A DNA stretch of 63,829 bases, counting the filler, from Globobulimina sp. (Eukaryota), in the NCBI GenBank assembly GCA_003354225.1. It is 18 parts of 18 records of this genome, joined end to end, with 100 filler letters (N's around TTAATTAATTAA, not from the genome) between each part and the next. Parts side by side here need not be neighbours in the genome. Positions count along the whole stretch, not along the records: positions 56,835 to 60,282 come from PIVH01002764.1; 17 more parts are not named here. One strand, written 5' to 3'. The translations under genes were made by a program, and so were the position numbers. The notes under the pieces are model-generated. The model was given only the letters and a program-made list of their open reading frames with translations, did not search any database and was not told where the DNA came from. Shown here piece by piece: positions 1 to 63,829 of this stretch (position 1 is its first letter; every line of letters starts with the position of its first letter).

Positions 1-1077
1 CAGATTCGCTAACAATGGTTTCACCACTTTGGCTAATAACGGTTTAATCAATCTCGGATTGATAGTTTTTGCCAAAAGAGCTTCGCGTTTTTGTGCAGTG
101 TTGGCGTCTTTGTCTTGCTCCGCTTTGGACGGCGACGGCGACGGCGACGGCAACATTGATAAACTTAACCCACTTAACATGCCGTCGAAATTAGCATCTT
201 CCAAATCAGCGACTTTCTTAAATGTCACCTGTTTGAGCCATAACATTTTCTTCGAACGTTCTTTCGGCCGATTCTTTTGTGGCCATAGCACTTTATCCAA
301 TTTCTCAGCACTAAGCATTTGTGTATCGAATCCCTCATTGAACATGGAAATATAAGTATACTTTCCATCCGTTGTGCGATTGTTTGTTTCTGTTTGACCG
401 TCGACCTGAACGTCAAAGTAATTTTTATAGCCTCCATCTAATACATAACAATGCGGGAAGCATAAGTTTGGATAATTTGATTGGTTGAATTTGCGATCCA
501 AACTGCGGAAGAAAGCAGCCGCTCTCGGTCCTCTTTTTTGAGAATATTCGCAATGGAAAACCCACGCTGTGCGATGATCCTTGGTCGAATTCGTCACATT
601 TGCTTTAAATAATAACTCCAACAATTTCGGAGTTTGGATGTTGAGGGCACCGTTGATGTGACCTCCATTGAATTCGTGCGCATAGCGACAGTCAATCACA
701 ATAAAATGGTCCAATAAATGTTTGAATTTGCCGCTTGTCGCTTCTTTTAATGTCTTGACAGAAATGTGCTTGTTTCCTGAATCTGATTTAATGTGCGGCA
801 ATAAACCAATTGGTTTGTAAGCATATGACACCGCATCATTTGCGGCTTGCTCATTTAATGCCAAATTCATCTCTGGGAAATCAACCATTTCTGTCATATG
901 GCCCACTCCATTCTGTAAATTGTAAGTCTGTTTCTCGGAGTTGACCGATGTTATTTGATGATTACTTAAATCAAATTCAAGCTGTGTACTATCACGCTGC
1001 GACGTAGTTGAATTGTCAAAAGGTGATGGCGCTGCATCGAATTCGGCTTTGGTTTGGTTGATCTGCTCCTGTTCCAT
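1..1077 (-). CDS. CDC25: Cdc25-type rhodanese-fold phosphatase, 3' partial (not in ORF track)
   Basis: Manual translation from ATG at 1077 is open to the window edge. It contains FIVIDCRYAHEFNGGHINGALNI, the catalytic loop VFHCEYSQKRGP, and RSLDR..N..NYPNLCFPHCYVLDGGYK. Confidence 0.88.
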   Translation of the reverse strand, partial: MEQEQINQTKAEFDAAPSPFDNSTTSQRDSTQLEFDLSNHQITSVNSEKQTYNLQNGVGHMTEMVDFPEMNLALNEQAANDAVSYAYKPIGLLPHIKSDSGNKHISVKTLKEATSGKFKHLLDHFIVIDCRYAHEFNGGHINGALNIQTPKLLELLFKANVTNSTKDHRTAWVFHCEYSQKRGPRAAAFFRSLDRKFNQSNYPNLCFPHCYVLDGGYKNYFDVQVDGQTETNNRTTDGKYTYISMFNEGFDTQMLSAEKLDKVLWPQKNRPKERSKKMLWLKQVTFKKVADLEDANFDGMLSGLSLSMLPSPSPSPSKAEQDKDANTAQKREALLAKTINPRLIKPLLAKVVKPLLANL

Positions 1078-1313
1078 TTTAATGGCAATATTAAATTTAA
1101 TATTAATTGAACTTAAATATTTAACTTACTTATCACTTATGAAGCTCATAATTAATGAAACAACACTAATCCCATAATTAATGAAGCATCAACAAATACA
1201 TCCCATAATTCGCATCACCATTCATTCCAATGCTCACTGTCAGTTCAAGAAAAAAACCATGTAAACTTGATAAAACACGTACTTAATTTTCCAAAAACCT
1301 TCTTTGACGCATC

Positions 1314-3200
1314 ATGGTAACGTACTTAAACGTGTTCCTCGTAGCTTTGCTGCCATATTGCGTAAATACCGATATATTACATCATGAATACATCATTCTT
1401 GGTGCAGGCCCATCAGGACTGCAAATGGGATATTTGATGCAACACTTTGATGCAGAAAGCAACTATGATTACTTGATTATTGAACGAAATAATGTCGCTG
1501 GCAATTTTTTCAATAAATATCCTCGTCATAGGAAATTATTATCCATCAACAAAGTGTACACTGGCAACGACCATCATGAGTTCAACCTGAGGCATGACTG
1601 GAATTCGCTATTAACGCCGCAAAAAGCAGAGGCAAAATTCACACATAACCTCAACTCTGCACAGTATAACATGAGATTTGCAAATTACTCTCAAGAATAT
1701 TATCCTGATCGCCAGGATTTAGCTCATTATTTGTCAGATTATGCAGACTTTTTCCATTTGAATATATTATACAATGCAGAAATAACTAGCGTTGAACAGG
1801 ACCAATTAAACGATGATATCTTTTTAATTGATGTTGAAATCTCGTCGACGCCACAAAATATATACGATGCCAGTTTAAAGGCTGCAAATAATGCCACTGG
1901 CTCCTGTCAGACCACTCGCGTCCAATATAGTTGCAAATATTTATTTGTTGCAACAGGATTATCCAAAACCAACGTGCCTCCCATCCCGGGCATTGCCAAA
2001 GCCATCCCGTATTCAGACATGTCAATGGATTTAAACGTTTACCGGAATAAAAAGATCGCAGTCTTAGGTGGCAAGAACAGTGCCTTTGAAATAGCGCATT
2101 GGGTCTCGCAAGTTTCTGCGCATACTCATATTTTCCCGATATTAATGCCACGCTTTTCCTACGAAACGCATTATGTCGGCGATGTGCGCAGTGTGAATAT
2201 GGAGTTTTTGGATCATTACTTGTTGAAATCATTGGATGCCATCACTGAACAAACTATATTGCAGATTGAGATCATTTATGATGAAGAAACGCAGCAATAT
2301 GAGCTGCCGCCAAAAGACAAGGAAGTTTTGACGGATTTGCAAAGGCCGTGGCCGTTGCGCGGGACGTACGACATTGTGCTGTATGCCACGGGCTTTTTAT
2401 TTGAATGTGACATTTTCGGCGACGAACTCTGTGCGAAATTGATTCCAAATCCGCGCAAAGTGCGCTACCCAGTGATCACCAACCAATATGGCGCGAAGCG
2501 TGTGGCGAATATGTATGTTTTGGGCGATTTAATGCATAGTGTGGATTGGAAAAAATCTGCTGGCGGATTTATCCATGGATATAGGTATTTGATCAAAGCA
2601 TTGTTTCATCAGATTGTGGAGAAATCGTATACGAATACAAAGATACGGATTGCTTTGGAAGAGATCACGAAGCATTTCATGATTCGAATGAATACCGCAA
2701 GTTCCTACTATCAAATGTTCAGTGTTATGACGGATGTGGTTGTTATACGGGAAGGAGGCGATGGTTTCTATGCAGAGTATTATTATGATCTATTAATGGC
2801 GCAATTGAATACATTGCATGATAATGCGGACAAATGCGTGGATGTCATAACGATGACATTTGATTATAATGAGGAGTTTATTGGACATGATGTTGTTTTG
2901 TATGACCGGGAGAGGGTGGTTCAGGATTACAGGAAAGCAAAAGATGCAAAGTTTTTACATCCAGTGTTGAGATATTACAGTTGCAAGATATTGAGGAATA
3001 AGAATGATAATTCTTATCAAGATTATGCATCGAGCAAATATAAAATAAGTGAAAGACATATCATTGAGGATTTTTTGACGCTATGGGACGATGAAAAATT
3101 TCATTTTAAATGGTTGGCAAAATGGATCAATAAAATCACAAACGTTGAACAAACGGTGTGGAAATACAGCACCACGGATCTCATGGATGCGTATCATTGA
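1314..3200 (+). CDS. FOXRED2: FAD-dependent oxidoreductase domain-containing protein 2 (ERFAD) homolog
   Basis: Signal peptide, GAGPSG dinucleotide fold, the FOXRED2-like stretch RHRKLLSINKVYTG..EFNLRHDWNSLL, and KSAGGFIHGYRY. Confidence 0.85.
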   Translation: MVTYLNVFLVALLPYCVNTDILHHEYIILGAGPSGLQMGYLMQHFDAESNYDYLIIERNNVAGNFFNKYPRHRKLLSINKVYTGNDHHEFNLRHDWNSLLTPQKAEAKFTHNLNSAQYNMRFANYSQEYYPDRQDLAHYLSDYADFFHLNILYNAEITSVEQDQLNDDIFLIDVEISSTPQNIYDASLKAANNATGSCQTTRVQYSCKYLFVATGLSKTNVPPIPGIAKAIPYSDMSMDLNVYRNKKIAVLGGKNSAFEIAHWVSQVSAHTHIFPILMPRFSYETHYVGDVRSVNMEFLDHYLLKSLDAITEQTILQIEIIYDEETQQYELPPKDKEVLTDLQRPWPLRGTYDIVLYATGFLFECDIFGDELCAKLIPNPRKVRYPVITNQYGAKRVANMYVLGDLMHSVDWKKSAGGFIHGYRYLIKALFHQIVEKSYTNTKIRIALEEITKHFMIRMNTASSYYQMFSVMTDVVVIREGGDGFYAEYYYDLLMAQLNTLHDNADKCVDVITMTFDYNEEFIGHDVVLYDRERVVQDYRKAKDAKFLHPVLRYYSCKILRNKNDNSYQDYASSKYKISERHIIEDFLTLWDDEKFHFKWLAKWINKITNVEQTVWKYSTTDLMDAYH

Positions 3201-3456
3201 TAATTATGTTATGATAATTGACTTGAAATTGACTTGTAACTACTAATACTTTCCGAGCTTATAGGGTTTGGTCAAAAGTGGTTCTTAAAAAAAACATAAT
3301 ATCATTTTAAATATTACAGCGACGACAATGATATAACCATTTCTCTCTCCAGCCATTAATTTTACATTCTTTATTAGTTCTCATTATTTGCACTCTTTTA
3401 CTTATTGCTTCAATAAATACAGATATTATCATCCAATCATCGATAACAACGGTTTC

Positions 3457-3556
3457 NNNNNNNNNNNNNNNNNNNNNNNNNNNNNNNNNNNNNNNNNNNN
3501 TTAATTAATTAANNNNNNNNNNNNNNNNNNNNNNNNNNNNNNNNNNNNNNNNNNNN
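3457..3556. other. Artificial contig linker (44N-TTAATTAATTAA-44N), first of 17
   Basis: The identical 100-bp spacer with stops in all six frames recurs at 7012, 10566, 14120, 17674, 21227, 24780, 28333, 31885, 35437, 38988, 42539, 46089, 49639, 53187, 56735 and 60283. The intervening pieces decrease in length from 3456 to 3447 bp. Confidence 0.99.
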
Positions 3557-3951
3557 CTAAGTATGTGACTATCGGAGGTGGCTACGGTGAGAGTTGTCTT
3601 GTATGGAAAATTGAGTCAACAGATGGAGTCAACAAATGGAGGCAATTGAGTCAACAACTCGCTATTTCGTAAATAACAAAACAAATTACTTTTGAAGTGT
3701 CATTATCTTTTCCATCTTCATTATTTTCTTTACAATTACCAATTATTATTCGTGTTTCAAAGTGGCCAATACAGGCGCATTAACTTCCATTTCTGAATGG
3801 AAAAGTGTTGAAAATAACTTTTTTAATTCCATATCATTCATAGATACAGCAATACGAGAAATTCTTTTTATTTCTCCATAATTTGTGAACTTTAATTTAT
3901 TCCAATTGTCAATATATTTTTTAATCTCTCACAATGCTTTTAATTTGTATT

Positions 3952-4174
3952 CATTGAAAGAAATGCATTAAAGTCAGAGGTTTGAGAGGTTGAGATGTTC
4001 GGAAGTTTATGCGTTGAGAAGTTGAGAGGTTCAGAAGTTGAATCATTAATGAAACAAGAATCCAATTCTACGATACTTTTATCCACCAACTTCCGAACAT
4101 CCCAACCTCTCAACGCCAAAAGTTCTGAACCTCTCAACTTCTCAACCTCTGACTTAAATGCATTCCTTCCATTC
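3952..4174. mobile_element. MITE family A, copy 1 (about 220 bp)
   Basis: Imperfect terminal inverted repeats CATTGAAAGAAATGCATTAAAGTCAGAGG...CCTCTGACTTAAATGCATTCCTTCCATT with GAGAGGTT-type subterminal repeats. Homologous copies occur on two other contigs. Confidence 0.8.
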
Positions 4175-4314
4175 CTATCATCAAAAGATAAAATATGTCC
4201 ACCATTAATATGGCCAGATACAGCAAATATTGATATTGTAATATGTACGGCATTAATATAGCCAAAATACGGCAATATCGACGTTAATATGTACGCCATT
4301 AATAAAATGGGTAT

Positions 4315-4776
4315 ATGTACGCCAAAGTGGACGCAGCCAATACGAGTAAAATGGGCAAAAAATGGAAGGAATTGGAAGAGAAAATGACTAAATATCAACA
4401 GGACGCAAATGTGTTTTGGTCCACCAAAATGGAGACAAATATTAATCGTTCATTGGAGCATAAATTTGCAAATATGAGCCATGAAATAAGCACTGAAATA
4501 GCAAAATTGAGTAAATATAGAGATGAAGATCTCGAGTCAGAGTCAAAAGAGGAGGAATACACTACATTGCAGCCATCGCCGTCGCCTTCGGCTTCGTCAG
4601 CGTCGTCAGCATCAGACGTGGATCAATTTGCATTGATTGAAACACGAATGGTGGATAAGATCAAATCAAACAAGCCATCGTATGGTTGCATTTTATTGAT
4701 GGCGCTCATAGCCAATGCCGTATTTTTTATGGCGTGGAGCACCCACAAAGGATATTATTACGATCGGGGGTATTGA
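4315..4776 (+). CDS. Hypothetical coiled-coil protein with C-terminal transmembrane helix (possibly a gene fragment)
   Basis: 153-aa ORF with a charged helical N-terminus, an S/P linker and a hydrophobic CILLMALIANAVFFMAW segment. Confidence 0.45.
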   Translation: MYAKVDAANTSKMGKKWKELEEKMTKYQQDANVFWSTKMETNINRSLEHKFANMSHEISTEIAKLSKYRDEDLESESKEEEYTTLQPSPSPSASSASSASDVDQFALIETRMVDKIKSNKPSYGCILLMALIANAVFFMAWSTHKGYYYDRGY

Positions 4777-5837
4777 TATTATTTTATTTTGGGGACTGGG
4801 AGGGGATACTTTTTGTGATGAATAATATAAATTTTGTGATATATACATGTTGAAATTTTGAATTGCAATCTTGGCGTCTTGACGATTTATAAAGGATGGC
4901 TCGATGTACATTTTAAGGTAATTTCAGATATATAATTCCAATGTCTTTGCGCCATATTTGTATTGTTGTTAATCTCGTTGTTGTAATTTTAAAGCTTGAT
5001 TGTTGTATCATTTTATGTTTTTAATCAATAGTATCTTCTTTTTTTACTTTGCCTACAAATTGTTTAATTGATCGGTTCCATCGGATTTCGCCTGTTGCAG
5101 TAGCTCGATGACCAGGGAGATGGAGGGGGGTTTAGAATACACCAAAAAAAAACTCAGCACTGTAGTGTATATGAGAAAAAATAAAACAAGTAATAACACA
5201 ATATTTGAAGTGCCAAAATATGACGATACTGCATATTCTGTTCATTTTTTGACTCCGTTAGCATGTCCGAGTCAGTGTACACATAATAGTTATAATGAAT
5301 TGACTCAATTAACGGCTTGCATGCAATGATGGATCATGCAATGATGGATGGATGGATGGCATGGTGCATTATGTATGGATGAAATAGAATTACCAAAGAA
5401 ACATAATGATATTGTATGTTGTCTTTGTTTCAATTATGTTATACTTAAATGGATTTAGCCGGTGGTTTAATGGCAATCACACCACTTAATGCTAACGGTG
5501 ATTCTGATGATGCTGAGGATGGTTTTACGTGTACTGTAATGATACAAAAGTAAATGATTTTTATGCAAAAACAGACGACAGCAGCTGGTATAAATGATAT
5601 ACAACATACAGCTACATGCATATAATCATAATCAGGAATTTTGATTACCGAAATTAATTACGAAACAAAAACAAATTGACAGCACCTCGCGCCAAAACAT
5701 ACTCAACCAATAATCGACACGCATTCCCATCAAATAACAGGTTTGATAAAATTTAGACATTATTTTGCTGCTATCTGTGTAAATCTGACCATTAAATACT
5801 ATCTTTTTTACACAGTTAATTACTAAGACCACGACAA

Positions 5838-7003
5838 ATGGCAGAAATGTTATTCATATTCATTATTATTACGGTATCAAGCGTTCTGTCACAAAGCTTA
5901 AGTTAAATTATGTCTCTTCGCTATTTAACTCACACCAAATACCAAATTAAAATAAATAATAAATAGTTACGAGCATAAATAATAATCAATATTTTCAAAT
6001 AAGAAATAACCAGTCAACTGAACATAAAGGATGCATGTCTTGGGGCCCATACATGGGAAACAATGATTGGCCTTTCGTTGGTATTGGTCAATGTGGTTCT
6101 GCTCACAAAATGAATCTTTGGACTGCAATGAGATATGGCACAACTCAATTTAGGCTCAAAAACTTTAATGCCGGAAAATGTCTAACTTACCACACATCGA
6201 ACAATCCTACGTTATATCCTTGTGGTAGTCATGGAGATAAACAATTATTTTATATTTATAAGATTGACGGTGATACTGATGAATTTAGATTAAGAAATAA
6301 ATTTAAAGATACTTGTATTTATTATAAATTAAATAACCAAAATACATTTAGATTTAGTACAGGAAAATGTTCTGGATACAGCAAAACAGGACACACAGAT
6401 TTATATTGGAGATTTATACCGGAACCTGCGAGTTTTGTACAGGCTGATTTTTTGGTAGATACAGCAAGCGTAACACACATAAAGCCGTTAGCTTTAAATA
6501 ACGCTGTGTGTGATAATCGACATGGTGATGGCAAAAGTACGCAAGAATTAACGTTTACAGTGTCTCAAGAGATTGAGACGACAGCGGAGTGGATTCATAC
6601 CGGTGGAGTCGAAGTTAGTGTTGGGACCAAAATTAAGAGCGGTATTCCAGTTATTGCAGAAGGTTCAGTAGAAGTAGAAGTTACGGGATCTTATAGTCAT
6701 TCACTTGGCGAAGAAAAGGCAATAAAGAATGCGTTTGAGGCGTCGTTTGGATTAATATGGTTTGTCACATTATATATTATATTTAGTTGTTTATAATTAT
6801 ATATTTTAATATTTCATGTACACATTTTATACAGTGCACCAGGTGAAAGAGTACAAGGCAAAGCGTATATAAACAAGGGTGATTTGGCTGTTGGCTATGA
6901 GATTATTATGGAGGGGACAATTACCAGAAAGCAGTGTGTATCAAGAGGTACGTGGCGGGGCGTAGCAGCATCAAATTTAAACATTGAATATAAAAAATTG
7001 TGA
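5838..7003 (+). CDS. Secreted ricin-B-lectin-like + aerolysin/ETX-MTX2-type pore-forming protein (3 exons)
   Basis: Signal-peptide exon 5838-5901, intron 5902-5966, second intron about 6760-6833. QxF/W-type repeats (GKCLT, DKQLF, DLYW). S/T-rich beta-hairpin TTAEWIHTGGVEVSVGTKIKSGIPVIAEGSVEVEVTGSYSHS, then C-terminal APGERV...GTWRGV. Confidence 0.75.
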
Positions 7004-7111
7004 ATAATATANNNNNNNNNNNNNNNNNNNNNNNNNNNNNNNNNNNNNNNNNNNNTTAATTAATTAANNNNNNNNNNNNNNNNNNNNNNNNNNNNNNNNN
7101 NNNNNNNNNNN

Positions 7112-9670
7112 CTCTGCTGTTTGCATAAATAAATTAAGTTTTCCATATTCACCCAACAAATCATTATTTAATAACAATGTCAATGCCTTTGTGCTCAATG
7201 GATCTTTGCATTGACATATATGCATTGTGATGCTTTCTTTGTCGCTGCCAAATTGACACAAAAACGCTTTCCGCCACAAATGTCCATCATTTGAAACATA
7301 CTCTAAAACAGGTAACATATTTTGAGCACGCTTACTCACAAAGGCCAACGCGACGGAGCTGCTGCCAAACAATAACTGTCCTTTGATATTATCATTAATT
7401 TGATTTGTTTCTAATATGAATATTAATGCTGCACTCCACTCAAAATTATAACATATTGAATGTAAAAATGGCGCAATATAACAGCCGTCAGAACGGACAA
7501 ACAAAAATTTGCGTAATGCACTTATATTGTTAGCAAATAAACGTATTGCTTGTTTCAAAAAATTTGCTAACTGAACACCTGCATTTTGTCCTTGTTTCAT
7601 AGAGGAAATAGAGTTAAACAGGGAACCATAGCTATTGTTTACAACGTATTTACTAAAATAGCTTAATATCGCTCCACAAAAGCTCTTTCGGCATTGATTG
7701 GAGAAATATTTATTGATTTTGCCATTTTCATGTTTTATTATATGAAATAATGCGGCTTTATGGCAATTTTTATTCATTCCATCATCAATTAATGCATTGA
7801 TGTTTGAATTTGATGTTTTCCACAATATTTTAAACTGTTTCAGGTTGTCATTGCCAATCACATTAATAAATACATCATTTAAATTGCTCACATCTTTAAA
7901 TCGCGACATGTCGGCTGTCAATTGGCCAAAATTATAAATCAATTCGCTTTTTCGTTCCACCGAATATAACTTATGAGCTTTCTTCTTGTACGAATTCATC
8001 AAATCCAACAAAAATTGAATCTCAGCTATGATTTTTTGCTTTTTATTGGTCTGCGATTGGAGCAATACATTCAATTTTATGTCAGTGTATTGTGGGTACT
8101 CTGCGTTGTATGCACTCCAACCATTCTTACACCGAATAACCTCAACAATGCAATAGCTTTTTGCCTTAATTTGCAATACAAACATTTCAATAAATGTCAG
8201 CAAAGATTCGATCGTTTTAAAATGCAAAGCACATCGATTCATATCCAATATTTTGGCGCCAGTCGGATACTCCGCGGCAATGTAATCATTTTCCACTTTG
8301 GTTTGTGAGCGAGACAGTGTTTTGACCGGACCTGCAGTGAAATGCACGTTGTCTCCAGTTTGCAAATTAATTTCTTTGGTGATTTGCTTCATATCTCTCT
8401 GGAACATCGTATCCAAAATGTTTGCTCGAAACAGCAATTCGTCTGAATATAGATACAGTTATTTGTTTAATGTACATTGCATAGAAAATATACCTATATA
8501 CATACTCAAATATATATTTTTATCATAATGCTGTTTAGCGCTGAAATGTGTGCTCGGCGGATATATATCTTCTGATAATTCACTTTCTGTATATTTTGGG
8601 ACTAAACAGCCGCAATGATCTTGTCTAGCAATGTTTGAATATGGCGTAGAAACATTATATGTTTTCAATGCATTCCATTTGTCAGACTTACCGGCTTTTA
8701 TTGCCTCAATTTTTTCTTTCAGCAACAAATCACTTTGCTTCTGGCTTTCCGCTCGGACTCGAACCAATAATTCATAAAACAGTGTGTTTCTCAGTATCGT
8801 CTCCATACCGCTTTCATCTTCTTTTTGTTGCTGCGCATTTCCCGGATGTGGTAGGTACCAAATCAATGAGTTTATAAAATTCTCTTTTAGCCATTTCCAG
8901 CCTTTTTTATCTGACGTATCACTCAATATTTCTCCATATGTCTTCATCATTGTTTTCCATAATTTTGATTGTAACGGCTCAACTTTCTCGATATGATAGT
9001 AACGATTGAATGCATCCATTCTTTCTCCGTCGTCATTCAATACAGAATGCCAAGCATAAAATAGCATATCTTCACCGAATGGCGCTCTTTCTTCAATTGC
9101 TTTGCTCATAAAATCAGCCAATTTAAATTGCCTAAAATCAGCGGCAGGATTAAAATTGAAATTAATATTTGGATTATTATTGTTTGCTTTTTTCATGTTT
9201 TTCATATATTGATTCAAAAAAACTGCTTCTTTATTTTTCCTATGCAATGCCATGGCGATATCCTTCAAATCATTGCCAAGTTTGCCTGATAACTGTCTGT
9301 AATATAACAATTCTGTGATTTTATAACGGCCATATTTCATCGCATAAAGCAACGCATTCTCACCGTCATTGTCTTTGATGTGTACATCGCCGCCATAGTT
9401 GCAAATAAATGTTACTAAGTCGAGGTTTCCAGCGACCACCGCATACATCAACAATGTCATGCCACCATCAGAGTTTTGCGCATTTATTTCGATTTCATTC
9501 GAACTTATTAGGTTTTTGATGTACTGTAGGTTCCCACTGCTTAGTTTTTGTAATATTTCATTCCAATTTACATCATTTGATGCTAACATTTGTTTGGCCT
9601 CAAATTCGTCTTCATTTTGATGAATTTCATCTAATATAAAATCAATGTCTGTTGGAGTTATATCTTCCAT
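7112..9670 (-). CDS. Ankyrin-repeat + RelA/SpoT-synthetase-like nucleotidyltransferase protein, 3' partial
   Basis: Two ORFs join in frame across a GT-AG intron at 8443-8505. Ankyrin repeats GMTLLMYAV..GNLDLV and GENALLYAMKYG. NTase-like motifs GPVKTLSRSQTK, LDMNRC, KNG..YTDIKLN, EIQ and HKLY. Confidence 0.75.
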
Positions 9671-10278
9671 TATTTTTCCAAGACAAGGGAGGATGTTACA
9701 GATGCGCAATTGACAGAAGTTTTTTGTGCTCAAAATCAAAATGGTTGTTTACCACATAACATAATAAATAGTGCGATCATCCCAAGCAATTGCTGTAGTT
9801 AGCACAGGATATCCACCATATATGGCGATCGGAAAAAGAAATGAAAAGTATTAATAACAATAGTAACAAACATGTGTAATAAAATTTGTTTTATAGTACA
9901 CGTGTTTAATAAGTGCAAGTGTTATATTTATTTTGTGATTGGGTTTGTATTTATTGAGTGATTTGTGTTGCTTCGCTTGTATTTCCTCTTTACATACCTG
10001 GTTGAACAGAAACTGGATCAAACACTTTTTTCTGTGAGAGTTTGTTGATTGGATATTGCACTCTATTCTACCTTTGATATTCTCTCTTGTTGTATGTCTT
10101 TGTGCTGCAACAGTCGACAGAATTTATGCCTTAAAGAAGGTTGGCGCTCGCGCTACCTCAAAATAACACTGCAGTCACAACTATTGAGCTAATTCACTGC
10201 CGAATCTATGGTGAATTCAAACTGATACAGGTTTTGTACTTAATTGCTTACTAATTCTTGTTATTTTAGTTTAGGGGA

Positions 10279-10565
10279 ATGGCTCGATGTACACTACTGG
10301 CTCAAAATAGATCTAGACATAAAATTGCATGTATACTGTTGTTAATTTGTTTGATCGTCGGTCGGATTTGTTTTATCGACAGAAAAGTTATAAATTCAAC
10401 AATTAATGAATCCCGATTAGAACTGGAAGTAACACCAACATTACATGTTAACAATAATAGTACAAGTGATGTTACTCGCATATTGATTGCAGGCTATGCT
10501 CATTCTGGAACAACATACATCTCTCAGTTTATCGGAGAAGTACTTTTCGGAAAGGATTCTGTTTT
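10279..10565 (+). CDS. Type II membrane sulfotransferase-like protein, 3' partial
   Basis: N-terminal TM anchor and stem, then a 5'-PSB-like loop ILIAGYAHSGTT. Cut by the contig end. Confidence 0.55.
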
Positions 10566-10766
10566 NNNNNNNNNNNNNNNNNNNNNNNNNNNNNNNNNNN
10601 NNNNNNNNNTTAATTAATTAANNNNNNNNNNNNNNNNNNNNNNNNNNNNNNNNNNNNNNNNNNNNTCTTTCCGTTTGCCGAAAGCTCAGTGAAATAAATC
10701 AATTTAAGTCTGATAAAGACATTCAAAATGCTAGCTTTTCACTCTTTTTTTAATTTACTCACAGCC

Positions 10767-13700
10767 ATGGCAACTCAACCATCTCCAAAAACACGCAAAC
10801 TGCCGCATGGATGGGAAAAAAGGATCGATTACAGCACAGATATAGTTAATCTACAAACATCTACATACATACAACATCAAAAAAAACAACCACACAAAAC
10901 GCAGCCATACTATGTCGACCATAACACTAAAACAACACATTGGCACCCACCACCACCAAAACTTGCACTCCCACCCGTACCACCAAACAATCTCCGCAAC
11001 AAACAAGCACTTAGTCCATCTTCAAACGCAGCTACACTTTCCCCAAACCACAATAAACCATTGCCCACAACTGGCAAAACTCACAAACCCACTCGAAAAA
11101 CAAAGCACTATCGAGCCGGCACAGTTGGTTCACGCACAGCATTTGAATGGAAAATGGATGATTTAAAAGAGGTTTTGCAGCCAATATCTGATGCTCAGAT
11201 AAGTGCTCCAACCCAACCAATATCAGCTCATCAATTAAGACGCAAATCGTCTAAACCATACAGTAAAGATACCATTGATAATTATGACACTCACAGCAGA
11301 TATATCTATGTTGGAGTCGGCAGGCGTCTGCCCACCAAACCAATGGCTCCGCCAAACTATCTCAAAAAAAGACCATCCGCACGTAATACCATATTGATTA
11401 AACCGCCACCAATATACACAAAAAAATATATGACGTCCACGGCCATACCACCGCCGCCTCCGCGATCTATACCGACCCCTCCGTCGAAGTTATGTGTTGT
11501 GCCACAACTTGCAAAGTATAATGTTTATGTGTTTACAGATTGGACTGCTTCTCCATCCAACAAGCGACTTCATTTGAGGCCACAATCAAATCCGATGCTA
11601 AATTATCAATCAAAGCAACGTTGCCACCACACCGAGGCGCATTGCCCACTGCAGCCCCGATTACACCTAAACATGTCGAAAGATTCACAACTGGACAACG
11701 GGATATTTCCCATTCTGTAATGTCACCAATCTCAACAAGTGCAAATTCAATTATATCCAAACCATTTTATAGAAATAAACGCGTACGGAATACAATGGAA
11801 ATACACAAAGAGTTACCACCGTTAAATAGCAATACACCGAATACCTTTAACACCGATAAAAGAGCCAATACTCCCGAAGCTATTTCAAAGTCAAAGTCAA
11901 ACACAAAAAAACAGGTTTTACTTTGACAAAAACGTTTTTATGTTTGTCCATGGCTCATGTTTGAACTTTGAATATATAGACTCGAGAAAAACGGACGTTG
12001 ACAGGGTCGCGTTTTGTAAAAGCGGCTAAATGGGGCGGCAATTCTAACCACATTACGACTGTTAAATTTAGCAAATACAAGAAAAACTTCGCAGTGAAAT
12101 ACGATGAGAAAAGGAAAAAACTAAAGGAAAAATTAAAAGAGAAAAAATCAAGCATCAAAGCAGACATTTTGGAGTATAAAAAAAAGCGAAACAGTTTGAG
12201 AGTGCACAGTGAATATTTAAATGGCGAGAATAGCATTGAATCTGTGAGTATATCCCATTCATTATCAACGCCGCTGCCTGGTATCAAGGACGAGGAAGAA
12301 GAAAAGGCGGAAGAATGTAGGTTTTTGTCTCTGTATGAAATTGTAGAGTTAGTCACGTCGCCGCGGGTCCGAGGCACACAGCATCAGACCATATTATTGC
12401 GCACTTATTGTTTGTATACATCCCGACAGTTAAGTTGTACATGTGTTCGTTTTTCAAAAAATTATGCAATACTGTACCTATGGTATGATTTATAGGGAGT
12501 TATTGGACGTTATCTTTAAGCGTTTATCCGCGACATCGTGCGACAACAAACAACAAATTAAAGTATTATCATTGTTACGGACCTGGTTGAAGATAGAAAA
12601 TGATTTTCGTGATGTATTGGATGACAATTTCAACCTAAACACAAGTGTCAATTTAGCAGAATTATCGCCCACTCCTTCTGTGCCAGATCCACCCTTAAAA
12701 ACCAAAACCGCCGCTGCTTGCGTACCGGCCGATATTCACTCTTTAAACATCATAAAAGACGATGCAGAGATCAATACATTTGACGATAAACCATCAAAAC
12801 CATCACTATCCCCTTTCGCCTATACATTTGACGATAAACCTATGCATAAGCTTGAATTGTCCCCTTTCGCTGCATATTTCAGACGCGTATTAATGTCCAA
12901 TACCTGTTCCAATGCGGTACTAAACAAGTTAGCAGCGCCCATACTGTCGCAGTTGTGCACAGATAAAGGAGACCACAGCGTCAACCTTCGAGACCGAACC
13001 CTGTCCTTCGCCGATGCGCCCACGCCCAAAATACCTAAAATCAAAGATGCCAAAGATTTGAGTCTACACAAAATGTCGTGCATAGAAGTAGCGCGTCAGA
13101 TTTGTTTATTGGAATACGCCATATTCAAAAAAATCAAAGCTGAGGAATTCTTGACGCAAAAAACCACCAAACAAAAAAAACTGGAGTTACAAAACCAAAC
13201 TATGAAAATAGCAAATTCCGCACATAATTTGTCCTCTGATCAGCTACGATCGCAATTGAAAACGCTGCAGAAAGAGAAAAATGACAAATTGGAAAAGGAA
13301 TCCATGCAAATCAATATTAATAAGATGACGGATTGGTTTAATCGGTTGGTGGTATGGAGCCAAATCGAGATTTTATATGAAAGGGACATTCATAAACGAT
13401 GCAAGATTATCAGTCAGATATTAAAAATCTGCGATTGTTTGGAGAGGTATAATAATATATCGTCATTATGTGCGATCAGAGCGGGACTATGTTCTGCGCC
13501 GATTCATCGGTTAAGGAAAACGTGGCAACATATACCCAAAAAGGCGAAGGATATTAAGTGTAAAATTGATGAATTGTTTAAACTCGGCAATGGACAAAAA
13601 CAGTTAAGGGATAGGATTGCGATTATCTCGCAACCGGCAATACCGCATTTGGGACTATTTCTGGCTGACATTGTTTTCATACATGATGGGAATGCGACAT

Positions 13701-13930
13701 TTGATCAATTGGATGAGGAGGAGGAGGGGGATAAGAATAAAATAAATTGGAGTAAAATGAAGTTATTGGCAGATAGAATAAATTGGATATCTATGTTCCA
13801 ACAGTCACCCTTTATATTTCAATCGGTGCCAATAATTGTTACATATTTACAATCGAAAATGAAAATACTTCCTCAAGATTTCTTGTATAAATTATCTCGC
13901 GAAGTTGAACCACCCGATAAGAAAAAATAG
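10767..13930 (+). CDS. WW domain + RasGEF (REM and CDC25-homology) protein, multi-exon
   Basis: WW motif LPHGWEKR..YYVDHNTKTTHWHPP, split by an intron at 10845-10904. Further introns near 11490, 11914 and 12430. RasGEF motifs EVARQICLLE, WFNRL, NNISSLCAI..GL.SAPIHRLRKTW, IPHLGLFLADI and INWSKM. Confidence 0.88.
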
Positions 13931-14219
13931 TTGTTTTGCTTTGGTTAACTTGTTTGTGTTATATATATATTTTTAGCTGATAATTTATAATTGTCGTAGT
14001 CTTTTAATTGTAGCATTTATAATAATCGATTATACTACGCGCGTGGTTTCTAATAATGAGACTGTTCCTCATTTGTGATGAAAAAATAAAACCAAAAAAA
14101 AAAAGAAGATATGTGTAGANNNNNNNNNNNNNNNNNNNNNNNNNNNNNNNNNNNNNNNNNNNNTTAATTAATTAANNNNNNNNNNNNNNNNNNNNNNNNN
14201 NNNNNNNNNNNNNNNNNNN

Positions 14220-17200
14220 ATTGTTGTTTGATTGAGATCGATTTTTGTTTCGCATCTTGCAATGTATTGATCAATACTTTATTTTCTAAAATATTGCCAG
14301 TTGCTTCCGTCAATTCCTTTAATAATAAATTTTCTAAATCTGCCAATAAAATATTATTCGCACTCATTGTTTGTATCAACTCTTCTCTTTGTTTTTGCAA
14401 ATCAGGCCTTTCGTGACCAACCACAACATCTAACAATTGATCCTCTAATCCTTGCTGAGTCACACAAAAGTTAATAATCATTGTTTTGCCGGCAATCTCT
14501 GGCGAATAATTTGGCGATGATATTTTTGATACTAAATATAATCGAAAGTTGTCATCCCAATCTAATACATTATCACCTAATTTTATTTGCTTATTCTTAT
14601 TCTGATAAACAAATTCCTGCTCTAAGATACTGTCAATGATTGGATCAATTTCTTCATCCACACCTTCAAAAATGAATGGATTACCAAATTGGATGCTCAA
14701 TTCTAATATTTTCACGAAATCTGGATCTTGAAACGTTCGAATATTACACTTATTATTGGATTCTCGCGATTTTATCCAATTTATGGCCTGCATTTGCGGA
14801 TCAATGCACAATGGATATCTCGACGCGCGAGTGGTTAACATACCATTTTGTATCGATAACTCGTCAGCGGGCAAACCTTGTGATATCCACTCACTTCGCT
14901 CGACTTGCGTGATTAACAAATCTTCGACGCGGAAATTTGAGGTTATTGGGATTTTGCATACATTACAAATATCATTCATCCAATCTTCATAAATCATTTT
15001 CTGACGGTATTCAAATGAAAAAGCGCCGGTATATGATAAAAAGGATGAACATAATAAACAATCACCAACTAATAAATCAGATTTTATTGCTAGTTCTTGT
15101 TTATCTGCAGTCCAACGGACCCTTTCCGAGCCTAAACCAGAAATTAATTTTGCTGCGGAATCTAAATATACTCTCATTTGTTCTGCTTGTTTTGTTAAAT
15201 CCCTTAATTCCAAATCTTTGGCATTGAAATTAAACGACAATTCGCCAATTTGCGCTTCTAATTCGGCCAAGTCCTTTTCTGTACGCGCCAAATCTCTCTG
15301 TGCGGATAACATCTTCTTCTCCATTTCTTGCACTTTTTTCCTTCGCGGCGCAACCTCTTTGGCGACGTCATAATATCGCATCATTGCAATGACCCATTGT
15401 AATAAGCCCGCGCCCGCTTTGCTGACTCTATGCAAATTATCCATAGTTAACGTTTGCGTTTTGTCCTTGGGCCTGGATTTTAAGATTTTATTTACTTTTT
15501 TATACATTGTTTCGGTCATATTATCTCGTGGATAATTTTTCAATTTTTGTAAAAATGCAGCATCGCCCATCATGGCACGGGCTCCGGGCCAGCCATCATT
15601 GATATTTTCTGTACCTGACGGCCTCAAACCTAATACACATAAACATACATTTTTCACACAATCCTTGGGATTATTCAATACTTTAACTTCTGCGATATCC
15701 TCTTTTCTCAAATTCTTCAGTGCTTCGCGAGCTAATTCCAATGCAGGCAATGCTTCTTCCAAAGCTTGTTCAGCCAATTCCTTTTCTTTCGCAATCTCGA
15801 TGCCATCTATTTTCAATTGCTGCTTTTTCGAAGTTGCTGCTGCTTTCTTGTAGTTGGCATCTTTGGTCTTTTCTTGGATTATTTCGATCATTTTTGTACA
15901 TTCGATGGATTTCTCGTGCACCGTTTTATTTTGTTGGGTCAATTCTGTCCGCATTACATTTACATTATCGGAGGCTTTAATCAATTGATTCAAGCCACCT
16001 TCCAAGCGTTCAATACGTAAAGTATTGGCATCGCGAAATTTATTTAATTGCAATTTATAATTTAATAAGAAATCTAAATAATTCTTTGGTGTGATATGAT
16101 TTTTGCGTCTCATCTCTAACTCAAACTGCTGACTGTATTCATCCACACTCAGATGTACGCCGACAATGTGCTGAACAATGCTGTCTTTGTGTTGCGGCGG
16201 TATCTCGACATCAGTCAAGAAATACTTTGCAACGGCTAAGAGCGCATCTTTTGGCCATGGGAAAAACCAATCAATCACACAATTTGACACCATGCCGGGG
16301 AAATTTCTGCATCTGTTACGCAATGTGTCTCCAGCGGGCGACATTGCCAATACAACATGCAAATTATTTCGACATCGATTTATGAAATATTTCCAACAAT
16401 TTTCTTTGGATGGATTGATGCCCAAATTATCCACTTCGTCCCTTACACCATCAATCAATGGCAATTTGTCTTCTTCTGCAAATAATGCGGGGATCATACC
16501 AGATGTTAACATATTATTTATCAGTTCTAAAAATGACTCATCTTTAACATGTGCGTCGGTTAACAAAAATGTGCAGGATTTGCCTTTGCCGCCATTCTCT
16601 GTTCCTAATATTCCATATAATTTTTTCAAATCTTCACGAAATTCATTTTCACCATAATTACGAGACAATGAGATTTCAAATAAATGATAGCCGGCGGTAA
16701 AGGTTGCCAATTTGGTCAATGATTGCTTTCCTGAGCCACCCACACCGACTAACAACGCGTTTCCTCGCTTCATTTTTAAAATTCGATGAATTCGAGTTAA
16801 ATGTTCCAATGCATCTTCAAATAACACTAAATTCATTTGTTTTGATGGATGTTCTTCATTATATTTGGTCAATATTTCATCAAATATGTCTTTAATATTT
16901 GCATAATTGGTTAAATCTTGATACATTTCTAAATTCTCTTTGTTTTCACTGTTAACATCCAAATAATCTCCATATAATATAGGATCTGCACAAATCTTAT
17001 CTGTATCTGCTAAATCTCCATTAAAATTATCTATAATTAAGTTTTTTAATAATTTCTTATCAACAAATTCCTTGTCTTCTTCACATATCAATCGATCGTA
17101 AATCACTCTCAATGTTTCATTTCTAAATAAACGAACAAAGGCAGTGACATCATTGTATTTATCGGGTATTGATTGACATAAACCTTCATAGATTCGTGAT

Positions 17201-17673
17201 AAATCTCGCAAATTAAAAATATAATGAAATTTGCTTGGTGTTGCTGGTAATGCCGCAACTAATTCGTCATAAAATCTTAATGTAATATCTGTAATTTTAG
17301 ATGCTGCCATTTGGACGTCAGAGTGGAATAATTTCACATGTTCATTCAAAATGGATGCATATATCCTATGCAAGGATTGTTTTGATGGAAATACAACATT
17401 CAAAGTATTAAACAATGAAATAAATCGTGTATCCACATGATTTCTACCACCACCCGGCGGGGGCATGGCGCCGATCCAAAACAAATTCTTTGTGTTAATT
17501 TGTTCCAAATCTCCATCCCTTTCATACATTGTGCCTCTTTCAATTAAGAATTTTAACAAAGCAATTGGTTGCTGAGTGCCATAAGTATCAACATTTGGCA
17601 TATTTGAATCATCGACAAATACTAACAGTCGTTTACCGCCTGGAGGCAACCAAACTGGTCCTCTTTTTTCTAT
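14220..17673 (-). CDS. DNAH10: Axonemal dynein heavy chain (I1/f alpha, DNAH10-like), internal fragment AAA3-AAA4-stalk-AAA5
   Basis: KRLLVFVDDSNMPNVDTYGTQQPIALLK, KFHYIFNLRDLSR, Walker A GVGGSGKQS, stalk coiled coil, PLCIDPQ and GLEDQLL. Confidence 0.9.
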
Positions 17674-17773
17674 NNNNNNNNNNNNNNNNNNNNNNNNNNN
17701 NNNNNNNNNNNNNNNNNTTAATTAATTAANNNNNNNNNNNNNNNNNNNNNNNNNNNNNNNNNNNNNNNNNNNN

Positions 17774-18000
17774 CCCAGTATACATCCAACCAGCGATCCA
17801 ACCTTTGACCCTACGTATGATCCCAGTACAGATCCAACTGGAGATCCAACCAAAGATCCCACATTGGAGCCTACCAACAATCCCACATTGGAGCCAACCT
17901 ATGAGCCTACATTCCATCCCACAATGTATCCCAGCTCTGCTCCAAGCATTGCTCCCACCGCTTATCCAACACCAGCTCCAACGGGTGCTCCCACTGCGTT
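17774..18000 (+). repeat. Coding 12-bp tandem repeat (P-T/S-x-D/E/A)
   Basis: Period-4 amino-acid repeat PSIH PTSD PTFD PTYD PSTD PTGD PTKD PTLE. Confidence 0.8.
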
Positions 18001-20621
18001 CGGTGAAGACAAATCGCAATTAAAATTACATAATACCACTGGTGAGTGTAATTTTACCTGTTGGCAATGTATGCAACAGATTGATATTGTCGGCGCTGGA
18101 AACGTATGGGATTTAACCTTTCGAGAAGCAAACCACAGTGAATGTATGTGTCCGCAGGCAACTGCGCAGACCACAGAGCATGACAATGCCACTGTTAATG
18201 TAGGTATTACACAGTCAGAGTATCATTTGCAAATTGAAAAGTATATAGTGGATGGGGAAGAGGATGAGGATGAGGAGGATGATGATGTTGAATATGGCAT
18301 TCGAGTGAATGTTATACAATGGAGAAACCATTCGCAAAATTGTGCAGCGACGTACATTGTGAATGAAAATGAATTCTTCGGCATCCGGGCTGAAAACGTA
18401 TTGATTGTCACATTTATTATTTGCGATTTAGAGCCTGCAGCATTAACAAAAAAAGCCATTGTCGATGCAGAAGAGTTGTATAAAAAACAATTTGCAACCT
18501 TGTTTAATGTCGGTTTGTCGCAAGTTAATGTATCCATTGCAGTGGGCGTTTATTGTGGAGATGGAAGTAGAAGGCGGTTGAAACAGAATGGCAAGGATCA
18601 AGAAGTAACAACGATTATTATATTTGCTGATGCAGAAGACGCAAAAGCAGCGGAGGAAGGAGCTTGTGCGCAGGCACGAGGCGCAAATGATGCTATTCAA
18701 CAATGTGATGTGATTGTGGACAGTGAAGATGCGTTGAATGAAACAGCGCAAACTAAAGAGGCAACGTTCCGTTTATCTGCAGGAGCAATTGCATTGATTG
18801 TGATTGCGATATGTTTGTTTGTGGTAGTGATTATTGGCGGATATTTGTATTTTTCGCGGCAAAAAAGCAAAGTAAAACAGCAATTGGAGGAAGCTTATAA
18901 TAACACAGCAAAATCACGCGATACTGAAAACACTCGAAATGCCATTGTAGGTACCGGTCATCATACAGTTCGGTCATCGGAATATGTCGAGAATGAAGGC
19001 GTGGAAATGGTGGATACGATGAATACCAGTACCACTGAGGGGACATATAAGAGTAATAAGACTAATACATTGGCGCTGGGTGTGTCTATGAAACAGATAA
19101 ATGTGAATGTGACAGTTCGTAGTGCAGCACCACCGGAATGGGCAGCAGTTGTTAGCAATACTGATTCATTGCATATTGGGGATGTGACAGCATCACCGCA
19201 ATGGGAAGCAGTTCCTAGCAATACTTCATTGCGTGTTAATGTTGAAGATGCTGATGCAGCGGAAGCGGTTGCGGTTGCGAATGAAAGTAACAATGTTAGC
19301 CCTGCATCGCCGGAATGGGGAGCAGTTAGCACGAATTCATCGCGTCTTGCAACTACAGAGATGATCCATGTGGAGTCCACAGAAACTACAGGTTCAGCAT
19401 ATAATAAAGTGGACGTAGATGATGATAAAATGTATGGGGAAATGGTGTATGTATCACACATTGCGCCAGATGGATATGGTTCTATTGCGTATCAGCATGC
19501 ATTTAATTATGAGGACTTGGCCGATGACATTTTGGATGATGGGAAACAATATGAGACTGAGCAGGAAATGATTGATGATGTGATTCGAAATAATAAAGCA
19601 AATTTAATTGGGATGGGTGAGTTGTTGATGGATAAGCAAATAGGGAATGGTCAGTTTGGTGCAGTATTTAAAGCCATGTGGGAAGGCAATGTGGTTGTGG
19701 TGAAGCAGTTAAATTCTGTGGATGAGATGGTGGGGGATGATGAAGTGAAACAGGATGAGGCATTGATGGAGGAAGTAGCGCAACGAAGAGCGGCTAGGAA
19801 GAAGGAAATGGAGGCGGAGATTGTATTGGCATCGTCGTTGCCGACCCATCAGAACTTAGTGGAGATATTTGGTTACATTAAGAATCCGTTCGGTGTGGTC
19901 ATGAGTTATATGCCTGGCGATTCTGTGCAAAAATATGTGTATAGGATCCATAAAAAAGATGCGGATTCAATTCCAAACATCAGAGAATTGCTGATAATAT
20001 TAAAAAAAGCTGCGTCTGGATTGAAACATTTGCATAAATATGGCTTAATACATCGTGATGTCGCATGTAGAAATATGTTGTTAGGTCAGATTAAAAATAA
20101 TCGGATCGAAGAATCAACGGAAGTTAGAATATCAGATTTTGGGTTAACCAGACAGTTACAAAATAAAAATGATGATTCTACGCAAAAAACACAATCAAAT
20201 TTTGGTCCCTTGAAGGTAGTGTATATATAAGTAATTAAGTATATGTACCGTATATATTTATATATATATATATTAATATATTTAGTGGATGGCGCCGGAA
20301 TCAATAAAACAAAAGGAATATAGTAAGAAAAGTGATGTCTATATGTTCGGGATAACAATGTGGGAGCTCTTTTATGGGATGGAGCCATACGTGAATATGA
20401 ATGCAGTTGAAGTGGCACTGAGTGTTGTTACAAAAGGCAACCGACCTGAAATAATTGAGGATCATCAAAAGTATCGATTTATAGATATGCCGGATGCATA
20501 TCAAAGTTTGATGGAACGTTGCTGGGATCAAAGAGCGATAAAACGACCTCTATTTCGCCAAATAATTTTTGATTTGCATTGTATTGAATCCTATATGTAT
20601 AATATTAAAAGAGCTCCGTAG
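17774..20621 (+). CDS. Single-pass receptor kinase with tyrosine-kinase-like catalytic loop, 5' partial
   Basis: Mucin-like P-T-x-D repeats and a TM helix, then GNGQFG, VVVK, HRDVACRN, DFG and GPLK|WMAPE (intron 20216-20285), and SDVYMFG. Confidence 0.85.
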
Positions 20622-20848
20622 ATATGTTATTGTTTGTTTTATTTTACAACTCCGTATTTTATGTGTAATGTAGTATTTGTGTTAATATATCTCGATATCG
20701 ATCAAATGCTTTTGTGTTGTATAATGAATGATATTTGTTAATATGTTCGATGCATCGATCAAGTGTTGTATTTTGTGTTGTATTTGTGAATAGTTTTCAC
20801 AGCAAAAAAAAACTTCAGTACCATAGTCATTAAATCAAACAATAAACC

Positions 20849-21226
20849 ATGGGTGTTAAGAAAAGGCCAAATCAGCCAAAAAATTTTGGTAAAACAAGTA
20901 GAACGCCACGTCGACCATTCGAGAAAGAAAGATTGGATTCAGAATTAAAAATCATTGGTGAATTTGGATTAAAAAACAAGAGAGAATTATGGAGAGTGCA
21001 ATTGACTTTAGCTAAAATCCGATCCACTGCACGTAAATTGTTAACCTTACAATCAGATAATCCACGTCGTACTTTTGAAGGTGGCGCTTTGTTACGACGT
21101 CTTACGCGATTAGGCGTATTAGGTCCTGATCAACAGCGATTGGAATATTGTCTATCTATAAAAGCAGAGGATTTCTTAAAACGAAGGCTTCAAACATTAG
21201 TATGCATATATATTAGTCATCAAATA
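20849..21226 (+). CDS. RPS9: 40S ribosomal protein S9 (uS4), 3' partial
   Basis: [32 protein letters not shown]...[19 protein letters not shown], then an intron (GTATGC at about 21200). Confidence 0.95.
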
Positions 21227-21644
21227 NNNNNNNNNNNNNNNNNNNNNNNNNNNNNNNNNNNNNNNNNNNNTTAATTAATTAANNNNNNNNNNNNNNNNNN
21301 NNNNNNNNNNNNNNNNNNNNNNNNNNTGGATGGATTATATGATGGATTTAATGGACTGATGGATTTGGTACATTTTTTGTCCCATGAAACAAATAAAAAG
21401 CTATGAAATTATAATTATTTACAGGGACATATTTGTAATCCCAAAAATATCACAGGAAATATTATTAGGCTGTGTGCTCCACTCCTTTAAAGTCTTTAAA
21501 AACGCACCACACCGTTATTTACATAGATTCAGTATATTGCCATCATATCATATCATATGATAGAGCAATATCACAGAATCAAGAAGCAATTATTTCAACT
21601 CTAAAGGCAAAGTTTTTTTTATCACAAAGTGGACTGAGTCAAGA

Positions 21645-22937
21645 ATGACAGCTTCAAATTCTGAGTCAGACTCAGATTCCAAGACTGATTCTGATGATAT
21701 TCAAGCATTTGAGAATTCGAACTCTGAACGACAATCTGTCGAGAAAAAAAAGAAAAGGAAAAAGAAAAAGAAAAAGAGGAAAAACGCAAAACAACACTCA
21801 AAGGATAGTCCGCCACGCAAAAAAAGAAGATTTAATGCAAATACTAACAACGATCATAACCATAATAATAATAATAATAATACATGGCCACAACTACAAA
21901 TTGAGGCAGAAAGGGCGCAATCATTGATGCGATCCATCAGTGCCTTATCATCCACATTTTTATCAGCACCAATCGGCGCATTGCCATCATGTAACATTGA
22001 ATTACAACGAGAAAAAAGAAAAAACCAACAACTGACCAAAATGAATCATAATCTTCGTTTACGTTTACATGGCTTAAAACAAATTGCATTGCGAAAGGGC
22101 GAAGATCCGCGATTTGATAAAGTTGGAATGAACAAAGTGGATAAATTATACAGCACAGAAATGTATGATATGAAAGAAAGTATAAACACCAAATATGACA
22201 AGAATTCGTTTGATATTCTGATTAATACAGAAATGGAGAACATGGCAGCGGTCAAACAATGCATTGGCGAATATTTGGATATTAATGGTTTGGATAAAAG
22301 CAAATCGAAATTGATAATGAATGCACGGGAATATATTTATGATAATGTGATGGAAGAATTTGTGATAGAAAGGCATCGAATAAATGCGTTGATTGGCGGC
22401 AATGGCTTGAAAACGGTGATAAATATCCCATGCCATACCTGTTTGGGGCAATATATCGGTATTAATTATACCAAGAAAGAGTATGACGCGATATTTAGTA
22501 ATACGAATCAATTTGATATACGAAATCAATACGCTTTTGATCAATTGCTTGTGTTTGAAAATGAAAAGGTTGAGATTGTCATCGATGGCTTTGGTTTGAA
22601 ACATTATTCCAACGAATCATGCCATATATCAATGATAAATGACTGCAGATTGGACATATTCAACAATGAGAGAGCAACTGCGGAGGATCAGGAATACCAA
22701 AACATTGAATTTGTGTCGTGTGCAGTGAATGGATGGCCATATATTTTTGTAGTGTCATGTCGTGACATTGCGGCTGATGAGGAGTTGTGTGGATGGTATG
22801 GCGAACATTTTGGTGATGCAGTAAGGGACAGGAATGAGTTTGAAAAATCCAAACTTCATTTACGGACATTGGTGTATCAGATTTTGGAACCAATTCATGG
22901 CGAAATGAATCCAGACATTGTCTATGATATCACCTAA
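21645..22937 (+). CDS. SET-domain protein (putative lysine methyltransferase)
   Basis: GNGLKT..IP..T.LGQYIG, MINDCR, and RDIAADEELCGWYG. Poly-K NLS-like N-terminus. Confidence 0.75.
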   Translation: MTASNSESDSDSKTDSDDIQAFENSNSERQSVEKKKKRKKKKKKRKNAKQHSKDSPPRKKRRFNANTNNDHNHNNNNNNTWPQLQIEAERAQSLMRSISALSSTFLSAPIGALPSCNIELQREKRKNQQLTKMNHNLRLRLHGLKQIALRKGEDPRFDKVGMNKVDKLYSTEMYDMKESINTKYDKNSFDILINTEMENMAAVKQCIGEYLDINGLDKSKSKLIMNAREYIYDNVMEEFVIERHRINALIGGNGLKTVINIPCHTCLGQYIGINYTKKEYDAIFSNTNQFDIRNQYAFDQLLVFENEKVEIVIDGFGLKHYSNESCHISMINDCRLDIFNNERATAEDQEYQNIEFVSCAVNGWPYIFVVSCRDIAADEELCGWYGEHFGDAVRDRNEFEKSKLHLRTLVYQILEPIHGEMNPDIVYDIT

Positions 22938-23045
22938 AGTACCCATTGCAAACTTTTGTGTGTATATAACTGAAGTTATATTAATATTAATTGTATACAG
23001 TTTTTAATTGAATATTTTCATACAATAAATCAGATAAAGTATGTA

Positions 23046-24253
23046 TTATTCATTAAAAATGCCACAAAATGAAACCAAAACAAAAAACGGAACAGCAAAC
23101 AAAACCGAGCCCAATTGTATGGATTTCCCGATATTCTCCATCATTTTATTCGTCATTTCCGTTGTGGCCTTTTCTTTTGTCAGTTTTCTTTTTATCAATG
23201 TGATGCACGAAGACTTACAGCAGCAAATCATCAACGAATACAACAGAGACACACTCACAACAACAACTGTCGCATAATTGGACGAATGAGAGGATGAGCC
23301 CCATGGATGAGGAGACATTAAAGCAATGACAAATATATACAAACTGGCAGAGATGCAGCCAATTGCTGTAATATATATCGTCAAATCATTTACAAATAAT
23401 GTTGGAAAATATGAAGGAAGAGAAGCAGCGAAAGGCGAGGAAGGCGTAAGTGCCAATGCTTGGAATCATTCCATTATCGATACCACTTAACATTGCCAAT
23501 AAGATCAAATATTTATAATAAGATTTGTGTGCCAGCTCCGGTTTAGAAACAGAGTCATCGTCAGCTTCATTTATTAATTTTTGCGCTTTGTACTTATAGT
23601 TATCTGCAGATTGTGTACCATTTATCAATGATTTATATTTCAGCAATAAATGGACAGCAATGCCAGATATCGGCAATATGAGTGATAACAAAACCAAATA
23701 TACCTCAACGGAATAGCGTGATTTGTGAGTATTTAATTGTTGTATCCATATTAATATTGATGCGATAATGCCCGATGATGTTTCGCCCGCCGCTAAAATA
23801 GGAATATATTGCGGTGGAAACCACGACACAAACACCCAAAAAACCATTGATGTCATACAATCCGCCAATGCGGTGCCAAATATTGTGACTAACAAATTAA
23901 ATGCTATGTTCTCCACCAAATATTGTAACTGTTGCCTTCCATGAAAATGACATAATAATCATACTTATAAATGATATGAAGAGAATTGTATAGGTTGTAG
24001 CAGTGATAAATTTTGTTGTTTTATGCCGATTTGGAATGAATGAATAAAACAATACAGAAACATTTGCCAATTGAATAATTAAAGCAATATAAGTGCCGAT
24101 TGTCCATCCTTCGGGAATCTCATCGACCATAATGTTTAACTCAGAGTACAATCCATTGATAGTGATCCATGAACTTGCTCCGACCAAAACAAACCCGGAC
24201 GACACCAACGCATTCATTTGTTTTGATGTTAACAAAGAGCTGGAAAACTCCAC
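23046..24253 (-). pseudogene. SLC52 (riboflavin transporter) family gene with two frameshifts
   Basis: SSWITINGLYSEL..VDEIPEGW, NGMIPSIGTY, ALMSPHP and IQLGS match SLC52 motifs. They are spread over three overlapping frames with no intron at the switches (about 23900 and 23440). Confidence 0.7.
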
Positions 24254-24314
24254 TCGAGTGAAACAATAAACATCAAGGATAAGGTGCTGTTGTTATATTT
24301 CAGTTATGCATAAG

Positions 24315-24779
24315 TTATGAAACAAAATGTTTATTTTTACAATGCTTTTTTTGATGACGATTACGCGTGGAGCCATCCTTAATTTTTTTCCCACATTTAT
24401 TGCATTCAAAAGGTTTCTCTCCACAATGGACTCTTTTATGTTTTTTTAAATTACTTTTTCTGGCAAATGCTGTATTACATTCATTGCATTTGAATGGTCT
24501 TTCTTTCGTATGACTCCTTTCATGCCTTTTCAATGCTGATGGCATTGTAAATCTTTTTGTGCAATGCGTACATGCATATTTTCCATTATTTGTATGTTTA
24601 TAATTTGTATGGGATTTTAAATGACCTTTTGTGGTAAATGCTTTATTACATTCATTGCATTTGAATGGTCTTTCGTTTGTATGGAACCTTTCATGTATTT
24701 TCAATTTTGATGGCACTGTAAATCTTTTTGGGCAATGCGAACATGCATATTTCCCATTATTTGTATGTATTTGATTTAT
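24315..24779 (-). CDS. Tandem C2H2 zinc-finger protein, 5' partial
   Basis: Five CxxC-x12-HxxxH fingers with TNERPF/GEKPF linkers. A 171-nt two-finger unit is duplicated. Confidence 0.9.
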   Translation of the reverse strand: MNQIHTNNGKYACSHCPKRFTVPSKLKIHERFHTNERPFKCNECNKAFTTKGHLKSHTNYKHTNNGKYACTHCTKRFTMPSALKRHERSHTKERPFKCNECNTAFARKSNLKKHKRVHCGEKPFECNKCGKKIKDGSTRNRHQKKHCKNKHFVS

Positions 24780-25089
24780 NNNNNNNNNNNNNNNNNNNNN
24801 NNNNNNNNNNNNNNNNNNNNNNNTTAATTAATTAANNNNNNNNNNNNNNNNNNNNNNNNNNNNNNNNNNNNNNNNNNNNGTATCTGTCGACTCGAATATT
24901 TGTACTGAGTGGGCTGAAAATGCACGTATGCTGCATGTTTATAATATTCTTATACTCAAATCTATATGCAAAATAATAACATAATATCTATGCAGAATAT
25001 TGGTTGGATGATTTTATTAAAATTCAAAATAAATTCTACATTATAAATATCAGATGTATGTAATTTGATTCAGTTTTAACATTTTTCAA

Positions 25090-25885
25090 CATATTCTGAT
25101 AAACATTCCACTTGATTTAGATAACTCCACTGAATCCGCGTCGGATTTAGGTTTTTTCAATGAAAGCCCGCAATGGATTGGCATTGGAATCACTGAAAAG
25201 AATGCATTAGCAAACAAAAAATGCCTCTTTGTGGATAAGTATATGCTGTCTAGAACCTCGTCAGTGTTTGCTGAGCTTATTCCTGACCATGATGAGGAGT
25301 GCAAAAGTTAAATTACATTGAGTTATATGTAATATATGTACCAGTTTTGGAAAACAATAATATTCAACAATAAGACATATCAATTCCTATGCATATTGAA
25401 GTGGATTCATGGCAAATAATTGCTCAACTTATCATTATTTCAGAGTGGTTATTGTATCATAAAATGTACAAAACAGATTGCAATCATGATTTGTTTGTCA
25501 CTCCATTGAAATCTGGGAAAGATTTAAAGGACTCATTACAATGCGTTGTATGTTTATATGTTTTACAACAATTATTTTCTAATTGCTTTGCCTACAGACT
25601 GGACACCGTCAATGTACAACACAAGAAATGGTATTGGAAAAAAGGTTGATCGATTACGTGTATGATATTACACATTTCCACGGCAAAGGCACTGTTGAAG
25701 CATGCAACAGAAACACTGTCTCAGATATTCATACTGTACGAATTATAGCAGATATGTTGGATTTATCCAATCATTTGAATAATGAGCATTTGAAAATCTT
25801 TTTTGGGAGCTATTTTGCCTTTCATTTGATTGATCTGCCACAACAATTGTTAGAGCAAAGAATTAATGCACTACATTTTGATTAA
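25090..25885 (+). CDS. Divergent Skp1/BTB-POZ-like protein, multi-exon, 5' end uncertain
   Basis: Splicing about 25307-25374 and about 25548-25598 gives LFVDKYMLSRTSSVFAELI..IPMHIEV..LIIISEWLLYHK..PLKSGKDLKD..IIADMLDLSNHLN, which follows the Skp1 motif order. Confidence 0.4.
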
Positions 25886-25989
25886 ACTGTGTTATTATGA
25901 CTCTTGTACATAAAATATGTTACTTTGTTGTATGGTGTCAAATGTTACAACTGGTGTTTGTTGAGATGTAAACTGATCCCAATGAAGTT

Positions 25990-27219
25990 TTATGATGACA
26001 TGGTCAGCTGAGATATCGCCACTGAATGGTGGATATCAAAAAACACTCTCTTTGTTCTGCCGGAATCAACAGCACTTGTAACATGGCAATATATCTGTCT
26101 CTGTATATCTGCATTCAATTTTAAATATTGCTCTGAAATATATTCAACTGATTCATTATAACATAATTCAAAATATTCTTCATCGCTCATTTTACAATCT
26201 CCAATATCCATTTGCAAATATTTGCCAATTAATGCAGTAACATCGTTTGGAATAAACTTATTAATTTTCTTTTCAATCTCTCTTGAAACATATGACGCCG
26301 CCATTGGTAATTTTACATTTCCATATTCGTTTCCATTATAATCATCAAAACAGATTTTTAACGAAATGCCTGCTTTTAAACACTGTTCGAATATATCACT
26401 TTTATTTAATATTACCACCATCATTGAAGACCGCAAATATCTCGAATTTACCACACAATTAAACAAATTTAATGATTCATGCATTGCAAGACCATCAAAC
26501 CATTGATTTGAAACACAATAAGCGCTTAAATCTACCATGAATATTACACAGTTAACTAGTTCCAAATGATGCATATGTTTGTAATAAAAGTCACTGAAAC
26601 CACTCACAGATCCAACATCAATCAAATGTAAATTAGTACCTTTTATATCGATTAATATGTCAGTTATGCCATGATTGGTTGATTTATGTTTAATAATGTC
26701 TTCTTTTGTTGGTTCATAATCAATATTCATAATTTCCATGATTTTATCAAAGAAATAATCCATATTATCATTGATTATATAATTATCACTATAAAAATGT
26801 CGCAATGAATATTTTGTTTTTATATCATGTCGACGCCATAGCTTTGACATAATATTTCCTATGCTTTGCAAATCGTTTTCATTGTCAATTGTTAATTGTT
26901 GCATTGATTCAACATATTTTCCCGATTCTTCATCATTTATTATTTCATATAAAACTACAATGTGATCAATACAACATTGTCTGATATCAGTTATTGCGTT
27001 AACTTTTGATTTAGAGTCAATAATGCTTTCATCGTTGAATGTATATTCAAGCTGATTCATCATTGCTGTTTTACCACTGGATGATGCTCCTAGAATGGCA
27101 ATCGAGTGCTCTCTACTTCTGAGTACTTTCTCTTTATAGATACTAGTATCGATATCTTTAGTAATTGTTTTGCTTTGCTGAGACAACCTGTAAGAATTCG
27201 TCTGGATACAACCACCCAT
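25990..27219 (-). CDS. Divergent heterotrimeric G-protein alpha subunit
   Basis: MGGC lipidation motif, ILGASSSGKT, NMDYFFD, YEPTKEDII, IDVG, VIFMVDLSAY, ESLNLF, LNKSD and HVTSAVD. Confidence 0.88.
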   Translation of the reverse strand: MGGCIQTNSYRLSQQSKTITKDIDTSIYKEKVLRSREHSIAILGASSSGKTAMMNQLEYTFNDESIIDSKSKVNAITDIRQCCIDHIVVLYEIINDEESGKYVESMQQLTIDNENDLQSIGNIMSKLWRRHDIKTKYSLRHFYSDNYIINDNMDYFFDKIMEIMNIDYEPTKEDIIKHKSTNHGITDILIDIKGTNLHLIDVGSVSGFSDFYYKHMHHLELVNCVIFMVDLSAYCVSNQWFDGLAMHESLNLFNCVVNSRYLRSSMMVVILNKSDIFEQCLKAGISLKICFDDYNGNEYGNVKLPMAASYVSREIEKKINKFIPNDVTALIGKYLQMDIGDCKMSDEEYFELCYNESVEYISEQYLKLNADIQRQIYCHVTSAVDSGRTKRVFFDIHHSVAISQLTMSS

Positions 27220-27303
27220 GAATTGCCCAACAAAAAAAAAGTGCGCCACTAAAACTACTAACTATTAAAATAAACAAGCCAAGCCAAGCCAAGCAAGAGC
27301 ACA

Positions 27304-28332
27304 ATGAGTCAGTGGGATGATTGTGACGATAATGAGCCATGTGCTGTAGGTTTTGTTTGTGATGATGATTCATACGGAAATTGTGAGGAGCGATTTCCAA
27401 CAGTTTTCTGGGTATTTCAATTCATATTCATTGGTTTATTTATTGCTCAATGTATATGGGCTTGTTATGATCATCGAAAAAAAACTGCGGACAAAATCAA
27501 ACCTCAGCAACATCAGCCGGTACCAACAACAACACCCACACCGGACGACACACCTACTCCTATACCAAGAACTGATTATAATCCATCAAAAGAGCAATTA
27601 CCAAAAGGATGGACTCTCTGCTATACCCAAGATGGTAGAATATATTATCAAAATGATTTAACACAAATAACTCAATGGGAACGACCAATTGTAACAATAC
27701 CTATAGAAACAGGTACAATATATCCATTGCTATACTTATTACAAATTGATTTGTTACTATTTAGGTCCAGAGCCGTTACCAGACGGATGGGTCGAAATGA
27801 CTACATCTGACGGAAAAGTATATTATCAAAACAGTATCACAAAAACTACTCAATGGGAAAGACCAGCCAATCCAAAACCAGCTCAAACAGCACATGTGGA
27901 GCCAGTAGCAGCTGTTGCAAATAGTAATAATACCAATGGGATTGACTGGGAATATATAGATTATCATTGTGGAGCATTTATAGAATTTCCATTTTCTACA
28001 ACTTGCCGAAATTATTTGATCCGATTGTTGAGTGTCATGGCATCGATGACTGCATTTTTGTTTGCTTATCTGTTGCCGTCGTGTTGTCCATATTTTTATG
28101 ATTCAGATTATTTGGCACCTGATTGTTGTTCGTGGTATGGAACCAATTATTTCATTTATATATTTTCATGGCTGTTGTTTGTGTGGTATTGTTTAAGTGG
28201 TTTATATTTGGTACTTGTAAAAAAAGAAGAAATGACATGGGTCACATCATCCTCGTACACAACTGGCAATGTTGAACATGTAACCACAACAGTTACAACG
28301 TCAAAAAGTTTATGTTATAATATTTTTATGCT
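27304..28332 (+). CDS. Membrane protein with two WW domains, 3' partial
   Basis: LPKGWTLCYTQDGRIYYQNDLTQITQWERP and LPDGWVEMTTSDGKVYYQNSITKTTQWERP, with an intron at about 27713-27764. TM helices on both sides. Confidence 0.8.
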
Positions 28333-28432
28333 NNNNNNNNNNNNNNNNNNNNNNNNNNNNNNNNNNNNNNNNNNNNTTAATTAATTAANNNNNNNNNNNN
28401 NNNNNNNNNNNNNNNNNNNNNNNNNNNNNNNN

Positions 28433-28578
28433 AAAATGTCAAATTAAGGGATGAGTTGTCGAGGGCAAATAAAAGAATCGAACAGTTAGAGAGGGAATTA
28501 GCTGCCGCCAAATCAAAAGGAGTGGGGACTAAGAAAACTAAAGTATTTGGATCATGGAGAAGAAATAAGAATAAATGA
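28433..28578 (+). CDS. 3' end of a coiled-coil protein
   Basis: Frame NVKLRDELSRANKRIEQLERELAAAK...NK-stop, followed by T-rich 3'UTR-like sequence. Confidence 0.5.
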
Positions 28579-28996
28579 CCTTCTAATCGTGTATATAAAT
28601 ATATATGTTTTTTTTGTTTATGAATGTGTTTTTGTTGAGAATATCATGTTTATCCAACGGAATTTAACTGTTTTGCAATCTGTTGTTGTGGGAAAGGAGG
28701 GATTATCTTACAAATTTTTATAAAAAAGTCTGATACCACGTGTCTGATACAAAGAAAAATATGATCGATCAGAAAATAATAAAAAAAAAGACAAAACTGC
28801 AACGTAAAGGTACACAAAAGTTCAAAAAACAAGGAAACCGAAATAATTCCAATTTCGATTAACGGTCGTTACTCATTAACCAAATTTGTTATAATTATTT
28901 TACTGAAATTGAAGAGCAAGAAATGATTTTTTGTTAAATTGATGTCCGCGGAGAACAAAAAAATACAATTAAAAGGGGGATAGAGGTAAAAGGTTC

Positions 28997-31727
28997 TCAT
29001 AATATTATACAATATGAATAGGAGGGATTATTTTGATTAATTTTTTCAAAACAAACATAATCATCCCCAAAAACGTTAGTTTCTTTTTTTATGTTTACAC
29101 CATATTGATTGAATCTAGTTTGATATTTGCTAATCATCGGATCGATACGATTTGATTTCCTATCATTGGGCCGAATTAATAATTCATTAAATTTAAAGCT
29201 ATCTTTTTTTGATTCATTATCTAAAACATTTAAAATATATTCATACGACGCTTGATTTAATATAATACCATGATTTTGTTCATACGTAACACGCAATCTT
29301 TGTATAGATGGAAATAAATCAAATAAAATGTCTAATTTTAGCATATTATCGTTTTTAGCAATAAAATATTTCCGCAATGACGGTGAGATATATTTTGCGG
29401 ACAAATAACACATTCTTATGGTTATTTCCTGTACAACATTCTTACAATAATTATTAAATAATTTATGAACATAGCTTGGTATGTTATATTTATTATTATT
29501 CTCGTTATAAATATCACAATCTATCTCATTATTTATCAAATTTATCAATATTGATATGATTGAATTACTTATTTTATGCAATATATATTCGCCATCAAGT
29601 AAAGTTTGAAATATTTTGATTGCAGAGATATAAAATTGATAATTTTCATTAGTTTTGAGATTAATAATCGATCCAATTTGTAAATATTGTGAACCACAAA
29701 AAATTCGTTCCGCCTCATGTGATTGATCAGAGATCCATGAAATGTCAAAACAACGAGAACCAAAATCACTGCCTAAGATCAAAATGATTCCATCGTCATT
29801 TTGCTCCTCGATGGCGGAATACAAAACGGATAATTTATGTGTTACTGAGGTTGGAGAATGAAACTGAGCACTAAACACTGCAAATAATAATTGTTGATTT
29901 GCGACGCAATGCATATATTGTTGTTTTTTGGTAATTTCTTGACCCCAAACATGAACACATTCGATTAATAATTTGGACAAATTTGCATAATTCGAATGCC
30001 GTTGTTTTAATTGTTGATAAGTTTCCAATTCGTTCTGTCGTAAATATGTATTTTTTAATTGCGCACACAAAAAATCAAAATTTGCATAAAATAATAACGC
30101 CATCAAATGATTAATACCAAGCAATGAATCTGGCTCAATTTCATAATCCTTTACAAACCCTTTCCGCGCAAACAATTCCTGTTTGCAATAAATTATTAAT
30201 GACAATGATACGGCTTTGTTGTATACAATTTGCCATTCATTGATTGAGATGGATAAATTTAATATTTCTGACTTTAAATCACCGAAAGAAGACTGTACAA
30301 AATAATTCCAATCTTCGTCAAAAGATTTATAATAATTCCAATAATGATATTTATAGCCGAATTCATATCCGTTTATTATATTATTGTTAGAATTATTATT
30401 ATTAAATAATTCTACGTTGGTTTCATATTTTCTATGTTTTATCCCACTATGAATATTATTCACTTCTTTCTTATATAATCGCAATTTTCCCCAATTTTCG
30501 TTCTCATATTTTTCATCTGTTTCATATGCATAAGTGTCATAATTATAATTGTAATTAAACACTGAGCAACACATTAAATACGAATACATTTTATCCAAAT
30601 GTTGTTGAATTACGATTTCTTGGCAATCGAAACTATCTAAAAAATATGTTTTCAACTCAAAATATTTACGATTTCGATTATTTCGCGCAAACATAACACA
30701 TTCTTTATTACCACCGATATTTGTACCAATGCAATAAGATAAATATAGAAATAATTTATGTGCGGATATGTTATCTGAATAATTGTCTAAAATATATTTA
30801 TAATCATTTAATAATTGTATCACATCATAATTGTGTAACGCATTAAAGAAATCACTCATTTTCATCCCATATCTTTCATTATCGTTAATCCATTTATTGT
30901 AATAGGATAAAATGAAAACAATCCGTTCGACAGATCCAGACTCATAAATATCAGCATTCCTTCGCATACATTGATTGATCATACTTTGTTTATTTTGTTT
31001 ATGTATCAATGTTTTCCATGATTCAAACACGGTGTTTAATGATGAGAATTTTTTCATGCTCCCACCAAGTGATTGTAATTTACTTTCATTGTCATCGAGG
31101 TCGACGTCGCAAACATTGTCTATCGCTGTTAAATCAATATTAAATCTTCTAAATGTGATAGTGAATGGAATCTGTTGCTGCGTGATTATATTTAATATGT
31201 GTTTATAATTTAAACCATCGCAATACATATTACTGCCGATTTTATATATATAACAACCAATGGTTAACCCCATTTTTTTTAATATTAAATCATACACATT
31301 GGTGATAATGGCATTCTTTCCATTCGTGTCTGCATCGAATAGAAAGCCAATCGGATATTGCGAATGAATGGTGATATCAAATAATTCCTGTTTGAATAAG
31401 ATTTTTAAGGGCAATGCCGAAGAATTTAATATTTTCATGATTTGTCTGCCTTTCATATCTTCCACATATTGGTCATTTATTTCACTTATTATTGAACCAA
31501 TACGCAATCCGTTTTTACGGTGAGTGGATTGATGGATTTGAGTGATAATTGCTGATCGTCCATCGCGTGATGGGGAGACTTCAAAGCCCAGAGGACGTAC
31601 TTGGAAGATAATTGCGTATAACAATAAACTCTAAAATAAATGTTTAGTTTATTCATTGCTATTGTAATTCTATTATGAATGACCTAACTTCGTTTCTGGA
31701 CAACAGAGAAACCATTGAGTCGTCCAT
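28997..31727 (-). CDS. Two PDZ-like domains + putative ADP-ribosyltransferase-like domain
   Basis: Short first exon MDDSMVSLLSRNE. PDZ-like RPLGFEV..AIITQI..GLRIGSIISEIND and YPIGFLF..AIITNV..GLTIG. ART-like order LLFY..YMHCV..PTSVT..GIIL..FDISWISDQSHEAERIF. Confidence 0.6.
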
Positions 31728-31797
31728 GTTTTATATTATGTGCTTTGGGTGTTTTTAGTATGTTGAATTACTAAAAAAATAAGTAAAAAACTTTACA

Positions 31798-31884
31798 CAA
31801 TGAAAGAAATGCATTGAAAGAAATGCATTAAAGTCAGAGGTTTGAGAGGTTGAGAGGTTCGGAAGTTTATGCGTTGAGAAGTTA
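31798..31884. mobile_element. MITE family A, copy 2 (truncated by contig end)
   Basis: Near-identical to 3952-4024, with a duplicated TGAAAGAAATGCAT at the terminus. Confidence 0.8.
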
Positions 31885-31984
31885 NNNNNNNNNNNNNNNN
31901 NNNNNNNNNNNNNNNNNNNNNNNNNNNNTTAATTAATTAANNNNNNNNNNNNNNNNNNNNNNNNNNNNNNNNNNNNNNNNNNNN

Positions 31985-33653
31985 AATGATATTTGACAGC
32001 ATCTCTCATGAAAACAAAAACATTGTTACTTTCTGTGCAATGATGAGTGCATATAGTTCAAATTTATTATTCCAAGAAGCTTTACAATTATATGATAGCA
32101 TCAACATACAAAAAGATGATATTTGTCATGTAATTGCATTAAAGTCATGCATAAATTTGCATAATTGGTCCAAAGGGAAGCAAATCTCCAAACAAATCCA
32201 ATCGCATAACAGCTACAAAGAGATTAGTATCCAATTAAAAACGACACTTATTAATTTCTATGGCTGTTGTGGGGATATTCCATCTGCATTCAACATTTTT
32301 AACACAGTTCCAAATAATACACGTGATGTTGTCATCTATAATGCAATGTTAACTGCTTTGATTGATAACAATTTCGACAATGATGCATTGGAATTGTACG
32401 ATAAGTTGGGTGTTCAACAAAAAAATGATATTTCACATTCATTGGCGCTGAAAGTGTGTAACAAAACCAATAATTATGACAAAGGCATCAATGTATTTAC
32501 TTCAATTCAACATAATATGAAATCAATTGTTTGTGTCAATGCTATGCTTTCCTGCTTAGTCAACAATAATGAAAATAGAAAAGCGTTGGAATTGTATGAA
32601 AATGTTAAAACTGATATTAAAAAAGATGACATCTGTCATATTCTAGCATTGAAAGCATGCAGCAACAGTTGCGAATATATAATCGGCAAAAATATTATTG
32701 ACAAATATGAACTGGAAACGGAAAATAATATTAATGTCAAAAACACATTGATTCATTTTTATGGCGATAGTTTGAACATAAATAATGCATTGAATATTTT
32801 TAATTGTATAGCTGTGGACAAAGTGGATATTGTAACAATAGGTGCTATGATGGATGCTTATTCCAAAAACAATATGAATTCAGAATGTATTGAGTTATTT
32901 AAAAATATAAATTCAACATATCAGCATATAAAACCCGATATTGTATGTTATGTTATTTTATTTGCAAACTGTACCACTGGGAATGCATTTTATTTTGGGA
33001 AGAAAATTCATGATAAATTGAAAGATGGAAGGAAGAATAAGTTCATTTTACGCAACACTGAAATACAGACTAGTTTAATTAACATGTATGGCTGCAATGG
33101 ATATATTGATGTTTGTTTGCAGATATTTGATGAAATTAAGCGAACGCAATACAATAAGTATTGCAATGAAATAACAATTTGGAATGCAATGTTAAATGTT
33201 TTTGGAAAAAATGGAGATATTCATGGAATGAAGAAATTATATGATATGGTGTTACAAAACGGATTTAATTTAATTCCAGATAGGAAAACATATATTGCAT
33301 TGTTGAGTGCTTATGGACATTGTGGCAACGTCAAAGATGCTAAATATATTTGGCAATATGATATAAAATGCAACAATATGAAGTATGACGCTTTTGTGGT
33401 GAGTAGTTTGGTGGATGGATTGTCGAGGAAAGGAGAGCTAAAAGAAGCGAAATGTTTAATTGAAGAATATGAAAAGTATCATCAACATATCAGTGATTGT
33501 TATAATGAGAGTATGTGGGTATCTTTGCTGAATGGATGCAGAATACACAAAAATGTATCTTTCGCAAAAGAAGTGTACAAGCAATACAACACAATATTTA
33601 GTGCAAATGAAGCAGTTTCGATTTTGATGTGGAACATTATGTCGACATCTTAA
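31985..33653 (+). CDS. Pentatricopeptide-repeat protein with PLS/E-like C-terminus, 5' partial
   Basis: Repeated TTLINFYG..G.I..A..IF, YNAML..L and WNAMLNVFGKNG motifs. C-terminal LVDGLSRKGELKEA..WVSLLNGCRIHKN. Confidence 0.85.
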
Positions 33654-33788
33654 TTGATGGCGTGGGCACAATAGAAACGCTTCGCGAAAGTAGCAAAGTG
33701 AAGAAGTTTCAAAATGTTGGTTTAATATGGTGTTATTTGCGGTGAATAAAATAATATTTAGGACACAAAATCACAAATGCTAACAATT

Positions 33789-34870
33789 TTATTCTTTATC
33801 CTGTTTTGCATCTTCATTATTATTTGGTTGTGGTTGTTTGTCGTCATCAGCTTCATTTTGATCCACAATTTCCCATTTTGGGGATATATCCCCCACATTA
33901 TTTAATCTGTATTTATTTTCATCATCTTTTAAGAATCCAACGATCGGATATGATTCGGCAAATAATTTTAAATATTTTTTCAATGCGAATAATTTCTGTT
34001 TATCTTTGCCATTCTCATTATCCTCATTTATTGATTTATTGTACATCTCTTTCCCAAATTTATTGTTTGCCAATGCAACAGATATATCATTGCCAATCGC
34101 ATCAGGAAAATCACCATACATTGATTCATAAACAATCTCCGCACTCTTTACATCAAATATTATGCCACAGACAGACAACCAACTATGCTCATTGTCGTAT
34201 TTGCTGCATTCCGATAATTCTTCACTTGTAAGAACACGGAAATCATTTGAATAAATATTATTTAAATCGATATTTACATCAATAATGTCATCATTTCCTG
34301 CCTCTCGCCATGATTCTGGACATGAATCGGCAAATCCTTCTAAGCGACCAACAATTGGGTATTTTGCACGAAATCTGCAGATCCAGTCAGTTAATGTTAT
34401 CTGGTGATCGCCGTCTTGCTCAAAATCCCGTTTATTTAAATTTGTTTTCTCCAATGACATTGCGCCTAACATATACGATGCGTCTCCGCCGGCGAAACAG
34501 TTATAGGGACCATCCGGATATCCATAAAAATCCCGACCTACGGTATGTGTTTATGTATTTATACATTTACATGAGAATTTATTTGAAATTTCTTAAAGAC
34601 AGACACAAATAATATACCTTTGGTTAAATCAAAGACTCTGCCACAAACAGACACAAATATCCGTGAGTTGTTTTCTCCATTAAATTTTTGTAATTGCTCC
34701 AATGTCAATTTACCAACCGGTAACCTTTCTAATTTTTCAACTGATTCTAGATCGCGATCACTTGATTGGGACTCATCACTTGAACTTCTTGTAAGGTACC
34801 AAATAGCAACTGCTGCTCCGACAATAATTGCTATAACTTGTGGGGTGAAAAAGCTGTTTGATTCTGACAT
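33789..34870 (-). CDS. MAPR/PGRMC-type cytochrome-b5-like heme/steroid-binding protein with two tandem domains and an apparent frameshift
   Basis: N-terminal TM, then LTLEQLQKFNG..IFVSVCGRVFDLTKG|RDFYG (intron about 34537-34617), PYNCFAGGDAS..KYPIVGRL. Second domain WLSVCGIIFDV..GNDIS..YPIVGFL. The frame breaks near 34515. Confidence 0.8.
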
Positions 34871-34999
34871 GCTGCTAAAAAATTGTTCAAAAACTGTGTT
34901 ATTAACTTTGCTTTCAGTAAATGCCGAACTAATTATAGAAATAGTGTATAGTTATAGAAATAGTGCATAATTAGAATAGCAGCTGCTACGCACTGACAT

Positions 35000-35436
35000 A
35001 TGGATGATAGTTCATCTGATGATAATTTATTTGACGTCGGCGAATGGAATCATGCAAAATCTGTGTTTGAAGATGATGAAAAAGAGCAATGCAATGTAGT
35101 AATTAGAACACGTAGAATAAATAGTGTTTCTCATACCGTCAATAAAAGTTATTCCCAACAGAAACGCGACTCTATCAATCTTGCTCTAGCTTTAAAACAC
35201 GAAATGGAACTTACAAATGCATCCATAACACAAACAAATAATAGTCAGACTACCCCCAAATATTTACCATATTCCTATGATAACAATAATATTAACAATC
35301 CACCATATTATGACGAGAACTCATTGCAATCAAAAAGACAAAGGAAACCGAAAATAATTCCGCAAATCAAAGCATCCAAATCTCAACTGTTTAAAAACAA
35401 CATTTGTTCTCATGCCTTGGGCAGTGATATGTTATA
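35000..35436 (+). CDS. Hypothetical low-complexity protein, 3' partial
   Basis: ATG-started ORF open to the contig end. No recognisable domain. Confidence 0.5.
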
Positions 35437-35789
35437 NNNNNNNNNNNNNNNNNNNNNNNNNNNNNNNNNNNNNNNNNNNNTTAATTAATTAANNNNNNNN
35501 NNNNNNNNNNNNNNNNNNNNNNNNNNNNNNNNNNNNTTACTCAACTAAGTGGGGTAAACGGGTCAAAAGGAGTGGAGTAATTCCACTTTTACCGGCCTTT
35601 TTTGGGTAAAAAATAATTACAAACACCCGTTGTCACGACAGCATGATCAATGCAGCGTGTTTCTAATTTTGTTATAACACGCATGTGTCAAATGGGTGTT
35701 TTAACCACCTATCAACACTACGTAGAACGCTAATTAAACGATGAGACAAACGTTTAAATTAAACAACACGCGATTACAGTCAAATGATA

Positions 35790-37250
35790 TTAAAGAGTTT
35801 GAAGATTTTTCCTATAATTTTTGTGATCGCTTTCATGATGTTCCATCGATGCACGTTTCTGTCCATGAGACACCAAACCAATTCCAATAAATATCAATAT
35901 TAATCCTAAAGGAAACATAAACGAATCAACAATGGTAAAAGTTTCAAAATTGTTAAAATAAACCGCACTGATTGCAAGACACGATAATATTTGGAAACTA
36001 TTATAAATTGGAACAATTAACACGGCATCAAATATTCTCATTACTTCCGAGATCAAAAACAATTGAAATGATAACAATACGCACAAAACAATCACTATAA
36101 TAAACGGTGCCGCTGAATCAAACTGATTGTTGCCATAAAAAAGTGTTTCGAACATGAAATCTGCGGTAAGTTTGCCTAAAAATTGTACCCAGCCAACACA
36201 GCCACTGGCACTGAATGATAATAGTAAACAGCGGACAATATGCTTCCATTCCTTATTGCTGTCGTTATTGATTGTATTCATTGTCAGTATTAATAAATTA
36301 TCAGTTACTATGTCATTGTTGATGCCAGCTGTTGTCGTACAAATGGCGCCGCTTTTATTCACCTCATCATTTGTTGCGATATATTCTGTTGTTGGATTTA
36401 CGATCATTTCGACATTGTTTGACGCAAATGCTTTGTTTGTAGCATTTTCGTCAAACTCTTTTTTCGTTTCATGGCAGAAACAGCTCCCAATTATACCAAA
36501 TAAAATGGACAAAAAGCCATGAATCGATGTCCATAATATGAACTTCATCGACTTTGCATTAATCCACAATGAATCGCTGGTTAATTCGTCTTGCGAATGC
36601 ACACCAAATACAATGGAGAAGACACAACCAATCATTATCGATATTGAGCCTAATATACCAAAAAACGTTAACTTTTCTTTAAAATAATACCATGCCAAAG
36701 CTGCGTTGATGACAATGACCAACGCAGAGGTTGGCGCTAAAATGTTTAATGATGCAAACATATATGAAAAAAAATTAAATACACTATTTACGACCAATAA
36801 TGAGAATCCAAGCCACCATCTACAACGTTTATATGCAGGGCGTGGTTTCGATGATTTTGAATCCTGTTTTTATAACAAATATAATTTAATATATATATAT
36901 ATATATAAATTGAATCACAGTCAATGGAAGGAATGCATTTAAGTCCAGAAGTTTAGGCGTTGAGAGGTTGGGATGTTCGGAAGTTGGTGGATAAAAGTAT
37001 CGTAGAATTGGATTTTTGTTTCATTAATAGTTCATTCTGAACCTCTCAACTTCTCAACGCCTAAACCTCCGAACCTCCAAACCTCTCAAACCTCTCAAAC
37101 CTCTGACTTTAATGCATTTCTTTCAATGTCTATAATTTAATTCTTAACTAATTTGTGTGAATATTTGATTTGAATGTTGGCCATTCCGATCCAAAATTCT
37201 GCTCCGAATCCTAAAGCGAGTCCTATGAACACGTACAGATCGTTTGCCAT
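35790..37250 (-). CDS. NIPA-family (DMT) magnesium-transporter-like protein, 2 exons
   Basis: Exon 1 at 37149-37250 (MANDLYVFIGLALG..IG), intron 36864-37148, then RWWLGF..NFFSYMFAS..LAPTSALVIVINA..FKEKL and FDAVLIVPIY. Confidence 0.8.
36922..37128. mobile_element. MITE family A, copy 3, inside NIPA intron 1
   Basis: Reverse-orientation homolog of 3952-4174, with the same core GGTGGATAAAAGTATCGTAGAATTGGAT and the same TIRs. Confidence 0.85.
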
Positions 37251-37320
37251 GATTCGTTGCTAGTGTGTAGCTGAAAACTACTTTGATTTATTTTTTTTGT
37301 GTGCCTGCAGTTTGTTTTGA

Positions 37321-38574
37321 ATGACCTTTGAGAATTATTCGTATGATGGTAGATTAAAACGCGTAGCCGCTGAAAAAAGGAAATGTAACGATTCATCCAA
37401 TAAAACAGCAACAGGGTACGATGAATTTGAAGAAGTGTTACAAAATAAAATGAATGTAATAAAAGTTGACCCTGATGCTCGATATAATGTAGGTTTGGAT
37501 TTGGGTGATCCGGACACCGCAGATATTCGAATCGTTGGATTAGGTTATTCTGGATCAGGTATTTAAATACAATGCAATATATACAATATAAATAATATTT
37601 GCACGAACAGGTAATTCATCTTTGATGTTGAGATTATTTTACAATGAATTTGATGATGAACCAGACGACAATGCATTGCTGCAATGGGAACAACACCAAA
37701 TGAATTATTCGACCGCTGATGATCATACATTAAGGATCAGTTACTTTGATTTGAAAGGATTCGATGACATTTTATCCAAACAGCAGTTGGGGGAAAGGAT
37801 TGAAAATGCAATAAACGATTCTTTCAATGTTGTGTTGCTGTATTATTCCATCGAAAACAGGACGTCGTTTGAAGACAGCAATGGTTATTCCGTGCAAGAT
37901 ATCAAATTATGTGTGGACCATTGTTTAAATCTTGTCGATTCTGCCAAATTCAAATTGGTTTTTGTTGCATTAAAATTAGGTATATTTTATATATGTTTGG
38001 TCAGATTATTGACTGTGCGTTTTGCGGATACAATGATTCAGATACAGAGAGTGATGGAGACAGGAAAGTGAGCACCACTGAGGGTCGTCAGTTGGCGGAT
38101 GAATGGAAAGTTCCATTTGTTGAGCTTTCCTCTAAAACAGGAGTGGGTATACAACAATTATTGGATATAATATGTACTGTTTATAAAGATGGATTTGAGG
38201 ATATTGATGGTGAGGATACAATAGCTCATAAAACAAAAATTAAAGCTGATGAAGAATATATACTTGAAAACAAAGAGGAAGAAACGCCGATAGTTGATGA
38301 GATTGCATTTGTTGAGGAAGATCGAAAGGAAGTAGCAGTTATAAACAATGATGTTGTTGATAAACAAAGTAATGATATTGCTATTGTTGAAGGGGAAGAA
38401 AAAGATAAAGATGAGGTTATTAATAAGCAAAGCAATGATGCTATATATGCTTTAAATACAATGAATAATGGGAAGCCATTGATTGATGGAAACACCTCGT
38501 TGACAGAGCCTCTAATTCCTGCTGAGAATAAACCAAAAAAACAGTGTTGTTCGCACTGTTGTGTCTTTCTTTAG
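37321..38574 (+). CDS. Divergent Ras-superfamily small GTPase-like protein with CaaX tail, 3 exons
   Basis: IRIVGLGYSGSG|NSSL, YFDLKG, LYYSIENRTSFE, RKVSTTEGRQLADEWKVPFVELSSKTG and C-terminal CCSHCCVFL. Confidence 0.75.
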
Positions 38575-38696
38575 CAAGTCACAGATTTATCATTAAATCA
38601 AAAGTATATTAGGTCAATAAAATAAAATAAAATATGTCAGGATAAGATCAAAACTTACATCGTCAAGACTGATTATCGAAAGAATTATGAAACTAA

Positions 38697-38987
38697 TTAT
38701 ATTTCATCCAACTTTCTCTTTTTTCCAAGAATTCTGTTTGTCAACACATTGTGATGCACAACCATATCATCATTTTTATGATTATTAACTTTTATCACTT
38801 CGCCCAACTCATTTAGAATATAATTTTTTCCATCGATAATGCTGGGCGCCACCGCAGACGCTTTATGTTTGGGCACAAAATGAAAATTCGAACCAACAGC
38901 GCCCAATAACATTTCAGTGATTTTAATCCAATCTGCCACATTTTTGGAAGCAAACAACGTCTCCAAATCATTGCGTCCAACATAGTA
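38697..38987 (-). CDS. 3' end of a hypothetical protein
   Basis: Open frame from the contig edge ending in the NLS-like GKKRKLDEI-stop. Confidence 0.4.
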
Positions 38988-39189
38988 NNNNNNNNNNNNN
39001 NNNNNNNNNNNNNNNNNNNNNNNNNNNNNNNTTAATTAATTAANNNNNNNNNNNNNNNNNNNNNNNNNNNNNNNNNNNNNNNNNNNNGCAACAGAATGTA
39101 AAGCCGTACGCAACATAAATTTGAGAGAAAAAATAAACTTAATTATAAATAATAAATAAAGTACAGGTAATAAATAAAAAAGTAATTTC

Positions 39190-40793
39190 TTATAACATTG
39201 CTAAACGAGTATGTTTGCAAAGTTGCATAATCCATTCGGCTCTGGCAATGGCACCATCACAGTCTGCGTCCAATAATAAAAACACAGCGTGTTTTTCAGA
39301 GTTTGAGAATGTACGACCACATTCCTGACCTAATGTCACTAATTCAGCCATTCCCAATTTGCCCGATTTATCTGTATCTAATTCATCAAATTTTGCAATA
39401 ATTTTTTTTAACGAAATCTCATCAATGTCTGATTCATTCAACATTCCCGTACGCGTTTCTTCATTTTCTTCATTTGCATCGCTGGCATTTGTAACTGTTG
39501 AATTAATGATATATTCTCTTATTACATTATATTTTCTTGCTGCGATAATACTAAATATCAAACTTAAAAGAGTCATAAGCAATAAATATATGCCAGCAAT
39601 CCATGGAACTGCTCGAAATTGAGTCACATTGCTATCATTCATGAATGCCGCACATGATATCATCATTGCAATGTACAATGTCGATCTGCCCCAAATCCGA
39701 CGAAATAACTAATTCCAATTCATTTCAAAATGGATAAGTAATACAAGAGCAGCATACTGAACATAGTCATATATCATACCTTGACCCAATCAAATATCCC
39801 TAATTGGCATTTCATAATAATTTCACTTTCAGACGATATGGATATGGGCATATCAATTAAGCACATTAATAAAGCACCAATTATTAAATAACAATATAAC
39901 CAAAATTCAATGAAATTTGTGCTGCGAGTAATCATGTCAGCGACGGAACAGCCAAACAATAAAAAACTGCCAATCCATGTAAACACTCCTAAGGGGAACC
40001 ACTTATATCCTCTGTTGCATCCCGTGCCTACTTTTGCTGTCCATTCCGCATCGTTTTTCTGTTCAACCTCAGTTCCTGGAATAAGTGGAATCGTTTCTTG
40101 TTCGGTGGTGTCTGTTTCTTGTTGATCTGTGCCGAGATTTATTTCTATCAAGTCTTGGGTTTTCGCATCCTCTGCACCTGCTACCTCCGCACCTGTTACT
40201 AGTAACGGATTGAGTTCGTCCGCTATGGCTGCTGTTGCCATACTTGTATCGTTTTTTTGTGCAATTTTAACATCACTTTCTATGATGGTTTCTTGTTGCT
40301 TTGCTTCTGTTGGTTGTTCTGTTGTTGGTTTTGCTTGATCTGGATCAGGATCTTGGTTTTTTGCATCCTCTTCACTTGTTAACGGATTAAGTTGGTCCGC
40401 TGTGGCTGCTGTTGCTGTTGCCACGCTTTTATTGTTTTTCTGCGGATCCGGAACATCACCGCCTGTCATGGCTTCTTGTTGTTGTTTTGCTGCTGTTTGT
40501 ACGGTTGTTGCTTTCGGTGGATTGTCTTGACTTTTTCCATCTTGTTCACTTGTTAATGGTTTAAGTTCGCTTGCATTTGTTGTGGATGCTGTTGCCATGA
40601 TTGATAAAGCAAAGTTTATGTCCTCTTCGTGTTGTTGTTGTTTTGCTTCTGTTTGTGGTTCTGTTGTTGGTTTCGCAGGATCAGGATCTTGCGGATTTGG
40701 GGGATTTATTGTTATCATATTGTCCTGGCTTTTCCCATCCTCTTCACTTGTTAATGGTTTAAGTTCGTCGTTTGGGTCGGCTGCTGTTGCCAT
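39190..40793 (-). CDS. COPI-associated/Tvp15-like membrane protein with N-terminal repeats and C-terminal EF-hand pair
   Basis: About four ATA..(D/S)EL(K/N)PL..ED.K.QD repeats and four TM helices including WGRSTLY (intron about 39711-39779). EF-hands DTDKSGKLGMAE and DADCDGAIARAE. Confidence 0.65.
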
Positions 40794-40869
40794 GATTGTA
40801 AAAAGTAAGGCTAGTTAAGTTTTTATGCTTAAGTAAAAAGTAAGCTATTGACAATGCTCCGGTCTATTA

Positions 40870-41051
40870 GGGAATGTTCTAGTATTACGTAATTAGAATT
40901 GATACCTAGGACCTAGGTGTCATTAATTACAATTTATTACAATTCAAATCTGAGTGACTAGCTTGTAAAAACAAGTTATTACAAATTATTACAATTAACG
41001 ACATCTAGGTCCTAGGTATCAATTCTAATTACGTAATACTAGAACATTCCC
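40870..41051. mobile_element. PIF/Harbinger (Tourist)-like MITE, 182 bp
   Basis: 47-bp perfect TIR GGGAATGTTCTAGTATTACGTAATTAGAATTGATACCTAGGACCTAG, extending to about 59 bp with 2 mismatches. TTA direct repeats at 40867-40869 and 41052-41054. Confidence 0.88.
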
Positions 41052-41178
41052 TTACCAGTCTCTTTCGCTCACATTGAACCCAAATTTACTAATTTATCCT
41101 ATACTATGTGATCAACAAAAACATTGGAAAAAAAAAAACAAAGCACAGTGCAAATCGAACAAATACAATCCAATGGTT

Positions 41179-42538
41179 TTATAATACACGTTTTATATCT
41201 TTTGTTTTAAATTTTATGGATGCTCTGTGATATCTTGCATCAAATTGCTGAATACATATCTGTGCAATTATTAATTTATGACTACATTTTTTAGTCCAAT
41301 TCACATTATTCTCTTCTTCTCCATCTATCAAAGACATATCATGTATTTCATCCCAATTATCGTTATTCGCAAATGAAAACATATGATTTGTAAATGCATC
41401 ATCAACATATAATATTTCATCTTTGTAATTAATATCTTTTTCAAAATATACAAATGTATCCACTTCTTTTCCATCAATATTTACTATTTTCATACACATT
41501 TTAAATGGTAAATCATCCATAAACTCACTACATTCGACATACATATCATTTAAATCATTAATATCCTCCACATCCAATTCATATTCATCAAAATAATGAA
41601 TATAATCATTAAAACCATCAAACTCTCCATATTCATATTGTGTATAACGAGTCAAATTAGAATTAAAATGAAATGAATGCCAATCCATCGCATCATATTT
41701 ATTTATCATATCACCTAAATTGCCTTCAATTGGGTTAAATAACCATTCCCCACCGTCATCAACAAACAATTCCTGTGTCGCATGTACCAAATCCCTATAA
41801 CTTACATCTCCTTTGCGATATACTTTTTTTTCACCAAATCTAATCTCAAAACTTAAAAACATATCAGCATCGACATAATAATGTAAACAAATCTCATAAT
41901 TTACTACATTTTTAATAAACGTACATCGCGAGACAACAGGCGCTAACACAATGTCTTCATACTGAGCCATATCAATGTCATTATGTATCATTATTCTCCT
42001 CCTATCAACAAATCCAATTTTCCTGGTCAATATATCGGCGATCCATCCCTGTTCAGTGCCTGCTGCCAATTCTTTTCGTTTTAGTTTCCGTAATGCAATT
42101 TTTAATTTTGTGTCTTTTCTTCTTCGGATTCGTTTGACTCTCTCCCTCCATTTTGCCCTCATTCGCATTCTGCGTTTGCGTGCTTTTGCGTTTCTGGCTC
42201 TTATTCTGGCCCTGGCTCTCATCAATCTGGCGGCGCGCCGATAACACGAACTGGCACAGCCTGACAATAAAGAACGATGTAACGATGCTGAGGCATCGCC
42301 TATATTTGATATTTCATCCCAATCGCTGTCATTTAATGCATTCAATTCAATCTTATTATTGCTTGGATCGTGTAATATTAATGCTATTTTGTCATATTCT
42401 GATGATATATCAATGGTTATATTCATTTGTAATGCTTCATTGTAAAACGTTGTTGTTTTATACTGTGACGAGTCAAGAATATAATGGTCTGTTTTATAAT
42501 AAAATCTGAAGTCTGATATATCCCATATAGCTAATGAT
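41179..42538 (-). CDS. Hypothetical protein with Arg/Lys-rich helix and Asp/Tyr-rich C-terminus, 5' partial
   Basis: The frame stays open upstream of the listed ATG to the contig edge (over 450 codons). No recognisable family. Confidence 0.65.
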
Positions 42539-42638
42539 NNNNNNNNNNNNNNNNNNNNNNNNNNNNNNNNNNNNNNNNNNNNTTAATTAATTAANNNNNN
42601 NNNNNNNNNNNNNNNNNNNNNNNNNNNNNNNNNNNNNN

Positions 42639-44608
42639 TATTTTGGTGTGGATACATATGGGAATGTCGCCAGGATGATCGTTATGGAAGTCTGGGAAGT
42701 GATGATGCAGACACTTGCTCTATTACTGTACAACGGATTTAATGTCTGGGACGCAGATGGCGTGTATTTAGCGTACAAACCGACATTCATTTATTTATTT
42801 GTCAGTATGTTATCATTTAACTGCATAGTTGTCGGTATATTATGGTTACTGTATGTATTTCAACAGCATAAATGCAATGGTTTACTATTCAAATTATGTG
42901 CATTTTGTATTGACCAATTTTGCGATTTATTTTACGTGATATATCCTTTTATAGTGGTCTTCCAAGATGGTTATAACGAGCTGTATAAAGATGGCCAAAC
43001 TGATGCTATTTGGGTTGGATTTGGCTTATTAAATCAAGACACTTTTTCAGCTTTTTTATATTCTGCTTTTCCAATGACATTATTAATTACAAAATGTCTG
43101 CTAACCACACGATCAGCAACGCGAGAGATGCGAAATAAATCGTATTATATCTGGTTATCTGTCACAAAAACAATGGTTGCTTCGCATTGCATTGAAGATA
43201 CAAATAATTTCGAGGCAGTTGATACTGAACTTTATGATGAAAAAGGTAATCTGAAAAAAAATATATTGGCAGCCACTACGAAACCAAGCTCCATCCCCAA
43301 AAACACCGCATGCCGCATTTCAATTGTAATTGTCGGCGTATTCTTTATCGTGTATTCCATTGTATTGTTAAGGTTTGTTATGTAATACAAATATAATTAA
43401 TATATGTACACCGTATATGTAGTCTGGTGATAAATCATCTGCAGTCATCTCGTCATTATTGCAACACCGCAGCCACCAAAGTGGAGATAATGCAGCAACA
43501 TCCGGAGTTGTCTGTGTTTAATGCATTTTGTAACTATAAAGTGTATCCATTTTCATTTAGCACAGACATGGCTTCCAACTGTGAATGTCGAGTGCTTCAA
43601 TTGGACTGGAAAAATATGGACAAATTCGATGTCAATGTCAGTCAAATTGCAGTGGTTGATGGCATATTACGCGAATGGAGCATGTTGGAGAAGTTTCAGA
43701 CCAGAAACACATTGCATTGGCAATCTCCGCCCGCTTTAGAACTCTCTGCGTTGCATTTCAGAGCCACAGAAATGAAATTATTCAGTTGGTTGGATATCGG
43801 TATAATGAAAATTGACGATGCAATCTCAAATTGGGGCAAATTGGAATTTTTTGAACTTCAACGAGTGGATAATTTGACCGCATTCCCTTCATCATTTTCA
43901 AAATTAACAAACTTAAAAGCGTTTCTGCTCGCAAACGTTAACAATTTATCTAATTTTACACAATATTTATGTGCAATGACAGAATTACTCATTGTTCAAC
44001 TACGCGGTACAAATGATGCAGTGATACCGCATTGTTTTGGAGACTTAATCAATTTGCAAAGGCTGGGTATTCAGGCGAATCATGTCAGGGCATTTCCGTT
44101 GGGAATATTGAATCTGACAAAGTTAGAATCCTTGGATTTGTGGAACAATCTGATTACTTATGATCAGATTTTGGAATACAATAATTTTAGTAATGACAGT
44201 GATCCATTTAAATATTATATAAATTCCCCGACTGAGACTGATGTTTTTTTATCTGGGAAGATTTGCGCAACACATTATTTGCAAGCATTACCAAAATCGT
44301 TTCAAATATGGACAAACAAACGAGGGGCCTGCGGGAGTGGGCAATGTGCGCAAGATGGTGAATGCGCTGCTTATGGCTTAGGAAATGGTATTTGCATCGA
44401 TATCTGTAATATTGCAGAATGTGATTATGATAAAGGGGATTGTTATCAGTTTTGTTTTACAAAAACACAGTGTTCAATTGATAGCTATTTGAATGACATT
44501 TGTGATGAGGAGTGTAATAATGAGGAGTGTGCGTGGGATAATGGAAGGTGTAAGAATGCGACTGTTGTTCCAACAAAAAGACCAGCTGGCATTGGTAGTG
44601 TGAAGTGA
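42639..44608 (+). CDS. Multi-pass membrane protein with C-terminal leucine-rich repeats and two LNR (Lin12/Notch) repeats
   Basis: About five TM helices, intron 43373-43422, LxxLxLxxN repeats (LTKLESLDLWNNLI). LNR motifs GNGICIDICNIAECDYDKGDC and NDICDEECNNEECAWDNGRC. Confidence 0.75.
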
Positions 44609-45304
44609 CTAACTTTTTGATTTTAATTTTGTTTTTTCTGCATCAGATATCTGACTTTTGGAGTTGAAATACGAATACATTGGTTATTCAATTACGCAGT
44701 TGATCGCTCACCACAATAAATTAGGTCAATAGTTGTGTCTGCAGTGCATAAACAAAATCCATTGTTTAAATTAAATCAGATTCCATGCATCTGAATATAG
44801 TTAAATTAGATATGGAATGATGAATAAAATAAATGTTTCATTCGTGATAAAATGTAAAACATAAACAGATATTTTTACATTTTGATTATTGAAAAAATGA
44901 AGAACAGTTTGCTATTAGGACAACACACTCAATATCATGGACATTGAAACGATCCACGCTATTTAACGAAAGGTTGCCTGCATAAAATATGGATTACCCA
45001 CAACGCAAACATTATTTCCCAAAAACAAACATTGGCACAAACATTTATCACATTATGCAAATTACATAAAAATCATGGGAGAACCAGCAATAACCACAGT
45101 AATCAAAATTCATTGTGAATTCATTGTTAATTTGTCGATAAGAAGCTCATCGATGCGGTGTGCATAGCGCATACCTGTTATTTTTTAGTTTATTGTTAAT
45201 TCAATCTGTTAACATGCAAATAAAAGAACATTTTAATAGCACTCCGAATTCAAAACTTTATACTAAATTAAAATATGTAGCGTCAACAAACAACTTATGT
45301 CTAT

Positions 45305-45710
45305 TTACGGATGATGCAATAAATTAAGATCACTTTGATTCTTTTGTTGTGAGGAAGTATACAATTTATTTGGTTTTGGATCGACAAAGGGACTGCGATC
45401 AAATCTTTCTTTGTCCGATGCAAAATACGTTGATTTTGGATCAATATCAAATACTGTTAAATTTGCTGTTTTTTTCAATTTTGGGTGTGATAACAATTGA
45501 AATTGTACATGTTTTTGCATTGAACGGTTAAATATTTGGCCAAATTGGGAAAAGTTAATTCTTCCCTCATTTGTTGGATCCATTAATTTTATTATTTTAT
45601 CAGCTTCATTGTGTGTCATTTTTGTGTCAATATATTTTAATTTATCGCGTAATTCATCATGATTTATAAGTAAATCGCTGTTTGTATTCGATTGAAGAAA
45701 TATGGCGACA
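45305..45710 (-). CDS. EF-hand pair protein, 5' end apparently missing
   Basis: FLQSNTNSDLLINHDEL and IIKLMDPTNEGRINFSQF. Confidence 0.6.
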
Positions 45711-46088
45711 TTCAGCAGCCGTTGGGCAAGAAAAAGGTGTACAGGATTCATGTTGGACCACTCGGACATTGACCATCGATGAAGATGCAGCGTATTCATC
45801 AAATCGCTATAAATACAAGAGTCGACACGACGGGTTTGCTATTTTCCAATGCGTTGTATTTTCATTGTTCACTGTTTATTGTGTCTTGGTATTTGTTTAT
45901 GGCGCTTGTTTGCTAATCGTTGATGTGATGGCCATCCAACAGCACAAATTATACCATAAAGCACCAAAATTTAAAAGTTATTTGAAGAGATTAAAAAGTA
46001 ATTCATCTGCTCATATACATAAGACACCCAATGTGGTTATGGCCTGTTTTGCTGCGGTGAAATCTAAATATGATTTATATTTTGGTGT
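45700..46088 (+). CDS. Upstream part of the TM-LRR-LNR gene, continuing in frame at the contig start (42639)
   Basis: Ends YDLYFGV and the contig begins YFGVDTYG, with an identical 11-nt overlap TATTTTGGTGT. Confidence 0.6.
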
Positions 46089-46188
46089 NNNNNNNNNNNN
46101 NNNNNNNNNNNNNNNNNNNNNNNNNNNNNNNNTTAATTAATTAANNNNNNNNNNNNNNNNNNNNNNNNNNNNNNNNNNNNNNNNNNNN

Positions 46189-46303
46189 AATTCGAAGTTG
46201 CGCTCATCTCTGGCGAAGACGTTGCGTAGTTGCTGGCCATCGCAAGATCACGCTTGACCCCTTCATAGGTGTGATCTCCATCAATGTATATCCAATCAAA
46301 ATG
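46189..46303 (-). other. Fragment of a class I SAM-dependent methyltransferase (Methyltransf_24-like)
   Basis: FDWIYIDGDHTYEGVKRDL motif only. The flanks do not continue the domain. Confidence 0.5.
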
Positions 46304-46680
46304 TGGGGTATCACAGATGTCAATGATCAAAATTGTTTATTGAATCATATTCGTTTGTTATGTGAATCAAATAAAGATATCGATGTCGAAGATTTACCAT
46401 ATTCTAACAAAGTAGAGGGTGCACATGGTGACATCCTCGACATTCATACGGATAAATAAATCAAAAGAGATTGTTTGTGTCATGTCACTTATGTGTTTGC
46501 TTTGTTGCAGAGTTGTGTGATTATTATTGTTGCATAGTTGTGTGATTAATTATTATTCTTATTTTTATTATTTGTTGATATTAAATTCATGCATCGATTG
46601 TACGCATAATTTTGTTCGATAAGAGCCTGAAAAAAACAAAAAAAACCTTTTCAAACAGCAAAAAAAATCAGTAAATTGCA

Positions 46681-47595
46681 ATGGCAGACTATACCGCGCT
46701 TTGGGGAATAACACTTGTCATGTGTGGAATATTCCTCTTGGCAGCCAGCTTTGGCATTTGTACAGAATGCACAACATATGGTAAAGGTCAAAGACATTTA
46801 TTCCCAGCGGTGATATCTATAATTTGTTATACGCTTTCAGCACTATTTAGTTTACTCGATTCGCGTTCTACGTCGATTGTATTTCAAGTTTTGGCTCTTT
46901 ATTCTTGGGCGTTTGCTGAAGTGGGCATCCATTTTTTTTTCATAGTCCATATTTATGAGACATTCCATAATGATCGACATGATGATGGTGATCAGTTGAA
47001 ATTAAGGTTACAAAAAAGAGAAAAAAAGGTTCTTGCCGTTTTAATTGCGATCTTTGTTGGGTGCCAAATTTATATGGGAATAAATGCAATATTATTACAT
47101 ATGGATAAAATTAGTCATTTGACAGCAAATAAGTCAGATTTATGGATGGCAATAATTAGTCTTGTGTGTGATGTATCGGTTTGTATTTATTTATTTTATA
47201 TGTTTCGAGTTCGTTTGAAGAGATTAAATGTTAATCCGGCAGATGTTAATGGTCAAAACAATGATTTAGTCGCCACATTAACCAAATATTATTTATTGTT
47301 AGGAGTAGGCACAGTTGTTACTTCTATAGGATATGCTGCGAACGTCGCGGCAGATGCTGTGCATGTACATGATCGCTCAAACAATTTTTGGGTAGATGAT
47401 ACTTCTGCAGTTGATAAGGTAGCATATGGAGCATGGTCAGCTGATATTATAATTAATGTATTTTTGATTTATCTTAATATTGAACCAGGAAAATGTATAT
47501 ATAACATATTATGTGTTAGAACAAGGTTTGATGAATGTGTCCAGAGATCTACCTCGAATGAAAATAGTTTATTATTAGTATCAGTTACTCTATGA
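46681..47595 (+). CDS. Seven-transmembrane-like protein (GPCR-like topology)
   Basis: 304 aa with about seven hydrophobic segments, a short N-terminus and a polar C-tail. No family signature recognised. Confidence 0.6.
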   Translation: MADYTALWGITLVMCGIFLLAASFGICTECTTYGKGQRHLFPAVISIICYTLSALFSLLDSRSTSIVFQVLALYSWAFAEVGIHFFFIVHIYETFHNDRHDDGDQLKLRLQKREKKVLAVLIAIFVGCQIYMGINAILLHMDKISHLTANKSDLWMAIISLVCDVSVCIYLFYMFRVRLKRLNVNPADVNGQNNDLVATLTKYYLLLGVGTVVTSIGYAANVAADAVHVHDRSNNFWVDDTSAVDKVAYGAWSADIIINVFLIYLNIEPGKCIYNILCVRTRFDECVQRSTSNENSLLLVSVTL

Positions 47596-47850
47596 TTGTG
47601 TCCAAATAAATCATTACATTGTACAGTAAATCGTCAGTAATTAACAGTATCATATATTTTAATGAAAACCATGCATTTTTGATTTCAAAATGTGTATACG
47701 TTTTTTTTGAAAGTGCACAATTTCCCTTTATGTGCGAGGATATAAAAAATAGAACCAAATGCCTACTGAATAAAACTGGCAAATCTGTTTCAAAATTCTA
47801 TTCTACCAAAAACACTCACTGACCACCCAACTCAAATAAACCATCAAACC

Positions 47851-49638
47851 ATGAAAGCTTGTGTATTAGCGCTGATCGGTGCATCATTAACACTTGCTCA
47901 ATTCCCAGACTTTGATGATTGGGTCACAGCTTTTCCTGGAGCATGGAGTTATATTATCCACCAATATCACAAACATAAAAAACCGTATAAAAATAAACAG
48001 CTAACCCTTGTGCTCAAACACTTTTACAAGGCACACCAACTTGTAATACCCAGCTGTCCTTCGAACAACGTGCTCACGATTTAGTATATAACCAAGAAGC
48101 AAAGTTACCAGATGCAAATACTGTGTATCAAACCTTATCAGGAAATGGTGCAGGCGCAGTGAATGAATTACACATTCCAGCGTATCAATGGTGGTCTGAA
48201 GCTTTGCACGGTGTTGCAAATTCCCCCGGCGTCCATTACAATGGTCCTATTAAAGCCACTACGATGTTCCCACAAGTAATCACAACTGCTGCTACATTCA
48301 ATGCATCATTAATGAGGGCAATCGGCGCTGTTATATCGACTGAAGCGCGGGCTATGTTTAATAACGGCCAGGCTGGCCTAACCTTTTGGGCTCCCAATAT
48401 TAACATATTCCGAGATCCACGATGGTACGTTAACACATTCTATATTTATTCTTAAATTGTTGCTCAACTGACAATTTGTAAAGGGGTCGCGGTCAGGAAA
48501 CACCTGGAGAGGGTATGCAATATACAGCAATTTCATTTATTTATACGCAAATGCGCAAATATGAATATATTTAGATCCGTTTGTGAATGCGGTCTATGCG
48601 AGCAATTTTGTTCGAGGAATGCAAGATGGCTCAGCCAAATATATCAAAGCGTCCGCCTGTTGCAAGCATTACGCAGACTATTCATTAGAGGCTGCAGATG
48701 GTGTTACTCGGCACAATTTCAATGCCATCGTGTCAGAATATGACCAAAATGACACATATTTGGTGGCATTTAAATACTGTGCCGTCGGCGGTAATGCCTC
48801 ATCAGTGATGTGTTCGTACAATGCAGAAAATGGCATCCCGTCGTGCGCCAATAGCGACATAATGACTACAAAATTGCGCGATGAGTGGGGATTTCAAGGC
48901 TACATTACATCGGATTGCGGCGCAGTGGCGGATGTGCAAAATAACCATCATTATACCAGCACGACGGGCGCCACTGTGGATGCCGTGTTTGCAGCTGGAA
49001 TGGATATCAATTGCGGCAGCTATACGCAGAAAAATACAGCGGCAGCCATCACGTCTGGCGCTACAAAGTTAGCCACTGTGCAAGCCGCAGCGTACAGAGC
49101 GGCCTTAGTTCAATTTCGATTGGGTTTATTTGATGGAGTGTCGTCGGCAAACACGCCATGGGCCGCATTGGGGCCTAGCAATGTTTGTGTGCCGTCTGCT
49201 CTTAATTTGGCACTGGCAGCAGCCAGACAGGGCGTGGTCTTATTGAAAAACAAGAAGAATACATTGCCATTGAAAAACACTTCCATCTCATCACTGGCCA
49301 ATATCGGACCCAATGCGCAGAATACAGGCGTTATGGAAGGCAATTATCATGGAAATGCGCCATTTGTTATTAATGTGCAACAGGGATTGCAAATGTTTGT
49401 GAAAGCAACTACGTATCAACGAGGTGTCGCCATGTCCTCCTCCGACACGTCGGGCATCGCCGCCGCTGTGAATGCGGCCAAAGCTGCGGACGCCACGGTG
49501 TTGGTAATGGGATTGGATGAGTCGCAGGAGGCCGAAGGACACGATCGAACCAATATAGCCATGCCTGGCCAGCAAAATAACTGCATTCAACAAGTGGCCG
49601 CTGCGGCGAAAGGACCGGTGATTTTGGTGATATTGAGT
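47851..49638 (+). CDS. Glycoside hydrolase family 3 beta-xylosidase/arabinofuranosidase-like, secreted, 3' partial
   Basis: YQWWSEALHGV, GLTFWAPNINIFRDPRW|GRGQETPGE|DP (micro-exon about 48483-48512), CKHY, MCSYN, GYITSDC and VVLLKN. Confidence 0.92.
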
Positions 49639-49815
49639 NNNNNNNNNNNNNNNNNNNNNNNNNNNNNNNNNNNNNNNNNNNNTTAATTAATTAANNNNNN
49701 NNNNNNNNNNNNNNNNNNNNNNNNNNNNNNNNNNNNNNTTAACCTCCGAACTTAGTTGACCCCAGTCAATTTAGGCAACTATTTAGGAAACCTAGGCTCT
49801 TGTTTTTTGCCAAAC

Positions 49816-51060
49816 ATGGCAACCAAATCAAAATGGAAGTGCCAAGACAATGCATATGGTTATGGGGGATGTGGTTTACTGCAACCTTTCAGCAAACAAT
49901 GCAAAAGATGTTTCAAATTAAATCCAAATGCAATTGGTATGACAACATCCTTTGTAAATATCCTACTATAAAATATACATTAATTTCAATGCACAGATAC
50001 TTTGGATATAAAAGTAATAAAACCACAGACATTAGTTCCTTTCCCCAACAATGTTTCTTCATTAACTAATGCCCTCACTATCAACCATAAAGAATTCATT
50101 ATCGGCTCGGAAGCGAAGCCGCGTTCCAAATTACATAAATACAATATCGAATCAAACACATGGTCGACTTACGATAATCATAAATCTTCATTAAAAAACA
50201 CCAAACAATACATCCTCTCCTTAAATCCATGCTATTCCTCCTATTCCTTCAACCATTTACTGATTGGTTACATTCGTTTTAATTTCCCGCAAATATTCAG
50301 CAAAATGCCGGGTGAAATATGCGCACTTTGCATCTCATATTATTCTTCAATCGATGTGAATTTGTGTGTACTCGATGACAATTATAACATTACAAAGCTT
50401 GAGATAAAAAACAATAAACTTTATGACGGTGAAAAGTATGAGATATATAACGAGGGTGTTTATGAATTTTGCACGGATGAGACAGCGCAAACTTGTGTGG
50501 TGACTATGGATGAATGCTGGCATTTGGTGGACAATAACGACCATCATATGTATAATATGTGTAGCAAAAAGCTCAAATTAATCAAAGAATTCAGGTTTAC
50601 AAAAGTATTTTGTCCGTATGAAATGGTTTATGTTTCCACACAAAATTGTCTATTATTAGTGGCTCAATGCACGGCAAAAAGCAATCGGAAATGTGTATAT
50701 CCCGCAAATGAAATGTTTAGATATTGTTTTGAGCAGAAAAAGTGGAAGAATATGTATCTCACATTCCCATATTTGTTGTATGATATATCTGTTTTGTTGA
50801 CCAGGGATGAAAATTATTTGATAGTGGTTGGAAGTTGTTCTTCTAAGAATAGCCGTAATGATCAGAAATATAACACAAAAAAAGTGTTGATATTGGATGT
50901 GGTTACGATGAAATTTGAGCAGAGAGAGATCGAATTGGATATCGCCAATGGAATGGCGAATGGAGATGACGCGCATATGCTGATAATGCCTAATAATGAT
51001 ATTCATATTTTGTACGTTAAGGATCATTACAAATTTAATCTTGCTCAGTTGTTTCAATAA
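49816..51060 (+). CDS. Zinc-ribbon-like N-terminus + Kelch/beta-propeller-like protein, 2 exons
   Basis: WKC..GC..CKRC first exon and intron about 49937-49997, then LHKYNIESNTWS, FRYCFEQKKWK, LIVVGS and ILDV blades. Confidence 0.55.
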
Positions 51061-51097
51061 AGCAGTTTTTTATATAAAGAAAAATCGTTTTTTGATC

Positions 51098-53186
51098 ATG
51101 TCTTGGACAAAAAAGAAGACGTACAAACCAAAAAAGTTCCGCCCCAGACAACGCACCAAAGACGATGTCGAATACCAACGCCAAATCGAGCGCGCCCGCG
51201 ACGAAGCCAAACAGCACGCCATCAAACTCGAAAGCGAACGAAAAGCAAAACAACTGCAACTCGAAAAAGAAGCGCAACTCCGTCGTGAATTGGCTCTAAT
51301 TCAACGCAAACAGGCTCTCATCAAACAACACCAAGACGACGCCCGCAAATACTTCCAACAAAAGCGCAATTTATGGCAACATCGGCTCAAACTCCGTCCG
51401 CTGAACCTCGAGAAGAACAAAACGAAGCCCAACACAAAAAACCTCGAGACCAAAATCAAAAAAATCCAGGGCTTCCTAAAGAAAACCAAACAATTCGAGA
51501 AACACAGCAAAAACATCCAATCGCTGATCCGCGAAATGGAGAAACTCAAACTCGGCCCATATATCGACGAAGTGATCAAAGACTTAACCACCACAAACAT
51601 CGCTGACAAGGCCGAAATCGACAAATTGTTACACTTAGTCTCGGCTATACATTATCGATTCGATATCAATAACAATCGGATGTTTTTGAAACCATTTCGC
51701 GACGCCATATTGGACTGTTTTCGGCCAGTAAGCAAAGAGAAGTTAAATAAAAAAAAGCAATTACTAAACCTATCCATTCTCATTGAAATGCAGTATTTGG
51801 GCCTGATTAAGACGAACAGCAATACGATCTGCGAGTTGTTGAGACATATAATCAAAACGCAGCAGAAACACAAGGAGAAATTGACGGAAAATATCCGCAA
51901 TGCGCAGGCGGTGGAGGTGAAGCGGGAGAGTGTGGACGATAATAATTACAAGTTTGAGGACAATAAAAACAAAAAAGAGATTATGGATATGATATTTGAG
52001 TACGACGAGATAATGATACACACTTTGGATCTGATTATACGTTTTTTGAAGTACACCAATGAGGAATGTTTGGGTGAGGTTTGTGTGTTGGACGAGAAAT
52101 ATTATCGCGCCTTGGATAAGGAAGTGGCGGTGGAGCCACATGAGATATTTTCGAGCAAACAGAAGAAGCAAATCAGTGACTTGGTGATGGCGTATTATCT
52201 CAAGATTAGTGGCAAATATTTGCAGTTGGACTTGAAACTGCGAAAACAGCGGAGGATGAACAATATCATATTGATTGAGCGGGGCTGCATCACTGACAAT
52301 CGACAGGATATTACGGACGAATTGGAAGAGGTTGTGGGTAAAATGAAAGGTATATTTTCCATCTGTTTTTGGCAAATATTACACTGAAAATCTTTTTTTT
52401 TTGATGTGTTTCCCAGTCAATTTGCAATTCTTTGTGGATTATTTACCGAATACGTTGCAATTTCCAGAGGAATTGGCCATGAATGAAGATAAAATCACTT
52501 TGAATATCGATGGACAGTTAACGTCGTTATCTGATGCGCAAAATGCGTCTTTTTTTGATGATGCGGTGTCGCGCTCTTTTTATGAAAATATCCCTGAATT
52601 AAAGGATAATATCCCGGGTTCGCTGTTGCAAGGCGATAATATTAAGCCCGTCGTAGTGGAAAAGGCAGACATTGACGCAGACAATGCAGACATTGATGGC
52701 GTGAATATCACGGACATGCCGGCGTATTTGGTGGACGTTGTGGAGGATGATTACGAGGAAGAGGAGGAAGACAAAAAACAATATACAATGAAGGATTTAT
52801 TGGCGGCTTTGCAGTGTATGGGCTCGCGGAAAGAGACTGAATTCTTAGCAGAGAAGTTTTGTTACTTAAATTCGAGAAATAACCGCAAATATTTGGCGTC
52901 AGTTTTGTCGTCGTGTGGGAGCATGGAAAATACGCGTTTGCCTTTTTATTGCCGGTTTATAGCCATTTTGAATCTGTCGCAGATAAATATTGGTGATCGG
53001 GTATGTTTTTTTTATTTTATGGCACTCAGAAATTATATTTTTACTTTGAAATAAAAATATTTCCAGGTCTGTCTAAGTATTGAAAAGGAGTTTTATCGCT
53101 TATTTTTGAGCAAAAAATCGTATTTAATGGACGCGAAAATGGCCAATTTATCCTACATTGCAGAATTGGCTAAATTTTCAATCTTC
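51098..53186 (+). CDS. UPF2: Nonsense-mediated decay factor UPF2 (MIF4G domains), 3' partial
   Basis: LETKIKKIQGFLKK..LKLGPYIDEV, FFDDAVSRSFYENIPELKDNIP, FCYLNSRNNRKYL..LPFYCRFIAIL, and last exon YIAELAKF. Confidence 0.8.
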
Positions 53187-53286
53187 NNNNNNNNNNNNNN
53201 NNNNNNNNNNNNNNNNNNNNNNNNNNNNNNTTAATTAATTAANNNNNNNNNNNNNNNNNNNNNNNNNNNNNNNNNNNNNNNNNNNN

Positions 53287-56200
53287 GATGACAAACATTA
53301 TACTGTGATCGCGAAACAACATCTTTTCTTCCAGCAATTTACATGTCCATTCTGCCAGAACTTCTATCGCAGCAGAGACTCTCTGAACCATCATTTGAGC
53401 AGAAAGAAATGCGTCGCACAGGCCATACTGGAGAAAAACCCTGACGCGGACTTACGAGATTTTTGGGGATCCGATGACATATTTTCTGCTAAAATAAAGA
53501 ATCATTTTAAAGGTGGAAAAAATCAGCGTAAATTGACCATAGCCGAACGGTTGGAGAATATCGGAATCGATGTCGGCGACGATTTCGATCTTAATCCTTA
53601 TTTTGCCATCGCCGATATTGAAACGTTGCTGGGAGAAAAATTTTATGAAGACGAACAGACCACCGGCGAGGCTGCGCTCGGACCCAAATCTTTGCTATTG
53701 ACCGATCAGCACACACCTATCGCCATTTCCATTGTTTCCAATGTACCTGTAGAACCCTTCTCAACTAGCCGTTGCTTTATCGGTCTGGATGGTGGGTCGA
53801 CATTCATTCAGAATTTTCTAGGATACACCTTAAGAATGTCTGAAGAAGCGGCAATCGAAACTGTGCAAATGGATGCCATACAAGAAGTGTTTACAGAATT
53901 GAATGGAGCGATTAAAAAACTGGTAGAGAGTGACACAAAACCTGCATTGGTCGCGATGATGAAAAAACTGAGAAAAGATATTGGCAATCAAATTGATCAA
54001 CTACCGGTGTTATTTTATAATTCGTCTTTTGATCTCACATGTCTTTGTTCTTACGGTCTGGCTCATTATATGACAGAAATGGAAGGAAGTCCACCGAAAG
54101 CATTGAAGAAACGAAATCAGTGGATTTTTTTGGCCTCTCAACATATACGATTTTTGGATGTAATCAAATACTTAAATGGTAGAGTATCATTGACAGATTT
54201 CTTGTACGCCTACGGTGTGGAGGATCGATATTCAAAATTGGGGTTTCCATATCAAATATTGAGAACGGCAGACGATTTGGAAAAAGAATTACCATTACCA
54301 TACGAAAGCTTTTGGTCGGATTTGAAACAAACAAACACACTGAATACAGCTTACGAGCGATATCAGGATTTGTTGGAGAGAGGTGTGGAGAAGGATAAGG
54401 CTTTGAAAATGCTGAAAAGAACGGAAGAACCCGAGAAAGGAGAGGTGGTACATGAAAAACTTATGCAATTTGTGAAAGAGAAAAATATGACCAAGTTATG
54501 GCATTATTTAGCCTTGTACTGCTCCGTCGATTGTTTGGGTGTACACGTGGGTTTGGAACGAATGAAAAGATCGATCAAGAAATTAGCCGACATTGATATG
54601 TTCGAATTTAACACCCTACCCAGTCTCAGTTATGCTTGGGCGTTAAAACACTTGGCCGACTACCCTGACGAAACTTTCAATTACGTTGTAAGATTGGGTA
54701 AGGAAGCATTTAATATGATCAATTCTAATATACGCGGTGGTGCTTCTACAATTTTGAAACGATTATCAGCCGTCGGTTACACCAAAATACAAGCTCACGC
54801 ATACAGTGTACCAGAAATTGTTAAGAATATAATGGTTTTGGATTTCAACACACTTTATGGCAGCACGAGTATGTTTGAATGCCCAGTGCTCGGACCGTAC
54901 TCTATCAGAAGAAAGGAAAATAATTTCCTGATGGATAAAGTTCAAGAAAGAGGGTTGCTCGCCCTGTGTTGGCTGGAATATGAAGCACGGTGCAACCACA
55001 AAAAACAGATTCAAACTATTCTGGGTGCAAAATCGGAGAAAACTCTGCTGTTGGAACCCGGGGTACGTGCACGGTTGGATGGATGGATCACGCTGGGTAA
55101 AGACAAGAAAGGAAAGCTTTATGGATTATCCTTCGAATTTCATGGATCGGTGGTACATTCACACCCTAGTGCGATGACGAAGGATCAGTTTGAAAATGGA
55201 GTCAACCCTTTCAATAAACGTCCAAACAAAGAAGTGTATGAAGAGACGCTGGCTCGAGATGAATTGATCAAAAAACATCCACAAGTTGCAGAACATCATG
55301 TGATGTGGTCACACGATTGGGAGAAAATGATTAAGACAAAACCGTTTGTAAAGTGTTTTGTGGAGTCTATAATAAACAAATTCAGTCCAAAGGAAGTCGA
55401 AAAAAGTTTTTCGTGGCAAAGATGTTTAGAGTTGATTTTGGAGAAGAAAATTCACGGATGTGTGCAGTGTTCCCTGAAAACACCGGACTCAAAGATCGGT
55501 GAGATGGCTCTCTACCCTCCATTTTGGTTACATCGAAATTTGAAAAGAGATGATCTCTGTCAGACCGAGAAAGATTACGCTGTAAAGTATGAGAAAATGA
55601 AGGGGGAAAATGGGGAAAGGATGTTGTGCAATGAGTTGATGGTCGAAGACACCGTGATTACCACCGATCTGCTCTGTTTCTATATCGAAGATTTGGGTTT
55701 GGAATGCACAAATATAGAGAAAGTTATACAATTCAAAGGTCGTGGCAAACCGTGGCTACCGTTTCTGGAGAAGTGCATAAAATTCAGAGAAGATGGAAAG
55801 GACACCGGTGTTCAGGTTCAAGTTATGGTCGCCAAAGCTATTTTAAATACTTTCTTTGGCTCATCCATTATGAAATTGGAAGGTCGCAGACAAACCTCGT
55901 TTGTGCCGGAGGAAAAGATTTTGATGACTGTAGACAAAGATAATTTTTTCTCCAGTGTTCAATCTGGCCCAAGCTGTAATCCAAACGCTATTTTCGAAAC
56001 CCAATTGACAAAACTAGATGTCCATCAAAACAGCTCCAAACAAATTGGTTTCTGGATTTTGAATTGCAGTAAAATGATTTTATTGCGATTCATCCACCTT
56101 CAACTGCAATATTATCTCAGACCTGGAACATTCGAAATTTATGCTACAGACACGGATTCTTGTATTCTTGGAATCGCCACAGAAGGCAGCGATTTACGAC

Positions 56201-56734
56201 CGCTGTGTAAACCGGAAATGATGGTCGAATTTGAAGAGCAATATGACAAAATTTTTGTCACCAAAGACGAAGACAGTCTTAAACCTTTGTTGTTGAAAAT
56301 CGAGAAAGAAGGAGACATTTTTGTTGGTTTATCGGCGAAAATGTATGAAATTGTATCAAACAGAGATCGATTGCCAAAAATCGCCTGCAAAGGTATCCCT
56401 CAGACCATAGAAAACGAGATGGTTCTAAGTTTGAGCAATTATATTGCCACTGTTTTCGATATCGATGAAGAGCGCTATAAAGCCACCGTTCGTGGTATGC
56501 GGGTGGATTCCGATAAATTAATGCGGACATATGTGCAAGAAAAAAGTGGATTACGTCGGTTTTGCCCCAAGGTTGGATATTTCCCTTGCGCAATTTGTAA
56601 TTTCCCACGTGATCTGAAAGATGATTCAGATACTTTGACACAATTGTTTCCATATCACGATCGTCACTGTGATGCCAGTTATGATTCACTCGTACAACAT
56701 ATCGAGGAAAATTTTCCCAATTTAGTTATTAAGG
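53287..56734 (+). mobile_element. polB: Protein-primed family B DNA polymerase of a Polinton/Maverick or Polinton-like virus (partial at both ends)
   Basis: Intronless frame of over 1140 codons, less AT-rich than host contigs. C2H2 finger, ExoI ADIET, ExoII YNSSFD, ExoIII YCSVD, IRGG, motif A DFNTLYG, inserted LDGW..FEFHGSVVHSH nuclease-like domain, motif B KAILNTFFG, motif C TDTDS, KMY and KGI. Confidence 0.88.
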
Positions 56735-56834
56735 NNNNNNNNNNNNNNNNNNNNNNNNNNNNNNNNNNNNNNNNNNNNTTAATTAATTAANNNNNNNNNN
56801 NNNNNNNNNNNNNNNNNNNNNNNNNNNNNNNNNN

Positions 56835-58836
56835 TGAGGAGGAAGATGATGAGTACCACCAACAGAATGGGAAGCGATTCAAACGTCAGAAAAATGCCAG
56901 GAAAGAGAAACGGACACTCATTGAATCAGACCTAATGGACGAATATGACTCCGTTAGTTATGCCACGGTGAGCAGTGACAGCGACATTGATTATTTATCC
57001 GTTGATTCGGAGCACGCGCTTCAAGACAGTAAAAAGGTAAAACATAGCCACTGTGAGAAGAAAATGGAAGAGAAACTCGGTGCGCGTGGTATTGGCATGG
57101 ATGTGGAAATTGGACATGGAGCCACTACTATGTACGATTTGGAAGCCAGTGAGTTTGATAATATTCACCATTCGCCCGACGCGTCCATACTCGTCGCCAA
57201 TCCGATGATATCTTCCTATATTGCGGCGCAAGTGGAGCAGAAATGGAGTGAGGAGCAGAGAGAGCGAGACCTGATGGAGGAGGAAAGAGTAAAATATGAG
57301 CAAATGCTCGAAGGGAGCAATACAGATTTAGATGAGGAGCGAAGTGGAGATACTGGCACTGACACTGACAGTGACTCTGATGACTGCAATGTGCGACGTT
57401 TGAATGACGACGAGGATGAGACCGAGGATGGCGAAGATGAGTATATTTTGGAGAAATTGAGAGAGATTCTTGGCAGTCATCAGTTTTTAGAGCAAGATGG
57501 TGATGGCTCGGAAGATAGTACGAATGACGTGGATGGCGTATTGGATCAGGTCGAAAATCTGTGTCGCGACGTGGATGAGTACAGTAATAAATATTTTAGC
57601 ACCTCGCAGAGGAATAAGAAACTGAAAAATGAGGTGGAGCGAATGGAGAATGAGCTGGAAGATATAGAAAGTCAGCATGACTTATTGAAGCAGGAATATA
57701 TGAAATTGCGCCAACAAAACGAGAGCTTAGCCTCCAAAGTGAGGAAGTATGAGCGGTATAACACGTACAATAAACCGACACCGAATGGTCATACCACAGC
57801 CGGCGGCTATGACTCTGACGACGAGTTTGAAGAGAAAGATATTTTAAATCAGTTACAAGACGATTTGTTACAGCTGAGACAGGACATAAAAGAGAGTCAA
57901 AAGTCCGCCAAATCAGAGTACAAAGATTGCAAATTGCGATTGGAATCTATGTGTGAACCGTTAGGGGACTTAGCCAATGATTTTAAGTCTGATGTATTGA
58001 AAGAAGCGCTGGGCAAATTAGAGAAATCATGCAATGATATCTCCAACTTACAGAAACAGCGGTTGTTTCAACATGGTCCCTTGGCGAATATTGTCGAGAG
58101 TAATATTGATGATATTGATGATTTATTGCATGAAATCGAGAAAATGAAAGCGAAAAAAGTAGCCAATCAAAATGCAGTTAATACCAATGGTGGTGTGTCT
58201 GATATGGATAAATACAAATATCCGGAATTAATCTATGATGGCGATGACGGCAAAAATAATATAAAGGAACATGAGCCGGGCAGTAATTTGGAGCGATATA
58301 AATTCGGCGATGACGAGAAGGATAAATGGAAGGATACACCTGGGCAAAATATAGAGTTTGACGCCAATTTTCCGCGTGTTCGCAAAATTGAGATTGATGG
58401 CAATTGGTTTAATAAGAAACCGCGAGCAGTGATTGAATGGAACGGGAACGAGTTTAAACGGAAGATGGCCGATTTCAAGTGGTTGTGGAGAATGTTAATG
58501 TTGAACTCGACGATTGATCGCATTCCGCCGGATTATCCGTCGGACATTCCGGAGAGTCTGTGGCCGGAAGGATATCTAAGACGGCGGAAGAGAGAGTTGA
58601 ACCTATTTTTAATGCAATGCCACTCGTTGCCGTGGATTAAAAAGTATAAGGTGTATAATGATATATTTCTTGAGGTGGATAAGAAAGAATGGAAAAGGAA
58701 AAGAAATGAACAGGATGAAGATATTATTGATAGAATTAAACATAAACAATCTACGTATGATAAAACGATTGATGTAATTGATAACAATAACGATAATTAT
58801 CAGATACACACAAATGATAACGATCCTAATTATTAA
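56835..58836 (+). CDS. Acidic coiled-coil protein with C-terminal PX-like domain, 5' partial
   Basis: KRKMADFKWL..IPPDYP..YLRRRKRELNLFL follows the PX pattern. The frame is open from the contig edge. Confidence 0.65.
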
Positions 58837-59152
58837 TTTTACGTTTTTTGTTTGAATGACGAACATATATTTTTATTTGTTTGCTTAAATGTTGATTAAA
58901 TGTTGATTATTTTTATTTTTTCCTTTTTTTTTTGATTGTACTTTTATTATTGCCATTTAACAAATCAACTGATTTTTATTGCCAATAAAAAGTACAATCC
59001 AAAAGGGTTTGTTATTTTTATCTAGCGCTTAGATTAAAAAAGGTTTTCTGGTTACTAGTTTTTTTCCTAATCATCCTTCCCAAGTTAAAAACAAATATTG
59101 TGTTGTTCTGTACATATATATTGGACCATTATATATATATACAGCTTAAAAA

Positions 59153-60282
59153 ATGGGTAATACAGATTCGACGCACAAATTGGGAGAGAGAGTGCTTGCT
59201 GGTCAGAGAAAGTTGAATCAAGACAAAGAAATCCAATCTGAACGATATGAATATTTCGCATTAAACAATCCAGAGATGTTAGATGTTATGATGAAAAGTG
59301 TTGAAATGTCTTTTAAGTGTTGCTCACCATTTTTAGAACCGATATTATTGATAGCATTCAAACACAATCCGGAAACCTGCAAAAAAATCGTATTAAATTC
59401 GTGTAGAAAAGTTCTCAGTGCGCCAATCGAGAAAAAACAACATCAATGGTTTAGAGAATATGTATTCCCATCTTCTTTATGGATGTTCAAGACCAAAGAA
59501 AATAGGTTTATGTATAAAGAATTATTGAGTATCGCCAAAAATATGTCCGCAGATATCATAGATAGTATGGACTCCATTTATAGCCATTTAGAAGTACATT
59601 CCAAATGGACACAGATTTTAGATATTAAGCATCAACAATCCGTATTAAGGCAAGACCATCAAACCGTGGGTCTATTGCGAGAAAAAGCACTCTATGAAAT
59701 ATTTGAGGGTAAAACTATGGATGCTGATGAAAAAAATAACGATACTGGCAATAAATCAGAAGATATGAAAAGTTTCATTGATTCCAATTTGGCCATAAAT
59801 ATTTTGATGAGTGCTGCTGCAAACATTAACAACGAATTTCAAAATCATGTCAGAGCATTAATGAGTCGCTATGGAGATTTTCAACCCGGTCCAATAAAGA
59901 AAGTGGAGCGTTGCGTGAGTAAATTAGAAAATGATTACCAGGACGCCAAATATCCGAAATGTGGCAAATTATTAGATTTGATTCGTTGTTCAGTGACGTT
60001 TAACACTTTGGATCAATTAATTGTTGGCTATAACGGTTTAATGAGGCATCTCGCGCAAAATAAGAGTATTATCGAGTTAGGGAGAGTTAAAAATGGCTTT
60101 TTAGAGAAAGGTGCCGGAGGATATAGAGACGTTAAAGTGAATGTGGTGTATAAATCGCAGATTAATCCCGGCCTAAATATGATTTGCGAGATCCAGCTAA
60201 TGCTTATCAACTATTTACAGGAAAAGAAACGAATCCATAAATTGTACAGTATTTTGCGGGAAGAATTATATTTTCAAATGGT
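59153..60282 (+). CDS. RelA/SpoT-synthetase-like nucleotidyltransferase protein with N-myristoylation motif, 3' partial
   Basis: MGNTDS, then GPIKKVERCVSK, LDLIRC, KNGF..GYRDVKVN, EIQ and HKLY. Clear paralog of 7112-9670. Confidence 0.75.
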
Positions 60283-60382
60283 NNNNNNNNNNNNNNNNNN
60301 NNNNNNNNNNNNNNNNNNNNNNNNNNTTAATTAATTAANNNNNNNNNNNNNNNNNNNNNNNNNNNNNNNNNNNNNNNNNNNN

Positions 60383-61700
60383 ATCACAATGACAAGCATA
60401 GCGGCTCTGGCTGAGACTGCAGTTGCTACCAAACCCAGTATCAAAACACGACTGCATATCTCAAATAATCTAAAACACATTCGATAAATAAATTGCTTAT
60501 TCCATCTACTTTTTATATGTTTATACATCTGTATATTAATTATATTTATATTTTATATTTATATGTATAGTATTCTACCAATGTAATTGTCAATATATAT
60601 ATATGCTAAACTTTAGTATCATCATTAATAACTTTTGTAGATAACGTATAAAACGACCACAACCAGCCTATAATCTCAATGTAACTATCTTCCAAAGTGC
60701 CAACTCTTAAAAAAAAATAGGTAGTTAATATTAACTGCGGTGCCGCTTCTAACACAGCTTCTAATTTTTTTATATATGTCAAAGTGTCAGTGGTTCTACA
60801 TTCAATGTGGCTGAAATAGATTTCTCTCAATATTAACAAGTCACAAACTTGTAACATTGCTTTTTTTCTCGATTTTTGCGATTTATAGACAGCATATGCA
60901 GATATAAACCGATATCCTAATTGGACAAAGAGAGATGTCCAAAACAATGGGAAATAATCAATATGGTCGATATCGGTGCCAGCCATGGCATGTTTGCCCC
61001 ATTTTAATAGTACGGAAATATCCGTAGCAACATCCCAAGTATGCTTCAACGACTCTTCATATATGCTCCTATTTCGCAACATCTCTTTAAAATATTCAAT
61101 TGTTACTCGAAGACATGTACGTTTTCTATCTTCTAAATGATATAAACTATGTCTACTGCGTCTACGATCTAAATGTATGCGTTCAATACTCTGTGGGTTC
61201 GATAATGCTTCAAAATACTTATCATTTGATATTGAGACATTGTGCATTTGCAGATGTGGCGGTTGTGGCGTAATTGTATTGGTTAAATACGAAGCATTTG
61301 ATAGTGAATAGCGAATTATATATTTTTCTTCTTCGTTATCTCTATCTTCATCTTTTGCCTTCTGAGGAGTGCGTATTCCTAACATGTTATTATTGTGATT
61401 TGACCAAAAATGTTTATTAAAAATGATGGAATTCTCGGTTGGTGTTTTATTATTATTATTATTACTATTTTTATTCTGTTTGCTGATACGTTGTATTTCT
61501 TGACTAGTCATATCACGCTTTATTGTATTAAATGGAAACAATGTTTCATTAGATGGCATCATCTGTTTTTTAGGCTTTGTTAATTCTATTGAAGTGTTTT
61601 CATCATTTAATCTTTTATACGCTAAAACGGATATAATTAGAAACAGTACAGTTGTTGAGAATCCATAAAAAAACATTCCATAGGTTTCTATTGACGGCAT
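60383..61700 (-). CDS. XK-related (Xkr scramblase-like) membrane protein, 3' partial
   Basis: WDVATDI and LEAVLEAAPQLIL, then after an intron (about 60531-60611) FRLFEICSRVLILGL. Confidence 0.65.
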
Positions 61701-61785
61701 TGTTTAATATTAATGTTGACAATACTTGACATACAAGTACAACTGTCAGAAAACTTTTAGTTATATAGTGATCATGAAACAATTT

Positions 61786-63203
61786 CTAACGAGACGGAGA
61801 CCATCTTTGTAACGCATCATTTGGAACAAGACTAACCTTTCCATCAACAATCAACTCGGATAAAATTACTCCTGTTGCGGGTGCATTTAAAATGCCCCAG
61901 CATCGATGAGCAGTTCCAATAAATGCATTTTTATAATTTGTGATTTGACCAATAAATGGTGCATTATCCTCAGATTGAGGCAAATAACATGCTTGTTTTA
62001 TAAGCAACTTTGAACTGAAAAGATATTTTGAACTTAATTCTTTCAATGCATTATATATAGTTTCGATATATTTATCACCTTTTATACTTGATGGATCTTT
62101 GGGGAGAGCAGTTCTTTTTGCTGGACCACAGCAATAAACGGTACCATCCGAACGAGGATAGATCTCAATATTTATACTTTTACCATCCTTACATTTATGT
62201 TTTAAAAAGACTGCACCTTCCAAACTATTCAACCATTCCATTCCAACATTGCCCTCAATATCATTTTCTTTCATTTCATTCTTATTTCCATCAGGTTTTG
62301 AATGTAAAAACGCTCCAATCGCATCCTCTAACAATTCAGTATTATAACTATTATTATTTTTACTCTCAGTATCAACAATGGAATGCGTTTTGATTAAATT
62401 TGCATCATAATCAGGCTGAACAACAATGGAATTATATTTGTAAGAAGTAATTTTGGTTAAGTTTGTACATTGAGGAAACCATTCGGATGATTGTGCAGAC
62501 CACGGACCTAAAGCAATAACCACAAAGTCACAATTAATATGTTGTAATTGCAGTGATTCCAGATCCGATTTATTTGGCATATATTCCACACCAATCACTT
62601 TATTTTTGTCCACTTCATCAAATATGATTCCTGTAACAATTCCATATTTTATGTTGACTCTATTTTTAATCGAATCCATTAATGTTTCACAAAAGATTCT
62701 AGGGTGAATTTGTGCATTTGTATGCTTGCTACCTAACACTTTATGCTGTAATATTTTACAATCTAACCACTGCAAGTCATTATAACTTGCAATGAGTTTT
62801 AAATCTTTTGATTTTGTCTCAATGAATGAATATCTAGAATCTATTGAGTATGCTGCGCACCGGCGATAGAAATATTTCTTACCATATTTACCCGCTAATT
62901 CACTGTGGAGTTGAAACGATTTTCGTGCCAATGCTTCTAACCACCCATTGTCACTATTTAGATAAAAGTTATGTTTTGAATTGGTATTTAATAAAAAGCA
63001 AACCACCAATCCAAAGCTAAAAAACCACCAGCTTTTCCTGACGCACACCCTGCAATTTTATATCTTTCAATGATCGTAATTGATGTTACATTTTCACGTT
63101 GTGCTAAATAATAAGCTGTACAGACACCGATGATACCGCCACCTGCAATTACAACATTAATTCCAGCAGTACCTTTGTTGTTTTTTGTTGATTGCTGAGC
63201 CAT
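61786..63203 (-). CDS. FAD-dependent oxidoreductase, DAO family (TDA3-like), 2 exons
   Basis: VVIAGGGIIG, ASGKAGGFLALDWC|D, AQIHP, GPWS, EIYPRSDG, QACYLP and HRCWGILNAPATG. Confidence 0.88.
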
Positions 63204-63424
63204 GTTTTTTTAAGTAACTGCGCAACAACCTATTAAGATATGAAATCGTCGATAACCTATGGCTAGCGGCGTTTTTATCATGTCATTTTTTTTTCTTATT
63301 TTTTTAACTTTTTCTTCATCATAATTTCCATTTTGCACAGTACTAAACAAACATTACGTGGTTATGGGGATCAAAAAAAGTGAAAATGGAAATTGAAATG
63401 CTTTGTGCAACGACAAAAATCAAA

Positions 63425-63603
63425 TCAAATACAACTTTTGGAAATGGCTTTGAAAAAACACAAATATAAAAAAACAAAAAAAATGATGCTAAAAATGATA
63501 AAAACAATAGCAGAAACGTGAAAAATTAACCCACATCCATCAATGCCGGGAAATGCATTACGTCCTGGAACAGTGGATAGAGACAAATCTATCAAATCAG
63601 AGC
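63425..63603 (-). CDS. Possible last exon of a membrane-anchored protein
   Basis: A T-rich intron-like tract ending in TAG, then SDLIDLSLSTVPGRNAFPG and a hydrophobic tail with a stop. Confidence 0.3.
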
Positions 63604-63829
63604 TAATGTTGTTCCAAAACAAAACAAATATAAAAAAAACACATAAAATATAAATGAAATGGGAATTAACCACATTTACATTGCATGAAAAGAACAAAAC
63701 AAATAATCAACAAACGATATATTTTTGAATATTGAATAAAATGTTGGTATGTCGTGGATCACTATTTGTCAGTTATCACTGTTCATTAATTATAAATCAT
63801 AAGTTCCTGATGACAAATAATTACAAAGT

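Follow-up and report, generated by a model that had tools for sequence, protein, structure and literature searches.

The synthesis of (p)ppGpp-type nucleotides by eukaryotes outside the plastids is an open question, and the superfamily survey of 2011, in the part of it available to us, accounted only for the RSHs of plants, for Mesh1 hydrolases and for a small number of scattered synthetases (PMC3153485). The question is raised again by a gene fragment from Globobulimina sp. (Eukaryota; assembly GCA_003354225.1), in which a sequence-only reading had seen the second copy of a RelA/SpoT-like protein. What kind of protein does this fragment encode, and could it be an enzyme? The window, i.e., the whole stretch of DNA analysed (63,829 nucleotides), consists of 18 contigs of 3447-3456 bases with N spacers between them. 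The fragment, hereafter copy 2 (P0001, MG type), is located at 59153..60282 (+) on the contig at positions 56835-60282, and the other copy, copy 1 (P0002, ankyrin type), at 7112..9670 (-).

The reading frame of copy 2 begins with an ATG and continues for 376 codons without a stop (59153-60280, +), followed by two bases. The coding sequence (59153..60282, +) is complete at its 5' side and truncated at its 3' side; the C-terminus is absent because the frame reaches the contig end, and the earlier coordinate has to be corrected in that 60282 is the end of the contig, not of the gene. There is no upstream ATG in positions 58936-59083 and 59145-59152, and P0001 is collinear with residues 1-368 of P0049, a 707-residue protein of Bolivina argentea (57% identity). 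All motifs quoted in the earlier reading are found in this frame. Those of the N-terminal part are MGNTDS (residues 1-6), W99...S107..W110, E123-L-L, R166-Q-D-H169 and D210...F229-Q230. The catalytic motifs comprise a first block, G246-P-I-K249...R253...K257.E-N-D-Y262...Y267-P268...K272.L-D275..R278-C279, and the later K313-N-G315, Y324-R-D-V-K-V-N330, E346-I-Q348 and H362-K-L-Y-S366.

The same catalytic motifs had been reported from a second locus, and indeed copy 1 is 38% identical to copy 2 over 132 residues of the catalytic part (E 9e-24), a likeness far above chance level. The upstream accessory region said to be common to both copies is weak in the pairwise comparison (E 0.018) and clear by profile: a family HMM built without the copy-1 accessory exon matches residues 202-417 of copy 1 with E 1.1e-39. 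Copy 1 (7112..9670, -) is composed of exon 9670-8506, intron 8505-8443 (63 bases, GT..AG) and exon 8442-7112, which runs off its contig. Its spliced reading fits P0181, a relative without the interruption, and Pfam matches ankyrin repeats in it. When the window was searched by tblastn, copy 1 was the sole other significant locus, and the family HMM matched copies 1 and 2 alone among 1028 six-frame fragments of the window. Neither HD_4 nor RelA_SpoT was matched by Pfam in the 27 other large ORFs of the window, a search that intron-bearing genes could escape.

The RSH synthetase fold was assigned to residues ~204-376 (59762..60280, +) by VIA, Foldseek and hhalign. The AF2 model of the copy 2 protein (pLDDT 93.9, pTM 0.88) gave 43 Foldseek matches in the PDB at E <= 1e-3, with SAS1 at E 8.4e-6, and the matches listed are all RSH synthetases, namely SAS1, RelP, RelSeq, CapRel, SaEAS, Tas1 and FaRel2. 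The best VIA match was SAS1 (5ded_H; Z 11.7, rmsd 3.5, 156 residues, model residues 212-375) and the first 13 matches were RSH proteins (Z 11.7-9.6, 146-168 residues); when 48,161 representative chains were scanned without bias, the top six, and eight of the top ten, were RSH as well. The top match in BFVD was annotated as 'RelA/SpoT [uncultured Caudovirales phage]' (E 5.8e-7, 26% identity, 165 columns). Pol X nucleotidyltransferases reach Z 9.0-9.6 in VIA, and because this is only ~2 Z units lower, the fold alone cannot part RSH from the wider pol-beta superfamily. A generic pol-beta-type nucleotidyltransferase, adding nucleotides in the manner of TENT or TdT and not acting as a pyrophosphokinase, would be consistent with the Z values of TdT, Pol mu, Pol lambda and GLD-2 (8.4-9.6) and with weak Pfam matches to Mab-21 in two members (E 0.024). 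However, the nucleotidyltransferase alignments extend over 105-130 residues at 5-9% identity, whereas those with RSH proteins cover 146-168 residues at 13-22%. Furthermore, the profile link described below leads to RelA_SpoT proteins, and the family pattern of one Asp plus Glu-x-Gln departs from the G[GS]...D-x-D triad of classical nucleotidyltransferases. We consider this assignment highly improbable.

At the sequence level the synthetase domain escapes the standard models. Pfam RelA_SpoT (PF04607, gathering score 27 bits) matched neither P0001 nor P0002 at E <= 1, none of 30 family members at E <= 10, and left the core module in 45 long relatives without a match; NCBIfam matched 0 of 10 members, and PHROGs and PADLOC gave nothing meaningful on the core module. 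Searches of the PDB sequences with P0001 and three profiles, of which the first family profile was swamped by WD40 matches, yielded nothing significant, with Tas1 (6ox6) at E 1.1-1.7. The family aligned by hhalign to E. coli RelA and to 18 RelA fragments with probabilities of 0.3% and 0.04%, respectively. HMMER in both directions against 121 RelA-type sequences produced scores of ~0-8 bits, which are not meaningful, and in 50,697 phage records the catalytic part found two matches by tblastn, both at chance level.

The connection to RelA/SpoT proteins is found through bacteria. In a sample of one phylum, comprising 401 Pseudomonadota genomes, nine genomes contain ORFs of 257-268 residues that match the family profile (E 8e-12 to 1.6e-7). 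A signal-peptide-like start is present in 8/8 of these ORFs examined, and two of the ORFs are recognised by Pfam RelA_SpoT with 28.3 and 25.2 bits (cut-off 27). By hhalign the eukaryotic family and the bacterial set are aligned with a probability of 97.7% (E 1.4e-12, 142 columns, 28% identity; P0001 residues 215-374). The bacterial set and the RelA fragments gave no convincing match (E 0.0058, probability 6%), though in the expected register. The length, the signal peptide and the Pfam match suggest that the bacterial ORFs are RelV orthologues. The RelA/SpoT-like domain claimed for copy 2 is thus borne out by the fold, transitive sequence homology and conserved catalytic residues, and not by a direct Pfam match.

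The conservation of these residues was counted per position over 109-172 family sequences, and their equivalences are derived from sequence and profile alignments, not from superposed coordinates. The basic motif K249...R253...K257 (59897..59923, +) takes the position of the 'K...S...K' ATP-phosphate motif of RSH proteins and, by analogy, may serve as such. Its residues are nearly invariant (K249 161/164, R253 157/160, K257 156/158). Two profile searches align the motif with Tas1 273-299, and it also aligns with the bacterial K..R..K. The predicted Mg-binding Asp and the Arg at +3 are found in D275-L-I-R278 (59975..59986, +), which aligns with the bacterial 'TDLAR'; both residues are conserved in 140/140 sequences. 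Available parts of the sources give FaRel2 D90 (10.1101/2021.04.30.441581) and SaEAS D121 (PMC12691689) as the reference residues for this Asp, and the D-x-x-R spacing is the same in SaEAS D121/R124 (PMC12691689). The predicted acceptor and ATP-site strands (60083..60142, +) contain R311.K313-N314-G315 and Y324.D326.K328.N330, corresponding to the bacterial KNRF...GYRDLN. Here N314 is invariant (129/129), K313 is kept in 127/130, D326 in 124/127 and K328 in 125/127 sequences, and Y324 in 116/127, with Phe in seven more. The GYRD around Y324 aligns with the bacterial GYRD and RelA GYQS, and by motif Y324 corresponds to the acceptor-stacking Tyr of FaRel2, Y128, as given in the accessible text (10.1101/2021.04.30.441581). 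Finally, E346.Q348 and H362..Y365 (60188..60250, +), the predicted catalytic Glu/Gln strand and the next helix, are assigned by alignment with the bacterial EVQLHL and H..YE (E346 120/121, Q348 112/120, H362 106/111, Y365 107/109), and E346/Q348 match by motif the catalytic E182/Q184 of SaEAS in the accessible part of that report (PMC12691689).

By motif the RSH domain of copy 2 is catalytically complete and would probably be active. There are departures from the classical pattern: D-x-x-R instead of D-x-x-G-x-R, and K328 in place of a His in RelA and of an Asn in the bacterial relatives. The D-x-x-R, the Lys-for-His exchange and the failure of the family models to recognise the protein would suit a catalytically dead scaffold, a pseudoenzyme that has retained the fold only. 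Such a loss is hardly credible, however, given that the equivalents of the Mg-binding Asp, the Arg, the Glu-x-Gln and the stacking Tyr are 91-100% conserved and common to the active bacterial relatives.

Which known RSH proteins does an active copy 2 resemble most? The RelV/VpEAS-type exported synthetases of Vibrio and other Pseudomonadota are the only relatives reached by sequence methods, and RelV and VpEAS are demonstrated (p)ppGpp synthetases according to the part of the source at hand (PMC12691689). Their relatives among the bacterial ORFs share with copy 2 the RSH fold and the motifs K..R..K, D-x-x-R, KN.F, GYRD, E.Q and H..Y, and the exported enzyme SaEAS (8vx3) matches the copy 2 model with Z 10.5-10.9. 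The bacterial proteins are ~260 residues long and have a Sec-type signal peptide and no further domain, whereas copy 2 is eukaryotic with introns, has a myristoylation signal and ~200 extra N-terminal residues with the RQD segment, and has relatives with WD40 repeats. Tas1/Apk1 and the phage Apk2-type toxins are (p)ppApp synthetases (PMC10083569). Tas1 is the only PDB sequence touched by the family profiles, with E-values that are not significant. It has the highest structure-based identity to the copy 2 model (22%, Z 10.0, 148 residues), and in the viral library BFVD the foremost matches of copy 2 are phage 'RelA/SpoT' and 'Tas1' models. In contrast to Tas1/Apk, copy 2 has neither a PAAR or MuF delivery domain nor an immunity gene. 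SAS1/RelQ and SAS2/RelP come closest to the copy 2 model in structure (Z 11.7-11.2, rmsd 2.9-3.5, 150-160 residues, nearly the whole SAS chain) at 13-19% identity, but they are bacterial single-domain proteins matched by Pfam RelA_SpoT, unlike the copy 2 family. The toxSAS proteins CapRel and FaRel2, pyrophosphokinases of fused or paired toxin-antitoxin systems (Z 11.0-11.4, up to 168 residues), follow the same principle as the copy 2 family in that one chain holds both a synthetase and a regulatory or sensor domain, but they are encoded by bacteria or prophages, use tRNA as acceptor and lack ankyrin repeats, WD40 repeats and a lipid anchor.

These comparisons bear on the acceptor, which in copy 2 would be a purine nucleotide. 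It is unlikely, though less so than the loss of activity, that the domain is an RSH-fold pyrophosphokinase with an acceptor other than a free nucleotide. CapRel, likewise a single chain with synthetase and sensor domain, ranks with the best structural matches and is aligned over the greatest length (Z 11.4 and 11.3, 168 residues, model residues 173/175-374), and the same Asp and Tyr are kept in the tRNA-modifying toxSAS, as far as the accessible text goes (10.1101/2021.04.30.441581). On the other hand, the Z values cannot discriminate among SAS1, RelP, CapRel and Tas1, because they are tied within ~1.5 units, and sequence searches detect no relatives other than RelV/VpEAS-like proteins, reported in the part of the source available as makers of (p)ppGpp only (PMC12691689).

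The region preceding the purine-nucleotide synthetase predicted here has its own conserved features. N-myristoyltransferase substrates start with Met-Gly, followed by a small uncharged residue at position 3 and Ser or Thr at position 6. The MGNTDS of copy 2 (59153..59170, +; Gly2, Ser6) fits this pattern, and of the 54 subfamily members considered N-complete (profile match beginning at residue 1-3), 53 begin with MG and conform to G-{EDRKHPFYW}-x(2)-[STAGCN]-{P}, with S or T at position 6 in all 53. The myristoylation consensus noticed earlier is therefore genuine and kept, and copy 2 is probably N-myristoylated. There is no export or delivery signal in copy 2, in which MGNTDS is followed by a polar helix without a hydrophobic signal sequence. 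Residues 4-156 (59162..59620, +) constitute a family-specific all-helical domain, delineated by AF2 and conservation, with L65, W99, S107, W110 and W152 as conserved residues; the predicted helices of residues 4/7-156 have pLDDT 84-98 whether the whole protein or the N-domain by itself is modelled. R166-Q167-D168-H169 (59648..59659, +) contains the near-invariant RQD triad and is part of the loop joining the helical and synthetase domains. A variable acidic linker (residues ~186-198; 59708..59746, +) shows pLDDT of 66-72 and length-variable alignment columns.

The surmise that the RQD region is an unnamed conserved domain holds among other members of the family: R and Q are each present in 170/172 and D in 169/172 sequences, and the region lacks both a Pfam family and a clear counterpart in fold. 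The pLDDT of the segment is 95-98 in the full model and falls to ~54-56 in a model of just the N-terminal 209 residues, so the segment would gain its order only against the synthetase domain. The N-domain modelled alone (pLDDT 82.7) has no Foldseek match at E <= 0.001 (best E 1.1), and its best VIA match, Z 6.6, is to assorted helical repeats. RSH hydrolases and Mesh1 are absent from the best 50 VIA matches of both the N-domain alone and the whole model. A degenerate HD domain was sought, and no conserved His/Asp pair was found in residues 1-200; a missing fold match as such excludes no family. The domains of long RSH proteins, HD_4, TGS and ACT, were not matched by Pfam in copy 2, in the 45 long relatives or in the 30 members. 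As to the missing C-terminus, WD40 propeller matches are found at the C-termini of P0049, P0050 and P0052 (707-746 residues), and the C-terminal part of the profile matches WD40 structures with E 3.6e-20. Copy 2 thus probably has a WD40 propeller beyond the contig end as well.

The family had been predicted to be large and modular, and it is so. It comprises 1,725 representative clusters at 50% identity, with fusions to ankyrin, WD40, RCC1, RING and SPRY domains; among the 45 long representatives 36 have ankyrin repeats, and others have WD40, RCC1 or RING. The members with a named source are from foraminifera and Hemiselmis. The known eukaryotic RSH proteins are plant RSH1-4, Mesh1 and the sporadic 'divRel' of fungi, Dictyostelium and diatoms (PMC3153485) as well as the N-termini of fungal NLRs (10.1101/2022.03.16.484565). 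These also have an RSH synthetase or hydrolase domain of probably bacterial origin, but they are found by RSH or Pfam models, and the available parts of the two sources mention neither foraminiferal or cryptophyte members nor an RQD helical domain, a myristoyl-WD40 arrangement or an ankyrin arrangement among them. A literature search with little coverage of subscription journals brought up no account of a family of this kind, and the RSH-like family of foraminifera and cryptophyte algae appears to be undescribed so far.

The idea of a swapped N-terminus did not survive the phylogeny. The MG/WD40 and ankyrin types form two deep clades (support 0.98 and 0.95), each of stable architecture, with total branch lengths of 12.1 for 37 tips and 47.4 for 70 tips, respectively. 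Judged by the MG start in 53/54 members, the C-terminal WD40 in full-length relatives and the mostly synonymous variant, the difference between the two types is an ancient subfamily split, not a recent N-terminal swap. The variant in question is seen in contigs ~95% identical to copy 2. Of 62 differences, 40 are listed, of which 31 are synonymous and nine non-synonymous, 27 fall on third codon positions, and none of the nine lies within residues 238-376. Copy 2 shows purifying, not diversifying, change. It had also been likened to lineage-expanded immune receptors, i.e., to immune-type sensors in an arms race, in which variable modules for targeting or sensing would be exchanged on a toxic RSH effector. 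This is a rather improbable reading of copy 2. In its favour, the wider family is very large and its module is joined to repeat domains typical of sensors, mostly ankyrin; the ankyrin clade is long-branched; the bacterial relatives are toxic in the cytoplasm (PMC12691689, available part); and RelA_SpoT has been reported as an N-terminal domain of fungal NLRs in the accessible text of a preprint (10.1101/2022.03.16.484565). However, copy 2 belongs to the conserved clade with one fixed architecture and changes mostly synonymously, and Pfam detects neither NACHT or NB-ARC nor any other STAND NTPase among the 45 long relatives, and no NACHT or NB-ARC in P0001 and P0002, leaving the analogy without support.

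Taken as a member of the conserved clade, copy 2 probably covers residues 1-376 of a eukaryotic protein, ~710 residues long, with a myristoylation signal, an RQD helical domain, a divergent RSH synthetase and a WD40 propeller. In such a protein the lipid anchor would keep the enzyme at a membrane, and the RSH domain would bind ATP-Mg via K249/R253/K257, D275/R278 and E346/Q348. A purine nucleotide stacked on Y324 would then receive the beta-gamma pyrophosphate at its 3'-OH, resulting in (p)ppGpp and/or (p)ppApp. The helical/RQD domain may pack on the catalytic domain and either gate it or complete the acceptor site, and the WD40 propeller could provide coupling to a protein partner. A wider and much more tentative scenario is that foraminifera and cryptophytes have a cytosolic alarmone system of their own. 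An ancestor of the RelV-like exported synthetases of bacteria might have been captured, joined to the RQD control domain and split into two lines, a conserved, membrane-anchored and WD40-coupled one (copy 2) and a hugely expanded ankyrin clade of sensor-effectors, which upon a trigger would make (p)ppGpp/(p)ppApp or block tRNA and so parallel, in eukaryotes, the abortive defence of CapRel type. Provided that the enzymes are active, alarmone-like nucleotides are made in the cytosol of two protist lineages. At least 1,725 clusters with near-invariant catalytic residues are invisible to the standard family models, and with the family HMM and the structural model annotators could recognise them. 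In addition, a new helical domain with a near-invariant Arg-Gln-Asp triad is added to the known domains.

The possibility that the locus is contaminating bacterial DNA was rejected because of the introns in both copies, the eukaryotic fusion domains of the family and the dynein, G-alpha and RasGEF genes on other contigs of the window. The putative intron of copy 2 (59084..59144, +; 61 bases, GT..AG) is situated in the 5' untranslated region. A contig of 1301 bases from sequencing run X1 aligns to 59145-60282, and the eight unaligned letters before 59145 are those of window positions 59076-59083, immediately 5' of the GT; the AG ends at 59144. This is a hint, not proof, that the contig is the trace of a spliced transcript with the 5' untranslated region of copy 2. 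Positions 59088-59134 are covered by none of four sequencing runs; no joint is listed there, and the gap was not counted as evidence. Copy 2 is flanked by a gene for a PX-like protein on one side and by the contig end on the other, past which the run X1 contig extends for ~155 bases.

The second copy of the RelA/SpoT-like gene (protein P0001) lies on the contig spanning 56835-60282, one of 18 in the window, each 3447-3456 bases long and set apart by N spacers. On the plus strand, 376 codons without a stop run from the ATG at 59153 to the contig end, and no earlier ATG occurs in the visible upstream stretch. The interval 59153..60282 proposed in the sequence-only reading holds as an open frame, while its end at 60282 is that of the assembly and not of the gene, the C-terminal half of P0001 being beyond the window. 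All motifs quoted in that reading were found in P0001 in the order given. A contig of 1301 bases from sequencing run X1, the kind of which is not recorded, covers 59145-60282 and carries eight extra letters in front. These are identical to 59076-59083, where GT comes next, and the 61 bases skipped end in AG, which hints at a spliced 5' UTR.

Contigs of two other runs (X6 and X8, with two different organism codes) are approximately 95% identical to the second copy over 59145-60282 and represent its close orthologue, allele or recent paralogue. Among the 40 differences listed (of 62), 27 fall in third codon positions and 31 are synonymous, and none of the nine non-synonymous ones is located in residues 238-376. 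Since the listed differences are mostly synonymous, the P0001 frame is under purifying selection. Ordinary eukaryotic proteins are encoded on other contigs of the window (dynein heavy chain, G-alpha, RasGEF, a protein kinase and PPR repeats). The upstream neighbour of the second copy at 56935-58836 (+) encodes 633 residues, acidic and rich in coiled coils, with a weak C-terminal PX domain match (20.5 bits; cut-off 21.6).

The RelA/SpoT-like identity of P0001 is supported by three independent lines, namely fold, a sequence bridge to bacteria and residue conservation, while the direct family models are silent. Pfam RelA_SpoT matches neither of the two window copies and none of the 30 aligned family members, even at E <= 10; NCBIfam, PHROGs and PADLOC gave no match for the family core, and profile comparison of the family with Escherichia coli RelA and its close relatives was not significant. 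The AlphaFold2 model of P0001, built on a 51-sequence alignment, has a mean pLDDT of 93.9 and a pTM of 0.88. Foldseek returned 43 PDB matches at E <= 1e-3, and those listed are all RelA/SpoT homologue (RSH) synthetases: SAS1 (8.4e-6), RelP, RelSeq, CapRel, the exported SaEAS, Tas1 and FaRel2. The first 13 rows of VIA-align are also RSH enzymes (SAS1 with Z 11.7 and rmsd 3.5 over 156 residues, CapRel with Z 11.4 over 168 residues, Tas1 with Z 10.0 and 22% identity), and Pol X nucleotidyltransferases rank below them with Z <= 9.6, shorter alignments and 5-9% identity. A Foldseek-independent scan of 48,161 representative chains placed RSH enzymes in the top six positions and in eight of the top ten. 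In a viral structure library the best match is a phage 'RelA/SpoT' (E 5.8e-7, 26% identity, 165 columns), and a phage 'Tas1' is also among the matches.

At the sequence level, the family profile matched ORFs of 257-268 residues (E 8e-12 to 1.6e-7) in nine of 401 genomes, a sample of one phylum, Pseudomonadota. All eight ORFs retrieved have a signal-peptide-like start. The bacterial ORFs carry the motifs K..R..K, D-L-A-R, K-N-R-F, G-Y-R-D, E-V-Q and H..Y-E, and Pfam RelA_SpoT scores 28.3 bits (cut-off 27) and 25.2 bits on two of them. Their hhalign alignment with the eukaryotic family (97.7% probability, E 1.4e-12, 142 columns, 28% identity) spans P0001 residues 215-374. These ORFs (L083-L090) fit the published exported alarmone synthetases. 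According to the 2025 report, RelV of Vibrio cholerae and VpEAS are Sec-exported (p)ppGpp synthetases which are toxic when retained in the cytoplasm, the enzymes of their clade are very fast and lethal there, and the SaEAS active site comprises D121, R124, K154, N169, E182 and Q184 (PMC12691689). The L083 ORF is flanked by an M13-type peptidase-like gene and small uncharacterised ORFs.

Conservation was counted by position over 109-172 family sequences. D275 and R278 (both 140/140) and N314 (129/129) are invariant, and nearly so are E346 (120/121), K249 (161/164), R253 (157/160), K257 (156/158) and Y365 (107/109), followed by H362 (106/111), Q348 (112/120) and Y324 (116/127, with Phe in seven more). 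In its D-x-x-R spacing the family agrees with SaEAS and Apk1, whereas RelA has D-x-x-G-x-R; such equivalences to known RSH enzymes rest on alignments and not on superposed coordinates. Judged by conservation and alignment, the set of ATP/Mg and acceptor-site residues is complete in P0001, which makes it probable that pyrophosphate is moved from ATP onto the 3'-OH of GTP/GDP or ATP/ADP. RelV/VpEAS-like proteins, the only relatives reached by sequence methods, are reported to make (p)ppGpp, and the highest structure-based identities to the P0001 model belong to (p)ppApp synthetases. It is conceivable that the acceptor is instead tRNA, as in CapRel and FaRel2.

Upstream of the synthetase domain, R166 and Q167 (170/172 each) and D168 (169/172) are conserved as strongly as the catalytic residues. 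Conservation before residue 230 also extends to L65, W99, S107, W110, W152, G173, L218, A222, F229 and Q230, with no His/Asp pattern among them. The full model shows a helical domain at residues 7-156 and gives the RQD loop (160-177) a pLDDT of 95-98; in a model of the first 209 residues alone, confidence stays high for helices 4-156 and falls to about 50-56 for residues 160-209. From this difference we infer that the RQD segment becomes ordered only where it meets the synthetase domain, as part of their predicted interface. The CapRel alignment starts already at model residue 173-175. For the helical domain alone, Foldseek returned nothing at E <= 0.001 and the highest VIA Z was 6.6, to assorted helical repeats; the domain is unnamed and has no recognisable relative by fold. 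The RQDH region, proposed earlier as an unnamed regulatory domain, is indeed unnamed and conserved; a regulatory role of the helical/RQD domain may be hypothesized.

With P0001 as a query, tblastn found one other locus in the window, at 8341-7946 (-) (37.9% identity over 132 residues, E 1.6e-21), within the first copy at 7112-9670 (-), and BLASTP against the first copy gave 38% identity at E 9e-24. There an ankyrin exon (Pfam Ank_2, E 2.6e-12) is followed by a GT..AG intron of 63 bases at 8505-8443 (-) and a second exon carrying the catalytic motifs. The accessory region said to be common to both copies is weak pairwise (E 0.018) and is borne out by the 51-member family profile, built without the first-copy exon tested, which aligns residues 202-417 on profile positions 38-213 at E 1.1e-39. 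Only these two loci match the family profile among 1028 six-frame window fragments.

The predicted large modular family was recovered. A word-indexed search found 45 relatives, and when 1.84 billion cluster representatives were searched exhaustively with the profile, 1,725 matched at E <= 1e-3, 629 at E <= 1e-10 and 122 at E <= 1e-30. Among 45 long representatives, Pfam detected ankyrin repeats in 36 (with RCC1 in two, a RING finger in one and coronin-type WD40 in one), only WD40-type propeller matches in three and nothing in six; no Pfam family covers the core module, and neither NACHT nor NB-ARC was found. SPRY and CCDC53-like N-termini are also seen in the family. Organism-named members are all foraminifera (Elphidium margaritaceum, Nonionella stella and Bolivina argentea), and a divergent stand-alone group includes the cryptophyte Hemiselmis.

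Of the 193 family sequences, 114 reached a coverage of at least 80% over 255 columns, and a midpoint-rooted FastTree phylogeny of these 114 splits into two clades. One, of the ankyrin type, comprises 70 tips (support 0.948, total branch length 47.4), and that of P0001 has 37 (total branch length 12.1), or 38 with the family member P0066, the 38-tip node having a support of 0.977. Full-length members of the P0001 clade (707-746 residues) have an MG start and a C-terminal WD40 propeller, and P0001 aligns collinearly with residues 1-368 of the 707-residue B. argentea relative P0049 (57% identity). By the tree, this layout and the collinearity, the two window copies stand for two old subfamilies, each with a fixed architecture, and a recently swapped N-terminus is not supported. 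The first copy extends about 270 residues beyond its synthetase domain (7112-7930 (-), second-exon residues about 170-442). This tail has no Pfam match, is unlike the WD40 tail seen in the second subfamily, and is another unnamed module.

Of the 54 family members matched from their first residues onward, 53 have a Met-Gly start and the N-myristoylation pattern, with Ser or Thr at position 6 in all 53. The MGNTDS consensus of P0001 is accordingly no chance hexapeptide, and the predicted lipid-anchor signal is a conserved trait of its subfamily. N-myristoylation would tether P0001 to a membrane. By analogy with the bacterial clade members described as lethal in the cytoplasm (PMC12691689), a cytosolic eukaryotic version should be kept in check, the obvious candidates for control and partner coupling being the RQD domain, which packs tightly, and the WD40 propeller.

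The eukaryotic members listed in the 2011 superfamily survey are plant RSHs, Mesh1 and a few scattered synthetases in fungi, Dictyostelium and diatoms (PMC3153485), and RelA_SpoT has been reported as an N-terminal domain of fungal NLRs in another study (10.1101/2022.03.16.484565). In full-text literature covering few subscription journals, neither an RSH family of foraminifera or cryptophytes nor the P0001-type architecture was found described.

Elsewhere in the window, the ORF at 5963-6793 (+) (277 residues) matches Pfam CDtoxinA (E 6.3e-9) and ricin-B lectin, its second half resembling the ETX/MTX2 aerolysin-type pore-forming toxin (E 3.9e-4); the product resembles a lectin joined to a pore-former, here encoded by a protist. 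At 14221-17673 (-), a fragment of a dynein heavy chain (AAA_7, AAA_8, stalk and AAA_9) is intronless and open over its whole contig. In the ORF at 43397-44605 (+), leucine-rich repeats occur together with Notch-type LNR domains (E 6.7e-11), a pairing which, to our knowledge, is unusual outside animals. At 53287-56733 (+), a single frame of 1149 residues crosses the whole 3.45-kb contig and matches DNA_pol_B_2 (E 5.7e-13), the protein-primed type B polymerase of organelles and viruses; the frame may belong to a Maverick/Polinton-like element or a linear plasmid.
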